From positions 45,136,001-45,200,000 of the forward strand of contig OX597823.1 in the NCBI GenBank assembly GCA_951406725.2: a stretch of DNA of 64,000 bases, written 5' to 3'. This DNA comes from Octopus vulgaris. Its lineage: Eukaryota. The notes under the pieces were generated by a model. It had not been told where the DNA came from. It ran no database searches and saw only the letters and a list, made by a program, of their open reading frames with translations. Positions 1-64,000 of this stretch are shown in pieces (the first letter of the stretch is position 1; each line of letters begins with the position of its first letter). The translations under genes and the position numbers were made by a program.

Positions 1-139
1 AAGACAAAATATATATATGATAACACTTCCAATCAGTTAAGATAAGAAGCCATGACAGCCACTGCTTGGTACTGCTCAAAGCATTTGTTATGATTATTAT
101 TATAAAAATTGACGTTAAATGAAGATCATCATCATCATA

Positions 140-198
<59 letters not shown>
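140..198. repeat. (TAT)n microsatellite
   Basis: Perfect TAT run; explains the poly-Tyr ORF 109..312. Confidence 0.97.
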
Positions 199-685
199 CA
201 TAATCGTTGTTATCGTTATTATTTTAAAAGAATGGTGGGTAGCAAAATCAGTAGAACATCAGCCTTGCAATATTTAGTTCTATCCCTTTATGCCCATTTT
301 GAATGTTCCTGAGATTGAACTGGTCTTTCATCTTTCTGAAATCAATGAATACATACAAGTCAAATAGTACAATTGGTTAAATCAATTCACTCATCTCTCC
401 TTCACAATTATGTGGTTCCTCTGCCAATATTAGAAAACATTAGTTGGCAGTGGGTTGGCATCATTGTTAGAAATATGAACAAAATTCCTTGAGGTATTCA
501 TTCCGATATTTTGCAGTCTGAGTTCGAATTCTGGAGAGCTTAACATTGGGTTTTATCCTCCTGGGATCAATTTACTCAATTAACATCCCCCCCTCAAACA
601 TTTTGGCTTTGTTTCTGTGTAAGAAATCATTACCGACTTTATGATTTCAGGGATGCTTTAAAGGTTTCATGTTAATAACAGTATT

Positions 686-912
686 ATCATCATCATCATC
701 ATCATCATCATTGTCGTTGTTGTCGTCGTCGTCGTCATCCTCCTCTTCCTCCTCCTCCCCCTCCTCCCCCTTCCCACTTCCACCTCCTCTCCTCCTCCTC
801 TTCATCATCATCACCATCAACACTCTTCTTCTTCTTCTTCTTCTTCTTCTTCTTCTTCTTCTTCTTCTTCTTCTTCTTCTTCTTCTTCTTCTTCTTCTTC
901 TTCTTCTTCTTC
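686..912. repeat. Compound trinucleotide microsatellite (CAT/CGT/CCT/CTT)
   Basis: Successive triplet runs ending in a long perfect (CTT)n. Confidence 0.95.
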
Positions 913-1244
913 GTAGAATTAGTATTTCTTTTAACTTTAAATTTCAACTCTTTATTATTTGTAAAAATAATAAAAAAGCAAAAAAAAAAAAAAAATTGGA
1001 CAGGCATAAAATAAAGTAAATATAGATTTAATAAAAATTAAATGTTGTTCAATTTTTGTAGATAGAAAAATCGACTCAGACATAATCTGTTTAGAATAAT
1101 AGTAGGTTGAGAAACTGTTATTTTCGCCATATTTATATATGAGAATAATGCAATTAATTATATAAAAATATACATAGATAATAAATACTATATAAACATT
1201 TATATCTGAGTATGTGTGTATGCGTGTTTGCATATATGTACGTG

Positions 1245-1292
1245 TATACACACACACACATGCATATATACATACATACATACATACATACA

Positions 1293-1365
<73 letters not shown>

Positions 1366-1521
1366 TTATATGTATATATATTATCATCATTTAGTATTTG
1401 CTGCTGCTGATATATATATATATACATACTTACAATATACGCGTATATATAATACACACTCATGCACTCATATATTGTAGATTCACAAATTTATACATAC
1501 TCATATATGTGTGTGTGTGTG

Positions 1522-1561
<40 letters not shown>

Positions 1562-1634
1562 GTCCCGGGTTGATTCGGGGTTAACCACAGTAAGTATATA
1601 TATATAGTCCTGTAGAAGCTCCTTCTATATAATA

Positions 1635-1721
<87 letters not shown>

Positions 1722-1757
1722 AATATATATTTATATATATATATACATATATATATT

Positions 1758-1797
<40 letters not shown>

Positions 1798-1875
1798 TAT
1801 ATATATATGTATATCTGCATACACACACACACACACACACATATATATACATGTGTGTGTTACACACACACACAT
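1245..1875. repeat. (TACA)n/(TA)n/(CA)n microsatellite cluster
   Basis: Directly visible tandem runs. Confidence 0.95.
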
Positions 1876-3559
1876 ACCATCGTTCATCATCATTATTACT
1901 TCATGTCTCTTTTTTCATGGGTTGGACAGGTCATTATGGTTCAACTTAGTTCTTGTTCAGGATATATATGTGTAAGTGTACACACACACATACACGCACA
2001 CACATATACACACACATATATATATATGTATACACACACACCCATATATACATATACATGCATATATGTTTTATATGCATAAATTTCTTTGCGTGTGTAT
2101 GTGTGCATGTGTATGTCTGTGTGTCTGTATGTGCTGTGTTATATAGATTTCAACTTGTGTTATCTTCTCATTACCACCCAAGTACATTGAATACTTGATC
2201 AATATTGCCTGTTTTTGTTTCTACAGCACTCTAATAAGGATGGCAATGATGATGATGATGAGAATGACAGTGGTGATGGTGGTGATGGAGGTGGAAGGCA
2301 TTGTAGAGACAATAGTAATTGTTGTAGTAGTGGTGGTGGTGGTGGTCGTGGAGCTGGTGGTAGTGATGTTGGTGGTGGAGCTGGTGGTAGTGATGTTGAT
2401 GGTGGATATGAAAATGATTAAGATGATGATGATGATGACCAACATCATCGCCATCGTCATAATCATGATGATGAACAACAATGTCGATAACAATGATGAT
2501 GATGATGATGACAATGAAGAGAATGACAAGGATGGTGCCCAATGACTATGGTGATGATGATGATGATGATGCTGATGCTGATGCTGATGATGATGATGAT
2601 GATGATTTGAAGAAAATAATGTTGATAAAAAAATGGTAATAATAATAGTATTTTGAAAACAAGATTGTAAAATCATAAAATACAATAAATATACATAACA
2701 AATATAAAATAAATCAACGTCGAAAGAATCAATGATAAGACTATAACAACTAATAATCAATAGTCATGTTTTAAAAGCTTAGAAATAATAAAATATAGAA
2801 AACGCAAAAAAAAAAGATAAAAAAATAAAAAAAAAGAATCCCAGCTCAAAATAATAACAACAACATCAATAACAAAATCAATAACAACAACAGCAAAAGT
2901 GACAGTTGCAACAACAAGAACAACAACATCAGCAGCAGCATCATCAGCAACAACATCAACAACAATAACAACATCAACAATAGTTAAAAACAATAGCAAC
3001 TACAAAAACAACAACAACAACAACAACAACATCAGAAACCCTTTCCTTTCCTTGCTTACTCTCCACTGCCTCTCCCCCGACACCCTTTCCTCAGCGCCAT
3101 ATTCTTCTGACAATGCAATACTAAGAAAATAATTATCACTTTGTAAAAATCCAATAGTTTAGTAAACAATCGCTATTATCTCAACTACCACCAATGGCAA
3201 TATACCACCACTGCCGCCACAGCCCCTACCACCACCACCACCACCACCACCACCACCACCACCACCATGGTCATCATCATCATCATCATAATCATCGTTA
3301 CCACCACTACTACCACCACTGCTGCCACAGCAAAAGTTGTGTTGGAGCAGCATTTTCAACGGCCAGATGCCCTTCCTGTTACCAAACTCTGTCTCATCTT
3401 TCCAAATGATGTAATAATCTCTCAGCCCAAATGATGTAATAATCAACAAACAGCCCAAATTCACTTTACATGGAAAATGGAATAACAAACAGTCACTGGA
3501 AACTAAAACTTGCCTTTTGTTTACAAAGATTGTGCAATACATCAAGAAGCCCAGATATA

Positions 3560-3733
3560 GGCACAGATGTGGCTGTGTGGTAAGAAACTTGATCCTCCTA
3601 ACATCTTGGTTCCAGGTTCAGTCCCACTGCGTGGCACCTTTGGCAGGTGTGTTCTATTATAGCATCAGGCCGTCCAAAGCCTTGTGAGTGGATTTGGTAG
3701 AAGGAAACTGAAAGAATCCTATCATGTGTGAGT

Positions 3734-3787
<54 letters not shown>

Positions 3788-3816
3788 ATGTATGTATGTA
3801 TCTATGCTTATCTCAT

Positions 3817-3896
<80 letters not shown>

Positions 3897-4360
3897 ATGT
3901 GTATATGAGCAAAGCCATTGGGGCTGGCCAGATTGGAGCAATCTCGAGATTAATCAGCCGAAATTGCGAGGATGATCCAGTTCTTGACTGAAGATAAAAG
4001 GCTTCGAATGACAGTTGTATAATGTACTGGGTGGCAGAAGGAAGAGTTGCCACAGTATGAACTCTTTTGACATGCCTTTTCAACTGAGAGGCACACCTTT
4101 CCACATGTTGCACATATTCTGTTCTGAACAATAGCCATACCACAATTTACCATGGGTCGATTCCTGCACAACTTAAGCACCTCCTCCAACAACCACACAC
4201 ATAATAAGCAACACTCCCTCGTACTCCACAGGTTCATTCCTTCTAAGCCTTCTCCTAATCTTCTGGTGCTTCATTCTCTCTCTCCACAAACCTCAAACAA
4301 CCACTGTGCACTCTCTTCCACCATCCTTCTTGGTCAGTTGAAATTTCTGAGTGTGTGTGT

Positions 4361-4413
<53 letters not shown>

Positions 4414-4645
4414 TATCTATGTGTGTATCTTTGTGTCTGTGTTTGTCCCTCAGCATCGTTTGACAACTGATGTTGGTGTGTCTGTGTCCCCGTAACTTAG
4501 CAGTTTGGCAAAAAGATCGATAGAATAAGTACCAGGCTTAAAAAAAAAAACGTAGAAGGCTCAGTTCATTTGACTAAAAGTTCTTGAAGATGGTGCCCCA
4601 GCGTGGCCACAGTCTAATGACTAAAACTGGTAAAGGATAAAAGAT
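3560..4645 (+). mobile_element. tRNA-derived CORE-type SINE: head 3560-3723, internal TG/TA microsatellite, tail about 4430-4645, interrupted by a LINE fragment
   Basis: A-box-like TGGCTGTGTGG, B-box-like GGTTCAGTCCC and a CORE-like ACCTT(T)GGCAGGTG motif. The same head recurs at about 5125-5235(-), 6275-6435(+), 27238-27398(+), 43972-44122(-), 51495-51650(-), 53590-53730(+) and 62235-62390(-). The tail recurs at about 12745-12800, 17965-18170 and 40785-40930 on the minus strand. Confidence 0.8.
3907..4348 (-). mobile_element. Decayed LINE 3' end with a frameshifted C2H2 zinc-finger remnant
   Basis: Minus-strand frames read ICATCGKVCLS then LKRHVKRVH; the fragment lies between two microsatellites. 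Confidence 0.5.
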
Positions 4646-5079
4646 AGTTTCATAGGGAGACAGCAAGCAAATGGCACCATTAGTAAAGTCATTGTTTACA
4701 ACCAGTGAATGAGAAGGGAAATATAAAATCACTTACACCACACACACAAACACACATGCACGCACACACATGTGCATGCACACACACACACACACACACA
4801 CACTGACACTTTGTCAGTTGTAATGGCATGTGTTCCAGTTGATCCAATCAATGGAATAGACTGCTCGTGAAATTAACATGCAAGTGGCTGAGTACTCCAC
4901 AGACACATGCACCTTTAATGTAGTTCTCAGAAGAGATTCAGCATGACACCAGACTACTCACTTTTGCCAGCTGAGTGAACTGGAGTGATGTGAAATAAAG
5001 AACAAAATGCACTACCAGTAAATTAAATTCATGACCTTATGATTGTGAGCTGAATAAGCTAACCACTAAGTCATATGCC

Positions 5080-5120
<41 letters not shown>

Positions 5121-5364
5121 TATAAAATTCACTCAAAAGGCTTTGACAAACCTGGGGTTATTATAGAAGACACTTGTGCAAGTTGTCATGCAATGGGACT
5201 GAACCTGAAACCTTGTGGTAGGAAAGTGAATTGCTTAGTCATTCATAGTTGATATAATAAAGAAGTAGTCTTGGATGGTGTGTATTGACGGAATTTTCAG
5301 ATGAGTCTGTCTTGCGGGTAATTGCTCCAATGTTTTGCATTCTGAATTCTTCACTGGTAGATTG

Positions 5365-5399
<35 letters not shown>

Positions 5400-5400
<1 letters not shown>

Positions 5401-5760
5401 TATCATTTAACATCCATCTTCCATGCTGGCATGGGTTGAACTGCTTGACAGGAGCTGGCCAGGCAGGAGCCTGCATCAAACTTCTGTGTCTGTTTTGGCA
5501 GGGTTTTTATAGCTGGATGCCCTTCCTAATACCAACTATCGGAGTGGACAGAGTGCTTTTTATGTGGCACAAGCACAAATGAGGAGGATATTGGTATGTT
5601 TTTTACAGCTGGCTGCACTTCTTTACTGGACTGGATGCTTTTTACGTGGTATCAGCACTGGCAGGGTCACCAAGTAGCTTGCAAGACAAAGATCCTTTGA
5701 GAGAGGAAGGGGGCATTGGAGGAGGTGATTTCGTGTCAGATGATGAAAGGTTATTCTCAA
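5400..5760 (-). mobile_element. Abundant SINE or RTE-tail-like retroposon ending in (GAT)n
   Basis: Motifs TTAGGAAGGGCATCCAGCTG and CCCATGCCAGCATGGAA..GGA(C/T)GTTAAA-(TGA)n. Further copies at about 9115-9340, 24490-24810, 34520-34790, 38040-38195, 47605-47750, 48640-48970, 51215-51420 and 58260-58530. Confidence 0.75.
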
Positions 5761-6944
5761 TTTAACAACCCCCATCTGACCCTCCCTTGTGTATTTTTAA
5801 CAAAGCCTATTCAGTTGCACACATCTGGGAAGGGTCTCTTCCTCCCTTTCTCACACCAGGGCTCCTGAAAATATAAAGGGTCATGGGCATTGCTCTTGTT
5901 CCTGATAAAAATTGTTAAAGAAAACATTGATGACAATAACAACAACAACAACAACAACAGCTGCAGCAGCAGCAGTAGCAATAGCAGCAGCAGCAGCCGT
6001 TCAAGAATTTGGACCTGGAGATTTCCCTTTCCAGCGACTTTGAGGGCCACCTCCCAGTGGTGTCGGGCGTCAACAAAGAGCCCTCGACTACAACAAGACA
6101 ACCAAAGTTTGTTTTTCCAAGCTCTGCGGTCTCCCACCCCTAAGCCTTAGATCATCACCTAATCACCCCCTATCCATCTTGTTACTTAACAACAACAACA
6201 ACAGCAGCAGCAGCAGTAGCAATAACAACAACATAAGCGGGAATAGACAAACAAAATTTCATCATACTCATACAGTCACAGGAATGGTTGTGCACTTAAG
6301 AAATTTGCTTCCCTACTACATGATTTTGGGTTCAGTCCCACTGCAGAGTACTTTGGACAAGAGTCTTATGTAATAACTCCAAGCTGACCAAAGCCTAGTG
6401 AGCTGGTTGACAGAAACTGAAAGAAGCTCATCATATATATCTGTATGTGTGTGTATGTGTGTGTGTGTTAGTGTGCATGTGTGTGTATGTGTGTATGATT
6501 GTGAGTATGTATGTCTCCTTGTCTTGACATTCCCTAATAGTTGTAAATAAGTGTCACTGTCGCACAAGCAGTGTCATTCTCTTCCAAATGTTCTGCAAGA
6601 GCATGTCCAGCTATGGAGAAATATTACCTTGCTTGGAAACAGGGGAAGGTAGCAAGAAAAAGTTCATTCAACCCATAGTCGATCTGCCTCAATAAACTTC
6701 ATCTGGCCATACAAGCAAGGCAAAGTAGACCTTAAAATAATGATGATGGCATGCTGAACCATATCCAATTAAACCCTGTATGTTAGAATGCACACTATGG
6801 CCGCCCTAACTTACATGGAGAAATAATATATTTAAAGCTATGGATCCACCTAGAAATTCAACCAATTTACTTAGGCACCATAATTTTATTCAATTATATT
6901 TGATCTAGTTCACCATAATGATGAGCAAATGATAGAGTCTCTTA

Positions 6945-7130
6945 ATAGTCGCTTGACATGCTAGAAATAGCAGCCAAATATTTTTCAAATGACTCCCTTA
7001 ACAAAAGAAAGAACACATAGGATAATGTTGTCTGCATTACAGAATATTTAAAAACATTATAGAATGGCTGCAGAAGGAAAGTATGTAACCAATGGTTTGC
7101 TCAATCAGAGCTACCTTAAAATTAAACACT
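6945..7130 (+). repeat. Old dispersed repeat family (core TGCTAGAAATAGCAGCCAAAT)
   Basis: Core recurs diverged at about 11280, 19350(-), 21125(-), 31400, 50685, 50890, 59650(-) and 61215(-); class not determined. Confidence 0.7.
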
Positions 7131-7766
7131 GGCAGCTACAAGCACCATTATCATTGCTGCCAAAGCTGTGAGATATTTTGACAACTGTGCTCTGCATAGT
7201 TATGAGCTGCCCTTTGACAAGGCATAGCACCCTTTCAGCCACCCTGCCAGAGATATGGTGAAATCATGGCACTTCAGCATGGCAGATTGTGAAGAGGCAG
7301 CATAAGAGCTCACCTGAGCCAACAATGCTTCTCATATTGATGCTGAGCAGAGGAATCCTAGAAGATCAATGGTCTGGATCACCAAGCTCTATCAACAAAG
7401 CAACTGCGACACATCCATAGGGGCAGCTTCCATGGTTGTGTAATCAGTTAATGAAAGATTCATTATGACTGAAGCTCCCAGTTCAAATAGAATTGGATGG
7501 TGACAGAGAGTCACAGGAATCCGCACAAACAGCATGACTGGATATTTATAATACTACTGCCATTACCACTTACATTGCTATTAACAATTATTACCAATTA
7601 CTATCATAATTATCAATATGATTTGCAACGACAGAGATGCCTAGAAACAGCAGCAAATTCCTCTTCAAAATATACTTGATTGTTTTCAAAACAGAGAAGA
7701 AAGCAGGATTGTCATGGCAATAATGCCTTTCATCATAAGTTTTATTAGTCGATGATGGTTTTGGGC

Positions 7767-7957
<191 letters not shown>

Positions 7958-8305
7958 TATTGTCATCACAACCACAATGACGTCATTGCTGTTACTGTCA
8001 TCAGAATTTTCACCATCACCACTAAACCGATCATCTGAACTAGAACATAATGTAAAACAACACATCTCAAAGAACCATCGACTTTGCTGTACTTCCATGT
8101 TATCAAAGACAGCACACCAAATGTTGATAACTTGATTGAAGAAAATATTGACAGTTATTTCTATAAGTATCAAAAGATTGTTAATCTATTTGTAAAATTT
8201 AATGGGATTCTGTACTACAAGTTATTTTTATAGATTTTAGGTAATACTATATGTAAGCAACTTGTCTTTACACGCAATATCTTCTTCGATAAGTAAAAAG
8301 AAATT

Positions 8306-8349
8306 AGTCAATCTAGTTTCAATCCTGTTTTGGGATTTCATCAGTGACT
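8306..8349 (-). ncRNA. Minimal type I hammerhead-ribozyme-like motif (Penelope-associated type)
   Basis: Minus strand reads AGTCA-CTGATGA-AATCC-CAAAACA-GGATT-GAAA-CTAG-AT-TGACT: perfect stems I and II, intact core, palindromic stem III. The cleavage triplet deviates from consensus. Confidence 0.6.
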
Positions 8350-9469
8350 GACTACTCCCTTTAATTGTTCACTTGAGCATCATTTATAAATCAACTTTTG
8401 CTAAAGGCCTTAAGATCAGAAAGACTGATTTGCATAATATAAAGCATTCTTGATAGCTAGCTTGATGAATAGATTATTGAAGCATTAGCAGTATTTTCTT
8501 TCAATGATATTCAGCATGACAGAATAGTGAAATTAATCATGCTGGTTGTCAAGAATGCATTATATTATGCAAACCAGTTCATCAGATTTCATTAATCCTG
8601 AGTAATAGCAGGCTTATAAGCAACATCTCAGGGAACAGATAAAAAGAGTAGTTACTTGTGATGAAATCCCTCTAATTTGGTTGATCTTTCTCCTAATGTC
8701 CACAAAGTTATTGTCTATTATTTATAGTGTTGACTAAAAGCTATAGATGTATATTCTGTAGCATATAATAATAGCAATGAAACAAAATGATGTTGATATA
8801 AGAGTGGTTTGTTAATTGAAGTAAAGGTAAAGTTACTTTCTCGAGTCATACTGATGTATAAGGATCGGTTTCCTGGTTTCATGGTTTACATACTCCCCAC
8901 CTGAATGTGTGAAATAAAGTGCTTTCCTCAACAACACAACACATCACCTCGTCCAGGAATTGAAACCACAATCTTACGACTATGCAACCCACACCCTAAC
9001 CACTAATCCACGTGCCTCCACTAATTGAAGTGGTTGTCAGGAATGCATTCCTCCTCCTCCTCCTCCTCATCCTCACCACCACCACCACCACCACCACCAC
9101 TACCACCACCAGCATCGTTTCAATATTCACTTTTCTAAGCTTGCATGGGTTAAATGGAATTTGTTGTTGTAGATTTTCTACAGCCGGATGTCTTTCCTGC
9201 TGCTAACCCACTTCAGTTTCTAAGTAAGATAATATTTATCCATGGATAGACATGTTTCCACAGAAGATTGGAAATGGATAACACTGCTTGTATGATGGTG
9301 ATATTCATTTACAACCATCACATGATATCAAGACAAGGAGAGACTAACATCCCCACCACACATACCCAGGTGTATTGATTTGATACTCAGGAAGAATGGT
9401 AAAGTCTTTGAAATTTTGAGCCTACACTCTTCAACAGAAAGGATTGAAAGGGAAAAAAATGAAGAGAGA

Positions 9470-10650
9470 AGAAATGTCTAGGGATTAGCAGTTCAACTAT
9501 CCCTAGTTTCCTCATTGACCACCAGATAAGGGATTGGGGGACCCTATCAAAGGCTTTCTCCGTGTCAACGAAAGCCAGGTACAGAGGTTTATCTTTGGCT
9601 AGATATTTCTCCTGCAGCTGTCTTACCAGAAATATTGCATCAGTGGTGCTTTTCCCTGGCATGAACCCAAATTGCATCTTATCTAAACTGCCTCTCTCCC
9701 TAATTAGTTGGGCTATGACCCTCTCCATGACCTTCATTACCTGATCCAACAACTTGATACCTCTGTAATTATTTATATCTAAAGTGTCACCTTTACCTTT
9801 GTAGCAGTTGACTATGGTGCTGCTACACTAGTCATTGGGTATGGCTCCCTCATGTATCACCTGGTTAACTATACAGGTGACTAGGCTATAGCCGACACCA
9901 CCAGATATTTTGAGCATCTCTGCGGTGATTCCTGATGGGCCGGGGGCTTGCTCTGTCTTCATACTCTTAATTGCTTTATCTACCAAGGTACTGTTAATTT
10001 GGATAGCTGGTCCCTCTGTTGGGTTGACATTCGGCAGACTCCCTTTCTCCCATTCATTCTCTTTATTGAGCAACCTTTCATAGTGGCATCTCCAAACCTC
10101 TCTCTTTGCAGCCTCGTTTAGTGCAACTGAACCATCATCCATGCAGACATATTTCTCTGCTATGACATCACAATTCTCTCTCACACACTGTCTTGCAACA
10201 CGAAATACTTCAAGTCTTTGCTCATCACGGCACAGAACATTGGCAAATCTTTTCTTATCTGCTTCCCCTTTGGCTAAATAAAACTGTCTCCTAGCTTCTC
10301 TTTTGGCAGTCTGATACGATTCCCTGCTACCACCATTCTTCCAGTACTTCCAAGCCTGTCTCTTTTCTCTAATATCCCTGTCAACCACATTGTTTCACCA
10401 CCACATTCTCTTGGGTCGAGAGGGGACTTTGCACCATCCACAGATCTGGTTAGTAGTACTCAGCAGGTTGTCCCATAGAAACCTCCAGTTTTCTTCCACA
10501 TCATGTAATGCTATATCCCTTTCTATTTCATCAAAGGCTTCGAGTAATACGTCTCTAAATCTTCCTCCATTCACAAGATCTTTAAGCTTCCAGACCCATC
10601 TCCTCGATGCTGGTCAGTTTCTGGGCATTCATTTAGCCCTGATCCTGAAG
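9470..10650 (-). mobile_element. RTE-clade LINE internal fragment (linker plus N-terminal RT), pseudogenised
   Basis: ORFs 9828..10388 and 9387..9752 carry APGPSGITAEMLK and QFGFMPGKSTTDAIFLVRQLQEKY..LYLAFVDTEKAFDRVP, typical RTE RT motifs; in-frame stops; truncated at both ends. Confidence 0.93.
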
Positions 10651-11363
10651 GTGAAGGGGGTGAACCACGAGCTAGCAAATTTAGACAAGAGCATTTTCTG
10701 GATTTGTAGTCTTTCGGGGGAGTAATTAAAAATTGAGTAAGGGAATCCCAGTGTGTGCACTAGTTTATATAGGGTGGTGGTGATGGTGGAAGAGTGGGGA
10801 AAGTGTTGGCGAATCAAGTGGTAAATCAAAAGAGAGAGAGTGAGAGAGAGTGAGAGAGAGTGAGGCAGAGAGAGAGAGAAAGAAGGGGCCAGAGTTAGAG
10901 TGGTCAGGCATAGAACATTAGGGAGAAAAATATTCTTTATCCATCCTTTTTTAAGAGAGTAAAGTACAGTTTCAGGCTGGTTTGGCTGTCATGTCCAGCA
11001 ATCCAAATGACTACATTAAGACTTCCTTGTTGGCTCATAAAATCTCCCTCACTGGTTGGCATCAGTTTGCATGACTTGCATCTGTAGGTGTATGTGTGTG
11101 CATGTGTATGTGGAGGGTTGTGTATATGAGTGTAGAGTGCATATGTGTACATACATGCAGATGTTATACGTTTAGTGTATAACTGAAATGAACTGTTTAC
11201 AAACCAGCATGGTTCCCCAAATATCTATATGACAATTGATCATTAGATGTGGCAGTTAGTAAATCTCAAATGGTTGCATGACCTGCTAAAAATAGCAGCA
11301 AATTTTCCTTCATTTACACCCTCCCTACTGTCTTAAAAAAGCAGGGACACATTGTATAATAAA

Positions 11364-11706
11364 GGGTAAAAGGGAAAAGACCCCCTTCAGTCATAAGTGA
11401 CCATGGGATTGCACCTAGAAAGTTACCCTCTGAAGCACAAATCTGGGCAAGGTTGTTTATGGAAGACCAGCAGTTGCCCATGCATACCAGCATCCTCTCT
11501 CCATGCCACTGATGTTCTCCAAGAGAAAGGTAAAGGCTGATACAGCTGGGCACCAGTGATACACTCATTTCTGCAGCTGAGTGAACTGGAGCAATGTGAA
11601 ATAAAGTGTCTTGCCCAAGAACACAACACACAGCCTGGTCCAGGACTCGAACTCACTGCCTCATGATTGTGAGCTTGACACTCTAACCACTGAGCCATGT
11701 ACTTCA
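11364..11706 (-). mobile_element. tRNA-derived SINE with CORE-like CTTG(A/G)GCAAGACACTTTATTTCAC motif and (TTTACC)-type tail
   Basis: Head TGGCTCAGTGGTTAGAGTG...GAGTTCGAGTCC on the minus strand. Related copies at about 4820-5082(-), 8822-9020(-), 44458-44660(+), 47778-48030(+), 53090-53275(-) and 60172-60482(-); tail fragment at 61434-61530. Confidence 0.8.
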
Positions 11707-12799
11707 TTTCACATAGTATAATATAGTTATAGATATGCAATGTCTAACGGAAAGGTGGGATGGTCACAGTTGGAATGGTTTCTATTATGACTCTGTTTGA
11801 TCAGAGCCAATCCTGATGATAAACAAAAAAAAAAATTAACTACTGATCAGTTTAGGCCACTATTCTTTTAAACTGTATGAATGTATGTGTGTGTGTGCAT
11901 GTGTGTGGGTGGGTGTTTGTATGAGTGTATGCATATATGTGAGTGTGTGTGTGTATGTGTGTGTGTGTGACTGTGTGTGCTTGTATGAGTGTGTGCATAT
12001 GTGTGTGTTTTTGTGTGCTTGTATAAATGTATGCTTATGTCTGAGTGTGTGTGTATGTGTGTGTTTGTATGAGTGCATTCATATGTGTGAATGTGCGTAT
12101 GTGTGAGAGTGTGCATGTGCACATGTAGGTGTGTTTGTATGAGTGCATGCATATGTGTGAGTGTATATGTGTGCTTGTATGACTATGTGCATATGTGTGT
12201 GTGTATTCGTCTTTGTATGAGTGTATGCTTATGTGTGTATGTGTGTGTGTGTGTGTCTGTGCATGTGCCTGTATGAGTGTGTGCACATGTGTCAGTGTGT
12301 GCATTTGTGTGCATTTGTGTGTGGGGGGGATCTGTGTGTATGTACACATTCATGCATCTGTTATGCAACTTGAGGATAATTGAAATTAAATATGTATAAA
12401 ACATTGTGTTTCTCTCTATATTAGACTATTGATTAATGCTTTAGCCATTCATTCATACAAGATATATGTATAAGTAATGTATGTGTGCTTGTGTATGTGA
12501 GTATGTGCATGAGTATGCATGTGTCTGTGAGTCTGTGTGTGTATGCGTGCAAACACACACACATTACATGCAACAAGTGGAGGATTGAAATTAACTGTGC
12601 ACCAAATATATTCAACCCATTTATTCTAAATGAGACCAGAGTGCGTCAGTTCATGGCATTAAAAGACCGAATTTAAGCATTGTGGTGACCATACTGAGTT
12701 ATATAGATTAAAATAGGAAGTAAATCTATGATCCTACCTGATATCTTTTATCGTTTACTTGTTTCAGTCATTAGACTGTGGTCATGCTGAGGCACTGCC

Positions 12800-12853
<54 letters not shown>

Positions 12854-12962
12854 GTAGTAATGAGTGAGTGGACAAACAAAAGAAGGGCACTAAATTTCCA
12901 CAAGCCAATGATTAGCTCTATGAGCATTGAAGCTTTAAGAATTTGAATCAAACTGTTTTGAT

Positions 12963-12998
<36 letters not shown>

Positions 12999-13245
12999 AT
13001 AAAAACGGTAAGACAACAAAAGAAAGAAAGAGATCTCGATAGTACGTAAATAGAGGAATTTATCTGTAAATGTAATATGTGACAATTATTCGGTAGCCAC
13101 GATAAAACTCCACCTCGGCATCCAAAACTTGGAGTTTTATCATGGCTACTGAATAATTGTCACATATTACATTTACATGTAGCTATAGATATAGATATAT
13201 ATATATATTTATATATACACATACATATATATACAAACACTGAAG

Positions 13246-13640
13246 ATGTACAGAAAACATTCCATCACATGCCAGGGGAAAAAACTAGAAGTAGTTGATA
13301 GCTTCTTCTACCTTTGTGACCAAGTCTGTGGTGGGGTAGGTTACTCTGAGAGTTACTCTAGAATAGTAATAGCCTGGGCAAAGTTCAGGGAGCCCCTACC
13401 TCAGGTGGAAACTAAGGGCCTCTCGCTCAAGATGAAAGGTAGACTGTATGATGCATGTGTGCAAACAGCCAAGCTACACAGCAGTGAAACATGGGTCATA
13501 ACTGCTGAGGACATGCAGTGGCTTGAAAGAGATGAAGCTAGTATGATCCGCTGGATGTGTAATGTCAGAGTGCAAACATGACAGAGCGTGAGTGCCCTGA
13601 GAGAAAAGTTGGAGATAAGAAGCATCAAATGTGGTGTGCA
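13246..13640 (+). mobile_element. RTE-clade LINE fragment (C-terminal RT/thumb)
   Basis: LEVVDSFFYL..RIVIAWAKFRE..KGRLYDACVQTAKLHSSETW..MIRWMC; ends abruptly at the satellite. Confidence 0.9.
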
Positions 13641-14948
13641 AAATTTTCAAAAAATTTTTGGGTAAAATTTTCGGTGAAAATTTTTGGTGAAAATTTTCGA
13701 AAAAGTTTTGGGTAAAATTTTCGGTGAAAATTTTCGAAAAATTTTTGGGGAAAATTTTTAGGAAAATTTTCGGTGAAAATTTTCGAAAAATTTTTTTGGG
13801 TAAAATTTTCGGTGAAAATTTTCGGAAAATTTTTTTTCGGGTAAAATTTTCGAAAATTTTGGGTAAAATTTTCGAAAAAGTTTTGGGTAAAATTTTCGAA
13901 AAATTTTTGGGGAAAATTTTCGGTGAAAATTTTCGAAAAATTCTTGGGGAAAATTTTTCGAAAAACTTTTGGTGAAAATTTTCGAAAAACTTTGGGTAAA
14001 ATATTCGGCGAAAATTTTCGAAACACTTTTGGTGAAAATTTTCGAAAAACTTTTGGTGAAAATTTTCGAAAAATTTTTGGGTAAAATTTTCAGTGAAAAT
14101 TTTCGAAAAATTTTTGTGGAAAATTTTCTGTGAAAATTTTCGAAAAACTTTTGGTGAAAATTTTCGAAAAATTTTTGGGAAAATTTTCGAAAAATTTTTG
14201 GGAAAAATTTTTGGGTAAAATTTTCGGTGAAAATTTTCGAAAAATTTTTGGTGAAAATTTTCGAAAAATTTTTGGGTAAAATTTTCGGTGAAAATTTTCG
14301 AAAAATTCTTGAGGAAAATTTTCGGTGAAAATTTTCGAAAAATTCTTGGGGAAAATTTTCGAAAAACTTTTGGTGAAAATTTTCGAAAAACTTTTGGGTA
14401 AAATATTCGGCGAAAATTTTCGAAACACTTTTGGTGAAAATTTTCGAAAAATTTTTGGTGAAAATTTTCGAAAAATTTTTGGGTAAATTTTCGGAAAATT
14501 CTTCGCTAAAATTTTCAGTGAAAATTTTCGAAAAATTTTGGGTAAAATTTTCGAAAAATTTTTGGGTAAAATTTTCTGTTAAAATTTTCGAAAAATTCTT
14601 GGGGAAAATTTTCGAAAAACTTTTGGTGAAAATTTTCGAAAAATATTTGGGGAAAATTTTCGGTGAAAATTTTCGAAAAACTTTTGGTGAAAATTTTCGA
14701 AAAATTTTTGGGTAAAATTTTCGAAAAATTTTGGGGAAAAATTTTTGGTGAAAATTTTCGAAAAATTTTCGGGTAAAATTTTCGGTGAAAATTTTCGAAA
14801 AAGTTTTGGGAAAATTTTCGGTGAAAATTTTCGAAAAATTCTTGGGGAAAATTTTCGAAAAACTTTTGGTGAAAATTTTCGAAAAACTTTTGGGTAAAAT
14901 ATTTGGCGAAAACTTTCGAAATACTTGTGGTGAAAATTTTCGAAAAAC
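13640..14948. repeat. Phased A4-5/T4-6 satellite (GAAAATTTTC-like units, about 10-14 bp) with higher-order blocks
   Basis: AAAATTTT tracts separated by CG, GGTG, GGGT or GGGG. Marker TTCTTGGGG at 13941, 14343, 14596 and 14839; marker ATATT(C/T)GGCG at 14001, 14403 and 14899. Confidence 0.95.
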
Positions 14949-15969
14949 CATTGATTGGATCAACTGGAACACTCATTGATTGGATCAACTCATTGATTGG
15001 ATCAACTCATTGATTGGATCAACTGGAACACTCATCATCATAACCAATGGAGTGCCAGTTCTGCTCTCTGAGTTCAAATCCAGCTAAGTTCCACTGAACC
15101 AGGCATCTCTTCAGGTTTAATAAATAGCATACCATTTTAGCTCTGGGGTGAATTCCACCTTCTCTCTCCTTCACTCTGCAATGTAACTGTAATTCAAAGA
15201 ACCAACCTTGTCACAAGGTGTCATCTTGACAGAATCAGTGGAATTTCAGAAACACATGCTTTTCTGTATTTCTTTATATTCAGAGTTCAAATCCTAAGTC
15301 CACTTAGCTTTTAAAGTACTAGTTAAGTACAATTTAATTTATAAACGCCCTCTGCAAAATTTCAGGCCTTCTGAGTGGTCAGCTGGCAGAATCATTAGCA
15401 TACTGGGTGAAATGCTTAACAGCATTTGTCCATCTTCATGTTCTAAGTTCAAATTTCACTGAGGCGGACTTGACCTTTCATCCTTTTGGGGTTGATGAAA
15501 TAAGTATCAGTTAAGCACTGGGATCAATGTAATTGACTATCCCCCACCCTGCAAAATTTCAGGCCTTTTGCCTATAGTAGAAAGAATTATTATTATTATT
15601 TTATTATAATCATCATTATTTCTGTTTATTTATTCTAGTAAATATATACCGTATTGATCTCACTAGTTCTCAAAAGGTTTTTGAAGGTCAAGGGTCATGA
15701 ATTTTTTCCTTCCTTCTTACAAGACCAACTATTAACAATTGTTTCTAATTTAGACAGAAGGCCAGCAAATTTAAAGGAAAATAGGTTAGACAGTTACATA
15801 AACCCCATTTGATGACTGGAACTTTATTTTATCAACCCTGGATGTATGAAAGGCAAAATTAACCTTAACAGGAGCTGGCCAATATCCTACACTGTTGCAT
15901 CTAATGTTTATTGGTAGCACCAAAACTTTAAACAATAAGGCATGGAGGAAAGATTTTTTATGTAATTAA

Positions 15970-17700
15970 AAAAACCCGAAAAACTATCATAAACATATCT
16001 TGCCAAATCATTCAAATATTTGTTGTGGTCTGGTAGTTTAAAATCACACTTTTGTAAGAACAAGTCCAAATTTTAGTTTCGTTGTTTTGACACACAATCT
16101 GAGCAGTTCTCATAATATACAATATTATCTTAAGAAAGAAATTATTTCGTGTTTCGCATACTTGTGCTTCATTGTATTAGATTCTAGCAAGTTCCAAATG
16201 GTCTTTCTTTTATCTCATTTTACAATTCAGTTTATTTCACCATTCTATTTAAAGAACAGCTGAATAGTTGATAAATAAATTCCAGAACATGTATTTGAGA
16301 ATTGTGCTTCCAAGTAATTCAATCCTCTTGTAATTGACTATAACAGACACACACACACACACACCTGTTTCTCATTATTCTGTAGCTTTTTAGATTCTTC
16401 CATCAGAATAGGGGAAAATATCTGGGCTGTTGATAGTCATAACAGAATCTCTTTGAAAGGTAATTGCATGAATAGTAGGAACAGCTGGAGTATAAAGATA
16501 GAAAAGGAGAAAAAAAATCATTATTGAATACTAAGTAATACTTGATACGAAGTGAAATCAAGTAAAATCTATTGATTTCATACACAATTATAAGGCCTTG
16601 GATATATAAAAAGAAATAGGAAATGAAATAGTGTTAAATGTGGGTCTCTCTCAAAGGGTATTAGCAATAGAAATGAAGGAAAACACTTTTAATCAAGGAG
16701 TGATATTGGATCACAAGAACTATACAATGCTCAATGCTGGACATCCAGACACACATGAATATATAATGGTAAAAGCAATAACTTGACCCTGTATATGAAA
16801 CATATATTCAATCTGTCTTGCTCTGAACTGAAACATTCTTGAATCACTTTCTGCTCACAATTCTTGCAAAATACTGACTGGCAAAAATTCAAACCAACTA
16901 ACCAACCGACCAGCCAACCAGACAACCCCCACCAACCATCCCACCAACCAACCAGCCAACCAACCAACCAACCAACCAACCAGTCAACCAACCAACCAGC
17001 CAGCCAGCCAACCAGCCAACCAACCAGCCAACCAGCCAACCAACCAACCAACCAACCAACCAACCAACCAACCAACCAACCAACCAACCAACCAACCAAC
17101 CAACCAATCAACCAACCAACCAACCAACCACCTACCCACCCACCCACCAAACAACCAACCAACCAACCAACCAATCCACCAACCAACCAACCAACCAACC
17201 AACCAACCAACCAGCCAGCCGACCAACCAACCAACCAACCAACCAACCCACCAATCAACCAACCAACCACCCCACCAACCCACCAACCAACTAACCAGCC
17301 AGCCAGCCAGCCAGTTTATCCTCAACAGTCTCAGACGGCACACATGTAACATAAGCTCTGCCATTCTTCTTCAATCAAAGAAAAAAGAACAACTGTGTCT
17401 ATACATAATTTCTCTATTTCTTCTGTGAAATCAGAAGATAGAAATCATTCAATGGAATAATGGTAATAAGATGGAAACCGTGTTTTGAAATGTCTAACCT
17501 TTCTCTGACCAGATTCCTCATGGAAATACGCGGTCCATGTGTTTGCGTTAATTATGAAAGTAATCAGGTATTTGGAGGATCTTATTAAAATAACTAACTT
17601 TACTATTATTATTAAGCTTGAATCTTAAACATAAATTAGAGAAAATGGTCTGATAAATATTTTATCATTCTCTATTTACTGAACTGCTAAGTAGCTACAG
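15970..17700 (-). pseudogene. Possible very old L1/Tx1-like RT remnant split by an (AACC)n array
   Basis: Only weak motif traces (IRPFSLIYV resembling RPISLLN) in non-repetitive AT-rich sequence with many stops. Confidence 0.25.
16891..17313. repeat. (AACC)n/(AGCC)n tetranucleotide array
   Basis: About 420 bp imperfect array; explains the QPTN and WLVG ORFs. Confidence 0.96.
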
Positions 17701-18533
17701 AACATAAGAGGACACAACTAAACATCGACTTTTTTACATGGTTGTAAACACAAACACTTGACAGACACATACATACACACACACACAAAAACACACACAC
17801 TTGCACATAAAGACATACACACACACACACACATGCAGACATACATTCAAACACATACACAGACATACACACACATACACACACAAGCAGATACTCACAC
17901 AAACACACATACATGCACACACACATACAAAGACACATGCACACACACACACGCATCTTAATTTTTTATGTTTTAACTTGTTTCAGTCATTAGTCTATGG
18001 CCATGTTGGGGCATTGCCTTGAAGAATTTTCAGTCAAATGAATTAGCCCCAATTCTTATTTTCGATTAGCCTAGTACTTATTCTATTGGTTCTTTTTGGC
18101 AAACTGCTAAGTTACAGGAACATGAACATACTAACACTGGTTGTCAAACTGTGGTGGAGGACAAACACAGTCACAAATACACACCAAACACACACCACCT
18201 CTTACATTAACAGTAGCTGTGTCTGTGGAATATCCAGAAATTTACAAGTTCACTCAGTGAACCTGACTGTTTAGTTGGGCAAACAGTGAAACACTTCCAG
18301 CAGTCTTTTCTACTCTAGGCGCAAGGCCCGAAATTTTTTTAGGGAAGGGACCAGTCAATTAGATCAACTCCAGTATGCAGCTGGTACTTAATTTATCGAC
18401 CCTGAAAAGATGAAAGCCAAAGTCGACCTCGGTGGAATTTAAACTCAGAACGTAAAGACAGATGAAATACTGCTAAGCATTTCATCCAGCATGCTAACAT
18501 TTCTGCCAGCTTGCTGCCTTGAAATACTTCCAG

Positions 18534-19157
18534 CAGTGATTCTCAAATAGGGTCCGTATGACTCTTGAGGGGTCCATATAAGAATTTTGGAGGTCCATTT
18601 AAGCAAAATAATTAATTGGGTATCCACTGTAATATTTTAAGGGTCCATGAAAAAAAAAAACTTTAGATATATTTATTGCAAGAGACAGCTAGCTTTCTTT
18701 CTTTAATATCTTATGTACCGGTGCAGCAGACAAGTTCCTCCGATTTCAATGGTTAATGAAAAACAAATGCATATAGATACAAGAAAAAAATGATGCTCTC
18801 CACTCCAGGCCATGGTGAGTACTATCTGAAATAGAAAAAAAAAATTGCATTTAATGAACTTCATAGAAATAAAAAGTTTTTTCATGTATCTTCATGTGTT
18901 TGTTTTTTATTAACCTTTGAAATCACGGCAACCAGTCTATCACACCCTGTAGTTCAAAATATTGCAAGCTACTGAAACATGTTCTCTGAGAAAGTGCTAT
19001 GACAAACCTATACAAGTGATCATGTGAAAAATGAAATAGGAATATTGAAATAACTAACTATAAAATTAGTTTTGAAGCATTGAATAGTTATTGGGGTCCA
19101 CAAGAATAAAATGGTAATTGAAGAGGTCTGTAGATAATAAATGGTTGAGAACTACTG
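18534..19157. mobile_element. Non-autonomous hAT (Charlie-like) element
   Basis: TIRs CAGTGATTCTCAA / TTGAGAACTACTG and subterminal GGGTCC repeats; 8-bp TSD not recognisable. Confidence 0.7.
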
Positions 19158-19598
19158 ATGTCTAATCAGGAATTCTGATTGAGATCCATTTTGTTATCCA
19201 GCTTCAGGCAAGCCCTCATAAAGCAGGTCTATGTTTGATCTAAGACGTTCCAGGCATGACCAACCAGACATAGTGAATCTAAGACAATGGTATTATCCAA
19301 TGATTCTGTTCTTCTTTTTTAAGATATAATAATTGTGATATGAGAGAGATTTAGCTGCTATTTCTAGCAAATTGAGCAAATGTTATAGAGGTTCTCTCAG
19401 TATGTGTGTGTGTGTTTGTGTGTGCGTGTGTGTGTGTAGGGGATGCTATCTCCCAGAATATTTCAACAGATTCTCATGCTGAGGCTGTTTATAGCCATTC
19501 ACATCTGAATGAATGATTTTTCTGTCCCTGGAGAGGAGACCTAGCATTTGTAGTACGGTCATTGTGTACACCGTGTGTGCATGTGACTGCTAACAGAC

Positions 19599-19677
<79 letters not shown>

Positions 19678-20524
19678 GAAAGTGGGAGAGAAAGATGGTG
19701 TGGTGGTTGTGGTAGTGATGATAGTTATCAAATTTCAAAAGCCTTTAGGAATAAGTGAACAACAAGAGGAACTAATCAAACACTTAGGTGATGGTGGTCA
19801 TAACTAATGAGTTCTGGCACACATCAAGCTTAAGGAAACTAAAAGATTAATTTTTTTCTTGTTTTCGTTGTTGTTGTTGTTGTTGTTTTGTTCAGCTTTC
19901 TCTCATTCCTTGACATGGAATTGGTGCTGGACTCTACACAAATTTCTTATGATTTTTTCGATTTTGTGAACCACATTTGGCTATAGAATTTTATCAACAA
20001 AGGGCAAGGAGGAGGAGGTGGAAGAGAGGGAGAGGAAGAGATGGAGAGGAAGAGAGGGGGAAGGAGGCGGTAGAGGACTCCAATGAGGAGGAGGAGGAGG
20101 AAGAAGAAGAAGAAGAAGAAGAAGAAAGAAGGAAAAGGAGAAAAAGAAGAAAAGAAACGAAGTATGTGAATAATGAGGAAGGGAAGTGGGGAGATGACTA
20201 ACTATGATAACAATTCTTCAACAACAACTATAACTACAACAACAACAACAACATACAGTTTTAGAGAAAACAGGAAAAGAAAATAGATAAATAATGTTGA
20301 TCACTTTGTTTGAAATAGGTTTAATGTTAGGACAGGAGCAATTAATTATAGACACTGGTAGACAAGAATGTGTGCTTCGTTAAGAGGAAAACTTATTAGC
20401 CACAAGATTAGTATTAATGTACTGTGGTGCATTCTCGTATTGATGTATTGGCAATAGTGTATTAGTGGTGGGAGTATTGGTGAGTGGTGTGTACTAGTGT
20501 ATTAGTTGAAGCTAGAATGGTGTT

Positions 20525-20910
20525 TTGGTTGCAGTAGTAGTAGTAGTAGTGGTGGTGGTGGTTGTGTTGGTGGTGGTTGTGATGGTGGTTGTGGTAGTAG
20601 TAGTAGTGGTGGTGGTTGTGGTGGTGGTTGTGGTTGTGGCTGTGGTTGCAGTGGTTGTAGTTGTGGTTGCGGTGGTTGTGGTTGTGGTTGTGGTTGTGGT
20701 GGTGGTGGTGGTTGTGGTGGTGGTGGTGGTGTGGTGGTGGTGGTGGGGGTGGTGGTGGTGGTGGTTGTGGTGGTGGTGGTGGTGGGGGGTTGTGGTGGTG
20801 GTTGTTGCTGTGGTGGTTGTAGTGGTGTTGATGGCGGTGGTGGTGGCAGTGGTGGTATTGGTGATGGTGGTATTTGTGGTATTGGTGGTGGTGGTGGTGG
20901 TGTGGTAGTA
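20525..20910. repeat. (GGT)n/(GGTTGT)n low-complexity array
   Basis: Directly visible; explains the Gly/Cys, poly-Val and poly-Thr ORFs. Confidence 0.95.
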
Positions 20911-21221
20911 ATAGTGGTTGAAATCGTTATCTTTTAGTTTCAAATCAACTCTGATCAACCTGCACACCACCTCCCTACCCACTCTGATTTAAGGAGTTCA
21001 AATACTGATTATCTTGTCCGTCCCCTTTTGTTGTTTTTTTCTCCAGATATGCTGTATCTGAGACTATATCCTCTAATGAGTCCTTCCTTTTCTAAAACGG
21101 TAAAGTAGTGTGGTACAAAGAAGATTTGGCTGCTACTTCTAGTTGGTTGAGTAACCACATATAGACACCATTGGTGATTCTTGATATCGTAGTGAAATGG
21201 TGTTAGCAGCTACTATAGTGG

Positions 21222-21222
<1 letters not shown>

Positions 21223-21290
<68 letters not shown>

Positions 21291-21304
21291 GGATGATGAT
21301 GAGG

Positions 21305-21336
<32 letters not shown>

Positions 21337-21445
21337 GATGATGAAGGTGGTGATGATAAGAATGATGATGTTGATGGCAGTGGTGGTGATGATAAGAATG
21401 AGGATGATGATGATGATGATGATGGTGATGGTGATGGTGATGCTA
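21223..21445. repeat. (GAT)n microsatellite
   Basis: Directly visible. Confidence 0.96.
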
Positions 21446-22161
21446 ATCATCCTCACCATCACCACCAAAATAACCACCATCATTATCATTATTGTAAAAC
21501 CTCAGCCCCCACCTTCTCTAACCACAACCACTGTCACTACTACACTCCGACCACCACTATCACCATCAGCTTCATCATAAGCAGTTTTATCTATTACCAT
21601 TCAAATTATTCAATTCCAACTCCTCCACCACTTCCACCACCACTTCCACCACCACCACCACCGCCACTACCACCATACACCACGCCCACCACCATTTATT
21701 TTGCAATTACCATAACAGCAGTCATCATAATCATAATGCAAATCATCAACACCTTCCAAATAATTATTGTAAAAATACTACCACTAATTCTAAAACCATA
21801 ACAATGCCACCACTACCATTTCCATCTGCAACACCAACAACAACAATATCTTCATCATCATCATTGGAAGCAACATCACCATTCATTATATTCACCCTCA
21901 CTTCGTCCATCTATCTTTCTCCTTTTTTTCCTTTTGTTCTACCATAGTTTGCTGAACGCAATTACCTCTACCACCAACACCATCCCTACCCCTCACCCCC
22001 TATGTACGCCTCCATTATCGACTCATTCACTAAATTCTGCTATTGTGACTCAGTGGATGCACTGAAAAGTTCCTGAATAAACATTACAGTAATGAAATTC
22101 ACCTTTTCACACATCCATATTTTTAAAATCTCTTAAAATGATAATAATAATAATAATAATA

Positions 22162-22193
<32 letters not shown>

Positions 22194-22411
22194 CATAATC
22201 ATAATCATAATAATAATAGTAAAATAATTGGTTTCAAATTGTGGGACAAGGTCCGCAATATCAGGGGTAGAGTAAGTTGATTACATTGACCCCCCCACCT
22301 CCGTGCTCAACTGGTACTTATTTTATCAACCTCGCAAAGATGAAAGGCAAAGTTGACCTTGGTGGAATTTGGACTCTGAGTGTAAAGTAGCTCTACCTAA
22401 TTTAGTATTAA

Positions 22412-22631
22412 CCCTTTCATTACTGTATTTATTTTGAGATGCTCTGTGTTGCTTTCAATTACTTTAAATATAACAAAGAATTTAGTAGAATAACATGGTT
22501 ATCATTAAGCTAGTGTTAGGAACATAAATTGTGGCTAAGGTTTGGTGGAAGATTTTAATTCAAAACTTATGAAAACAAGACATTTGTACTCAGAGCTAGG
22601 GCCGGTTTCAGCCGGGTTGGTAACGAAAGGG
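22412..22631. mobile_element. piggyBac-type MITE, 220 bp
   Basis: TTAA on both sides; TIRs CCCTTTCATTAC / GTAACGAAAGGG. A diverged relative lies in reverse orientation at about 56865-57090. Confidence 0.85.
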
Positions 22632-23435
22632 TTAAGTGAGAATTGCTTTTCATTGAGGCACAATCAGAAGCAAATTGAAGGAGAGAGAGTTACTTAATAT
22701 CATTGATCCCATTACTTAACTCTTATTTTATTGACCCTCCAAATGGATAAAAAGTATAGTTGACTTCAGTAAGATTTGAACTCAGAGTGTGAGCAGAATG
22801 AAATAAATTGCACTGCACATTTTCTGATGCTCTAACAATCCTGCCAGCTTATCACTACCCAGTAATAATTGCTTAGCTTGCATTCAGGCCATGTGGTACA
22901 CACACACACAAACACACATACACATGCACACACACACACACACACACACAACACATAAGTATAAATATGTATTCCTAAATACATACAAGCATTCGCATTG
23001 CACACACACATACATGCACATACACTCATTTTGTAGAAGTGATAAAGGCATTGTTTCTCAGTTTATACTTAGGTCTTTAAAGGTCTTTGCATTTTCCTAA
23101 GGAAATGAAATGAAATACTGCCTAACTCTTTACATCTATATATCTTAAAAGTCTAAATGCTTAACAGCCAATCTCTGTGTCTCTTTAGTAGAGTTTAGCA
23201 GAGGTACAGCGATGACTCTCAAGATATTTAGATATAATGATGTAAAGAGTTAAGTAGTTATTTCATTTGATTTCCTTTGGAAACTTCAGAGACCTTTTAT
23301 ATTTGTGTTCAAATAAACTAAGAAACAGTAGCTTCATTGCATCTAATCTTTATTTATTATTATTACTATTCTGTTCACTCCCGCATATATAGAATACTAA
23401 TAATATTTTCTACACCACCAAGAACATTATACATA

Positions 23436-23918
23436 TGAGGTCTGATCAAAAATTATCAAGACTGTTTCTAAAGTAACAGAGCTAAAGTACAGAGAGAGGA
23501 GCCACTCAGCACAAATTGACCTTGAGTTCTGTTGTGCATTCACACTAAGTTACAACATTCTTGCTCACTTTGGTTGTTTATAGCAGTGCTTGGAAGTAAA
23601 GTGTGTAGAGTGTGGTTGTCTCAAAAAGAAGATCAGGCTCCAACTGTACAGTATCTCCTTGACTGCATCAAGGAAGATAAAAACGTTTTGAAAATGGTCA
23701 TAACAGGTGACAAATTGTGAGTTTATGGTTATGACTCCCAAAATCAAGGCTCAGTATTCACTGTAGAAGACCTCAACAAAATTTCAAGGTATCAAGGAAA
23801 TCCAAGAATATGTGATGAGACGGCTGCTTGTTATCCTCCACAAAAAAACAGAAATCCTGTAATACTTCCATCAATGGAAATGATGCTGGACAAAATGCAT
23901 AGCATCAGAAGGGGACAG
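23436..23918 (+). mobile_element. Internally deleted mariner element
   Basis: TA-TGAGGTCTGATCAAAAA terminus; VITGDKL*VYGYD resembles the mariner ITGDETWVYGYD motif; C-terminal FHQWK*CWTKCIASEG. Confidence 0.75.
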
Positions 23919-24435
23919 ACTAGACTTCCAATCAGGTGGAATTGTTGGCCAGCTCACCAACCACATGAGGTGACATCATTCAAAAGCTAAAACAATGTAA
24001 AGTGGCAAAATGCATTGTGACCAGTGATGTATAACAACATCCAACAGTCTGCTCGATCACGTGATCACATGATATATATGTATTCATTGATCAATTAAAA
24101 ACTTGTTGGAAACAGCTGTAGTGCATAGACATATTATCCATTTCTTGTTATTTATTTATTATTCACTTCACTTGGAACCTGCTCCTTGAGTAGATCCGAA
24201 GTATATTATGGACTGTACATTTAGTGCAATGTGCATCTTCTGATTAGCCTCAGGGCTTATGATATTCTCAGTTCAGTACAGTTAATCATATACATAACCT
24301 GAATACCTTTCTGCCTGTACTTCAATACCTGTATATGTATTCCTCTAATTTTATTGTGTACACATTTTGCTTTTTGACCCAACATGGTGCCTTACCATTT
24401 AAGTGCCTGATTAACTTGAATCCTGATCTGTTATG

Positions 24436-24480
<45 letters not shown>

Positions 24481-24824
24481 TCATCATCATCATTGTTTAA
24501 TGTCTGTTTTCCATGCTGGCATAGTTTGGATGGTTTGACTGGGGTCTGGGAAGCCAGGAGGCTGCACTAGGTTCCAGTTTGATCTGGCAGTGTTTCTACA
24601 TCTGGATACTGTTCCGATTGCCAACTACTCCAAGAGTGTAGTGGGTGCTTTTTACGTGCCACCGGCACAGAGTCCAGAGGGGTTGGCATTGACCACGTTT
24701 GTATGGTACTTTTATGAGGCATCAGCACCGGAGCCAGTCAAGGTGGCACTGGCATCAGCCACGTTCCGATGGTGCTTTTATGTGCCACCGGCACAGAAGC
24801 CACTCGGAATGAGCTGTACATATA

Positions 24825-25048
24825 CAAAGGATGGGGGGTGTCTGAAAAATTCCTGGCTTTAAGGGTATCATGAAAAGTCTGTTTGGAAGCCCAACCTTCT
24901 GAGTTCTTTATCAGGACTTCAAAAAAGTGAAAAACCACTGGAAATAAGTGAGTGAATCTGAGAGAAGAATACGTTGGAAAAAATCCTAATTAACTGATCA
25001 TCCTACATTTTCTTTCACCCAAAGCCAGGAACTTTTCAGCACCCGTCA
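24825..25048. mobile_element. Mariner-derived MITE
   Basis: TIRs CTGAAAAATTCCTGGCTTT / AAAGCCAGGAACTTTTCAG. Related pieces at about 22055-22075, 37665-37990 (C-terminal NLRGEYVE*) and 62935-62962. Confidence 0.75.
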
Positions 25049-25695
25049 TGTGTGTGTGTGTATGCTTATATATACATACATACACACACACATACACACA
25101 TGCACACTAACACATGTGTATATGCTTGTATGTGTGTATATAAGTGTGGCTGTTTAATACATTCACACCAATACATTTCATCATACATTTACAATATGTT
25201 TGCCAAATTTGTATGAACCAATTCATCCATCAACATCATCATCATCATCATCATCTGCAGCAGCAGTGCTACAGCCAGCATCATAACACCCTCGCAACTG
25301 CACCATCCTGACCTCCATCACTACAACCTCCCCCAACTCAGTCACCTTATTTCTGCAATGACTGCCTCCATCTCCACAGCATCCACAGTCTGACCATTAA
25401 TACCTCCATTACCACAAACCCTTCCCAGCCTCCCCACCCCTCCCCCTGCTGTACCACCATCCCCCACTTGTCGCTACATCACCAATACTTACTTACCTCC
25501 ATCGCTACCGTCGTCACCATAATCACTCCGTAAAGCCCAATTTACAAGCAGCCTGTCACTTCTACTGCAGCCAAAATCAATAAAATAGATGACATTGGTG
25601 AATCAGAGAAGCTTATATATTGTCTACCTAATCAATGTTGAGGGATAGAGAGGAAGACACAGGGATATATCTATACATACATATGTACAAAATCA

Positions 25696-25740
<45 letters not shown>

Positions 25741-25860
25741 ACACACATGTGCACGTATGTTTATATATCTATATAAACATTTGTATATAGTATGTATGTG
25801 TATCTCTCTCTCCTATATATATATATTTATATATATATATATGTATGTATGTATGTATGT

Positions 25861-25891
<31 letters not shown>

Positions 25892-27580
25892 CATACATAC
25901 ATATGTATGTATATATATATATATACATATACATATACATACACACATATACACACACACATATATATATATATATAAATATATATACACACACATACAC
26001 ACACATATATATATATATATATGTGTGTGTGTTATAGTATATTCACACATACACATAAATACATACATACATGCATACATACATACACACGTACAAACAC
26101 AAATGTATGTATGTGTGTATGTATGTATGTATGTATGTATGTATGTATGTATGTATGCTAAAAGAGCAAGATATCTGTCTTTTTAGCTGTATTTTTCTCC
26201 TTTATATACTTTTGTCCTTCTGCTTCCTATGACTGATTTCAGTACCCTGTTGTCTTTCTCACACTACTTGCTACTTCCTCACAACTTACTAGTTATATAT
26301 ACTCTCTCTCTCTCTCTGAACATTTCTCTCTCTTCCCCCCTCTCTCTCTTTCTCTCTCTCTTTCTCAACATTTCTCTCTCTCTCTCTCCCATAATTTCTT
26401 TCTCACTCTCTCTACCCCTTCTTTCTCTCAACATTTTCCTCTTTCCCATCATTTCTCTCTCACTCACTCTTTCTCTCTCTCTCTCTCTCTGTCTCTCAAC
26501 ATTTCGCTCTCTCTCTCATCATTTTCCCTCTCTCTCTCTCTCATCATTTTTCTCTTACTCCTTCTCCCTCTCCCTTTCTCCCACCCTCTCCCACCCCCTC
26601 CCTCCCTCTCCCTCTCCCTCTCTCTCTCTCAAAATTTCTTTCTCTCTCCCATCATTTCTCTCTCCCTCCCATCATTTCTCACTCTCCTATCATTTCTCAC
26701 TATCCCATCATTTCTCTCTCTCTTTCACTCACTATCTTTTTTTCCCTCTCTCTTCTATAATAAACCACCATTGAATAAAAATTATAGTTCATACCCAGGC
26801 TAAGGATAAAAATGCTTTATTAATAGTTTATATTGCAGTTGCTAGCAACTATGGCTACTTACAGAGATTTAGAGGTCGTTTATGTTTTTCTACAAAAGTT
26901 ACTGGCTAAGACTTAGATATATAGTTTGAGTTTTGCTTCCGATTGAAAAAAAAAATGGGAAAAAAACAATTAAAAGGTGCATCTCAAAACATGCTGGTAA
27001 TTTATGTTATAGCTGATAACACTGGTAACGAGAAAGATTTAGCTTTAGTTCATTCTGAAATCCTGTTCAGGCTATGCCTTACACCGAAACATATGTATGT
27101 GGCAGTTTAATAGCACGACTCAGGTTATAGCAGTGATTTTCCTATGGATGGAAGCAATGCAGGGTGCATTGCAAAGACGAACTTGGTGCATGATATATAT
27201 TTGAAGATGTGATGTTAAACTTGAGAAAAAAAAAACCCAGGTGTGGCTGTGTGGTAAGAAGTTTGATTCCCAACCAGATGGTTCCAGGTTCAGTTTCACA
27301 GTGTAGAACCTTGGGCAAGTGTATTCTACTATTGCCCAGGGCCAACCAAAGCCTTTTGAGTGGATTTGGTTGACAGAAAATGAAAGAAGCTTGTTGTATA
27401 AACATACATACATACATACATACATACATACATACATACATGCATGCATACATAGATACATACATACATACATACATACATGCATACATAGATACATACA
27501 TACATACATACACACATACATACATACATACATACATACATGCATACATAGATACATACCTACATTACATACACACATAC

Positions 27581-28850
27581 TCTTACCAACATTTGGGCTG
27601 CTTGACTGGACACTTGATGAGGTCCGAGCCATTGATGTGAAAACCAGAAAAATACTAACAAGTGCACATAATTTCCCCATAAACAGTGACATAGACCACC
27701 TCTACCTAAAACAAAAACAAGGCAGCGGAGACTTAACAGCGATCCAAAATGTCTTTGAATGTCACATCATATACCTTCGGCAACATCTTTTAACCACCAA
27801 ATGTCGAAGTGTATTCTTTGACAAAGTTTGCGTACATGAGGCTGATAACATCATAAGACTCAGAAGGCAGCTCCTTGAGAAACATTCTTTGTCCAACAAC
27901 CTAGAATAAGTGTTCAAAGAAGTCACATGACTCTACTGCAACATATCATCAGATGAAAGGATGAGACTACATGAGCAGAAGACTATGCATGGATATGTTA
28001 GTAGAAAGCTCCGAGATGATAGTAACATCGATCATCAAAGCAGTTTATCATGGACCAATAGCCGGATTACTGCCTCCTACTTTGAAGGGTGTGCGTTTGC
28101 AATCCAGATACAGGAAGTATCAACCAAATACCTGATGCACAAAAGGGATAGAGATGTAGGAAAAGCAGTAAAATGTGACAACTGATGCAGACTTTGTGGA
28201 GTTCACACAGCAGATATCCCCTCATCATAAGCAGTTGTCTGAAAATGTTATGGTATTATCTATCGATGAGACATAATGTTGTAGCAAGGACACTTTGTAA
28301 TGAAATCCATTGGAAGGATAACCCTGAGAACAAAGAAATAAGAACCCACTGTATGGTAGATGCCATAGACACTCATAATAAAAAGGAGTACTGGTGGAAT
28401 GTCCTAGTGAAGACCTAAGCACACCAGACCTGATATAATGATTTGGGATAGAGAAGAGAAACTGTCCACAGTTGTGGAGATTAGCTGCCCAGCAGATGTT
28501 AACATAAAATTGAAGATCAGTGAAAAAGAAAACACCTGAACTATTGAGAAATCTGTAGTTACTCTATCCAGATTACAAGTTCAGGTTTATACCTGTAATT
28601 ATTGGGGTCCTAGGATTTGTAACACACTGCCTAAATACCAATCATGAGGAAATAGGCTTCTCAAAACCAGAAAAGAGAAGCTAATTTGAAGACTACAGAT
28701 TCAACCCATCACCGGAACTAAAAATCTGTAAAACTTCCCAGAATTATTTTATCATTTAAATATATATGAGTATGTCTAGATATTCAACTATACACATGAG
28801 AATACATACATAAAGCAAAACATATAAATCTGCACACATACATAATACAT
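27581..28850 (+). mobile_element. 5'-truncated RLE-type non-LTR retrotransposon (R4/Dong-like), pseudogenised
   Basis: IDHLYLKQKQGSGDL (RLYLPRxxGGRGL-like), zinc knuckle CRLCG at 28186, RHNVVAR, restriction-like endonuclease RPDIMIWD..VEISCP; several stops and frameshifts; (CATA)n on both sides. Confidence 0.88.
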
Positions 28851-28998
28851 TCATACATACATACATGCATACATACATACATACATACATACATACATAC
28901 ATACATACATACATACATACATACTACATACATTCATACATACATACATACATATATACATACATACATACATACATATATATATACATACATACATA

Positions 28999-30255
28999 CA
29001 GGAGTTGGACAAAATAATGGAAACACCTAGTATCATAGCATCATAGCATCATAATTTTGAAATATCTATAAAACCATCAAAAGCTTGTTTGTTTTTATGT
29101 TTTTTGATTTATTATTAGTGCTGCTTAATATATTTTGCTAAAATTGCTGTTTCTTTTCAGATATCATCAGAAAAAGGTAATTAAAATTCATTAAAATGAC
29201 AGATCTATCAGACTTTCAAAGAGGTTAAATTGTTGGGTACTTTGTATGGCAGGCGTTTGTATAATGAAAACAGCCAAAGAGTTTGGTGTATCAAGAATTA
29301 CTGTCTTGAAAGTAATGACAGCCTTTGAGAAAGAGGGAAAAACCTCCCTGTCAAAACAAAACTCAGGAAGAAAACCAAAACTTTCAGATAGGGACTGTCA
29401 GACTTTTATGCGAATTGTTAGAAAGGATCACAAAAGTACAGCTCCCAAAATTATTTCAGAGCATAATGATCACCTTGAGAACCCAGTTTCCACAAAAACT
29501 GCTTGCTCGGAGCTGCACAAAGCCAGATTTCAGAGGAGGGCTGCAATCAGAAAACCACTACTTTCAAGAACAAACATTGCAAAGTGTTTAGAGTGGAGTA
29601 AAAACCTACAGAATTGGTCTCTAGAGCAGTGGAAGAATGTTATTTTCTCAGACAAGTCATCCTTTACCTTATTTCCAACTACCAGCTGAGTATTCATGTG
29701 GATACAGCCAAATGAAGCATTTTATCCAGACTACCTTAAACATGGGGGAGGAGCTATGATGATCTAGGAGTGGGGCTATATCTTGGAAATCCGCAGGTCC
29801 AATGGTTTCCCTTCATGGCAGAATTAATAGTCAAGACTATTTAAGCATTGTATCTGATCAAATACATCCTATGGTTGTGAAACTGTTTCCAGAGGGAAAC
29901 ATAATCTTTCAGGATGATAATGCACCAATTCACACAGCTAAAATTGTTACTGAATGGCACAAGGAACATTCTGGTGAAGTTGAACATCCTATCTGGTCAC
30001 CACAGTCCCCAGATCTCAATATTATCGATTATTTATACTGCATTTTAGAAAAACAAACAAGGAGTTGATATCCTCCACCATCATCACTTCAAGAACTGGA
30101 GACTGTTTTAGCTGAGGAATGGACAATTCAAACTTTGTACGAGTCCATACTTCGTAGAAGTCAAGGTGTATTTACTGGTAAAGGCGGTCCCACCCCATAT
30201 TAAAATTAATTTGTTCGAAATTTTAAGGTGTTTTCATTATTTTGTCCAACCCCTG
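28999..30255 (+). mobile_element. Full-length decayed Tc1/mariner transposon with DD36E-type spacing, copy 1
   Basis: TA TSD; about 30-bp TIRs CAGGAGTTGGACAAAATAATGGAAACACCT / AGGTGTTTTCATTATTTTGTCCAACCCCTG; disrupted transposase 29196-30203 with IFSDKSSF, FQDDNAPIH and SPDLNII. Confidence 0.96.
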
Positions 30256-30339
30256 TATATATATATATATATATGCACACACACACATGCGTGCACACAC
30301 ATGCATACACACACACATAAGTAAGTATATAAATGTAAA

Positions 30340-30545
30340 GCAAGGTGAGAAAGATAGTACTTGAATACCAAAGGTAGAGTAATATGCTTTTTATCAAACC
30401 TGAAAAAGTCTTCACTATATACCGTAGTAAGCACATAAATGTGAAACAAGGTGGAAAAAAGAGTACTCAAATACCAGAGGTAGAGTAATATGCTTTATTT
30501 AAAAGCAGCAGAAATATAACAAAAGCTGGCTTTTAAATAAAGTAT
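30340..30545. mobile_element. Probable Penelope-like terminal fragment in a TA/CA array
   Basis: Internal direct repeat AATACCA(A/G)AGGTAGAGTAATATGCTTT plus a short fold-back; near-identical sequence at 41885-41990. Confidence 0.5.
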
Positions 30546-30945
30546 ATATATATATATATGTATATGTTCTCTTAATTCAGAGTGAACTTGGTAGCAAGGT
30601 TGTGAAGGAAAGCCTCTTGTTTTAACCATTATACTTTAAATCTTTAGAAGGTCTTGCAGATTTTTATTGTCCCTGATATTGTGATTACTTGTAGCATATG
30701 AATTAAGAATTTGCATTCACTCCCCAAAGAAACCAAGTTCAGCCACTCTTTGCTCCAGACAGGGTTGTATGTATCCTGTTACTCCAGTAATAATGGGTAT
30801 CAGGTGGAAAGTGCATTGTTAGATGTCCTCTGTCTCATGCATTTTTCTAACCACATGTATGCACATATCTATTTAAGTGTGTATGTGTGTGTGCATATGT
30901 GTGTGTGTTTGCCTACCACCACAAGAAGAAGAAGAAGGAAATAAC

Positions 30946-31007
<62 letters not shown>

Positions 31008-32032
31008 TGATGATGAGAAGAAGAAGAAGAAGAAGAAGAAGAAGAAGAAGAAGAAGAAGAAGAAGAAGAAGAAGAAGAAGAAGAAGAAAAGAGGGGGATG
31101 TTGGGAGGATCTACTCAACTGTGTTTTGTTGGAATATGGCTGGGAGAACTGTTTCTTTTCATTCATTGATTGGTTAGTTCGATCTAATTAAACATCAGAA
31201 TGTGGCCTGTTTTATTACTTGAATCAACATTTGGTAATGTGATTTTGTGATTTATGTAGAACAAATTGCAGCCCCTGGTAAAATGGTTTTAGATTTTAAA
31301 TGTGTGATTGAATTAACTTCCTAACTGGGACCACACCATCTTCATTTACCTGCTTGACCTTCAGCTCACAATGATGCCTCTATGCATGTCTTGAACTTGT
31401 TAGAAATAACAACCACATCTCCCTCAAATTTTTCTTCTACCTCTTAAAATTGAGGTCATTGGTAAGTGTATTTCTGGATACACTATGGTTGAAAAAGAAA
31501 AGAAAGAACAGGATGGTCACAGCTTGAATATCTTTGACAATAGCCTCAATTTGATCAATATTGAACTGGGATCTGAGCAAAAGCTTCCTTATATGATTTG
31601 GAAGAGAGGTTCACCTCCATTGAAAAATATATGGTTAATAAGAATTTCTTACACTGGTACAAGTTCCCAAATCATTTTGGTGGAAAAGTGCATAGCCAAT
31701 TGACATGATCCGAATATATTCCTGATACATATTTTATGAAACTCAGAAAGATGAGAGCAAATTTGGTTCACAACAGGACTTCAGCTCATATTGCAGAAGA
31801 AGTTAGATATTTAGTATGACAATCTTTTGTTCATGCTACTCAATCCACTTAATGATAATGATAATCCTTTCTACTATAGGCACAAAGCCTGAAATTTGAG
31901 GAAAGTGCTAGTTGATTTTCTCGATCCAAAGTTGACCTTTGTGGAATTTGAACTCAAAATGTTAAGAGGGATGAAACGCTACCAAGCATTTTGTCTGGTA
32001 TGCTATCAGTTCTGCCAGCATGCACAGTCTTG

Positions 32033-32094
<62 letters not shown>

Positions 32095-32095
<1 letters not shown>

Positions 32096-32336
32096 TACAG
32101 GAAGTGCAAAAAATCCTGTCAACTGGAACAGCTCATGTACTGAGAAGAGCATTATCACTGTGAAAACAACATCCATTCATGAATTTATTTATTTATTAAT
32201 TTTTTAAATACATATTTTACCTGTGAATTTGCGTGTGTAATTTGGGAATGCATACAATGAGGTTCTCTGCCCTAGGTGTATGGAAAACACTCGGCGAGAA
32301 ACGGAAGAAAATTTGAAGAAAGATGGAAAAAAAAAA
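32095..32336 (+). mobile_element. Short 3' end of an R4/Dong-like non-LTR retrotransposon inserted in (TAA)n
   Basis: Reads VQEVQKILSTGTAHVLRRALSL*, the QKxxLLGTAHILR C-terminus of this clade, then a 3' UTR and oligo-A; (TAA)n on both flanks. Confidence 0.8.
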
Positions 32337-33469
32337 TAATAATAACAATAATAATAACAACAATAATAATAACAACAATGCTAATAATAATGCTTTGTAC
32401 TATAGGTACAAGGCCTGGAACTTGAGGTGAGGGGGATCGTCAATCACATCGAGTCCAGTACTTGACTGGTTGCTTAATTTATCAATTGTGGAAGGATGAC
32501 AGGCATAGTTGACCTCAGCGGAATTTGAATTCAGAAAGTAAAGATGGACAAAATGCTGCTAAGTGTGTTGTTCCCTCACCTGTCTTTGTCTTTTGTTATC
32601 TGTGCATTTGAGCTATATGAACCTTGAGGACAGGTTAATGTTGATGAAATCCAAGTTAACTCTCACTGAACAGATATATGATTAAAAGAATCCCAAATAG
32701 TAATTCCCTTTTTACATATTTGGTTTTCAAATAGGTATACAAAAATTATCTGGTGTGTTCTTCCTTTTTTAAATCTGTTGATGAAATTTGAAGAAGGAAA
32801 GTTAGCAATTATTTCTAACAGGCTGAATAACCATTTTGCAGCTACTTCATTGGCTCATCAGGAAAAAGTCGAAAATATATAATTGGGTCACTCTTGGCCT
32901 TTCTTAAAGAAATGACTACTGAATAAACAGAGCTGATTTCAACAAAGTGTGCATATTGGCTAGTTAGCAGTATGGACAAATACTTTCAGATATATGTGAT
33001 GTATCACAACGGATGCACAAATCTAACCATACTTATGCTAACAGTACTATTTGTCCACTGCATATTTTCATCAAAGAGCATTTATATCTAAATGCATTGT
33101 CAGCAAAGAAAAAAATGCTTAAAGTATTTATATACTTTAACAGGGAAGTCACAGTTATGATTAAAACTGTTAAACAGAAATGACAGCAACTGAAGAAGCA
33201 AAGAGGTGATCTTCGTCAAATGTCTTAAACCTGAGTTTAACAACTGCTGTCCACAGAATGGCTTTCATTGGTTGATTTGAACTTGCTATGTATGTTATAT
33301 TGGTTTTCTTTTGTGTTGTTTTATTGTCACAGCTTATTTTCTTGTGGTATTCATGATTAGGACTTTTGCAGAAAAAGAAATAAATATCTTTTCTTTTATT
33401 CCTTTACAAAAATTGCTTTTTTTGTGAGAGTGTGTGTTGAGTGTGTGTGTGTGTGTATGTGTGTGGATG

Positions 33470-33519
<50 letters not shown>

Positions 33520-34162
33520 TGTGTATGTGTATGTTACAATGTGACATCCATTTATTCACACCAGCATAGATGAGATTGGTTTTTGTAAATTTGTACACTT
33601 GAAAATAAGTTGTCCAATCGTCTTTAGAACTGAATATTGAGAAGCTCTGGTATTTGTGAGAGAGCCATGTCTTTCTTTCTCTTTTTTTTGTAACAAACAG
33701 AGTTGGTATCCTTTTCTCAAAAGCATCACAATACCAGTACTGTTTTTAGTAAGTTTTACATTAACCTCACATTCAGTGGACTTTTATATCTGAATATATA
33801 TATGGCTGCACACCTACGAATTTGTTGTAAGAGTGGTGAAAGTAACCTATATGCATTGACCTACTCTTATCATCTCCCTGTAGACTGAAGAACGCAACAG
33901 AAAAAGGGCAAGTTTTTTTTTGATTGGTTACAGTAATCCTGAATCTTTGAGTTCTTTGACTGACCCCCAATGATTGTCTCCCTTTTGAGACCTTTAATCT
34001 CTTTCCCTTTCAGCACTTTTCTGCCTATTCTGTTCCATAATCAGTTTTACAGCACACTCTGCCATTGGTTTTTATAATCTTTCCTTGCAAAATCCCCTCA
34101 TCTGTTACTCTTGTGGCAATAATAAATAAAGGGCTGTTGTTGTTATTATTATTATTATTATT

Positions 34163-34245
<83 letters not shown>

Positions 34246-35015
34246 TACTAAGCTGATGTGCTGGCAAAATCCTTAGCATGCTGGACAAACTGCTTAGTGG
34301 TATTTTGCCCATCGCTACGTTCTGAGTTCAAATTCCACTGAGGTTGACTATGCCTTTCATTATTTTTGGGTTGATAAAATAAGTACCAGTTGAACACTGG
34401 GATCGATGTAATCAACTCATCCCCTCCCCCAAAATTGCTGCCTTTGTGGCAGAATTCAATATCTTTATCATTATTGTTATTACTATTATTAGTAGTAGTA
34501 TTATTATTAAGCTGGTGAGCTGGACTGTTGGGCCTCACAGTGGCAATGACAAATGACTGAGGCCAAGTAAAATCGCAGTCATAGCAGATACTGGTGTCAT
34601 GCAAATGGCAACCATGTTGGTGGTACGTAAAAGCACCCATTACACTCTCAGAGTGGTTGGTGTTAGGAAGGGTATATCCAGCTGTAGAAACCATGCCAAA
34701 TCAGATTGGAGTTTGGTGCAGCCTTCCAGCTTGCCAGTCCTGGTGAAACCATCCAACCCATGCCAGTATGGACAATGGACATTAAATGATGCTAATTATC
34801 ATCATCATCATCATCATCATCATAATAATTATTATTATTAGATAATAAGAAGAGCATGATAATTTTGAATTTTTATCATTTTTAATTTTGAATTTGACAA
34901 AGACAGGTTAGCTGTCAAAATATATTCAACCAATAAAATATCCATTCCAATCACATTGCACTCTTTGTATTGTCTATTTACCTTTGTGAAGAGTTATATT
35001 AATCCTTTTAAAATA

Positions 35016-35052
<37 letters not shown>

Positions 35053-35254
35053 GGCAGTGAGCTGGCAGAATCATTAGCATGCTGGGCAAAATGCTTAGTG
35101 GCATTTCGTCCATCTTCATATTCTAAGTTTAAATTCTGCTGATGTCAACTTTGCCTTTCATTCTTTTGGGGTCAATACAGTGCAACACTGGGGTCAATGT
35201 AATCGACTAGTCCCCTCCCCACAAATTTCAGGCCTTATGCCTTCAGTGGAAGGA

Positions 35255-35289
<35 letters not shown>

Positions 35290-35500
35290 CATTATTGAGC
35301 TGGCAGAGTCGTTAGCATGCTGGGTAAAATGCTTAGTGGTATTTTGTCTTGCTTTGTTCTAAGTTCAAATTCTGCTGAGGTTGACTTTGCCTTTCATCCT
35401 TTCAGAGTTGATAAATTAAGTACCAGTTGAGTACTGGGGTTGATATAATCAATTCACCCCTCCTCCAAATTTCAGACCTTGTGTCTATAGTAGAAAGGAT
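35053..35500 (+). mobile_element. Tandem pair of a tRNA-derived SINE (body GACTTTGCCTTTCATCC..GATAAAATAAGTACCAG)
   Basis: A-box-like TGGCAGAATC, B-box-like (G/A)GTTCAAATTC, (ATT)n tails. Other copies at about 445-630, 15375-15590, 18305-18517(-), 22230-22387(-), 22640-22855(-), 31865-32020(-), 32393-32567(-), 34250-34460(-), 37225-37385, 57512-57727, 57745-57960, 60760-60880 and 62402-62620. Confidence 0.85.
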
Positions 35501-36265
35501 TATTTATTGAGTGAGAGAGCAGTGTATGCCATCAAAGTGACATTGGGGTAAAATATACAAAGCCCAGTATACCTATCATGACTACCCATCTGATAAGGAT
35601 ACACCAGGCACATGCATCAGAACTACATGCATGCAAGATAAACAATATCAAGACAAACAGTGCATCACAGAACTCCAGGAGACTAGTTCCAGCTTCATTT
35701 CTGGTACCAACTCCATGGCCTCCGTGTACACCATGGAAGATATCAGGCTGCTGTCTAGCTGAATAGCCTGTTGTTGCCAGTCAATTTTTACAATAGAATG
35801 TCTCATATGAATTTTTGTTTATTTCATGCCTTCCCTGATCAGGCTTCTTGATCAAGACAAATTTGTGCATTTTTCGCAAAAAACTTCATTGAGGATTTTT
35901 TTTCCTTTTAAAATTACTTACATGTCTGTTCAACCATTTCACATGACTTTATTCATTAGAACCTATTAAAACTTCAGAAATTCTTACAACTTTAGTTGTT
36001 GTAATGCCTTGCTTTCATTTGTTTAATAACGTACACAAAGGTAATCATGAGTTTAAAATTGTGTGTAGTAGACATAGGTATTTATGTATGTATGTATGTA
36101 TGTATGTTTGTGTGTGTGTCTGTGTGTAAGTTTTTTTTTACAATGGACAGCAAAAATCCAGCTACCCTCTTTCTCTTTAAAGCTTCATATTTCTCACACA
36201 CTCCTTTCTTACCCTTCCTTGGTGTTTTAAAAGTTAGTTATGTGTATGTGCATGTGTGTATGTGT

Positions 36266-36297
<32 letters not shown>

Positions 36298-36329
36298 ATG
36301 CATGCATGTATCTATGTATTTATGAAAGT

Positions 36330-36681
36330 ATGTATGCAGCCTCATGTGTATATCCACGAAGGACAGCTGTTTTAACGTTTTCATCCCACTGCCACACCAT
36401 ATTTGTCACTTAAACAACACTGTTGTGCCCTTCCTTGATATCAGCCACATTCATTTTGTTACCAGATTTTCCTCACCCTAACACTTTTTGCATCCTTCTC
36501 ATTTTATCAAATAATAGCCCAACCACACCATTATAGAATTTTATTGAAATCCAATTAGCTTGTAATTGAACTGGATGTTAGTTTAACAAGTATGCAAAAT
36601 TTCATCAAGATTGGTTCACTGGTGTCGGCAGCAAGATGGTAACAAACATGATTGACAGACAGAAATTGTCATTTATGTATA

Positions 36682-36685
<4 letters not shown>
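36330..36685 (-). mobile_element. Decayed non-autonomous Helitron/Helentron-like 5' region
   Basis: Minus strand starts A-TCTTATACATAAA, then CTGTCTGTC and AACCAATCTTGATGAAATTTTGCA, as in DINE/Lep1-like elements; 3' end not found. Confidence 0.45.
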
Positions 36686-36717
<32 letters not shown>

Positions 36718-36727
36718 ATCTATCTAT

Positions 36728-36769
<42 letters not shown>

Positions 36770-38001
36770 CTATATAGCACATAAAGAAATCCATAAATAT
36801 GCCTGTTCAAGTATCACAACAGCATGAAACTATTAGTAGCTTTTTCAGTTGTTACTTAATTTGATATATACCTATACACACACTCTCTCTCTCTTTCACA
36901 CACACAAACACACACACACAGACACACACACATATACACTCACAAACAGTGAAAAGAAGAGGAAAATTATATTTTTCCTTTTTTACCCCTTCCACTGTAG
37001 GTAATTCTTCTTATCCTTCTAGCAATACTGTCTCCATGGAATTCCATGTCACTTGTATGCCACACAGATAAACTTTCACATTCCGCATCACCATCATACT
37101 AACAGGATCAATAAACAGTAATAAGTAACACTATCTTATACTTACAAACAGCAGCATGAATGAACCTAAAGAAACAAAAAAACAACAGAAACAGCTGTGG
37201 TCGTCGTGATGGCGGTGGTGTTGGTAGTTTAAATTCCGCTGAGGTCGACTCTGCCTTTCATCCTTTCGGGGTCGATAAATTAAGTACCAGTTACGCACTG
37301 GGGTCGATGTAATCGACTTAATACCTATGTCTGTCCTTGTTTGTCCCCTCTATGTTTAGTCCCTTGTGGATAATAAAGAAATAGGTAATGGCAGAATGCA
37401 AGAGGGGGTAGGTAATATGGTGGTAGTGGTAGGTAAGGCATTTGGATTCTGACTTTTATTATCTTTGATCAATCAGGACTTTTAAATCCATTTGAAAAGA
37501 AGACATCACACACACATACACACACACGCACAATTACATGTACACACATGTAAATTTCTTTTTTAGTTGAAGCCACATTACTCAAGGGCATCAACTTCAA
37601 CAGTCTTGTACAGACTAAGCAGATAGCATATATAACTTCATTTCATGTGCCATATACAGAAGAGAGGATCTGAAACATTCTCTTATGGTGGAGAGAGTCA
37701 AAAGCTTTAGTAAAATCCACAAAGATGTCACACAAAGATGGCATACAAAGTTAACACACAAAGATTTTATTTCTTTTTTTGAAGCCAGATAGTTTCAAAG
37801 AATCAATGAAGAATTAAAATAGGATGACCTCAACGTGAGTCAAATAGCCAGCCACATGAGTTGTATCTTGTAAAAAACATCCTACATGTGGGCTGGCAAA
37901 CTGAAGAACCTCTGCAATAAGTCTGTGAATCTGAGAGGAGAATATGTTGAATAAAGTCATAATTAACTGATCCTCCTGTATTTTCTTTTATATATATTTT
38001 T

Positions 38002-38032
<31 letters not shown>

Positions 38033-38233
38033 TACAAATACCAATTACACTCTTGGAGTGATTGGCATTAGTAAGAGCATCCAGCTGTAGTAGAAACCAA
38101 GTCAAATCAGACTTGAACCTGGTGCAGCTCTCTGGTTTACCAGTTCCAGCCAAACTATCTAACAACCCATGCCAGCATGGAAAGCAAATGTTAGATGATG
38201 ATGATGATGATGATGATGATACATGAATATACA

Positions 38234-38302
<69 letters not shown>

Positions 38303-38321
38303 TATATACACATATATATGT

Positions 38322-38594
38322 GGAGGCGCAATGGCCTAGTGGTTAGGGCAGCAGACTCGCGGTCGCAGGATCGCGGTTTCGATTCCCAGACCGGGCTTTG
38401 TGAGTGTTTATTGAGCAAAAACAACTAAAAGCTCCACGAGGCTCCGGCAGGGGGTGATGATCCCTGCTGTACTCTTTCTTCTGTTGGCCTGCTTGCTTAA
38501 CCAGTGGGGTGGCGTCATTCGAAGGCTAAAACAATGCGAACGCATTGTGACCAGCGATATGTAACAACATCTGATGGTCTGGTCGGTCACGTGA
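38322..38594 (+). mobile_element. Young full-length tRNA-derived SINE in (TA)n
   Basis: A box TGGCCTAGTGG (38332), B box GGTTTCGATTCCC (38375), CpG-rich, ends GGTCACGTGA-(TA)n; older 3' fragment at about 23975-24075. Confidence 0.88.
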
Positions 38595-39375
38595 TATATA
38601 TATATATATATAAATATATATTTAAATAAAATTTACTTGGAAGAGGAATCATGGTGTTCAATCATATAATAATATAAATAATATATATATGCATATATAC
38701 ATATGTCTGTACTTATATATATATATGCATATGTGGGCACAGGATGTCACAAAATGTGTACAACAAAAAATACAAAGTACGAGTACATGGAATATGAACT
38801 ATTTTTTTGAACAATAAAAGACACAAATGGAAAACAAGACAAACAACGACCCTTCATCAGTTGTTTGCTGTTTTCTACTCTTGTATTTCATGCCTTTCAA
38901 AACAAGATACACTTTCGATAAGACAGTTGCTCCTGAAAATCAAATTAAATAAAATTTGGGATTTTGTAGAGGGTCAAAATTGGTAATAAAAACAGGACAG
39001 TGAAAGCAAACAGGAAGGGCTGCTAAGCCTAAATGAGGAGACAGACAAGAACACATCTTCCTTGATTCAGCTACAATGGAGAGAAAGAAAGAAACACAAG
39101 TTAGGAGAAGAAAGGAAGAGGGTGGATGGTCACGTGGGGACCACGTGAGCAAGGGAGGAAGAGTGAGGAAGAGAGAGTGATAGACAGAGAACTGTGACAG
39201 GGAGAGGAAAAAATTTGGAGACTGGATAAGTGTGAAATAGGGGGAGAAGGGGAGGTAGAAGAATAAGAGAAAGGAAGAGAGAAAAAATGGTGCCCACATA
39301 TGCATATATATATATATGTATAGATGTATGTCCATATACGTATGCATATATGCATATATATATATATTATTTATA

Positions 39376-39890
39376 TCTATATATATAAAACTGTAGTTGT
39401 GTGAGTGTCTGTCTCCTACGATTTGGATTTCTAACTCCTCTCACATTTTGCGATACAGTTTAACCAAATTCGGGTATCTTATAGTCGTGATTAATATCGA
39501 GCCCGTCTGGCTATTAGCGTGTGTCTACGATGAGTCTATGATTTTAAAAATAATTTAACATCATTTTTTATTCCATTTTAATGCATAATTTTTCGTGTGT
39601 CGATGGTGGCGGAGTTGCCGTCCACGGTCACACCTGCACCTGTGTTTGCTTCTCCCCCTTCTTCCCTCCCTCGTGAAGCTGTGGGGAAGGGAGTTTAAGG
39701 AAATCAACGTCGTAATGCGATGTCAAGGAGACCAGCGTTCTTTTAGAACAGCGACTTCATGGCTTGAAGACACCAAAACAGAAATGGCTAAGAAAGCCCG
39801 AATTGGCATCTATAAAGGAAGTAACTCTCTAAAAATGCTTATATAGTTATTTCCCTTACAAACCCGAGCAACGCCGGGCGATACTGCTAG
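39376..39890 (+). mobile_element. Non-autonomous Helitron, 515 bp
   Basis: 5' TC, 3' CTAG, subterminal hairpin CCCGAGCAACGCCGGG, inserted between A and T with no TSD. Confidence 0.88.
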
Positions 39891-40126
39891 TTATATATAT
39901 ATGTATGTGTGTATTTATATGTGTGTGTGAATATATGTATATATATATATATATATATCTGTGTGTGTGTGTGTGCATGTGTGTGTATGTGTGTATATAT
40001 ATACATATATTTAATCAAATCGAACATTAAAAATAATAAAACAGAAGGATGTACATATGGAATGTATTAGCTTGACACTGAGTAAAGGTGGAGAAAAAGT
40101 GTGTGTGTGTGTATGTGTGTGTGCAT

Positions 40127-40175
<49 letters not shown>

Positions 40176-41026
40176 TACACAAACATACATGTGTATACAT
40201 ACGTATATGTGTGTATGTGTTGAGAAAGAATGTAGTAATTTTATTTATGAAAATCATTAGAGAGCTGAATGAAAATACCACAATGCAGTATTCACTAGAT
40301 ACACACATGCTGGGGTCATAATCTTTAACTCTTTTGATTATTTGGGCACATCTAAAAGCATTTAGCAAAAGCATAATACATGCTTTTGCAATTTCATGCT
40401 CACACATGAGTGATGACCTTGGTTCGATTTAAATTAAAATTGGGTATTTTAAATTTGTACAGAAAGCTAAAAGGAAAAAATAAATCTATTATTTCAAAGC
40501 TAAAAATTTAGAAAAAAAATATAAAAAAAACTACAGCTTACCTTGTTTTATTGATCCAAATTGTGCAAAATAAAATCATCAATAACACATATTGAAGAGA
40601 CTCAGACGTTTGTATGGATGGTTTTAGCCTTAAATTATATTTCTAAAAATCCATGGCATGTCTAGATACCTCCTTGCAGTGATCTGTATGGGAATTACTG
40701 CAGTGAGTGTGTAGGGAGTCATATATATGTAATATGGTGAGTAGTCAAATTTTGATTAACCAAGATAATCTTTTTATGTTTTATTCTTTATCTTTAACTT
40801 GTTTCAGTCATTAGACTGCAGCCATGCTGGGGCACTGCCCAGAAGCTTTTAGTTGAATGAACTAATCCCAGTACTTATTTTTTATGAAGCCTGGTATTTA
40901 TTCTATCAGTCTCTTTTGCCAAACTGTTAAAGTTGTCAGGAGGGATGGGGGGGGAAACATAGACACAAAGACACACACACACACACACACAGAGTTGTCA
41001 GCTAAACTTGACAAAGGCCGTGAATA

Positions 41027-41591
41027 ACTAAACTTGACTAAGTGTGTGAATAACACTTATATTGCTAGAAATAAGAGCTAAAATGCTCCAATGCTGTTAC
41101 AATTCTTATAAACAACATTAGAGCGTTTTAGTTCCTATTTGTAGCAATGTAGGTGTTATTCACACCCTTAGTCAAGTTTAGTTCATGACTATAATTTTCC
41201 TTCATGGTATAATATTGCAAGCAGCTGTTTTTATTAATTTTTGCCTACACATTAGCGATCTGCCTAATCATCCATAGATATATCTGGTGAATATATATAC
41301 TTTGATAAGTGAGGCAGCCCAGAATCAACTGAAGGATCTGGCCTTACTGAAGATGGCTATGGAAATAGCTGAAACTGGTCAGTCAGTCAGTCAACGGAAT
41401 TCTTGATTTGGTGTTTGAGGTGATTGCAGCCCCTATCAGAGTATATGTTATGTATTTTGTAACTGCATTGGAGCATTTTAGCTCCTATTTCTAGCAATGT
41501 AGATGTTATTCACACTCTCAGTCAAGTTTAGTCAATGCCTATGATTTTTCTTTATGGTATAATATTGCAAACAGCTGATTTTATTAATTTT
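41027..41591 (+). mobile_element. Penelope-like remnant with inverted plus direct terminal repeats and a hammerhead-like motif
   Basis: 41027-41098 is the reverse complement of 41111-41182; 41111-41241 is directly repeated at 41461-41591; CTGAAGA-stem II-GAAAC..GTC at 41347-41380. Confidence 0.65.
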
Positions 41592-41845
41592 ATACACACA
41601 CACACACACACACAAATATATATATATATATATATATCAGTCTTTCAAAATGTGACCTCGTGTGTACCGTTGGCGATTTTTTTTTTTCCCTCTGTCTTCC
41701 CTTCTCTGTATCTTTCCCTCTCCTATGTTTCCGACGAAGAGCTCCGCTCGAAACGTTACACCCTCCTTCTTTCCTTCTTTCCTGAGCGTCCATTAATACT
41801 ATATTTGTTCCACATCCTCGCGTTTTTGTGCTTTCTTGTTTGGAT

Positions 41846-41882
<37 letters not shown>

Positions 41883-43443
41883 TGGAGCAAGCACATAAAT
41901 ATGAAACAAGGTGGAAAAATGAGTACTCAAATACCAGAGGTAGAGTAATATGCTTTATTTAAAATCAGCAGAAATATAACACAAGCTGTTACACAGAGTT
42001 TCCTGTTCCCTTTCCTCGGACAGTTTTGTTAACAAAACTGTCCCACAAATGGGAATGGGAAAGATGGAGGGTCATTAAACCAGAACGAGATTAAATAGCA
42101 TATGCTGGAGAAATATTTTCTTTGAAAAGAGAAAAGATAGAAGACGTCCAGCCCTTTGGATGTACTGCGGGAAAAGAAAGATGGATGATGGTCACATGTG
42201 AGCAACGAGAGAAAGAAAAGAGAAAGAGGGGAGAAAGAGAGAGAGACAGATAGAAAATGGTGAAAGGGAGAAAAAGGGAATTAGAGAAGGATAGGGGAGA
42301 AAAAGTATTGAGTAGAGTTGCATCAAAAAGGTTAAGGTAAACTTACTTGGAAATGGATGTGTGGTGTTCAATTAGATAATAATATACTTGGTGCCCTAAC
42401 AAAAAATTTAAAATGTAAAGAATAATAAACCATAAAATAAATTTTTATCTTTCAAAATAAGATGGAAAATAATGTCTATTTTTGTATACTTCCACTTTAT
42501 TTATATTTGAAAAGTTTTCTCCTTAGTTTTTTTATTTTTTAATTGCAAGATATTCGATGATATTGTTAAAATTAATTTCACATAAATCTTCTGCTTCTAT
42601 ACTTAGTTGAGATAAGGCATTACGAATATTATTTCAGCAAGTTTAAAGTGATTTCTTTCATGCCATAAACCATTTCATTTCTGTGGTACCCTTATCCCTT
42701 GGTACCCTAAGCATATGCTTATTTTGCTTAATGGTTAATCCAGCATTGGGTGTATGTGATTGTATATAGAAGAATATATTTATCAAAAGAATTCCAACTG
42801 TGTCTGATTTTCACGTTTTATTTACAATCTTATAATACTATAATATAATGAAATGATAGAATATTAAATGTTCATTCTGATTGAACTAGTACTTTCATGC
42901 ATTAAACTATGCAATCTTCAGGTTCATATGGTAATGGTGACAGCTATGTTTTACAATTTACAACTGTAGTGAAATGGCTAAAATGTGTGCCTTAAATACA
43001 TTTGTATAGGCTCCAGAATGTTAAGTTTTGCAAACTGTATTCTGACCAATCAGTGTGTGACTTCACTAAATTACTTACGTTGATTGGTGTTCGGTTTAGG
43101 TGTCACAGTTTGTTGAACATGTCAAGAGACCTGTATTTTGAACCTGGCCAAAGCAGTAGTTCTTTGGCTATTTTTAGAAATGTTATAAACATTTCCCAGG
43201 CAGTTTTACATTTCAGTTATCATCATCTCCATTACCATCACCTTATTATTGTTGTCATTGGTGGTGGTGGTGGTGGTAGGAGTAGCTGTAGTTATAGAAT
43301 TTATTTTTACTGACTTTTCTCTCGACTTAGTTAGTATTTTCTTGCTATTCTCATCATGAGAACCTTTACTATTGTTATTGTTGTTAGTGCTAGTGGTCGT
43401 AGCAGTAGAAATAGTACCTCTAAGTATTATTCATATTGTTTAT

Positions 43444-43885
43444 TTAGCTTGGGTTAGAATTTATAAATAAAGATCTTTTCTCTGATTTTTCTCTGATTTC
43501 ACTTGGATTGTGTAGTTTGTGGAATGGAAATATTATGAATATTTTTCGACTACATGTTGCTAAATGGCTACTCAAAGGCATCTGACAGACTGACATCTGT
43601 GTCTCTAATTTGCTGTCAGTGCATATGTGAACATTCTGATAGTACATTTCCAGTCTGACCCACATATAGTTCTTCACAATTTGGGCGTTTGATGCAGTAA
43701 ATTAAATTTCTGCTTTCACAGTTCATATTTGCGTTTGTGAATACTTTTCCGGTTTTGTGTTGATATATTTGCCAGTATGTATGAATTGGCATGTGCCAAT
43801 TCGGCTATCATTGCATTTAGATACAGTGAATGATTGGTCTTTATTGCTAAGGTCAAACTTTGCCTTTGTTAATAATTTTTTTCAA
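43444..43885 (-). mobile_element. Penelope-like element GIY-YIG endonuclease remnant
   Basis: Minus strand reads KCNDSRIGTC..MNCESRNLIYCIKRPNCEELYVGQTG..IIFPF; frameshifted. Confidence 0.8.
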
Positions 43886-44198
43886 GTATACACACACACA
43901 CACACACACATATGATATGGCCACAGTCAAATGGCTGTAACAAGTAAAAGAAAAGTAAAAGAATGATTGACATCTTTCAGTTTCCCTCTACCAAAATCCA
44001 CTCACAAGGCTTTGGTTGACCCAAAGCTATAATAGAAGACACTTGCCCATGGTATTGCACAATGGGACTGAACCTGGAACTACATGGTTGGGAAGCAAAC
44101 TTCTTACCACATAGCCACATCAGCACAAACACTGACCAATTCCCTAATGCTGCCATTTCTTACAATGCTGTTCTCAATCAGCCTGCAATAACATCTAC

Positions 44199-44417
44199 CC
44201 CTTTAGCAGTCAGATTACTTTGTCATGTGTAATGCTTATTTATTCACATTGTTTTAAATTAATCATACATTATCTAAACACTTCAAGATTTTGATCCTGT
44301 AATTGTTTATTTTTATAATGCCATTGCAGTGTAGGGGACGAGGCTAGATCTGGTTTGTTTGAACATAGAACCAGTAGAATATTTGGGTTGGATATGGTTG
44401 GTTTCAATGTTAAAGGA
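44199..44417. mobile_element. piggyBac-type MITE (second family), reverse copy of 57188-57408
   Basis: CCCTTTAGCA...TGTTAAAGGA-TTAA; the body is the reverse complement of the 57.2 kb copy. Confidence 0.7.
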
Positions 44418-45199
44418 TTAAGGTTATGAATTTAGCTTACAAATACTTTATTTATATGAAGGTGTATGGCTTAGTGGTTAGAGCATCAGGCTCGCAATCA
44501 TGAGGTAGTTAGTTCAATTCCTAGACTGGGCTGTGTGTTGAATTCTCAAGCAAGATACTTTATTTCATGTTGCTCCAGTTCACTCTTTGCTTTTCCTTTG
44601 GATAATATTGGTGGCATGGAGAGAAGAGGCTGCTGAGAGGAACTTTCTAGAGGCAATTCCCATTTTGTGCCAAAATTTGAAATCGATATTTGAGTGAAAT
44701 TTACCCTCGTGAGAAATAACAGTAAAGTTGGGGCAGAACTCATAGTTAGTGTACCTAATTGATTATAATTTTTTATATTGATGGTGTCCCTGGATAAATT
44801 CCTCCAATCGTTATGATACTATTTAATGCCACATTTGCATATTATTATGCATAAATGTAGTGATTCTGTTATCACTAATCTACCAAGTTCAGAGAAAAGT
44901 ATGCTTTACTGTGGCGGTCAAATAAGAATGAAACATGTCCAAAGTTGTCACCCATACTTGCTATCATTAGATTATACTTATATTACCCATTGAGCTAAAG
45001 TTTTCTTCTACATATACATACACATAAATACACACACATACATGCACACACACAAATTTTGACTATTAATCAAGTAGACTATTTGCTTTCCTTTCATACC
45101 ACATAAAGCTATTTAGCTGTTCTACAGTTAAATATTTAAGCAAAAGAGAGAGAAACTAATAGTGTGTGTGTGCGTGTGTGTGTGTTTGTGTGTGTGTGT

Positions 45200-45261
<62 letters not shown>

Positions 45262-45690
45262 ACACAGGATCAACCACAGAAAATTTACTGTCAATGAGAT
45301 AGTGTTTCCAAGCATAAACTTGGGGGGAGATTGTAAAACAATGGCAAATAATAATTTTCATTACAAACAGAAACAACAACAGCAACAACAATTCTATTTC
45401 CAATGATCAGCAGATGTTATAGAAGGCCCAAGGATATAGACAGTTTAATTTTAAGTGACAAACATAAATAAGTTTCCTCATTAAGAAGTTGAGTCTATTA
45501 AAAGTTGGAGCTATAGTTTCAACACTGTCTAATGAGATGTTTAGTTAAAGGGATGGTTGCTGTATTAACCTGTTAGGGAGAATGGTAGAGGTAATTATAT
45601 AAGAAATAAGGCTTAGTAATTTCCAGAGTTAACCTTGTGTGGATTATTAATCACATATACAGTAGTTGGAATATATATATATTAGTTGGA

Positions 45691-45770
<80 letters not shown>

Positions 45771-45853
45771 ATAAATATTAGGGAGTAAATCCAAATTTAC
45801 AGGGAAAAATCAGATTTAGGATTGAATCCAATTTTATAGTAAAATATTATATA

Positions 45854-46037
45854 ATATTAATTAGAGACAAAACCACTATTTTGCAAATCAAACAAGGAAA
45901 GACTTAATCAATACATAAAAAAATTTTAATATAAAGTAAATAAATAAATAATAAATATTTACTTTATATTAAAATTTTTTTATGTATTGATTAAGTCTTT
46001 CCTTGTTTGATTTGCAAAATAGTGGTTTTGTCTCTAA

Positions 46038-46044
<7 letters not shown>
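45854..46044. repeat. Perfect inverted repeat, about 89-bp arms with a 13-nt spacer
   Basis: 45854-45942 matches the reverse complement of 45956-46044 by eye, with no mismatch found. Confidence 0.92.
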
Positions 46045-46085
<41 letters not shown>

Positions 46086-46112
46086 TTGGAATATATATAT
46101 ATATATATATAT

Positions 46113-47427
46113 AAAATAGTAAAAAGTGAAAAAACTACAGAAGGCTTGTTTTAAAAGGTTAAAAAATATATATTTGAGTCAATATGTCTGAAGAATGTTA
46201 TAAAATTTTTTTCTTATAATGACATAGTTTAGAAGAAATGACCGGTTTCGCGTTCAGCTTTTCAAATTTCTTACATCGTTATGTTTACGTTGAGTAGAGT
46301 AATCGTTATGTTTATGTTGAGAAGAGTTCCATATAAGGGGAGGTAATAAGTGATTTCTTCCGGTGTAAGGGAGATAATCGCTTAAAATTTTTTGCCTTTC
46401 CTTTGGAGTGAATTTCTCTGTATAAGTATGTTGGAATGGTTAAGTCTGGGTTTGTACTTTTCAATGAAGAATGTTTCCTTGTTTAGTCTAATTTGTGCTG
46501 GTGTTCCGATAGCACATTGTTAAAATGGAAAGATTAAAAATTGTGGTAGTAGTTGCTTTGCGCATTTCTCAATGTGCTCACTAAAGGGTATCATTTTGTA
46601 TTCTGGGAATGCAATCTGTTGTCGATGCAGTGTGCATCTACATCTGAGTGATAGTCCCGTGGAACCCACGTAGTCTTGGTGGCAGCCCGAGCATTTTATG
46701 ACATAAATTATGTTTTCAGAGGCACAAGTAAAGTTACATTTGATCTTGAATTTCTGTCCCTCTTTGAAGAGGAATTCTGATCCTTCTAGCAGGTTTGGAC
46801 ATGTTGCACAGTTCGGTCTACCACATTTTTGTGTATTCCATTGTGAACTGTATATTTGGGTTTATGCTGTTCAATAGGTTTTTAAATTTTAGGAGTTTAT
46901 CTGTGTTTTCATTCGGATGCAAAAGTAAAAATATGTGGTAGACTGAACTGTGCAATTTTTAATCTTTCCATTTTAACAATGTGCTATCGGAACACCAACA
47001 CAAATTAGACTAAACAAGGAAACATTCTTCATTGAAAAGTACAAGCCCAGACTTAACCATTCCAACATACTTATACAGAGAAATTCACTCCAAAGGAAAG
47101 GCAAAAAATTTTAAGCGATTATCTCCCTTACACCGGAAGAAATCACTTATTACCTTCCCTTATATGGAACTCTTCTCAACATAAACATAACGATTACTCT
47201 ACTCAACGTAAACATAATGATGTAAGAAATTTGAAAAGCTGAATGCGAAACCGGTCATTTCTTCTAAACTATGTCATTATAAGAAAAAAATTTTATAACA
47301 TTCTTCAGACATATTGACTCAAATATATATTTTTTAACCTTTTAAAACAAGCCTTCTGTAGTTTTTTCACTTTTTACTATTTTCTATATATTCAACCACG
47401 TGCTTTCACAAACCAGCTTTCTCATCT
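46113..47427. mobile_element. Penelope-like element with inverted pseudo-LTRs (GIY-YIG on the minus strand)
   Basis: Minus strand KCGRPNCATC..FTCASENIIYVIKCSGCHQDYVGSTG..H..SEH..FLIFPF*..RLNKETFFIEKYKPRLN; 46113-46543 is the reverse complement of 46953-47383. Confidence 0.92.
47224..47263 (+). ncRNA. Minimal hammerhead-ribozyme-like motif, U3-A8 variant (mirror copy at 46233-46272 on minus)
   Basis: AAGAAAT-TTGAAAA-GC-TGAAT-GC-GAAA-CCGG-TC-ATTTCTT: 7-bp stem I, GUC cleavage site, palindromic stem III, located just 3' of the Penelope ORF. Confidence 0.6.
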
Positions 47428-48428
47428 ATATATATATAACGGGAAGCTTTATGAAAATAGACAAAAGACGAAGGCAGGTTTACGGAAATAAACAAAAGAC
47501 GAAGGCAGGTGGAATACAAACAAACAATTGTATTAGTATGGTGCTCAGGAAATATAAATAAAACAAGTCTTTAACGTTTCGAGCCTACGCTCTTCAACTA
47601 TATATATATGGAGTGGTTGGCATTAGGAAGGGCATCCAGCTGTAGAAACACTGCCAGATCAGACTGGAGCCTGGTGCAGCCAACTGGCTTCCCAGACCCT
47701 GGTCGAACTGTCCATCCCATGCTAGCATGAAAAACGGACGTTAAACGATGATGATGATGATTATACATATATACGACTGTGAGGTTGTGAGTTCCAATCC
47801 TGGACCGGGCTGCGTGTTGTGTTCTTGAGCAAGACACTTTATTTCACATTGTTCCAGTTCACTCAGCTGTAGAAATAAGTTGCAATGTCACTGGTGCCAA
47901 ACTGTATCGGCTTTACCTTTCCCTTAGATGACATCAGTGGTGTGGAGAGGGGAAGCTGGTATGCATGGGCGACTACTGGTCTTCCATAAACAACCTTGCC
48001 CGGACTTTTGCCTCGGAGGGTAACTTTCTTTGATGTATATGTATATAGAGTATGAGAGGTATTGGTGTCAAGAAGACCCAAAAGGTGTTGGGTAACACAA
48101 AGTAAGGGCTATGGATACACCATGGTTAAACTCCAGGTTCGATAATGATACGAATGAAGAGTCCAATGTGGGTCATGTATTAGCATGCATATATATAAAT
48201 TGACAGGCTGTGAATATATACACATAATACAATTATACGCATGTGTGTTTGCATGCATGCATTTATATATGCAAAAATAGATACAAATGAGTGTGTATAT
48301 GTGTGAATGCATTTGTTACAGTCATGTCTTCCCAATCTTATGGAGCATCCCCCTCTGTACGCTCTATACTACCCCTACCACTGTTCCCTGTATATATACA
48401 TCAGTACATCTCAAACACCATCTATCTA

Positions 48429-48469
<41 letters not shown>

Positions 48470-49408
48470 GACTGCTTCTCTATGTTTCTATGTTTCTCTC
48501 TATCTCCCTTCCACCTTAACTGTCCTACATGGGTAACCAAGTATCTCCTCTATTGTAACACAACTATCACTATCCCTTTATTATACTCTAACCTCTCGCC
48601 CAACACATGGCTACTTCTCTTGGTTCCATTCCCTCTCTCAACTAAGAAGTCTTTGTCTTGCAAGCTACTTGGCAACCCTGCTGGTGCTGGTGCCACATAA
48701 AAAGCACCTGTGCTGGTGTTTTAAAATGTGCTTGTGCCAGTACCGCACAAGTACCGCACATAAAAAGAATATGTAAAAAGTACCCTGCAAACTCTGTAAA
48801 GTGGTTGATGTAAAATGTACCCTGTACACTCTGTAAAGTGGTTGATGTTAGGAATGGCAACCATCCTTAGAAACCACATCAAAACAGACAATTAGAGCCT
48901 AGTGCAGTTCCCTGGCTTACCAGCTCCTGTCAAACTGTCCAACCCATGCAAGCATGGGAAATGGACGTTAAATAATGATGATAATGATGATATATGCATA
49001 TAAGCATGCATTGTAATAAATCTCAAATTATCCAAGTCCAGAGTGTAGTTCATTTATAATTAATTAAGTGAATAAGTTGCTAGCATAACGCTATTTATGC
49101 AAATCAGATTTGCCAATTCAATTTAGTGTATCCATCTAATTCAGTAGCTATAAATGGCCGTTAGCTATATACCTTTCAATGCAAGGTGAAAGCAGGGTAT
49201 GCAGCTTATGAGGAATGTCCTAGTTTGGACTACAGCCTGGTCAGTCAGGTCATTTCGAATTAGTTTGTCTACTGAAAGATTAATAGCCAGATATTCATTG
49301 TGGTGCGTTCATTACACATAGAAAAAAAATTACCGGAACAGCCAATATATAAGATATACATCTAGATACATTTGAAGACATGCATAATATTTGTGTGTGT
49401 ATGTTTGT

Positions 49409-49449
<41 letters not shown>

Positions 49450-50062
49450 TGTGTGTGTGTGCTAATTGCATTGCATTTGAAAAACTTTTGGGGTCTGGTT
49501 TTTGACAAGAAACCTAGAGCAACGGAAAAGTAGTCAAATTTAACTATTTTATGTGTGCGTGTATGTGTTTGTGTATGTGTTTGTGTGTGTGTGTGTGTGT
49601 GTGCTGGTGCACGCGTGTGCGCACGCGTGTGTCTGTTTTTGTATGTATACATGTACTGATTATTTTTAAAAAATTTTTGCTCATATTTCATGTCTGTTTA
49701 TTGTGGAGAAAAAAATTATTTTTTATTATAAAAGCATCTTTTGTTGTTTTCTGATTTTTATCTCTCTGCTCCATAGTGTGTTGCAACTCAATGCTAAAGC
49801 ACAAGTCTCAAATAATCAGTCTTGCCAGTCAAAACAAAATCTGATTTTAGATTTTCGAATATCTAATGTGTGTGCGTGTGTGTATGTTGAGTGTGTGTGT
49901 GTGTGTGTGTGTGTGCGTGTGTGTGCGTGCACGTGTGTTTGTGTATGGGCACGTGTGCATGTGTAACATATATATACATACACACATATATATGTATATG
50001 TATATATATATAAGTATATATGTATGCATATATGTATATATATATATGTATATATGTATGTA

Positions 50063-50153
<91 letters not shown>

Positions 50154-50180
50154 GAATGTATATATTTATGTATATGTATA

Positions 50181-50262
<82 letters not shown>

Positions 50263-50626
50263 AATGTATATGCATATATATGTATTGGTTTTTGTTTTGT
50301 TTCTGGAAAAAAATTTCCTTTCATTTTTTGTTCTTTCTTATTGAATTTTTTTTATTTCTTTTCTTTTTTGTTCTTTTGTAAACAGTCATCGCATCTCTCT
50401 ATCTTCATGAAATAAATAGATAAAAATCAATTAAATTCAAAGAATCTTCATGAGGCTAAATCTAAAAATGAAAGTTGGATTTTTAATGCATAATGACAGA
50501 CATAAAAACAAAAAACAACAACAACTATAGCTATGACAATGAAAAGTACTTGTTTTGTTTTTCTTACAGCAACAATTATTTGGCAATGCTTCTAGCTCTG
50601 TAGAGTGCAGAATGGAAGGACTCTGT

Positions 50627-51030
50627 TTCTTTGAAATCAATAATTCTAGCAAGACCATAAGGGAGCCGCTGTTGTTGTTTGACTTGCTAAAAATAGCAGC
50701 CTAAACGTTCTCTAATTGCAACACTTCAACTGATTTTAAAAAGGAACGTTACATGGGTTATGTAGTTGTAGATACCATTAAAACAAAAGGACAGTGGTTT
50801 CAGTGGTATCTAACTGTGGCTCAATTGAGGCTTCTTTGAAATCAATAATTCTAGCAAGCCCATAAAGGAACCTCTATTGTTGTTTGACCTGCTAAATATA
50901 GCAGCCTAAGCTTTCTCTAATTGCAACGTTTCAACTGTCTTTGAAAAGGAATGTTACATGGGATATGTCGTCCCAAATACCACTAAAACAAGAGGACTGT
51001 TGATTCAGTGGTATCTGGGTCTGACTCAAG
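50627..51030 (+). repeat. Diverged tandem duplication with a 205-bp period
   Basis: TTCTTTGAAATCAATAATTCTAGCAAG at 50627 and 50832 with colinear downstream similarity. Confidence 0.9.
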
Positions 51031-51044
51031 GAAACTGGGAAAGG

Positions 51045-51143
51045 GTATTTCAGTTTCGGGGCAAGGTACTTCAGTTTGGGGTAAAGTACTTCAGTTTTGG
51101 GGCAAAGTACTTCAGTTTGAGGGGCAGAGTACTTCAGTTTTGG
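51045..51143 (+). repeat. Minisatellite, five units of about 20-22 bp (AAAGTACTTCAGTTTTGGGGC-like)
   Basis: Five GTA(C/T)TTCAGTTT cores in tandem. Confidence 0.92.
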
Positions 51144-53802
51144 TGAGCTCCTCATTTACAAAAATAGAAATGTACAACAAATTGTCACAAAGTCTGTTTT
51201 CTAGCCCATTATTTTAATATCTACTTTTCCATATTTGCTTTGGTCAGAATTTGTCATGGCAGATTTTTCTACACCTAGATGTTCTTCCTATCACAACTCT
51301 CTGGTACTTTTCGATCTTGCATGGGTTAGGTGAAATTAGCTGAGGCCGATTTTCAATGGTCAAATGCCCTTCCTGTTGTCAATCCTCATCTGTTTCCAAG
51401 CCAGGTAAAATTGCCCCTGTGCCAGGTATCATGTGATGGCAAGACAAAGGTACATAGAAACACATACACACCTACATATGTACATACAACATGCTTTCTT
51501 TTCAGTTTCCATCTACTAGCTCCACTGAAAAGGCTTTGAACTACTTTGAGGTATAATAGAAGATATTTCCCTTAGGTGCCATGCAGTGGGACTGAACCTG
51601 AAACCACATGGTGAGAAGAAATCTTCTGAGCTACACATCTGTGCATGTGCCTAGAATACATACATATTACATGTATTACATATTACATAAATGTTAAATT
51701 CCTAAAACTATCAGACGTTTTAGCAAAGGAATTAAAGTTGGACCAAAGCATATGAAATCAAGAAAACTTTGTAAAAATGAAAAAAAGAAAGGAAGAAAAG
51801 AAAAAAGAAAAGAATTCATAAGACTCATCTTCCAAGAGGGCTTGGAAGTGGGGTTCTGTATAGAACCCAGGGCAATGGCCTTTTTGTCTCCTTATAAATT
51901 CAGTTCTGCAAGGCTGACCTTGGGATAAACAAAAACAGAAGCTGCCAGCAGGAATTATGGAAATATTGTACATTTAGGAGAGAATGTTCCTGGATGGAAT
52001 GTCTTTGATCATAGGTCTGCTTAATCAAGGCTGGCTGAGAGTCAAACAGCAACAACGGTAATAATACAAGCAGCAAGTATTGAAGTATAGAACTACAGAA
52101 GTATAGAACTACTGAAGTTTTTGTATAGAAGACAAGCAGTCGTAATCATAAGTTCATTGAAAGTAAATATATAAGAATAGCAATGGTTGGAGCCACTGAA
52201 AATACTAAAGTGTTTCATAGTTGTCTGCTTCAATAAATCATGATTATAAATGAAATCATAAAATGCTACAATTAAAATCAACAATAACCAATTCTGACAT
52301 TGGTGCCTGTAAGTGGCTGCTTAACCTGTAATAGCAGTCAAATTTCCCTGAAATTATACTCTGTTAACTGAACAGTAGATACTTTGGATAAAGTGGACCC
52401 AAGCATCACTCTCAGCAGTTACTCATAATTGATGAGTATGACTTGGTAATAACACAAAATGAAAAAAAAAACAAAAAACTTTTTTCCCACATTTAATGGA
52501 AGGATTTCATCAATGTTGCTTTGTTCTCCTGATCAATTAAAGACGAAATGTTTTGCTATAATCATGACCATGAATGTAAACATTGTGGAATAATGTTTGT
52601 AGATCTTATGCTTTCATTTTCTTCCTCTTCTTTCAGTTGTTTCACTCAGTTTGATTGACTGCAGCTTTTACTCCTCCATTCTTCATAGCTCTCAACACTT
52701 ATCCATTTTACACCTTACCAACTTAACAAAGGACACTTTGGATAAAGTATACTGGTGACAGACTAAGTCTTAAAAGAAAAAAAGCAAACAAAATGAAAGA
52801 AGATGGCCATAGCTGGGGGGAAAAAACCCAAAGATCTTTCCCAAGTCATATAGATTCATTGGGCCATTTTCCTGGTTTCCAGGGTGTATATATTCCAGTG
52901 GCATATGATGGTTGTTGTACTGGGTGTGCTGCCACAGTCAATGCTACCAAATTTCAAGCAGGGGTTATAACAAAAGTCTTCCATTAAGATTTGTAGTTAA
53001 ATTAATGAGTAAGGTTATTATTTATAAAGAATATGCCATTTACGATGGGCATGCATCAGACACCTAACACACCTGGAATATATGCCCCTGATATATTCCC
53101 CACCTGGAGGGGACTTCAGTCGCAAGATGACTCACTTTTTGCCAGCTGAGTGGACGGGTGCAACATGAAATAAAGTGTTTTGCTCAAGAACACAATGTGT
53201 TATCTGGTCCAGGAATCAAAACCACACTCTTACCATCATGTGTTCAACACCCTAATCACAAAACTACATGCTTCCACTATAGCTGGAAAGCTTTTTATCA
53301 TATGTTTACTCAACCTATGCTTAAACAACAACAATATGTACAACACTGCATCTAGCCATGGAAGTGTAATTAACCCTTAGGAGATGACAGGATTAATGTA
53401 TCAGCTGAAAAATTAAATGACAAAGAAGACAACTGGGCTGATCCATCAGCACAATAATACAAAATACTTGTTAGAGAGACCAATAAGTATGCTACCAACG
53501 TTCTCAGGAACATTGAACTCATTGAGTCGCTATCTCATAAATAACTCTGTCTTCTTGGCACTGAAACTCCAAATGAGGCTCTGTCACCAAAGGATTAAAA
53601 TGCTTGGTTCAAGACCAAGTGGTTTCAGATTTGATTTCATTGCTTGACATATTGGGTGAATATTCTCTGCTATAGACTTATGCTTGTCAATATCTTGTCA
53701 ATGGAACTACTTGTGTGTAGAAGCTCATCATACATACAAGCATATCTATGCATCTATACATATACACACATGCACACACCTACATATATATGCACATATA
53801 TA

Positions 53803-53844
<42 letters not shown>

Positions 53845-53890
53845 CACATACAGATGCATATATACACACAGATACAGGTGTGTATGTGTG

Positions 53891-53984
<94 letters not shown>
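53891..53984. repeat. (TATC)n microsatellite
   Basis: Perfect tetranucleotide run. Confidence 0.97.
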
Positions 53985-53985
<1 letters not shown>

Positions 53986-54210
53986 ATAAATAATGTTTAT
54001 CACCAGTTCACAGAAACCAACATTACTACCATTTTAACCCCAGGAGGATACCTCCTTCAGCTGGTTATTTGATGCAATCTGCACCTGATATCTATTGCAA
54101 GCAGGGCACAAAATGTGTGCTTTTACATAGCACTGCCACAAGTGCTTTTCACCTCCAGAGGAACCAGTCTTAACACTTCTACTGTGGAGCATGGGTCTTC
54201 CTGAGCACAG

Positions 54211-54259
<49 letters not shown>

Positions 54260-54265
<6 letters not shown>

Positions 54266-55505
54266 TTGGACAAAATAATAGAAACAGCTAGCATCACAGC
54301 ATCATAATTTTGAAATATCTATAAAACCATCAAAGGCTTGTTTATTTTTTAGGTGTTTTGATTTATTATTAGTGTTGCTTAATATGTTTTGCTAAAATTG
54401 CTGTTTATTTTCAGATATCATTGGAAAAAGGTAATTAAAATTCATTAAAATGACAGATCTATCAGACTTTCAAAGATGTCAAATTGTTGGTGCCCATATG
54501 GGAAGCACTAGCGTAATGAAAACAGTCGACATCTTTGGTGTATCAAGAAGTACTATCTTGAAAGAAATGACAGCCTTTGAGAAAGAAGGAAAAACCTCCT
54601 TATTGAAACAAAACTCCAGAAAAAAACCAAAACTTTCGGATAGGGACCGTCGGACTCTTACGCAAATTGTTAGAAAGGATCACAAAAGTACAGCTCCCAA
54701 AATTACTTCAGGGCTTAATGACCACTTTGAGAATCTAGTTTCCACAAAAACTGCTTGCCAGGAGCTGCACAAAGCTGGATTTCAGAGGAGGGCTGCAATC
54801 AGAAAACCTCTATGTTCAAAAACAAACTTTGGTCCCTAGCACAGTGGAAGAATGTTATTTTCTTGGACAAGTCATCCTTTCCTTATTTCTGACCACTGGC
54901 CAAGTATACATGTGGAGACAGGCAAAAGAAGCATTTGACCCAGACTGTCTTCTTCCAACTGTTAAACATCGAGGAGGATCTGTGATGATCTGGGGTGGGG
55001 GTGGGTTCTATATCTTGGAAATTCACTGACCCAATGGTTTCCTTTCATGGCAGAATTAATAGTCAAGACTATTTAAGCATTTTATCTGATCAAATTCATC
55101 CTATAGTTGTGGAACTGTTTCCAGAGGGTAACACAGTCTTTCAGGATGATAATGCACCAATTCACACAGCTAACTTTATTACTGAATGGCCCAAAGAACA
55201 TTCTAGTGGAATTGAACATCTTATCTGGCAACCACAGTCCCCAGATCTCAATATTATCGAACATTTAGGGTGCATTTTAGAAAAACAAGTAAGGAGTCAA
55301 TATTCTCCACCATCACCACTACAAGAACTAGAGACTGTTTTAGCTGAAGAATGGACAAAAATTCCTTTGGAAACAATTCAAACTTTGTATGAGTTCATAC
55401 CTCATAGAATTCAAGCTATAATTACTGCCAAAGTCAGTCCTACCCCATATTAAAATTAATTTGTTTGAAATGTTAAGGTGTTTCCATTATTCTCTCCAAC
55501 CCCTG
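54260..55505 (+). mobile_element. Full-length decayed Tc1/mariner DD36E transposon, copy 2
   Basis: Colinear with 28999-30255; ORF pieces 54450..54839 (MTDLSDFQRCQIVGAH, HTH region) and 54995..55453 (FQDDNAPIH..SPDLNIIEHL); TIRs partly eroded. Confidence 0.95.
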
Positions 55506-55514
55506 TTTATATAT

Positions 55515-55710
55515 ACGGTAACTAAAAGCCTCTCCTTAAAAGTGAGATGCAGCCATTTGGTCATGTGATGTGTATGGATGAGGACAGCTGCATAAATAAG
55601 TGCTGAGCTCTAATTGTGGTGGGTGTCTGTGGAAGGGGTAGACCCAGGAAGACATGGGACGAAGTGGTGAGAAAGAATCTTCAGATGATGGCTCTCACTG
55701 AGGAAATGAT
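55515..55710 (+). mobile_element. RTE LINE 3' fragment with an internal deletion
   Basis: VTKSLSLKV joined to FGHVMCMDEDSC..GRGRPRKTWDEVV, the RTE C-terminal motif. Confidence 0.8.
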
Positions 55711-55808
55711 GATGATGATTGTCACACACACACACACACACACACATGCACACACACATGTGCATAATTATACATACATACATATAAAAAACATACAAAC
55801 ATGTGTGT

Positions 55809-55910
<102 letters not shown>

Positions 55911-56446
55911 ATATATATATATATATATAATTATAGTGTATGTAATTGAAACAGTATTAAATTAAATAGCCATCTGTGCATCATGCTTAATGTATACACA
56001 CTGTTGACAGGTAAATTACAGCAGTTTTTGTTTCAGATAAAATCTTGTATGGAAATACATTGTTTAGAAACATTATATATCTGATGTATATTGTGTTTTT
56101 TCACGCAGCTCATCTGTAAGAGATGTTATTTTGATATGAATACTGCAGTAACTGCCTGTCTATCATGTATTTCTGTTAAATAGGATGCATAGAGAGCTTT
56201 GTGTGTGTGTGTGTGTGTGTGAATGAAATAAGTAACTATACTGAAATAATTACTAGAGCTGATACAAATGATTAAAAACTCTTGTAGTGGTTGTCTCACC
56301 ATGGTTGCATTCCACTAACTGAAAGGAGAAAACAAACAAATCCTGATTGCAAACAACAACAGTAAAAGTAATGCTTAAAATTATGGAGAGAGGGGGGTGA
56401 AAGAGGGGGGACAGAGAGACAGTGAGGGTAAATGAGTAAGAGATAA

Positions 56447-56607
56447 GCAGAAGCAGAAGAAGAAGAAGAAGAAGAAGAAGAAGAAGAAGAAGAAGAAGAA
56501 GAAGAAGAAGAAGAAGAAGAAGAAGAAGAGGAAGAGGGGAGGAAGAGGAGAAGAAGAAAAGAATGAAGAGGAGAAGTAGTAGTAGTAGAAGAAGAAGAAG
56601 AAGAAGA
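56447..56607. repeat. (AAG)n compound microsatellite
   Basis: Directly visible. Confidence 0.95.
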
Positions 56608-57187
56608 ACATGACGGTGATGGTCATAATCAATTAAACAGTAACTATTTCTTAATGATATTTGTTTTGTTAATCCATAACAAATTAATGGCAAATTGGAT
56701 CTGTCAGGAATTTAGTTCAGATCCATGAAGGATTAAATTCAATAATACAAACAAGACATGTTTCTGCTGATTTGCTGATGCCATTTATACTGCACTTTTG
56801 GCACATAAGTTTAGAGATCAAATCTGCTAATGCTGTTTTGTTATGTTTCTGAGCCAAATAAATGAACACTTTTGATACCAACCTGCCCATGTCTGCCCCT
56901 GTTTCTATGATGCAAACTTTTTATCTAAAGTGATTGAAATTAAAATTTCCCATTAAAATTCTTTGTTAATTTATGTTCTAATTACCAGCTTAGTAATGAC
57001 CAAGATATTTTACCAAATTTTTTATCATTTTCAGAATTAATTGAACTAAATGCAATGCAGCCCAACAGAAATATGGTAACAAAAGGGTTTTAATGAGACA
57101 TGGCTTCAGCTCATGATTTTAGTACTATTGTGTTGCTGAAAGAGCCTCAACACTTTTATTTTATCAAATTACACCATAGTGTCTTAA

Positions 57188-57408
57188 CCTACTGGTATTT
57201 AAACTGGGCCATATCCAGCCCAAATATTCTACCTGTTTTATGATCACACTGTCCAGATCTGGCATTTCACATCTATCCTACAATGTCATTCTAAATATAA
57301 ATGATCACATTATCGAAATCTCAAAGTTACGAGATTAAGCATGATTAATTCAAAACATTATGAATAAATAAGCATTACATTTGACTGGATAATGTGAATG
57401 CTAAAGAG
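57188..57408. mobile_element. piggyBac-type MITE (second family)
   Basis: TTAA on both flanks; degenerate TIRs ending ATGCTAAAGAG. Confidence 0.72.
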
Positions 57409-59867
57409 TTAAACAATGAAGGATATACTGAATAATGTAGTTGCTGATATGTAAAATGACAGGTTGTTCATGGCTGGAACATCTTTCAATACAAGGAACT
57501 GACAAAGGGCAAGCAGTGAGCTAGTGGAATCATTAGCATGCAGGGTAAACTGCTTTGTGCTATTTTGTTTGTCCTTATGTTCTGAGTTCAAATTCTGCCC
57601 AGGTCAATTTTGCCTTTCATCCCTTTAGAGTTGATAAAATAAGTACCAGTGAAACAGTGGGATCGATGTAATTGACAAGTCCCCTCACCCAAAATTTCAG
57701 GCATTGTGCTTTTATTAGAAAGGATTATTTGTTAATCCCTGAGACAGTGAGCGTTAGTGGAATTGTTAGCATGCAGGGAAAATGCTTTGCAGTATTTTAT
57801 CTTTCCTTACATTTCTGAGTTCAAATTCTGCCGAGGTTGACTTTGCTTTTCATCTTTTTGTGGTCAATAAAATACGTACCAGTCAAGCACTAGGGGTCAA
57901 TGTAAATGACTTAGCCCCTCTACTAAAATTGCTGGCCTTGTGCCAAAACCTGAAATCAATATTCGTTAATTTCAAAATATGAAGAGAATGTTTGCAAGTG
58001 GAGGATACAAACTGCCTCAATCAAATTTTAATTAATTCACCTTGTAATCAGAAACAGAGATCAAACTATTTAAAAAAAATTGTTTCTTGGCTAAATTATC
58101 AGCCAGAGGTTGGAATCACCTTAGAAATTCTTGCCTAAATGGAAGCCTCTTTTAGTTGGGAACTCTTTTAGTACCAGGAGTGGTTTGTAATGTATATAAG
58201 AACTTTGTGGGAACACATTTCATGATGTATTCGTCATCATCATCATCATCATCATCACCTACTGACATCCATTTCCCATGCTGGCAAAAGGCTGGATAAT
58301 TTGACAGGAGCTAGCAAGCTGGAGAGCTGCACCAAACTCCATTTGTCTGTCTTGGCCTGGTCTCTACAGCTGGATGCCCTTCGTAATGCCAAATACTTTA
58401 CAGAGTGTGCTTAGTGCTTTCTACATGGCACCAGCACCAGTACTTTATACATGGCACTAGCATGGGTGCTTTTTGCATGGCATCAATATGGGTGCTCTTT
58501 ATGTGACACTAGCATGGGTGCTTTCTATGTGAGAGATTAGAAAGACTGAGGTAATCCTCTTACTTTCAAGGAGATACTTGGCCATTTCAAAAGGATAAGG
58601 AAAGAGAGGAAGGTGAGAGTGAGTGAAAGAGAGAGAGAGAGATTGAGAGTGAGAGAGAGAGAGAGAGAGTATGTGTGTGTGTGTGTGTGTGTGAGCGAGA
58701 GAGAGAGAGAGAGATTGGGATCTTAATTTTACTAATTTATTAGTATGGAATTTATTTTAAATTAGACCTCAAGACTTGAACTGTTTATTTTTTCAAAGCA
58801 GTTTCTAGAGATTTTGTGAATGGATTTGAATGTGAGCAAAAAGATTCCTCATTTCTGCTTTTTGCAATCACTCAGCTGGAAAGAAACAGCTACCAAATCT
58901 CCAGGGTTAATCTTCGGGTTACACAACAACAGCCACACCACTACCACAACCACTAACACCACCACCACCACCTCAAGAAAAACTTGAGTCAATTACCAAT
59001 CAAATGGAACTCTGCAATTCATGAAAGAATAAACCACATTTTATGCTTTTCTTCTTTTTCTTTTTTTTTTTTTTGCCCACTGTCTCTACTAACGCAAAGA
59101 AAAGAAAACTAAATATAACAAAAAATAATAAAACCGCAGAGCAAGACATTTATAAATTTCATTTAGTTTGCTATAGTTTGTTGATCTGCTTCTATTGTAT
59201 ACACTAATGGAAACCTTAATTACATTGACAATAAATGGATTAACAGACATCCCATGGCAGATTTTCAGTCAGAAATAATCAATGATTAATTCTTTTTATC
59301 CTTTTCTTTTCTTGCTCATGTTGTTGTTGTCGTATGGTAGAGAACAAGTGGTCTATTTGTTAATTTGACAGTTTCAAAATGTGATAGTGTTTTACAGATC
59401 ACAGTGTGTGTCTTTTGAGATTTACAGACTTTACTTTCTGTTGTTGATGTCATTGTTCATGTTGGTTGTGGCTGCAGCATTAGTGTTGTTGCTATTGTTT
59501 TTGCTGTGGTTGTTGTTGTTGTTGTTGTTGTTGTTCAAACCTATGATCAAAGGCATTTCAACTACAACTAGCTTGTCTTTTTAGTGTGTAGGACTACATT
59601 AACAAATATGTCCTATCTTTATTTAAAACGTTAAGGAGTAATTTGAGGGAAATTTAGCTGCTATTTCTGGTAGAGGTGTTTATGGAGTGTCTGAGGTGGT
59701 GGCGGTGATATGATATTAACAACACTAATTTTAAAGAGTGCCAGCCATATTTACCAGCTCCTCATCCCTGTCACTATGAAGAAATGAACCAAATCACAAA
59801 TTAAAAGCACATCTACATTATAAGTAGTAAGTATGTATATTATGTAATTATATATTATAAGTAGTAA

Positions 59868-59908
<41 letters not shown>

Positions 59909-61534
59909 GTTAGTATGTACATAGAAGTGACATTTCTGATACACATAGCAATAAAGACAATTGTACACATTCAGTTTTTTGTGATATTTTTATGTCTATT
60001 ACCAAAGGACCTGTTAGCAGTGTCATTGTTGCTTTCTAAGGTCTTTCTCACATCTCCAAATTTACATTTGAAATTCAGTTGATGTGTGCTTTACCAGCTT
60101 AATGGATTATTCCATATCGTCTATGATTGGATTGGCTGGACAATGTAAAATGGTCTGTATACTGTGAGGATAACTGGCACTATTTTGGTTATGATGACAA
60201 GGGTTCCAGTTGATCTGATCAATGGAACAGCCTGCTTGTGAAATTAATGTGCAAGTGGCTGAACACACCACAAACACATGTGCCCTTAACGTAGTTCTCA
60301 GAGATAGTCAGCATGACACAGAATGTGACGAGGCTGGCCCTTTGAAAGACAAGAACTACTCATTTTTGCCATCTGGATGAGCTTGAACAACATGAAATAA
60401 AGTATCTTGCTTAAGGACTCAATGCACTGCTGGATATGGAACTCATGACCAAATGCCCTAACCACTAAGCCATGCACCTTCATATTATGAAATAAATATA
60501 CCCAGTTTCTAGTTGGATAAATGACTGAAACTAGGCAACAGCTAAGTGAAACTAGTGATAAATTTTGGTGATATTCTGTCTGGTATTGCTTCTTCTTTCT
60601 GGGCATGTCCCCCTTTTTTTTTTTTACTTTTTCTTCCATTCTTTATCTTGTAATGTTGTTGTTTAGCCCCAGATCAGCTCTGATTGAGTAGAATTATAAT
60701 CAAAGGTGTTCAAGCCATGACTATCCTGTCTTTATGGTTAGGCATAAGGTGATGAAGTGGTTAAGTTGGATAGGATGCTTTGCAGTATTTATTCCAGGTC
60801 TCTACACTTTGAGTTCAAATCCCATTGTAGTCAACTTTGCCTTTCAACCCTCCAGGATCAATAAAAAAAGTTACTAATTCAGGGAAGTAGATAAGCAGAA
60901 CTATTAGACAGTTGGGTGAGACTTGTTTTAGCATCTGCTTCAGCACTTTGTATTTTGACAGAAATGCCCTCTATGACAGTAATGTCAACCTGTATCAGCC
61001 ATAGACAACAGCCTTTCCCTTGAATAACATCAGTATCCTAGGGAGAGGAGACTTGCAGACATAGGTAATTTCTAGTCTTCCCCCAAATATCTTACTCAAC
61101 CCTAGACATCCATGTAAGAGTACATGGTCAACATTTTGCTGTACTATATATTCAGACACAATGTATCTTGGATTACATTATCCTATATGGAATGCAATTT
61201 GAGGGAAATTTATTTGGTTGCTATTTCTAGCATGTCGAGTGACCACATAAAGGATCCATTGCTGGTTAACAGATACAATAGTTGTAGCTGCTATAATATA
61301 ATATAATAATTGCTATTGCAAATGAAAGATACTTGACAGTGCAATATGCTAGTCTAGATTCATTTGTATATATGGTAACGAAGATGGTGATGACAATGAA
61401 AATATAAGGCATAGTAGTAGTAGTAGTGACACCAAGGTAAAGACCCCACTTCGGTCATAAATGACCATGGGATTGCACCTAAAAAGTTCCCCTCCAAAGT
61501 ACATGTCCAGGTGAGATTGTTTATGGAAATTTTC

Positions 61535-61900
61535 CAGTAGGTAGCACTTGAAGTGGACACATTTAGAAAAAACTTCTTTATGATTATTTAATGCAACAGG
61601 TTTAATATAGTCCTTAAGAATTTTGGCGCTCTCCACAATGTAAATTTTGCAATGGCTGCTCTTATTAATATATGGGCGTAGATGATCTATTCTTTTCCAC
61701 CTGATATCACATGGGGTCCCTTGATCTTTGTGATGCCATACATGGCAGGCCAGGAACATGGCAAGCTGTCTTTCTGGGACTCTGACAGATGACTGGTGGT
61801 TGCAGAAGCTACGTTTGAAAAATGCGCTGGCTGATCCAATATATTTACAAACCTGGGATGTGACTATAATCACACTCCTGATATATTTCTGATAGGCTCT
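61535..61900 (-). mobile_element. Penelope-like element C-terminal GIY-YIG remnant (family different from those at 43 and 46 kb)
   Basis: KYIGSASAFFKRSFCNH..LACHVWHHK..IRW..CKIY..LNNHKEVFSKCVH matches the YIG..FKxRxxNH..LN..SKCRH pattern; abuts a SINE tail. Confidence 0.8.
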
Positions 61901-62160
61901 GGGCCTGGGGATGCTGTTGGTAACACCATTGCCGATGCAGTCGATATGGCACAATGATCCAGCAGCGTTATCTCTGTGGTTATCACTACTGGTCATATGG
62001 TTGGTGATGTAGCTACCAGCGTTAGTGCAGGTGCAACCAGTGGTAACATAGTGCAGGATTGGTCATCCCATTGGTGTCAATGATAATTGTTTGGTCATTA
62101 TCTGTAGTGGTGGTGGTACATACATATATACATACATACATACAAACATACATACATACA

Positions 62161-62196
<36 letters not shown>

Positions 62197-62634
62197 TATA
62201 CATATGCATATATATATATATACATACAATGGTCTTTTTTCAGTTTCTATCTACAAGATCCACTCACAAGGCTTTGGTTGGCTCAAGGCTTTAGTAGAAG
62301 ACACTTCCCAAGCTGTCACACAGTGGAACTGAACCCAGAACCATGTGGTTGGGAAGAAAACTTCTTATCACACAACCACACCTGTGCCTATATACAGGAT
62401 ATGAGCTGGCAGAATCATTAGTGTGCTGGATGAAGTGCTTAGTGTTATTTTGTCTGCCGTTATGTTCTGAGTTCAAATTCCTCCGAGGTTGACTTTGCCT
62501 TTCATCCTTTTGTGGTCGATTAAATAAGTACCAGCTACGCACTGGGGTTGATGTAATTGATTTACTCTCTTTGTCTGTCCTTGTTTGTCCCCTCTATGTT
62601 TAGCCCCCTGTAGGCAATAAAAATATATATATAC

Positions 62635-62915
62635 AGGGTGCAGTGAATAAACTTTCATCAAAATTATGCAAAAATGAAAAAGACATCTCATTTTAACAGA
62701 TGTATTTACCAAAATTACATAAAAATATCTTGAATACTAAAGGGTAAATTTATTCGATAAAATTGCCATTGACTTCAACCACAGCCTCCAGATGACTTCA
62801 GAATCTCCTGCAACTCTTCTGGATGGTCTCCTTGTTTAAGGTGGTGAATGCTACCATAGTCCTTGCATTCAGTTCATCTTTGGTATTACAAGGCATTTTG
62901 TTGGGTCTCTAACCA
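62635..62915 (-). mobile_element. Tc1/mariner 3' fragment with terminus
   Basis: TA-CAGGGTG terminus; minus strand reads CRRF*SHLEAVVEVNGNFIE*. Confidence 0.7.
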
Positions 62916-62978
62916 GGCCTTTCATGATACCATTAAAGCCAGGAACATTTTAGCACCCCTTGTGTGTGTGTGTGTGTG

Positions 62979-63027
<49 letters not shown>

Positions 63028-63646
63028 CAATAGGTGAATGAATTATCCTATGTTTATCGTCAGCATGGAAAATTTGTTGAACCAATACCAGGGTAGCAAA
63101 TTCATGTCAGAAACACGGTTGAAGCGACCTGTCCAAGGGTAGAAACTCCGGGTTCATGTGCAGAAATTTGTGTGTTATATATGAATAAATGAAAGAATGG
63201 AGTCGAACGAAGATGTTTATTTATATATATATATATGTATTTACATCCTTATAAAAAGCAAAGTTTGTTTGTTGAAAACACTAAATGAAATTGATAATAT
63301 TTCAAGTTTTCATGTCATTTAAATTAATCTGACCATTCCACAGATAGCTGTGCACTTATTTTCGGAAAACAGAGCAGGGGTACTAAGTTGGTGGTGTATT
63401 GGCTCCAATTTCTAACAATCCATGTACTGTCTATTTCATGATAATGCTTTTTATAGAGTGAAAAATACTTCACCTATCACTCAATCCACCTCCAACTTTC
63501 TCTCAGTTTATACATTACATTTAATCCTTTTAAGTTGCTTTCTCTCTGTATCTCTGTCCTTCTCTATGTCTCTATCTTTTTCTCAGGTTGTATATGTGCC
63601 TCTCTCTCACTACTTCTACCTCTTTTTCTCTCTAGAGAAAAAACAC

Positions 63647-63691
<45 letters not shown>

Positions 63692-64000
63692 GGTTACAGA
63701 GAAAAAACGAGTAAGACGCTGGACCTCTGCTTTTCCTCTGTCTATATGTCCCCCTTTCTGTCTCTATCTCTCTCACTATCCACCCTCTTTCTCTCTCTGA
63801 TTGCAATTGTATTTCTCTCACTACCTCTACCTCTTTTTCTCTCCAGAGAAAAAATACATGAGGCAGATAGAAAAGGGGTTAGGGAGAAAAAACAAGTGAG
63901 ACAGAGGGTTTGAGCACTGTTTCAGACTGGGGTCAAGAGGTTGGCTAGTATATATATAATTAATAAAACGCTTTTGGTCATGTACTGAGTAATGCATTAA

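What the first reader, a model, noticed from the sequence alone, without database searches (positions are those of the whole stretch)
13640..14948. 1.3 kb phased A4T4 satellite: a natural version of the classic curved-DNA polymer
Seen: self-complementary AAAATTTT tracts recur roughly once per helical turn. T tracts are almost never followed directly by A, spacers are CG or G-rich on one strand only, TTCGAA CpGs are abundant in an otherwise CpG-poor window, and a block of about 110 bp recurs near 13940, 14340 and 14840. Known: (GAAAATTTTC)n is strongly intrinsically curved whereas (GTTTTAAAAC)n is not, and periodic An/Tn clusters affect chromatin in nematodes. Inference: a young structural satellite (bent DNA, nucleosome phasing or exclusion, cruciform-prone), unlike every other repeat here and possibly undescribed in cephalopods. 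An assembly artefact or foreign DNA is a real alternative.
Basis: partly seen in the sequence, partly recalled or inferred. Interest (0 to 1): 0.72.

Follow-up and report, generated by a model that had tools for sequence, protein, structure and literature searches.

The report
Dispersed octopus A-tract minisatellite, not curved
This 1.3-kb repeat is real, but its A/T runs recur every 12.2 bases instead of once per helix turn, so it is predicted to be nearly straight; it is one likely young copy of a repeat family scattered over the genome that was likely pasted in during DNA-break repair.

Summary
The array is real: 108 A-runs, 79 AAAATTTT, 40 TTCGAA and four copies of a ~135-bp block. Its period is 12.14 bp with almost no power at 10.5 bp. 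A simple bend model predicts nearly straight DNA (150-bp end-to-end ratio 0.94, against 0.37 for a phased polymer). It is therefore not a natural (GA4T4C)n or PATC.

It is not unique, foreign or an artefact. A 27-mer has 333 exact hits in this 2.8-Gb genome, at roughly 160 or more loci. Arrays run 0.2-14 kb and mix with a 32-bp repeat, a 200-bp module and a TCF-site satellite. They share no ends and no consistent target duplication.

This copy sits between a cut LINE and a SINE tail, with 2-4-nt microhomologies and a small junction duplication. It keeps 97% of the CpGs in its TTCG core, while the adjoining SINE kept 0 of 6. Best reading: a young, repair-mediated insertion of a dispersed euchromatic minisatellite.

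STAT, CHR/LIN54 and DEAF1 motifs are present but showed no specific conservation. Earlier scan notes found the linked TF-site satellites on other DNA of this genome.

The parts
13241..13641 (+). Fragment of a high-copy LINE (RTE-like, label recalled), cut at the array junction; its last AA (13640-13641) is shared with the array start
   Evidence: 4159 candidates in the genome; 13 of 14 fetched copies continue into further LINE sequence that is absent here, and none matches the right flank
13640..14948 (+). A4T4 minisatellite array ('S' module): about 108 units of 10, 13 or 14 bp (AAAATTTTCG / AAAATTTTCGGTG / AAAAATTTTTGG(G/T)(G/T)), period 12.14 bp, G-rich on +
13917..14055 (+). Higher-order ~135-bp block, copy 1 (approximate bounds)
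   Evidence: 13889-14085 matches 14291-14487 at 179/197
14313..14451 (+). Higher-order block, copy 2
   Evidence: 135/139 identical to 14809-14947
14568..14704 (+). Higher-order block, copy 3
   Evidence: 126/137 identical to 14811-14947; a 37-mer of the block has 3 hits in the genome, all in this window
14809..14947 (+). Higher-order block, copy 4
14948..14951 (+). CCAT: 4-nt microhomology shared by the family's commonest S-to-N switch point and the SINE
   Evidence: 28 of 73 N-module starts, in 13 loci, are preceded by the same 12 bases that end this array; other SINE copies carry TTCCAT at this point
14949..15007 (+). Junction tandem duplications (17-25 bp units) of the SINE sequence next to the array
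   Evidence: TRF 14971-15024, period 17, 100%; bin 14990-15005 covered in runs X1 and X2
15008..15060 (+). Last ~50 bp of a SINE (label recalled) whose front part is missing; CpGs decayed
   Evidence: window paralogs near 4830-4950 and 60170-60360; 0 of 6 CpG kept against a younger copy

Best explanation
The array is one likely young copy of a dispersed, mosaic A4T4 minisatellite family, likely copied from another locus into a DNA break by microhomology-guided template switching, and it is predicted to be nearly straight rather than curved. Shown: the family, the 12.2-bp period, the cut LINE and SINE flanks, the 2-4-nt junction overlaps and the internal block duplications. Inferred: (1) the donor was an array in which S runs into the N module, because this copy ends at the commonest S-to-N switch; (2) host DNA between LINE and SINE was lost in the same event; (3) slippage or unequal exchange then made the four ~135-bp blocks; (4) hairpin-prone, self-similar units favour the re-priming that shuffles modules and inverts ends; (5) it has no selected function here, though it is likely nucleosome-poor and adds a CpG-rich patch to CpG-poor DNA. 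Whether the donor was chromosomal or circular DNA is untested.
For: Family: 333 and 259 exact hits with reversed controls 0; a 41-mer on 11 chromosomes; 108 arrays in held loci, 59 of them mixed with other modules. No element ends: 16 shared pairs among 205 outward flanks, from neighbouring duplicates or high-copy host repeats apart from one weak 33-bp match; no consistent TSD in 64 segments. Of 24 arrays with both flanks recognised, 7 had any collinear match and 1 was a clean gap-0 insertion. 26 of 98 arrays switch orientation. One passenger element sits beside S and N modules on C1, C3 and C7 at 95-96% identity, while 17 of 20 fetched copies have no family module. Youth: 97% CG kept in the TTCG core beside a SINE tail with 0 of 6. 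Drift: tract A/T vary 1-5% and spacers 7-16% outside unit-type switches, like the N-module baseline of A/T 3.8%, G/C 8.5%, CpG 7.9%. Precedent: microhomology junctions with a flank duplication for Rsp-like (PMC7403614, passages) and irregular ends for Cast satellites (PMC11610590, passages).
Against: Microhomologies of 2-4 nt can arise by chance and I ran no null for them. The left overlap is surely only AA; GCAA needs a donor variant seen in 3 of 18 cases and with one more A. No pre-insertion allele was seen, so the deletion and the timing are inferred, and LINE and SINE loss could be separate events. No listed contig bridged either junction. CpG retention could reflect protection from methylation rather than youth; array decay did not track flank CpG o/e (rho -0.13, p 0.36, n=49). 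S is directly joined to a TCF-site satellite at 4 loci and N carries a MEF2-type word (motif recalled), which hints at protein binding rather than plain drift.
Confidence: 0.62

Rival explanations
1. S is one module of a satellite family shaped by transcription-factor binding: its words (TTC-N3-GAA for STAT, TTCGAA for LIN54/MuvB, paired TTCG for DEAF1) would bind a protein that protects or spreads the arrays. This can coexist with repair-mediated insertion.
For: 16 TTC-N3-GAA in the array, all its variants in the N3. 40 TTCGAA, a CHR variant that binds DREAM (PMC4176359, passages). 14 TTCG pairs 11 nt apart, within DEAF1's 6-11 nt (PMC4274154, passages). 5 SAND-domain matches in the genome. 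Direct junctions to a CTTTGATC satellite at 4 loci. All motif vs N3 transversions 2.6% vs 8.1%, lower in 51 and higher in 5 of 58 loci.
Against: That last contrast is confounded by base composition and unit-type switches. Four like-for-like tests in the 13-bp unit gave p 0.054-0.6. TTCGAA was not protected: inside positions varied as much as or more than outside ones, and C-to-G (85) was as common as the CHR-keeping C-to-T (74). Three different factors fit, so the match is not specific.
Confidence: 0.17
2. The arrays are internal repeats or debris of a rolling-circle transposon (Helitron/Helentron) or of a retro-mobilised RNA.
For: Head-to-tail S+N units of 250-400 bp, no TSD, inverted ends in 26 of 98 arrays. 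Molluscan precedent in Cg_HINE (PMC7492417, passages).
Against: No conserved flanks, subTIRs or 3' hairpin among 205 outward flanks. The long ORFs in 20 large-array loci were repeat readings or host LINE pieces. No Rfam family reached its gathering score in 4 loci.
Confidence: 0.13
3. A structural, intrinsically curved satellite selected for bending or nucleosome phasing, or a precursor evolving towards one.
For: Polarity is A4T4, the bent form (PMC2879501, passages). The 10-11-bp spectral share rises with divergence (rho -0.46 with k-mer purity, p 0.017, n=26). Helitron minisatellites mature into PATCs in C. elegans (bioRxiv 10.64898/2026.08.08.743475; abstract, passages and section 13 read).
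Against: Period 12.14 bp here and 11.55-12.48 bp in 31 of 31 long arrays. Model end-to-end ratio 0.90-0.98 over all six parameter sets. Peak period does not move with divergence (rho 0.05, p 0.81), and simulated neutral decay gives a similar rise in the 10-11-bp share.
Confidence: 0.06
4. Assembly artefact or foreign DNA.
For: No listed contig bridges either junction.
Against: Family on chromosome-scale contigs with host repeats as flanks. Array-type sequence at high depth in 4 of 4 runs from three organism labels. The junction duplication is covered in X1 and X2, each of which differs from the window at one flank site. 0 hits in viral, metagenome and prokaryote collections.
Confidence: 0.02

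Closest known systems
Dispersed euchromatic satellites: Drosophila Rsp-like/1.688 (PMC7403614, passages) and Tribolium Cast1-9 (PMC11610590, passages)
   Same: Short arrays at many loci, no fixed ends, microhomology at junctions, small flank duplications, hybrid repeats that move together.
   Different: Units of 10-14 bp in an irregular grammar rather than long monomers; at least four unrelated modules in mosaic; frequent inversions; eccDNA untested here.
(GA4T4C)n curved polymers and C. elegans PATCs (PMC2879501, PMC4947018, passages; bioRxiv 10.64898/2026.08.08.743475, parts read)
   Same: A4T4 tracts without TpA steps, separated by G/C spacers, over more than 1 kb.
   Different: Period 12.2 bp, not about 10-10.5; bends are predicted to cancel over about 77 bp; no drift to 10 bp in the sampled copies.
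Cg_HINE Helentron-borne satellite arrays of Crassostrea gigas (PMC7492417, passages)
   Same: Molluscan, dispersed short arrays, no TSD, sometimes two unrelated arrays in a row.
   Different: No conserved left or right flank, subTIR or palindrome; orientation not fixed; host DNA is often cut on both sides.
TF-site composite satellites of this genome (unreviewed scan notes e1-8662736, e1-10340363 and others)
   Same: The TCF-site satellite abuts S at 4 held loci; mosaic, dispersed build.
   Different: For S, no single factor or motif-specific conservation could be shown.

Membership tests
Curved A-tract DNA / PATC | A-tracts of 4 bp or more without TpA, in A4T4 polarity | tested here: met
   79 AAAATTTT; T run followed by A in 1 of 98
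Curved A-tract DNA / PATC | Tracts in phase with the helix (about 10-10.5 bp) | tested here: not met
   Period 12.14 bp; coherence 0.13, below shuffled 0.21; below shuffle in 30 of 31 family arrays
Curved A-tract DNA / PATC | Retarded gel mobility or measured curvature | not testable with these tools
   Only a one-parameter bend model
Dispersed euchromatic satellite/minisatellite | Tandem non-coding units in short arrays at many unlinked loci | tested here: met
Dispersed euchromatic satellite/minisatellite | No element-specific termini; irregular junctions, often with microhomology | tested here: met
   microhomology seen but not tested against a null
Dispersed euchromatic satellite/minisatellite | Presence on eccDNA | not testable with these tools
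   no such data
Helentron HINE element | Conserved flanks with subTIR, IR and 3' palindrome | tested here: not met
   No cross-chromosome conserved flank among 205 outward flanks
Helentron HINE element | No TSD; insertion at TT | tested here: inconclusive
   No consistent TSD; no conserved terminal bases
Foldback / TIR transposon | Fixed inverted termini and TSD | tested here: not met
   72 of 98 arrays have one orientation; ends vary
Retrozyme | Hammerhead or other self-cleaving ribozyme in the unit | tested here: not met
   No ribozyme family among the 39 Rfam matches in 4 loci, none at gathering score
TF-binding satellite (STAT / LIN54 / DEAF1) | Motif positions more conserved than matched non-motif positions | tested here: inconclusive
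   Matched tests p 0.054-0.6 for TTC-N3-GAA; no protection of TTCGAA
TF-binding satellite (STAT / LIN54 / DEAF1) | Protein occupancy | not testable with these tools
   needs ChIP or EMSA

The most novel reading that the evidence does not exclude
Octopus genomes carry a still-spreading, element-less 'enhancer kit': a pool of short modules (TCF+Helper, TEAD, MEF2 and this A4T4/TTCG module for STAT, DEAF1 or LIN54) that break repair stitches together and pastes at new sites. The off-phase A-tracts give stiff, straight, nucleosome-free DNA that keeps the CpG sites unmethylated and open even inside methylated regions.
Probability: 0.13. Interest if true: 0.75.

Novelty: new member of a known kind. 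Interest (0 to 1): 0.3.

Why it matters
As a curved-DNA element it does not matter: the phasing is wrong. As an undescribed dispersed satellite it is a clean case of how repeats without transposon ends spread, because donor module, junction overlaps, host deletion and later block duplications can all be read here. A recent CpG-rich, A-tract-rich insert in the most CpG-poor neighbourhood of 49 loci is a natural test of whether new CpG patches get methylated in a cephalopod. There, methylation is reported on gene bodies and somewhat on satellites (PMC9476566, passages). If a factor proved to bind the module, it would extend the TF-site satellite family of this genome into a mobile source of regulatory sites.

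Tried and rejected
- Helical phasing and curvature: rejected.
- Drift of older copies towards 10.5 bp: not seen beyond neutral blur. The copies were picked by exact patterns, so old copies are under-sampled, and 9 near-duplicate arrays were dropped before that count.
- Parent element: none found by flank comparison, ORF listing in 20 loci, Pfam or Rfam.
- The ~380-bp two-armed element next to N is an independent high-copy repeat (1967 candidates), not the carrier.
- CHR and STAT conservation: not shown. 7 neighbouring or duplicated locus sets were dropped, and 3.
- Nearest donor: no single locus stands out; the best shares 14.5% of the window's 32-mers.
- Empty allele: not obtained. X4 has the unique right flank but no cover at 14990-15005, and X15 has no cover at 14910-14941; holes prove nothing.
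- No RNA holder listed.
- Host gene: no cellular Pfam domain at E <= 0.001 in 21 and then 100 window ORFs (100 of 162 candidates in the second scan). 'Gene body' therefore rests on CpG depletion alone.
- Microsatellite targeting: 40 of 205 junctions vs 331 of 2406 background windows, weak.
- Distal bias: 20 of 24 loci in the outer third on C1-C3, but 16 of 42 on other chromosomes.
- Earlier-notes look-ups by array sequence, by the 32-bp unit and near this place gave nothing relevant. No such look-up exists for the N module.
- Literature searches listed no paper on this family. Most subscription journals and Repbase are not covered, and no supplements were read.

Full report
Observation. The array spans 13640-14948. 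Split at A runs it has 108 units; of 107 measured, 40 are 10 bp (AAAATTTTCG), 26 are 13 bp (mostly AAAATTTTCGGTG) and 33 are 14 bp (AAAAATTTTTGG..), mean 12.18. The order is not random: the 10-bp class is followed by the long G-spacer class in 42 of 42 cases, and the 13-bp class by the 10-bp class in 14 of 15. Counts of AAAATTTT (79), TTCGAA (40) and T-run-then-A (1 of 98) lie outside all 500 Markov simulations. CpG o/e is 3.70 against 0.25 in the rest of the window. A ~135-bp block occurs four times at 91-97% identity.

Phasing. A4T4 tracts bend DNA by roughly 10-20 degrees and add up only when phased with the helix (PMC2879501, passages); PATCs are defined by a 10-bp register (PMC4947018, passages). 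Here the spectral peak is 12.14 bp and power at 10.5 bp is 0.07-0.34 of the mean. In a model with one bend per tract (12-24 degrees; helix 10.3 or 10.5 bp) the mean 150-bp end-to-end ratio is 0.90-0.98. At 18 degrees and 10.5 bp it is 0.94, against 0.37 for a 10.5-bp polymer and 0.69 for 10- or 11-bp polymers. Phase coherence is 0.13, below shuffled spacings (0.21 +/- 0.02). This is a family trait: 31 pure arrays of 700 bp or more have periods of 11.55-12.48 bp, and 30 of 31 are less coherent than their shuffles. A preprint shows Helitron minisatellites maturing into 10-bp PATCs (abstract, passages and section 13). In 26 arrays the peak period did not move with divergence, and the rise in 10-11-bp share was similar to simulated neutral decay.

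Family. The window is G000:C10:45.136-45.200 Mb of a 2.8-Gb genome. Exact patterns gave 333 and 259 hits with reversed controls 0, and a 41-mer hit 11 chromosomes. Capture-recapture on C1-C3 (24, 23, 15 shared) gives about 37 loci there and about 160 genome-wide, a lower bound. A rough total is 0.9-1.7 Mb. Of 108 S-containing arrays held (206 bp-14 kb, median 1.6 kb, neighbouring duplicates included), 49 are pure and 59 are mosaics with a 32-bp repeat (R), a ~200-bp module (N) or a CTTTGATC satellite. S abuts the latter directly at 4 loci. Earlier unreviewed notes describe that TCF/TEAD satellite family elsewhere in the genome; I confirmed only the physical link.

Authenticity. The 27-mer has 0 hits in viral, metagenome and prokaryote collections. 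20 of 24 listed runs hold part of the region. Array-type sequence is deep in 4 of 4 runs laid. The unique right flank is one contig in X1, X2 and X4, each with one difference from the window, and the junction duplication bin is covered in X1 and X2. No listed piece bridges a junction.

Junctions. On the left a high-copy LINE stops at 13641; 13 of 14 other copies continue, and none matches the right flank. On the right only the last ~50 bp of a SINE remain, preceded by 17-25-bp tandem duplications. The array ends in the 12 bases that precede 28 of 73 N-module starts, and the next CCAT is shared by N and the SINE. The left overlap is AA, possibly GCAA. Across the family there are no shared ends and no consistent TSD. 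Of 24 arrays with both flanks recognised, 7 had any collinear match and one was a clean insertion; 26 of 98 switch orientation. A passenger element beside S and N recurs on three chromosomes at 95-96% identity, while 17 of 20 fetched copies of it stand alone. This points to DNA-level copying of arbitrary segments, as proposed for Rsp-like (PMC7403614, passages) and Cast satellites (PMC11610590, passages). It does not fit HINE elements, which have conserved flanks (PMC7492417, passages). The microhomology was not tested against a null.

Age. The array keeps CG in 97% of its TTTT-CG-AAAA cores, the highest of 13 loci compared. The adjoining SINE tail kept 0 of 6 CpGs, and the neighbourhood has the lowest CpG o/e (0.21) of 49 loci. 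Octopus methylation is reported mainly on gene bodies, with relatively more on satellites than on transposons (PMC9476566, passages). No host exon was identified. Youth is the simplest reading; protection from methylation is not excluded.

Function. Tract bases vary less than spacers, but by about the margin seen in the non-tandem N module. The units contain TTC-N3-GAA (16; the STAT label is recalled, one search gave a search listing only), TTCGAA (a CHR variant; PMC4176359, passages) and 14 TTCG pairs 11 nt apart (DEAF1 range; PMC4274154, passages). Matched inside/outside tests were not significant for the STAT word (p 0.054-0.6) and ran the wrong way for TTCGAA. Single strands are predicted to form many alternative hairpins (z -4.35), which would help re-priming (inference). 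Low nucleosome occupancy is inferred from the A-tract density (PMC4066768, start of abstract only).

Verdict. A real, apparently undescribed but ordinary-kind dispersed minisatellite, likely spread by repair-associated template switching. It is not a natural curved polymer. Interest 0.30. The bolder reading, a mobile kit of protein-binding modules, stays open at about 0.13. No supplements were read; satellite tables in octopus genome papers could already list the unit.

Noticed in passing
window 13065-13177: Near-perfect inverted repeat (48-nt arms, 96% complementary, 17-nt loop) between TA microsatellites, MITE-like.
   Followed up: no
window 29195-30065 and 54435-55450: Two broken Tc1/mariner-type transposase remnants (HTH_Tnp_Tc3_2 and DDE_3 matches).
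   Followed up: partly
window 9390-9827 (-): Reverse-transcriptase fragment (RVT_1, E 1.5e-11).
   Followed up: no
L122:5020-5400 (also L014, L118): ~380-bp two-armed element, often in TA repeats, 1967 candidates genome-wide; possibly one of the retrozyme-like repeats in earlier notes.
   Followed up: partly
L086:4450-4745 and other N copies: The N module carries CTA(A/T)4TAG words (MEF2-type, recalled; 29 in L119-120), and its CpGs vary no more than other G/C (7.9% vs 8.5%), suggesting little germline methylation.
   Followed up: partly
L027:3742-5331 and L144:3534-6749: Arrays sitting between inverted copies of host DNA (209 bp at 98%; 300 bp at 89%), a fold-back repair signature.
   Followed up: partly
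G000 C1-C3: Family loci cluster distally on the three largest chromosomes (20 of 24 in the outer third) and regionally on C5, C9 and C18.
   Followed up: partly
L178 (G000:C2:61.66 Mb): SAND domain inside a 2296-aa open frame.
   Followed up: no
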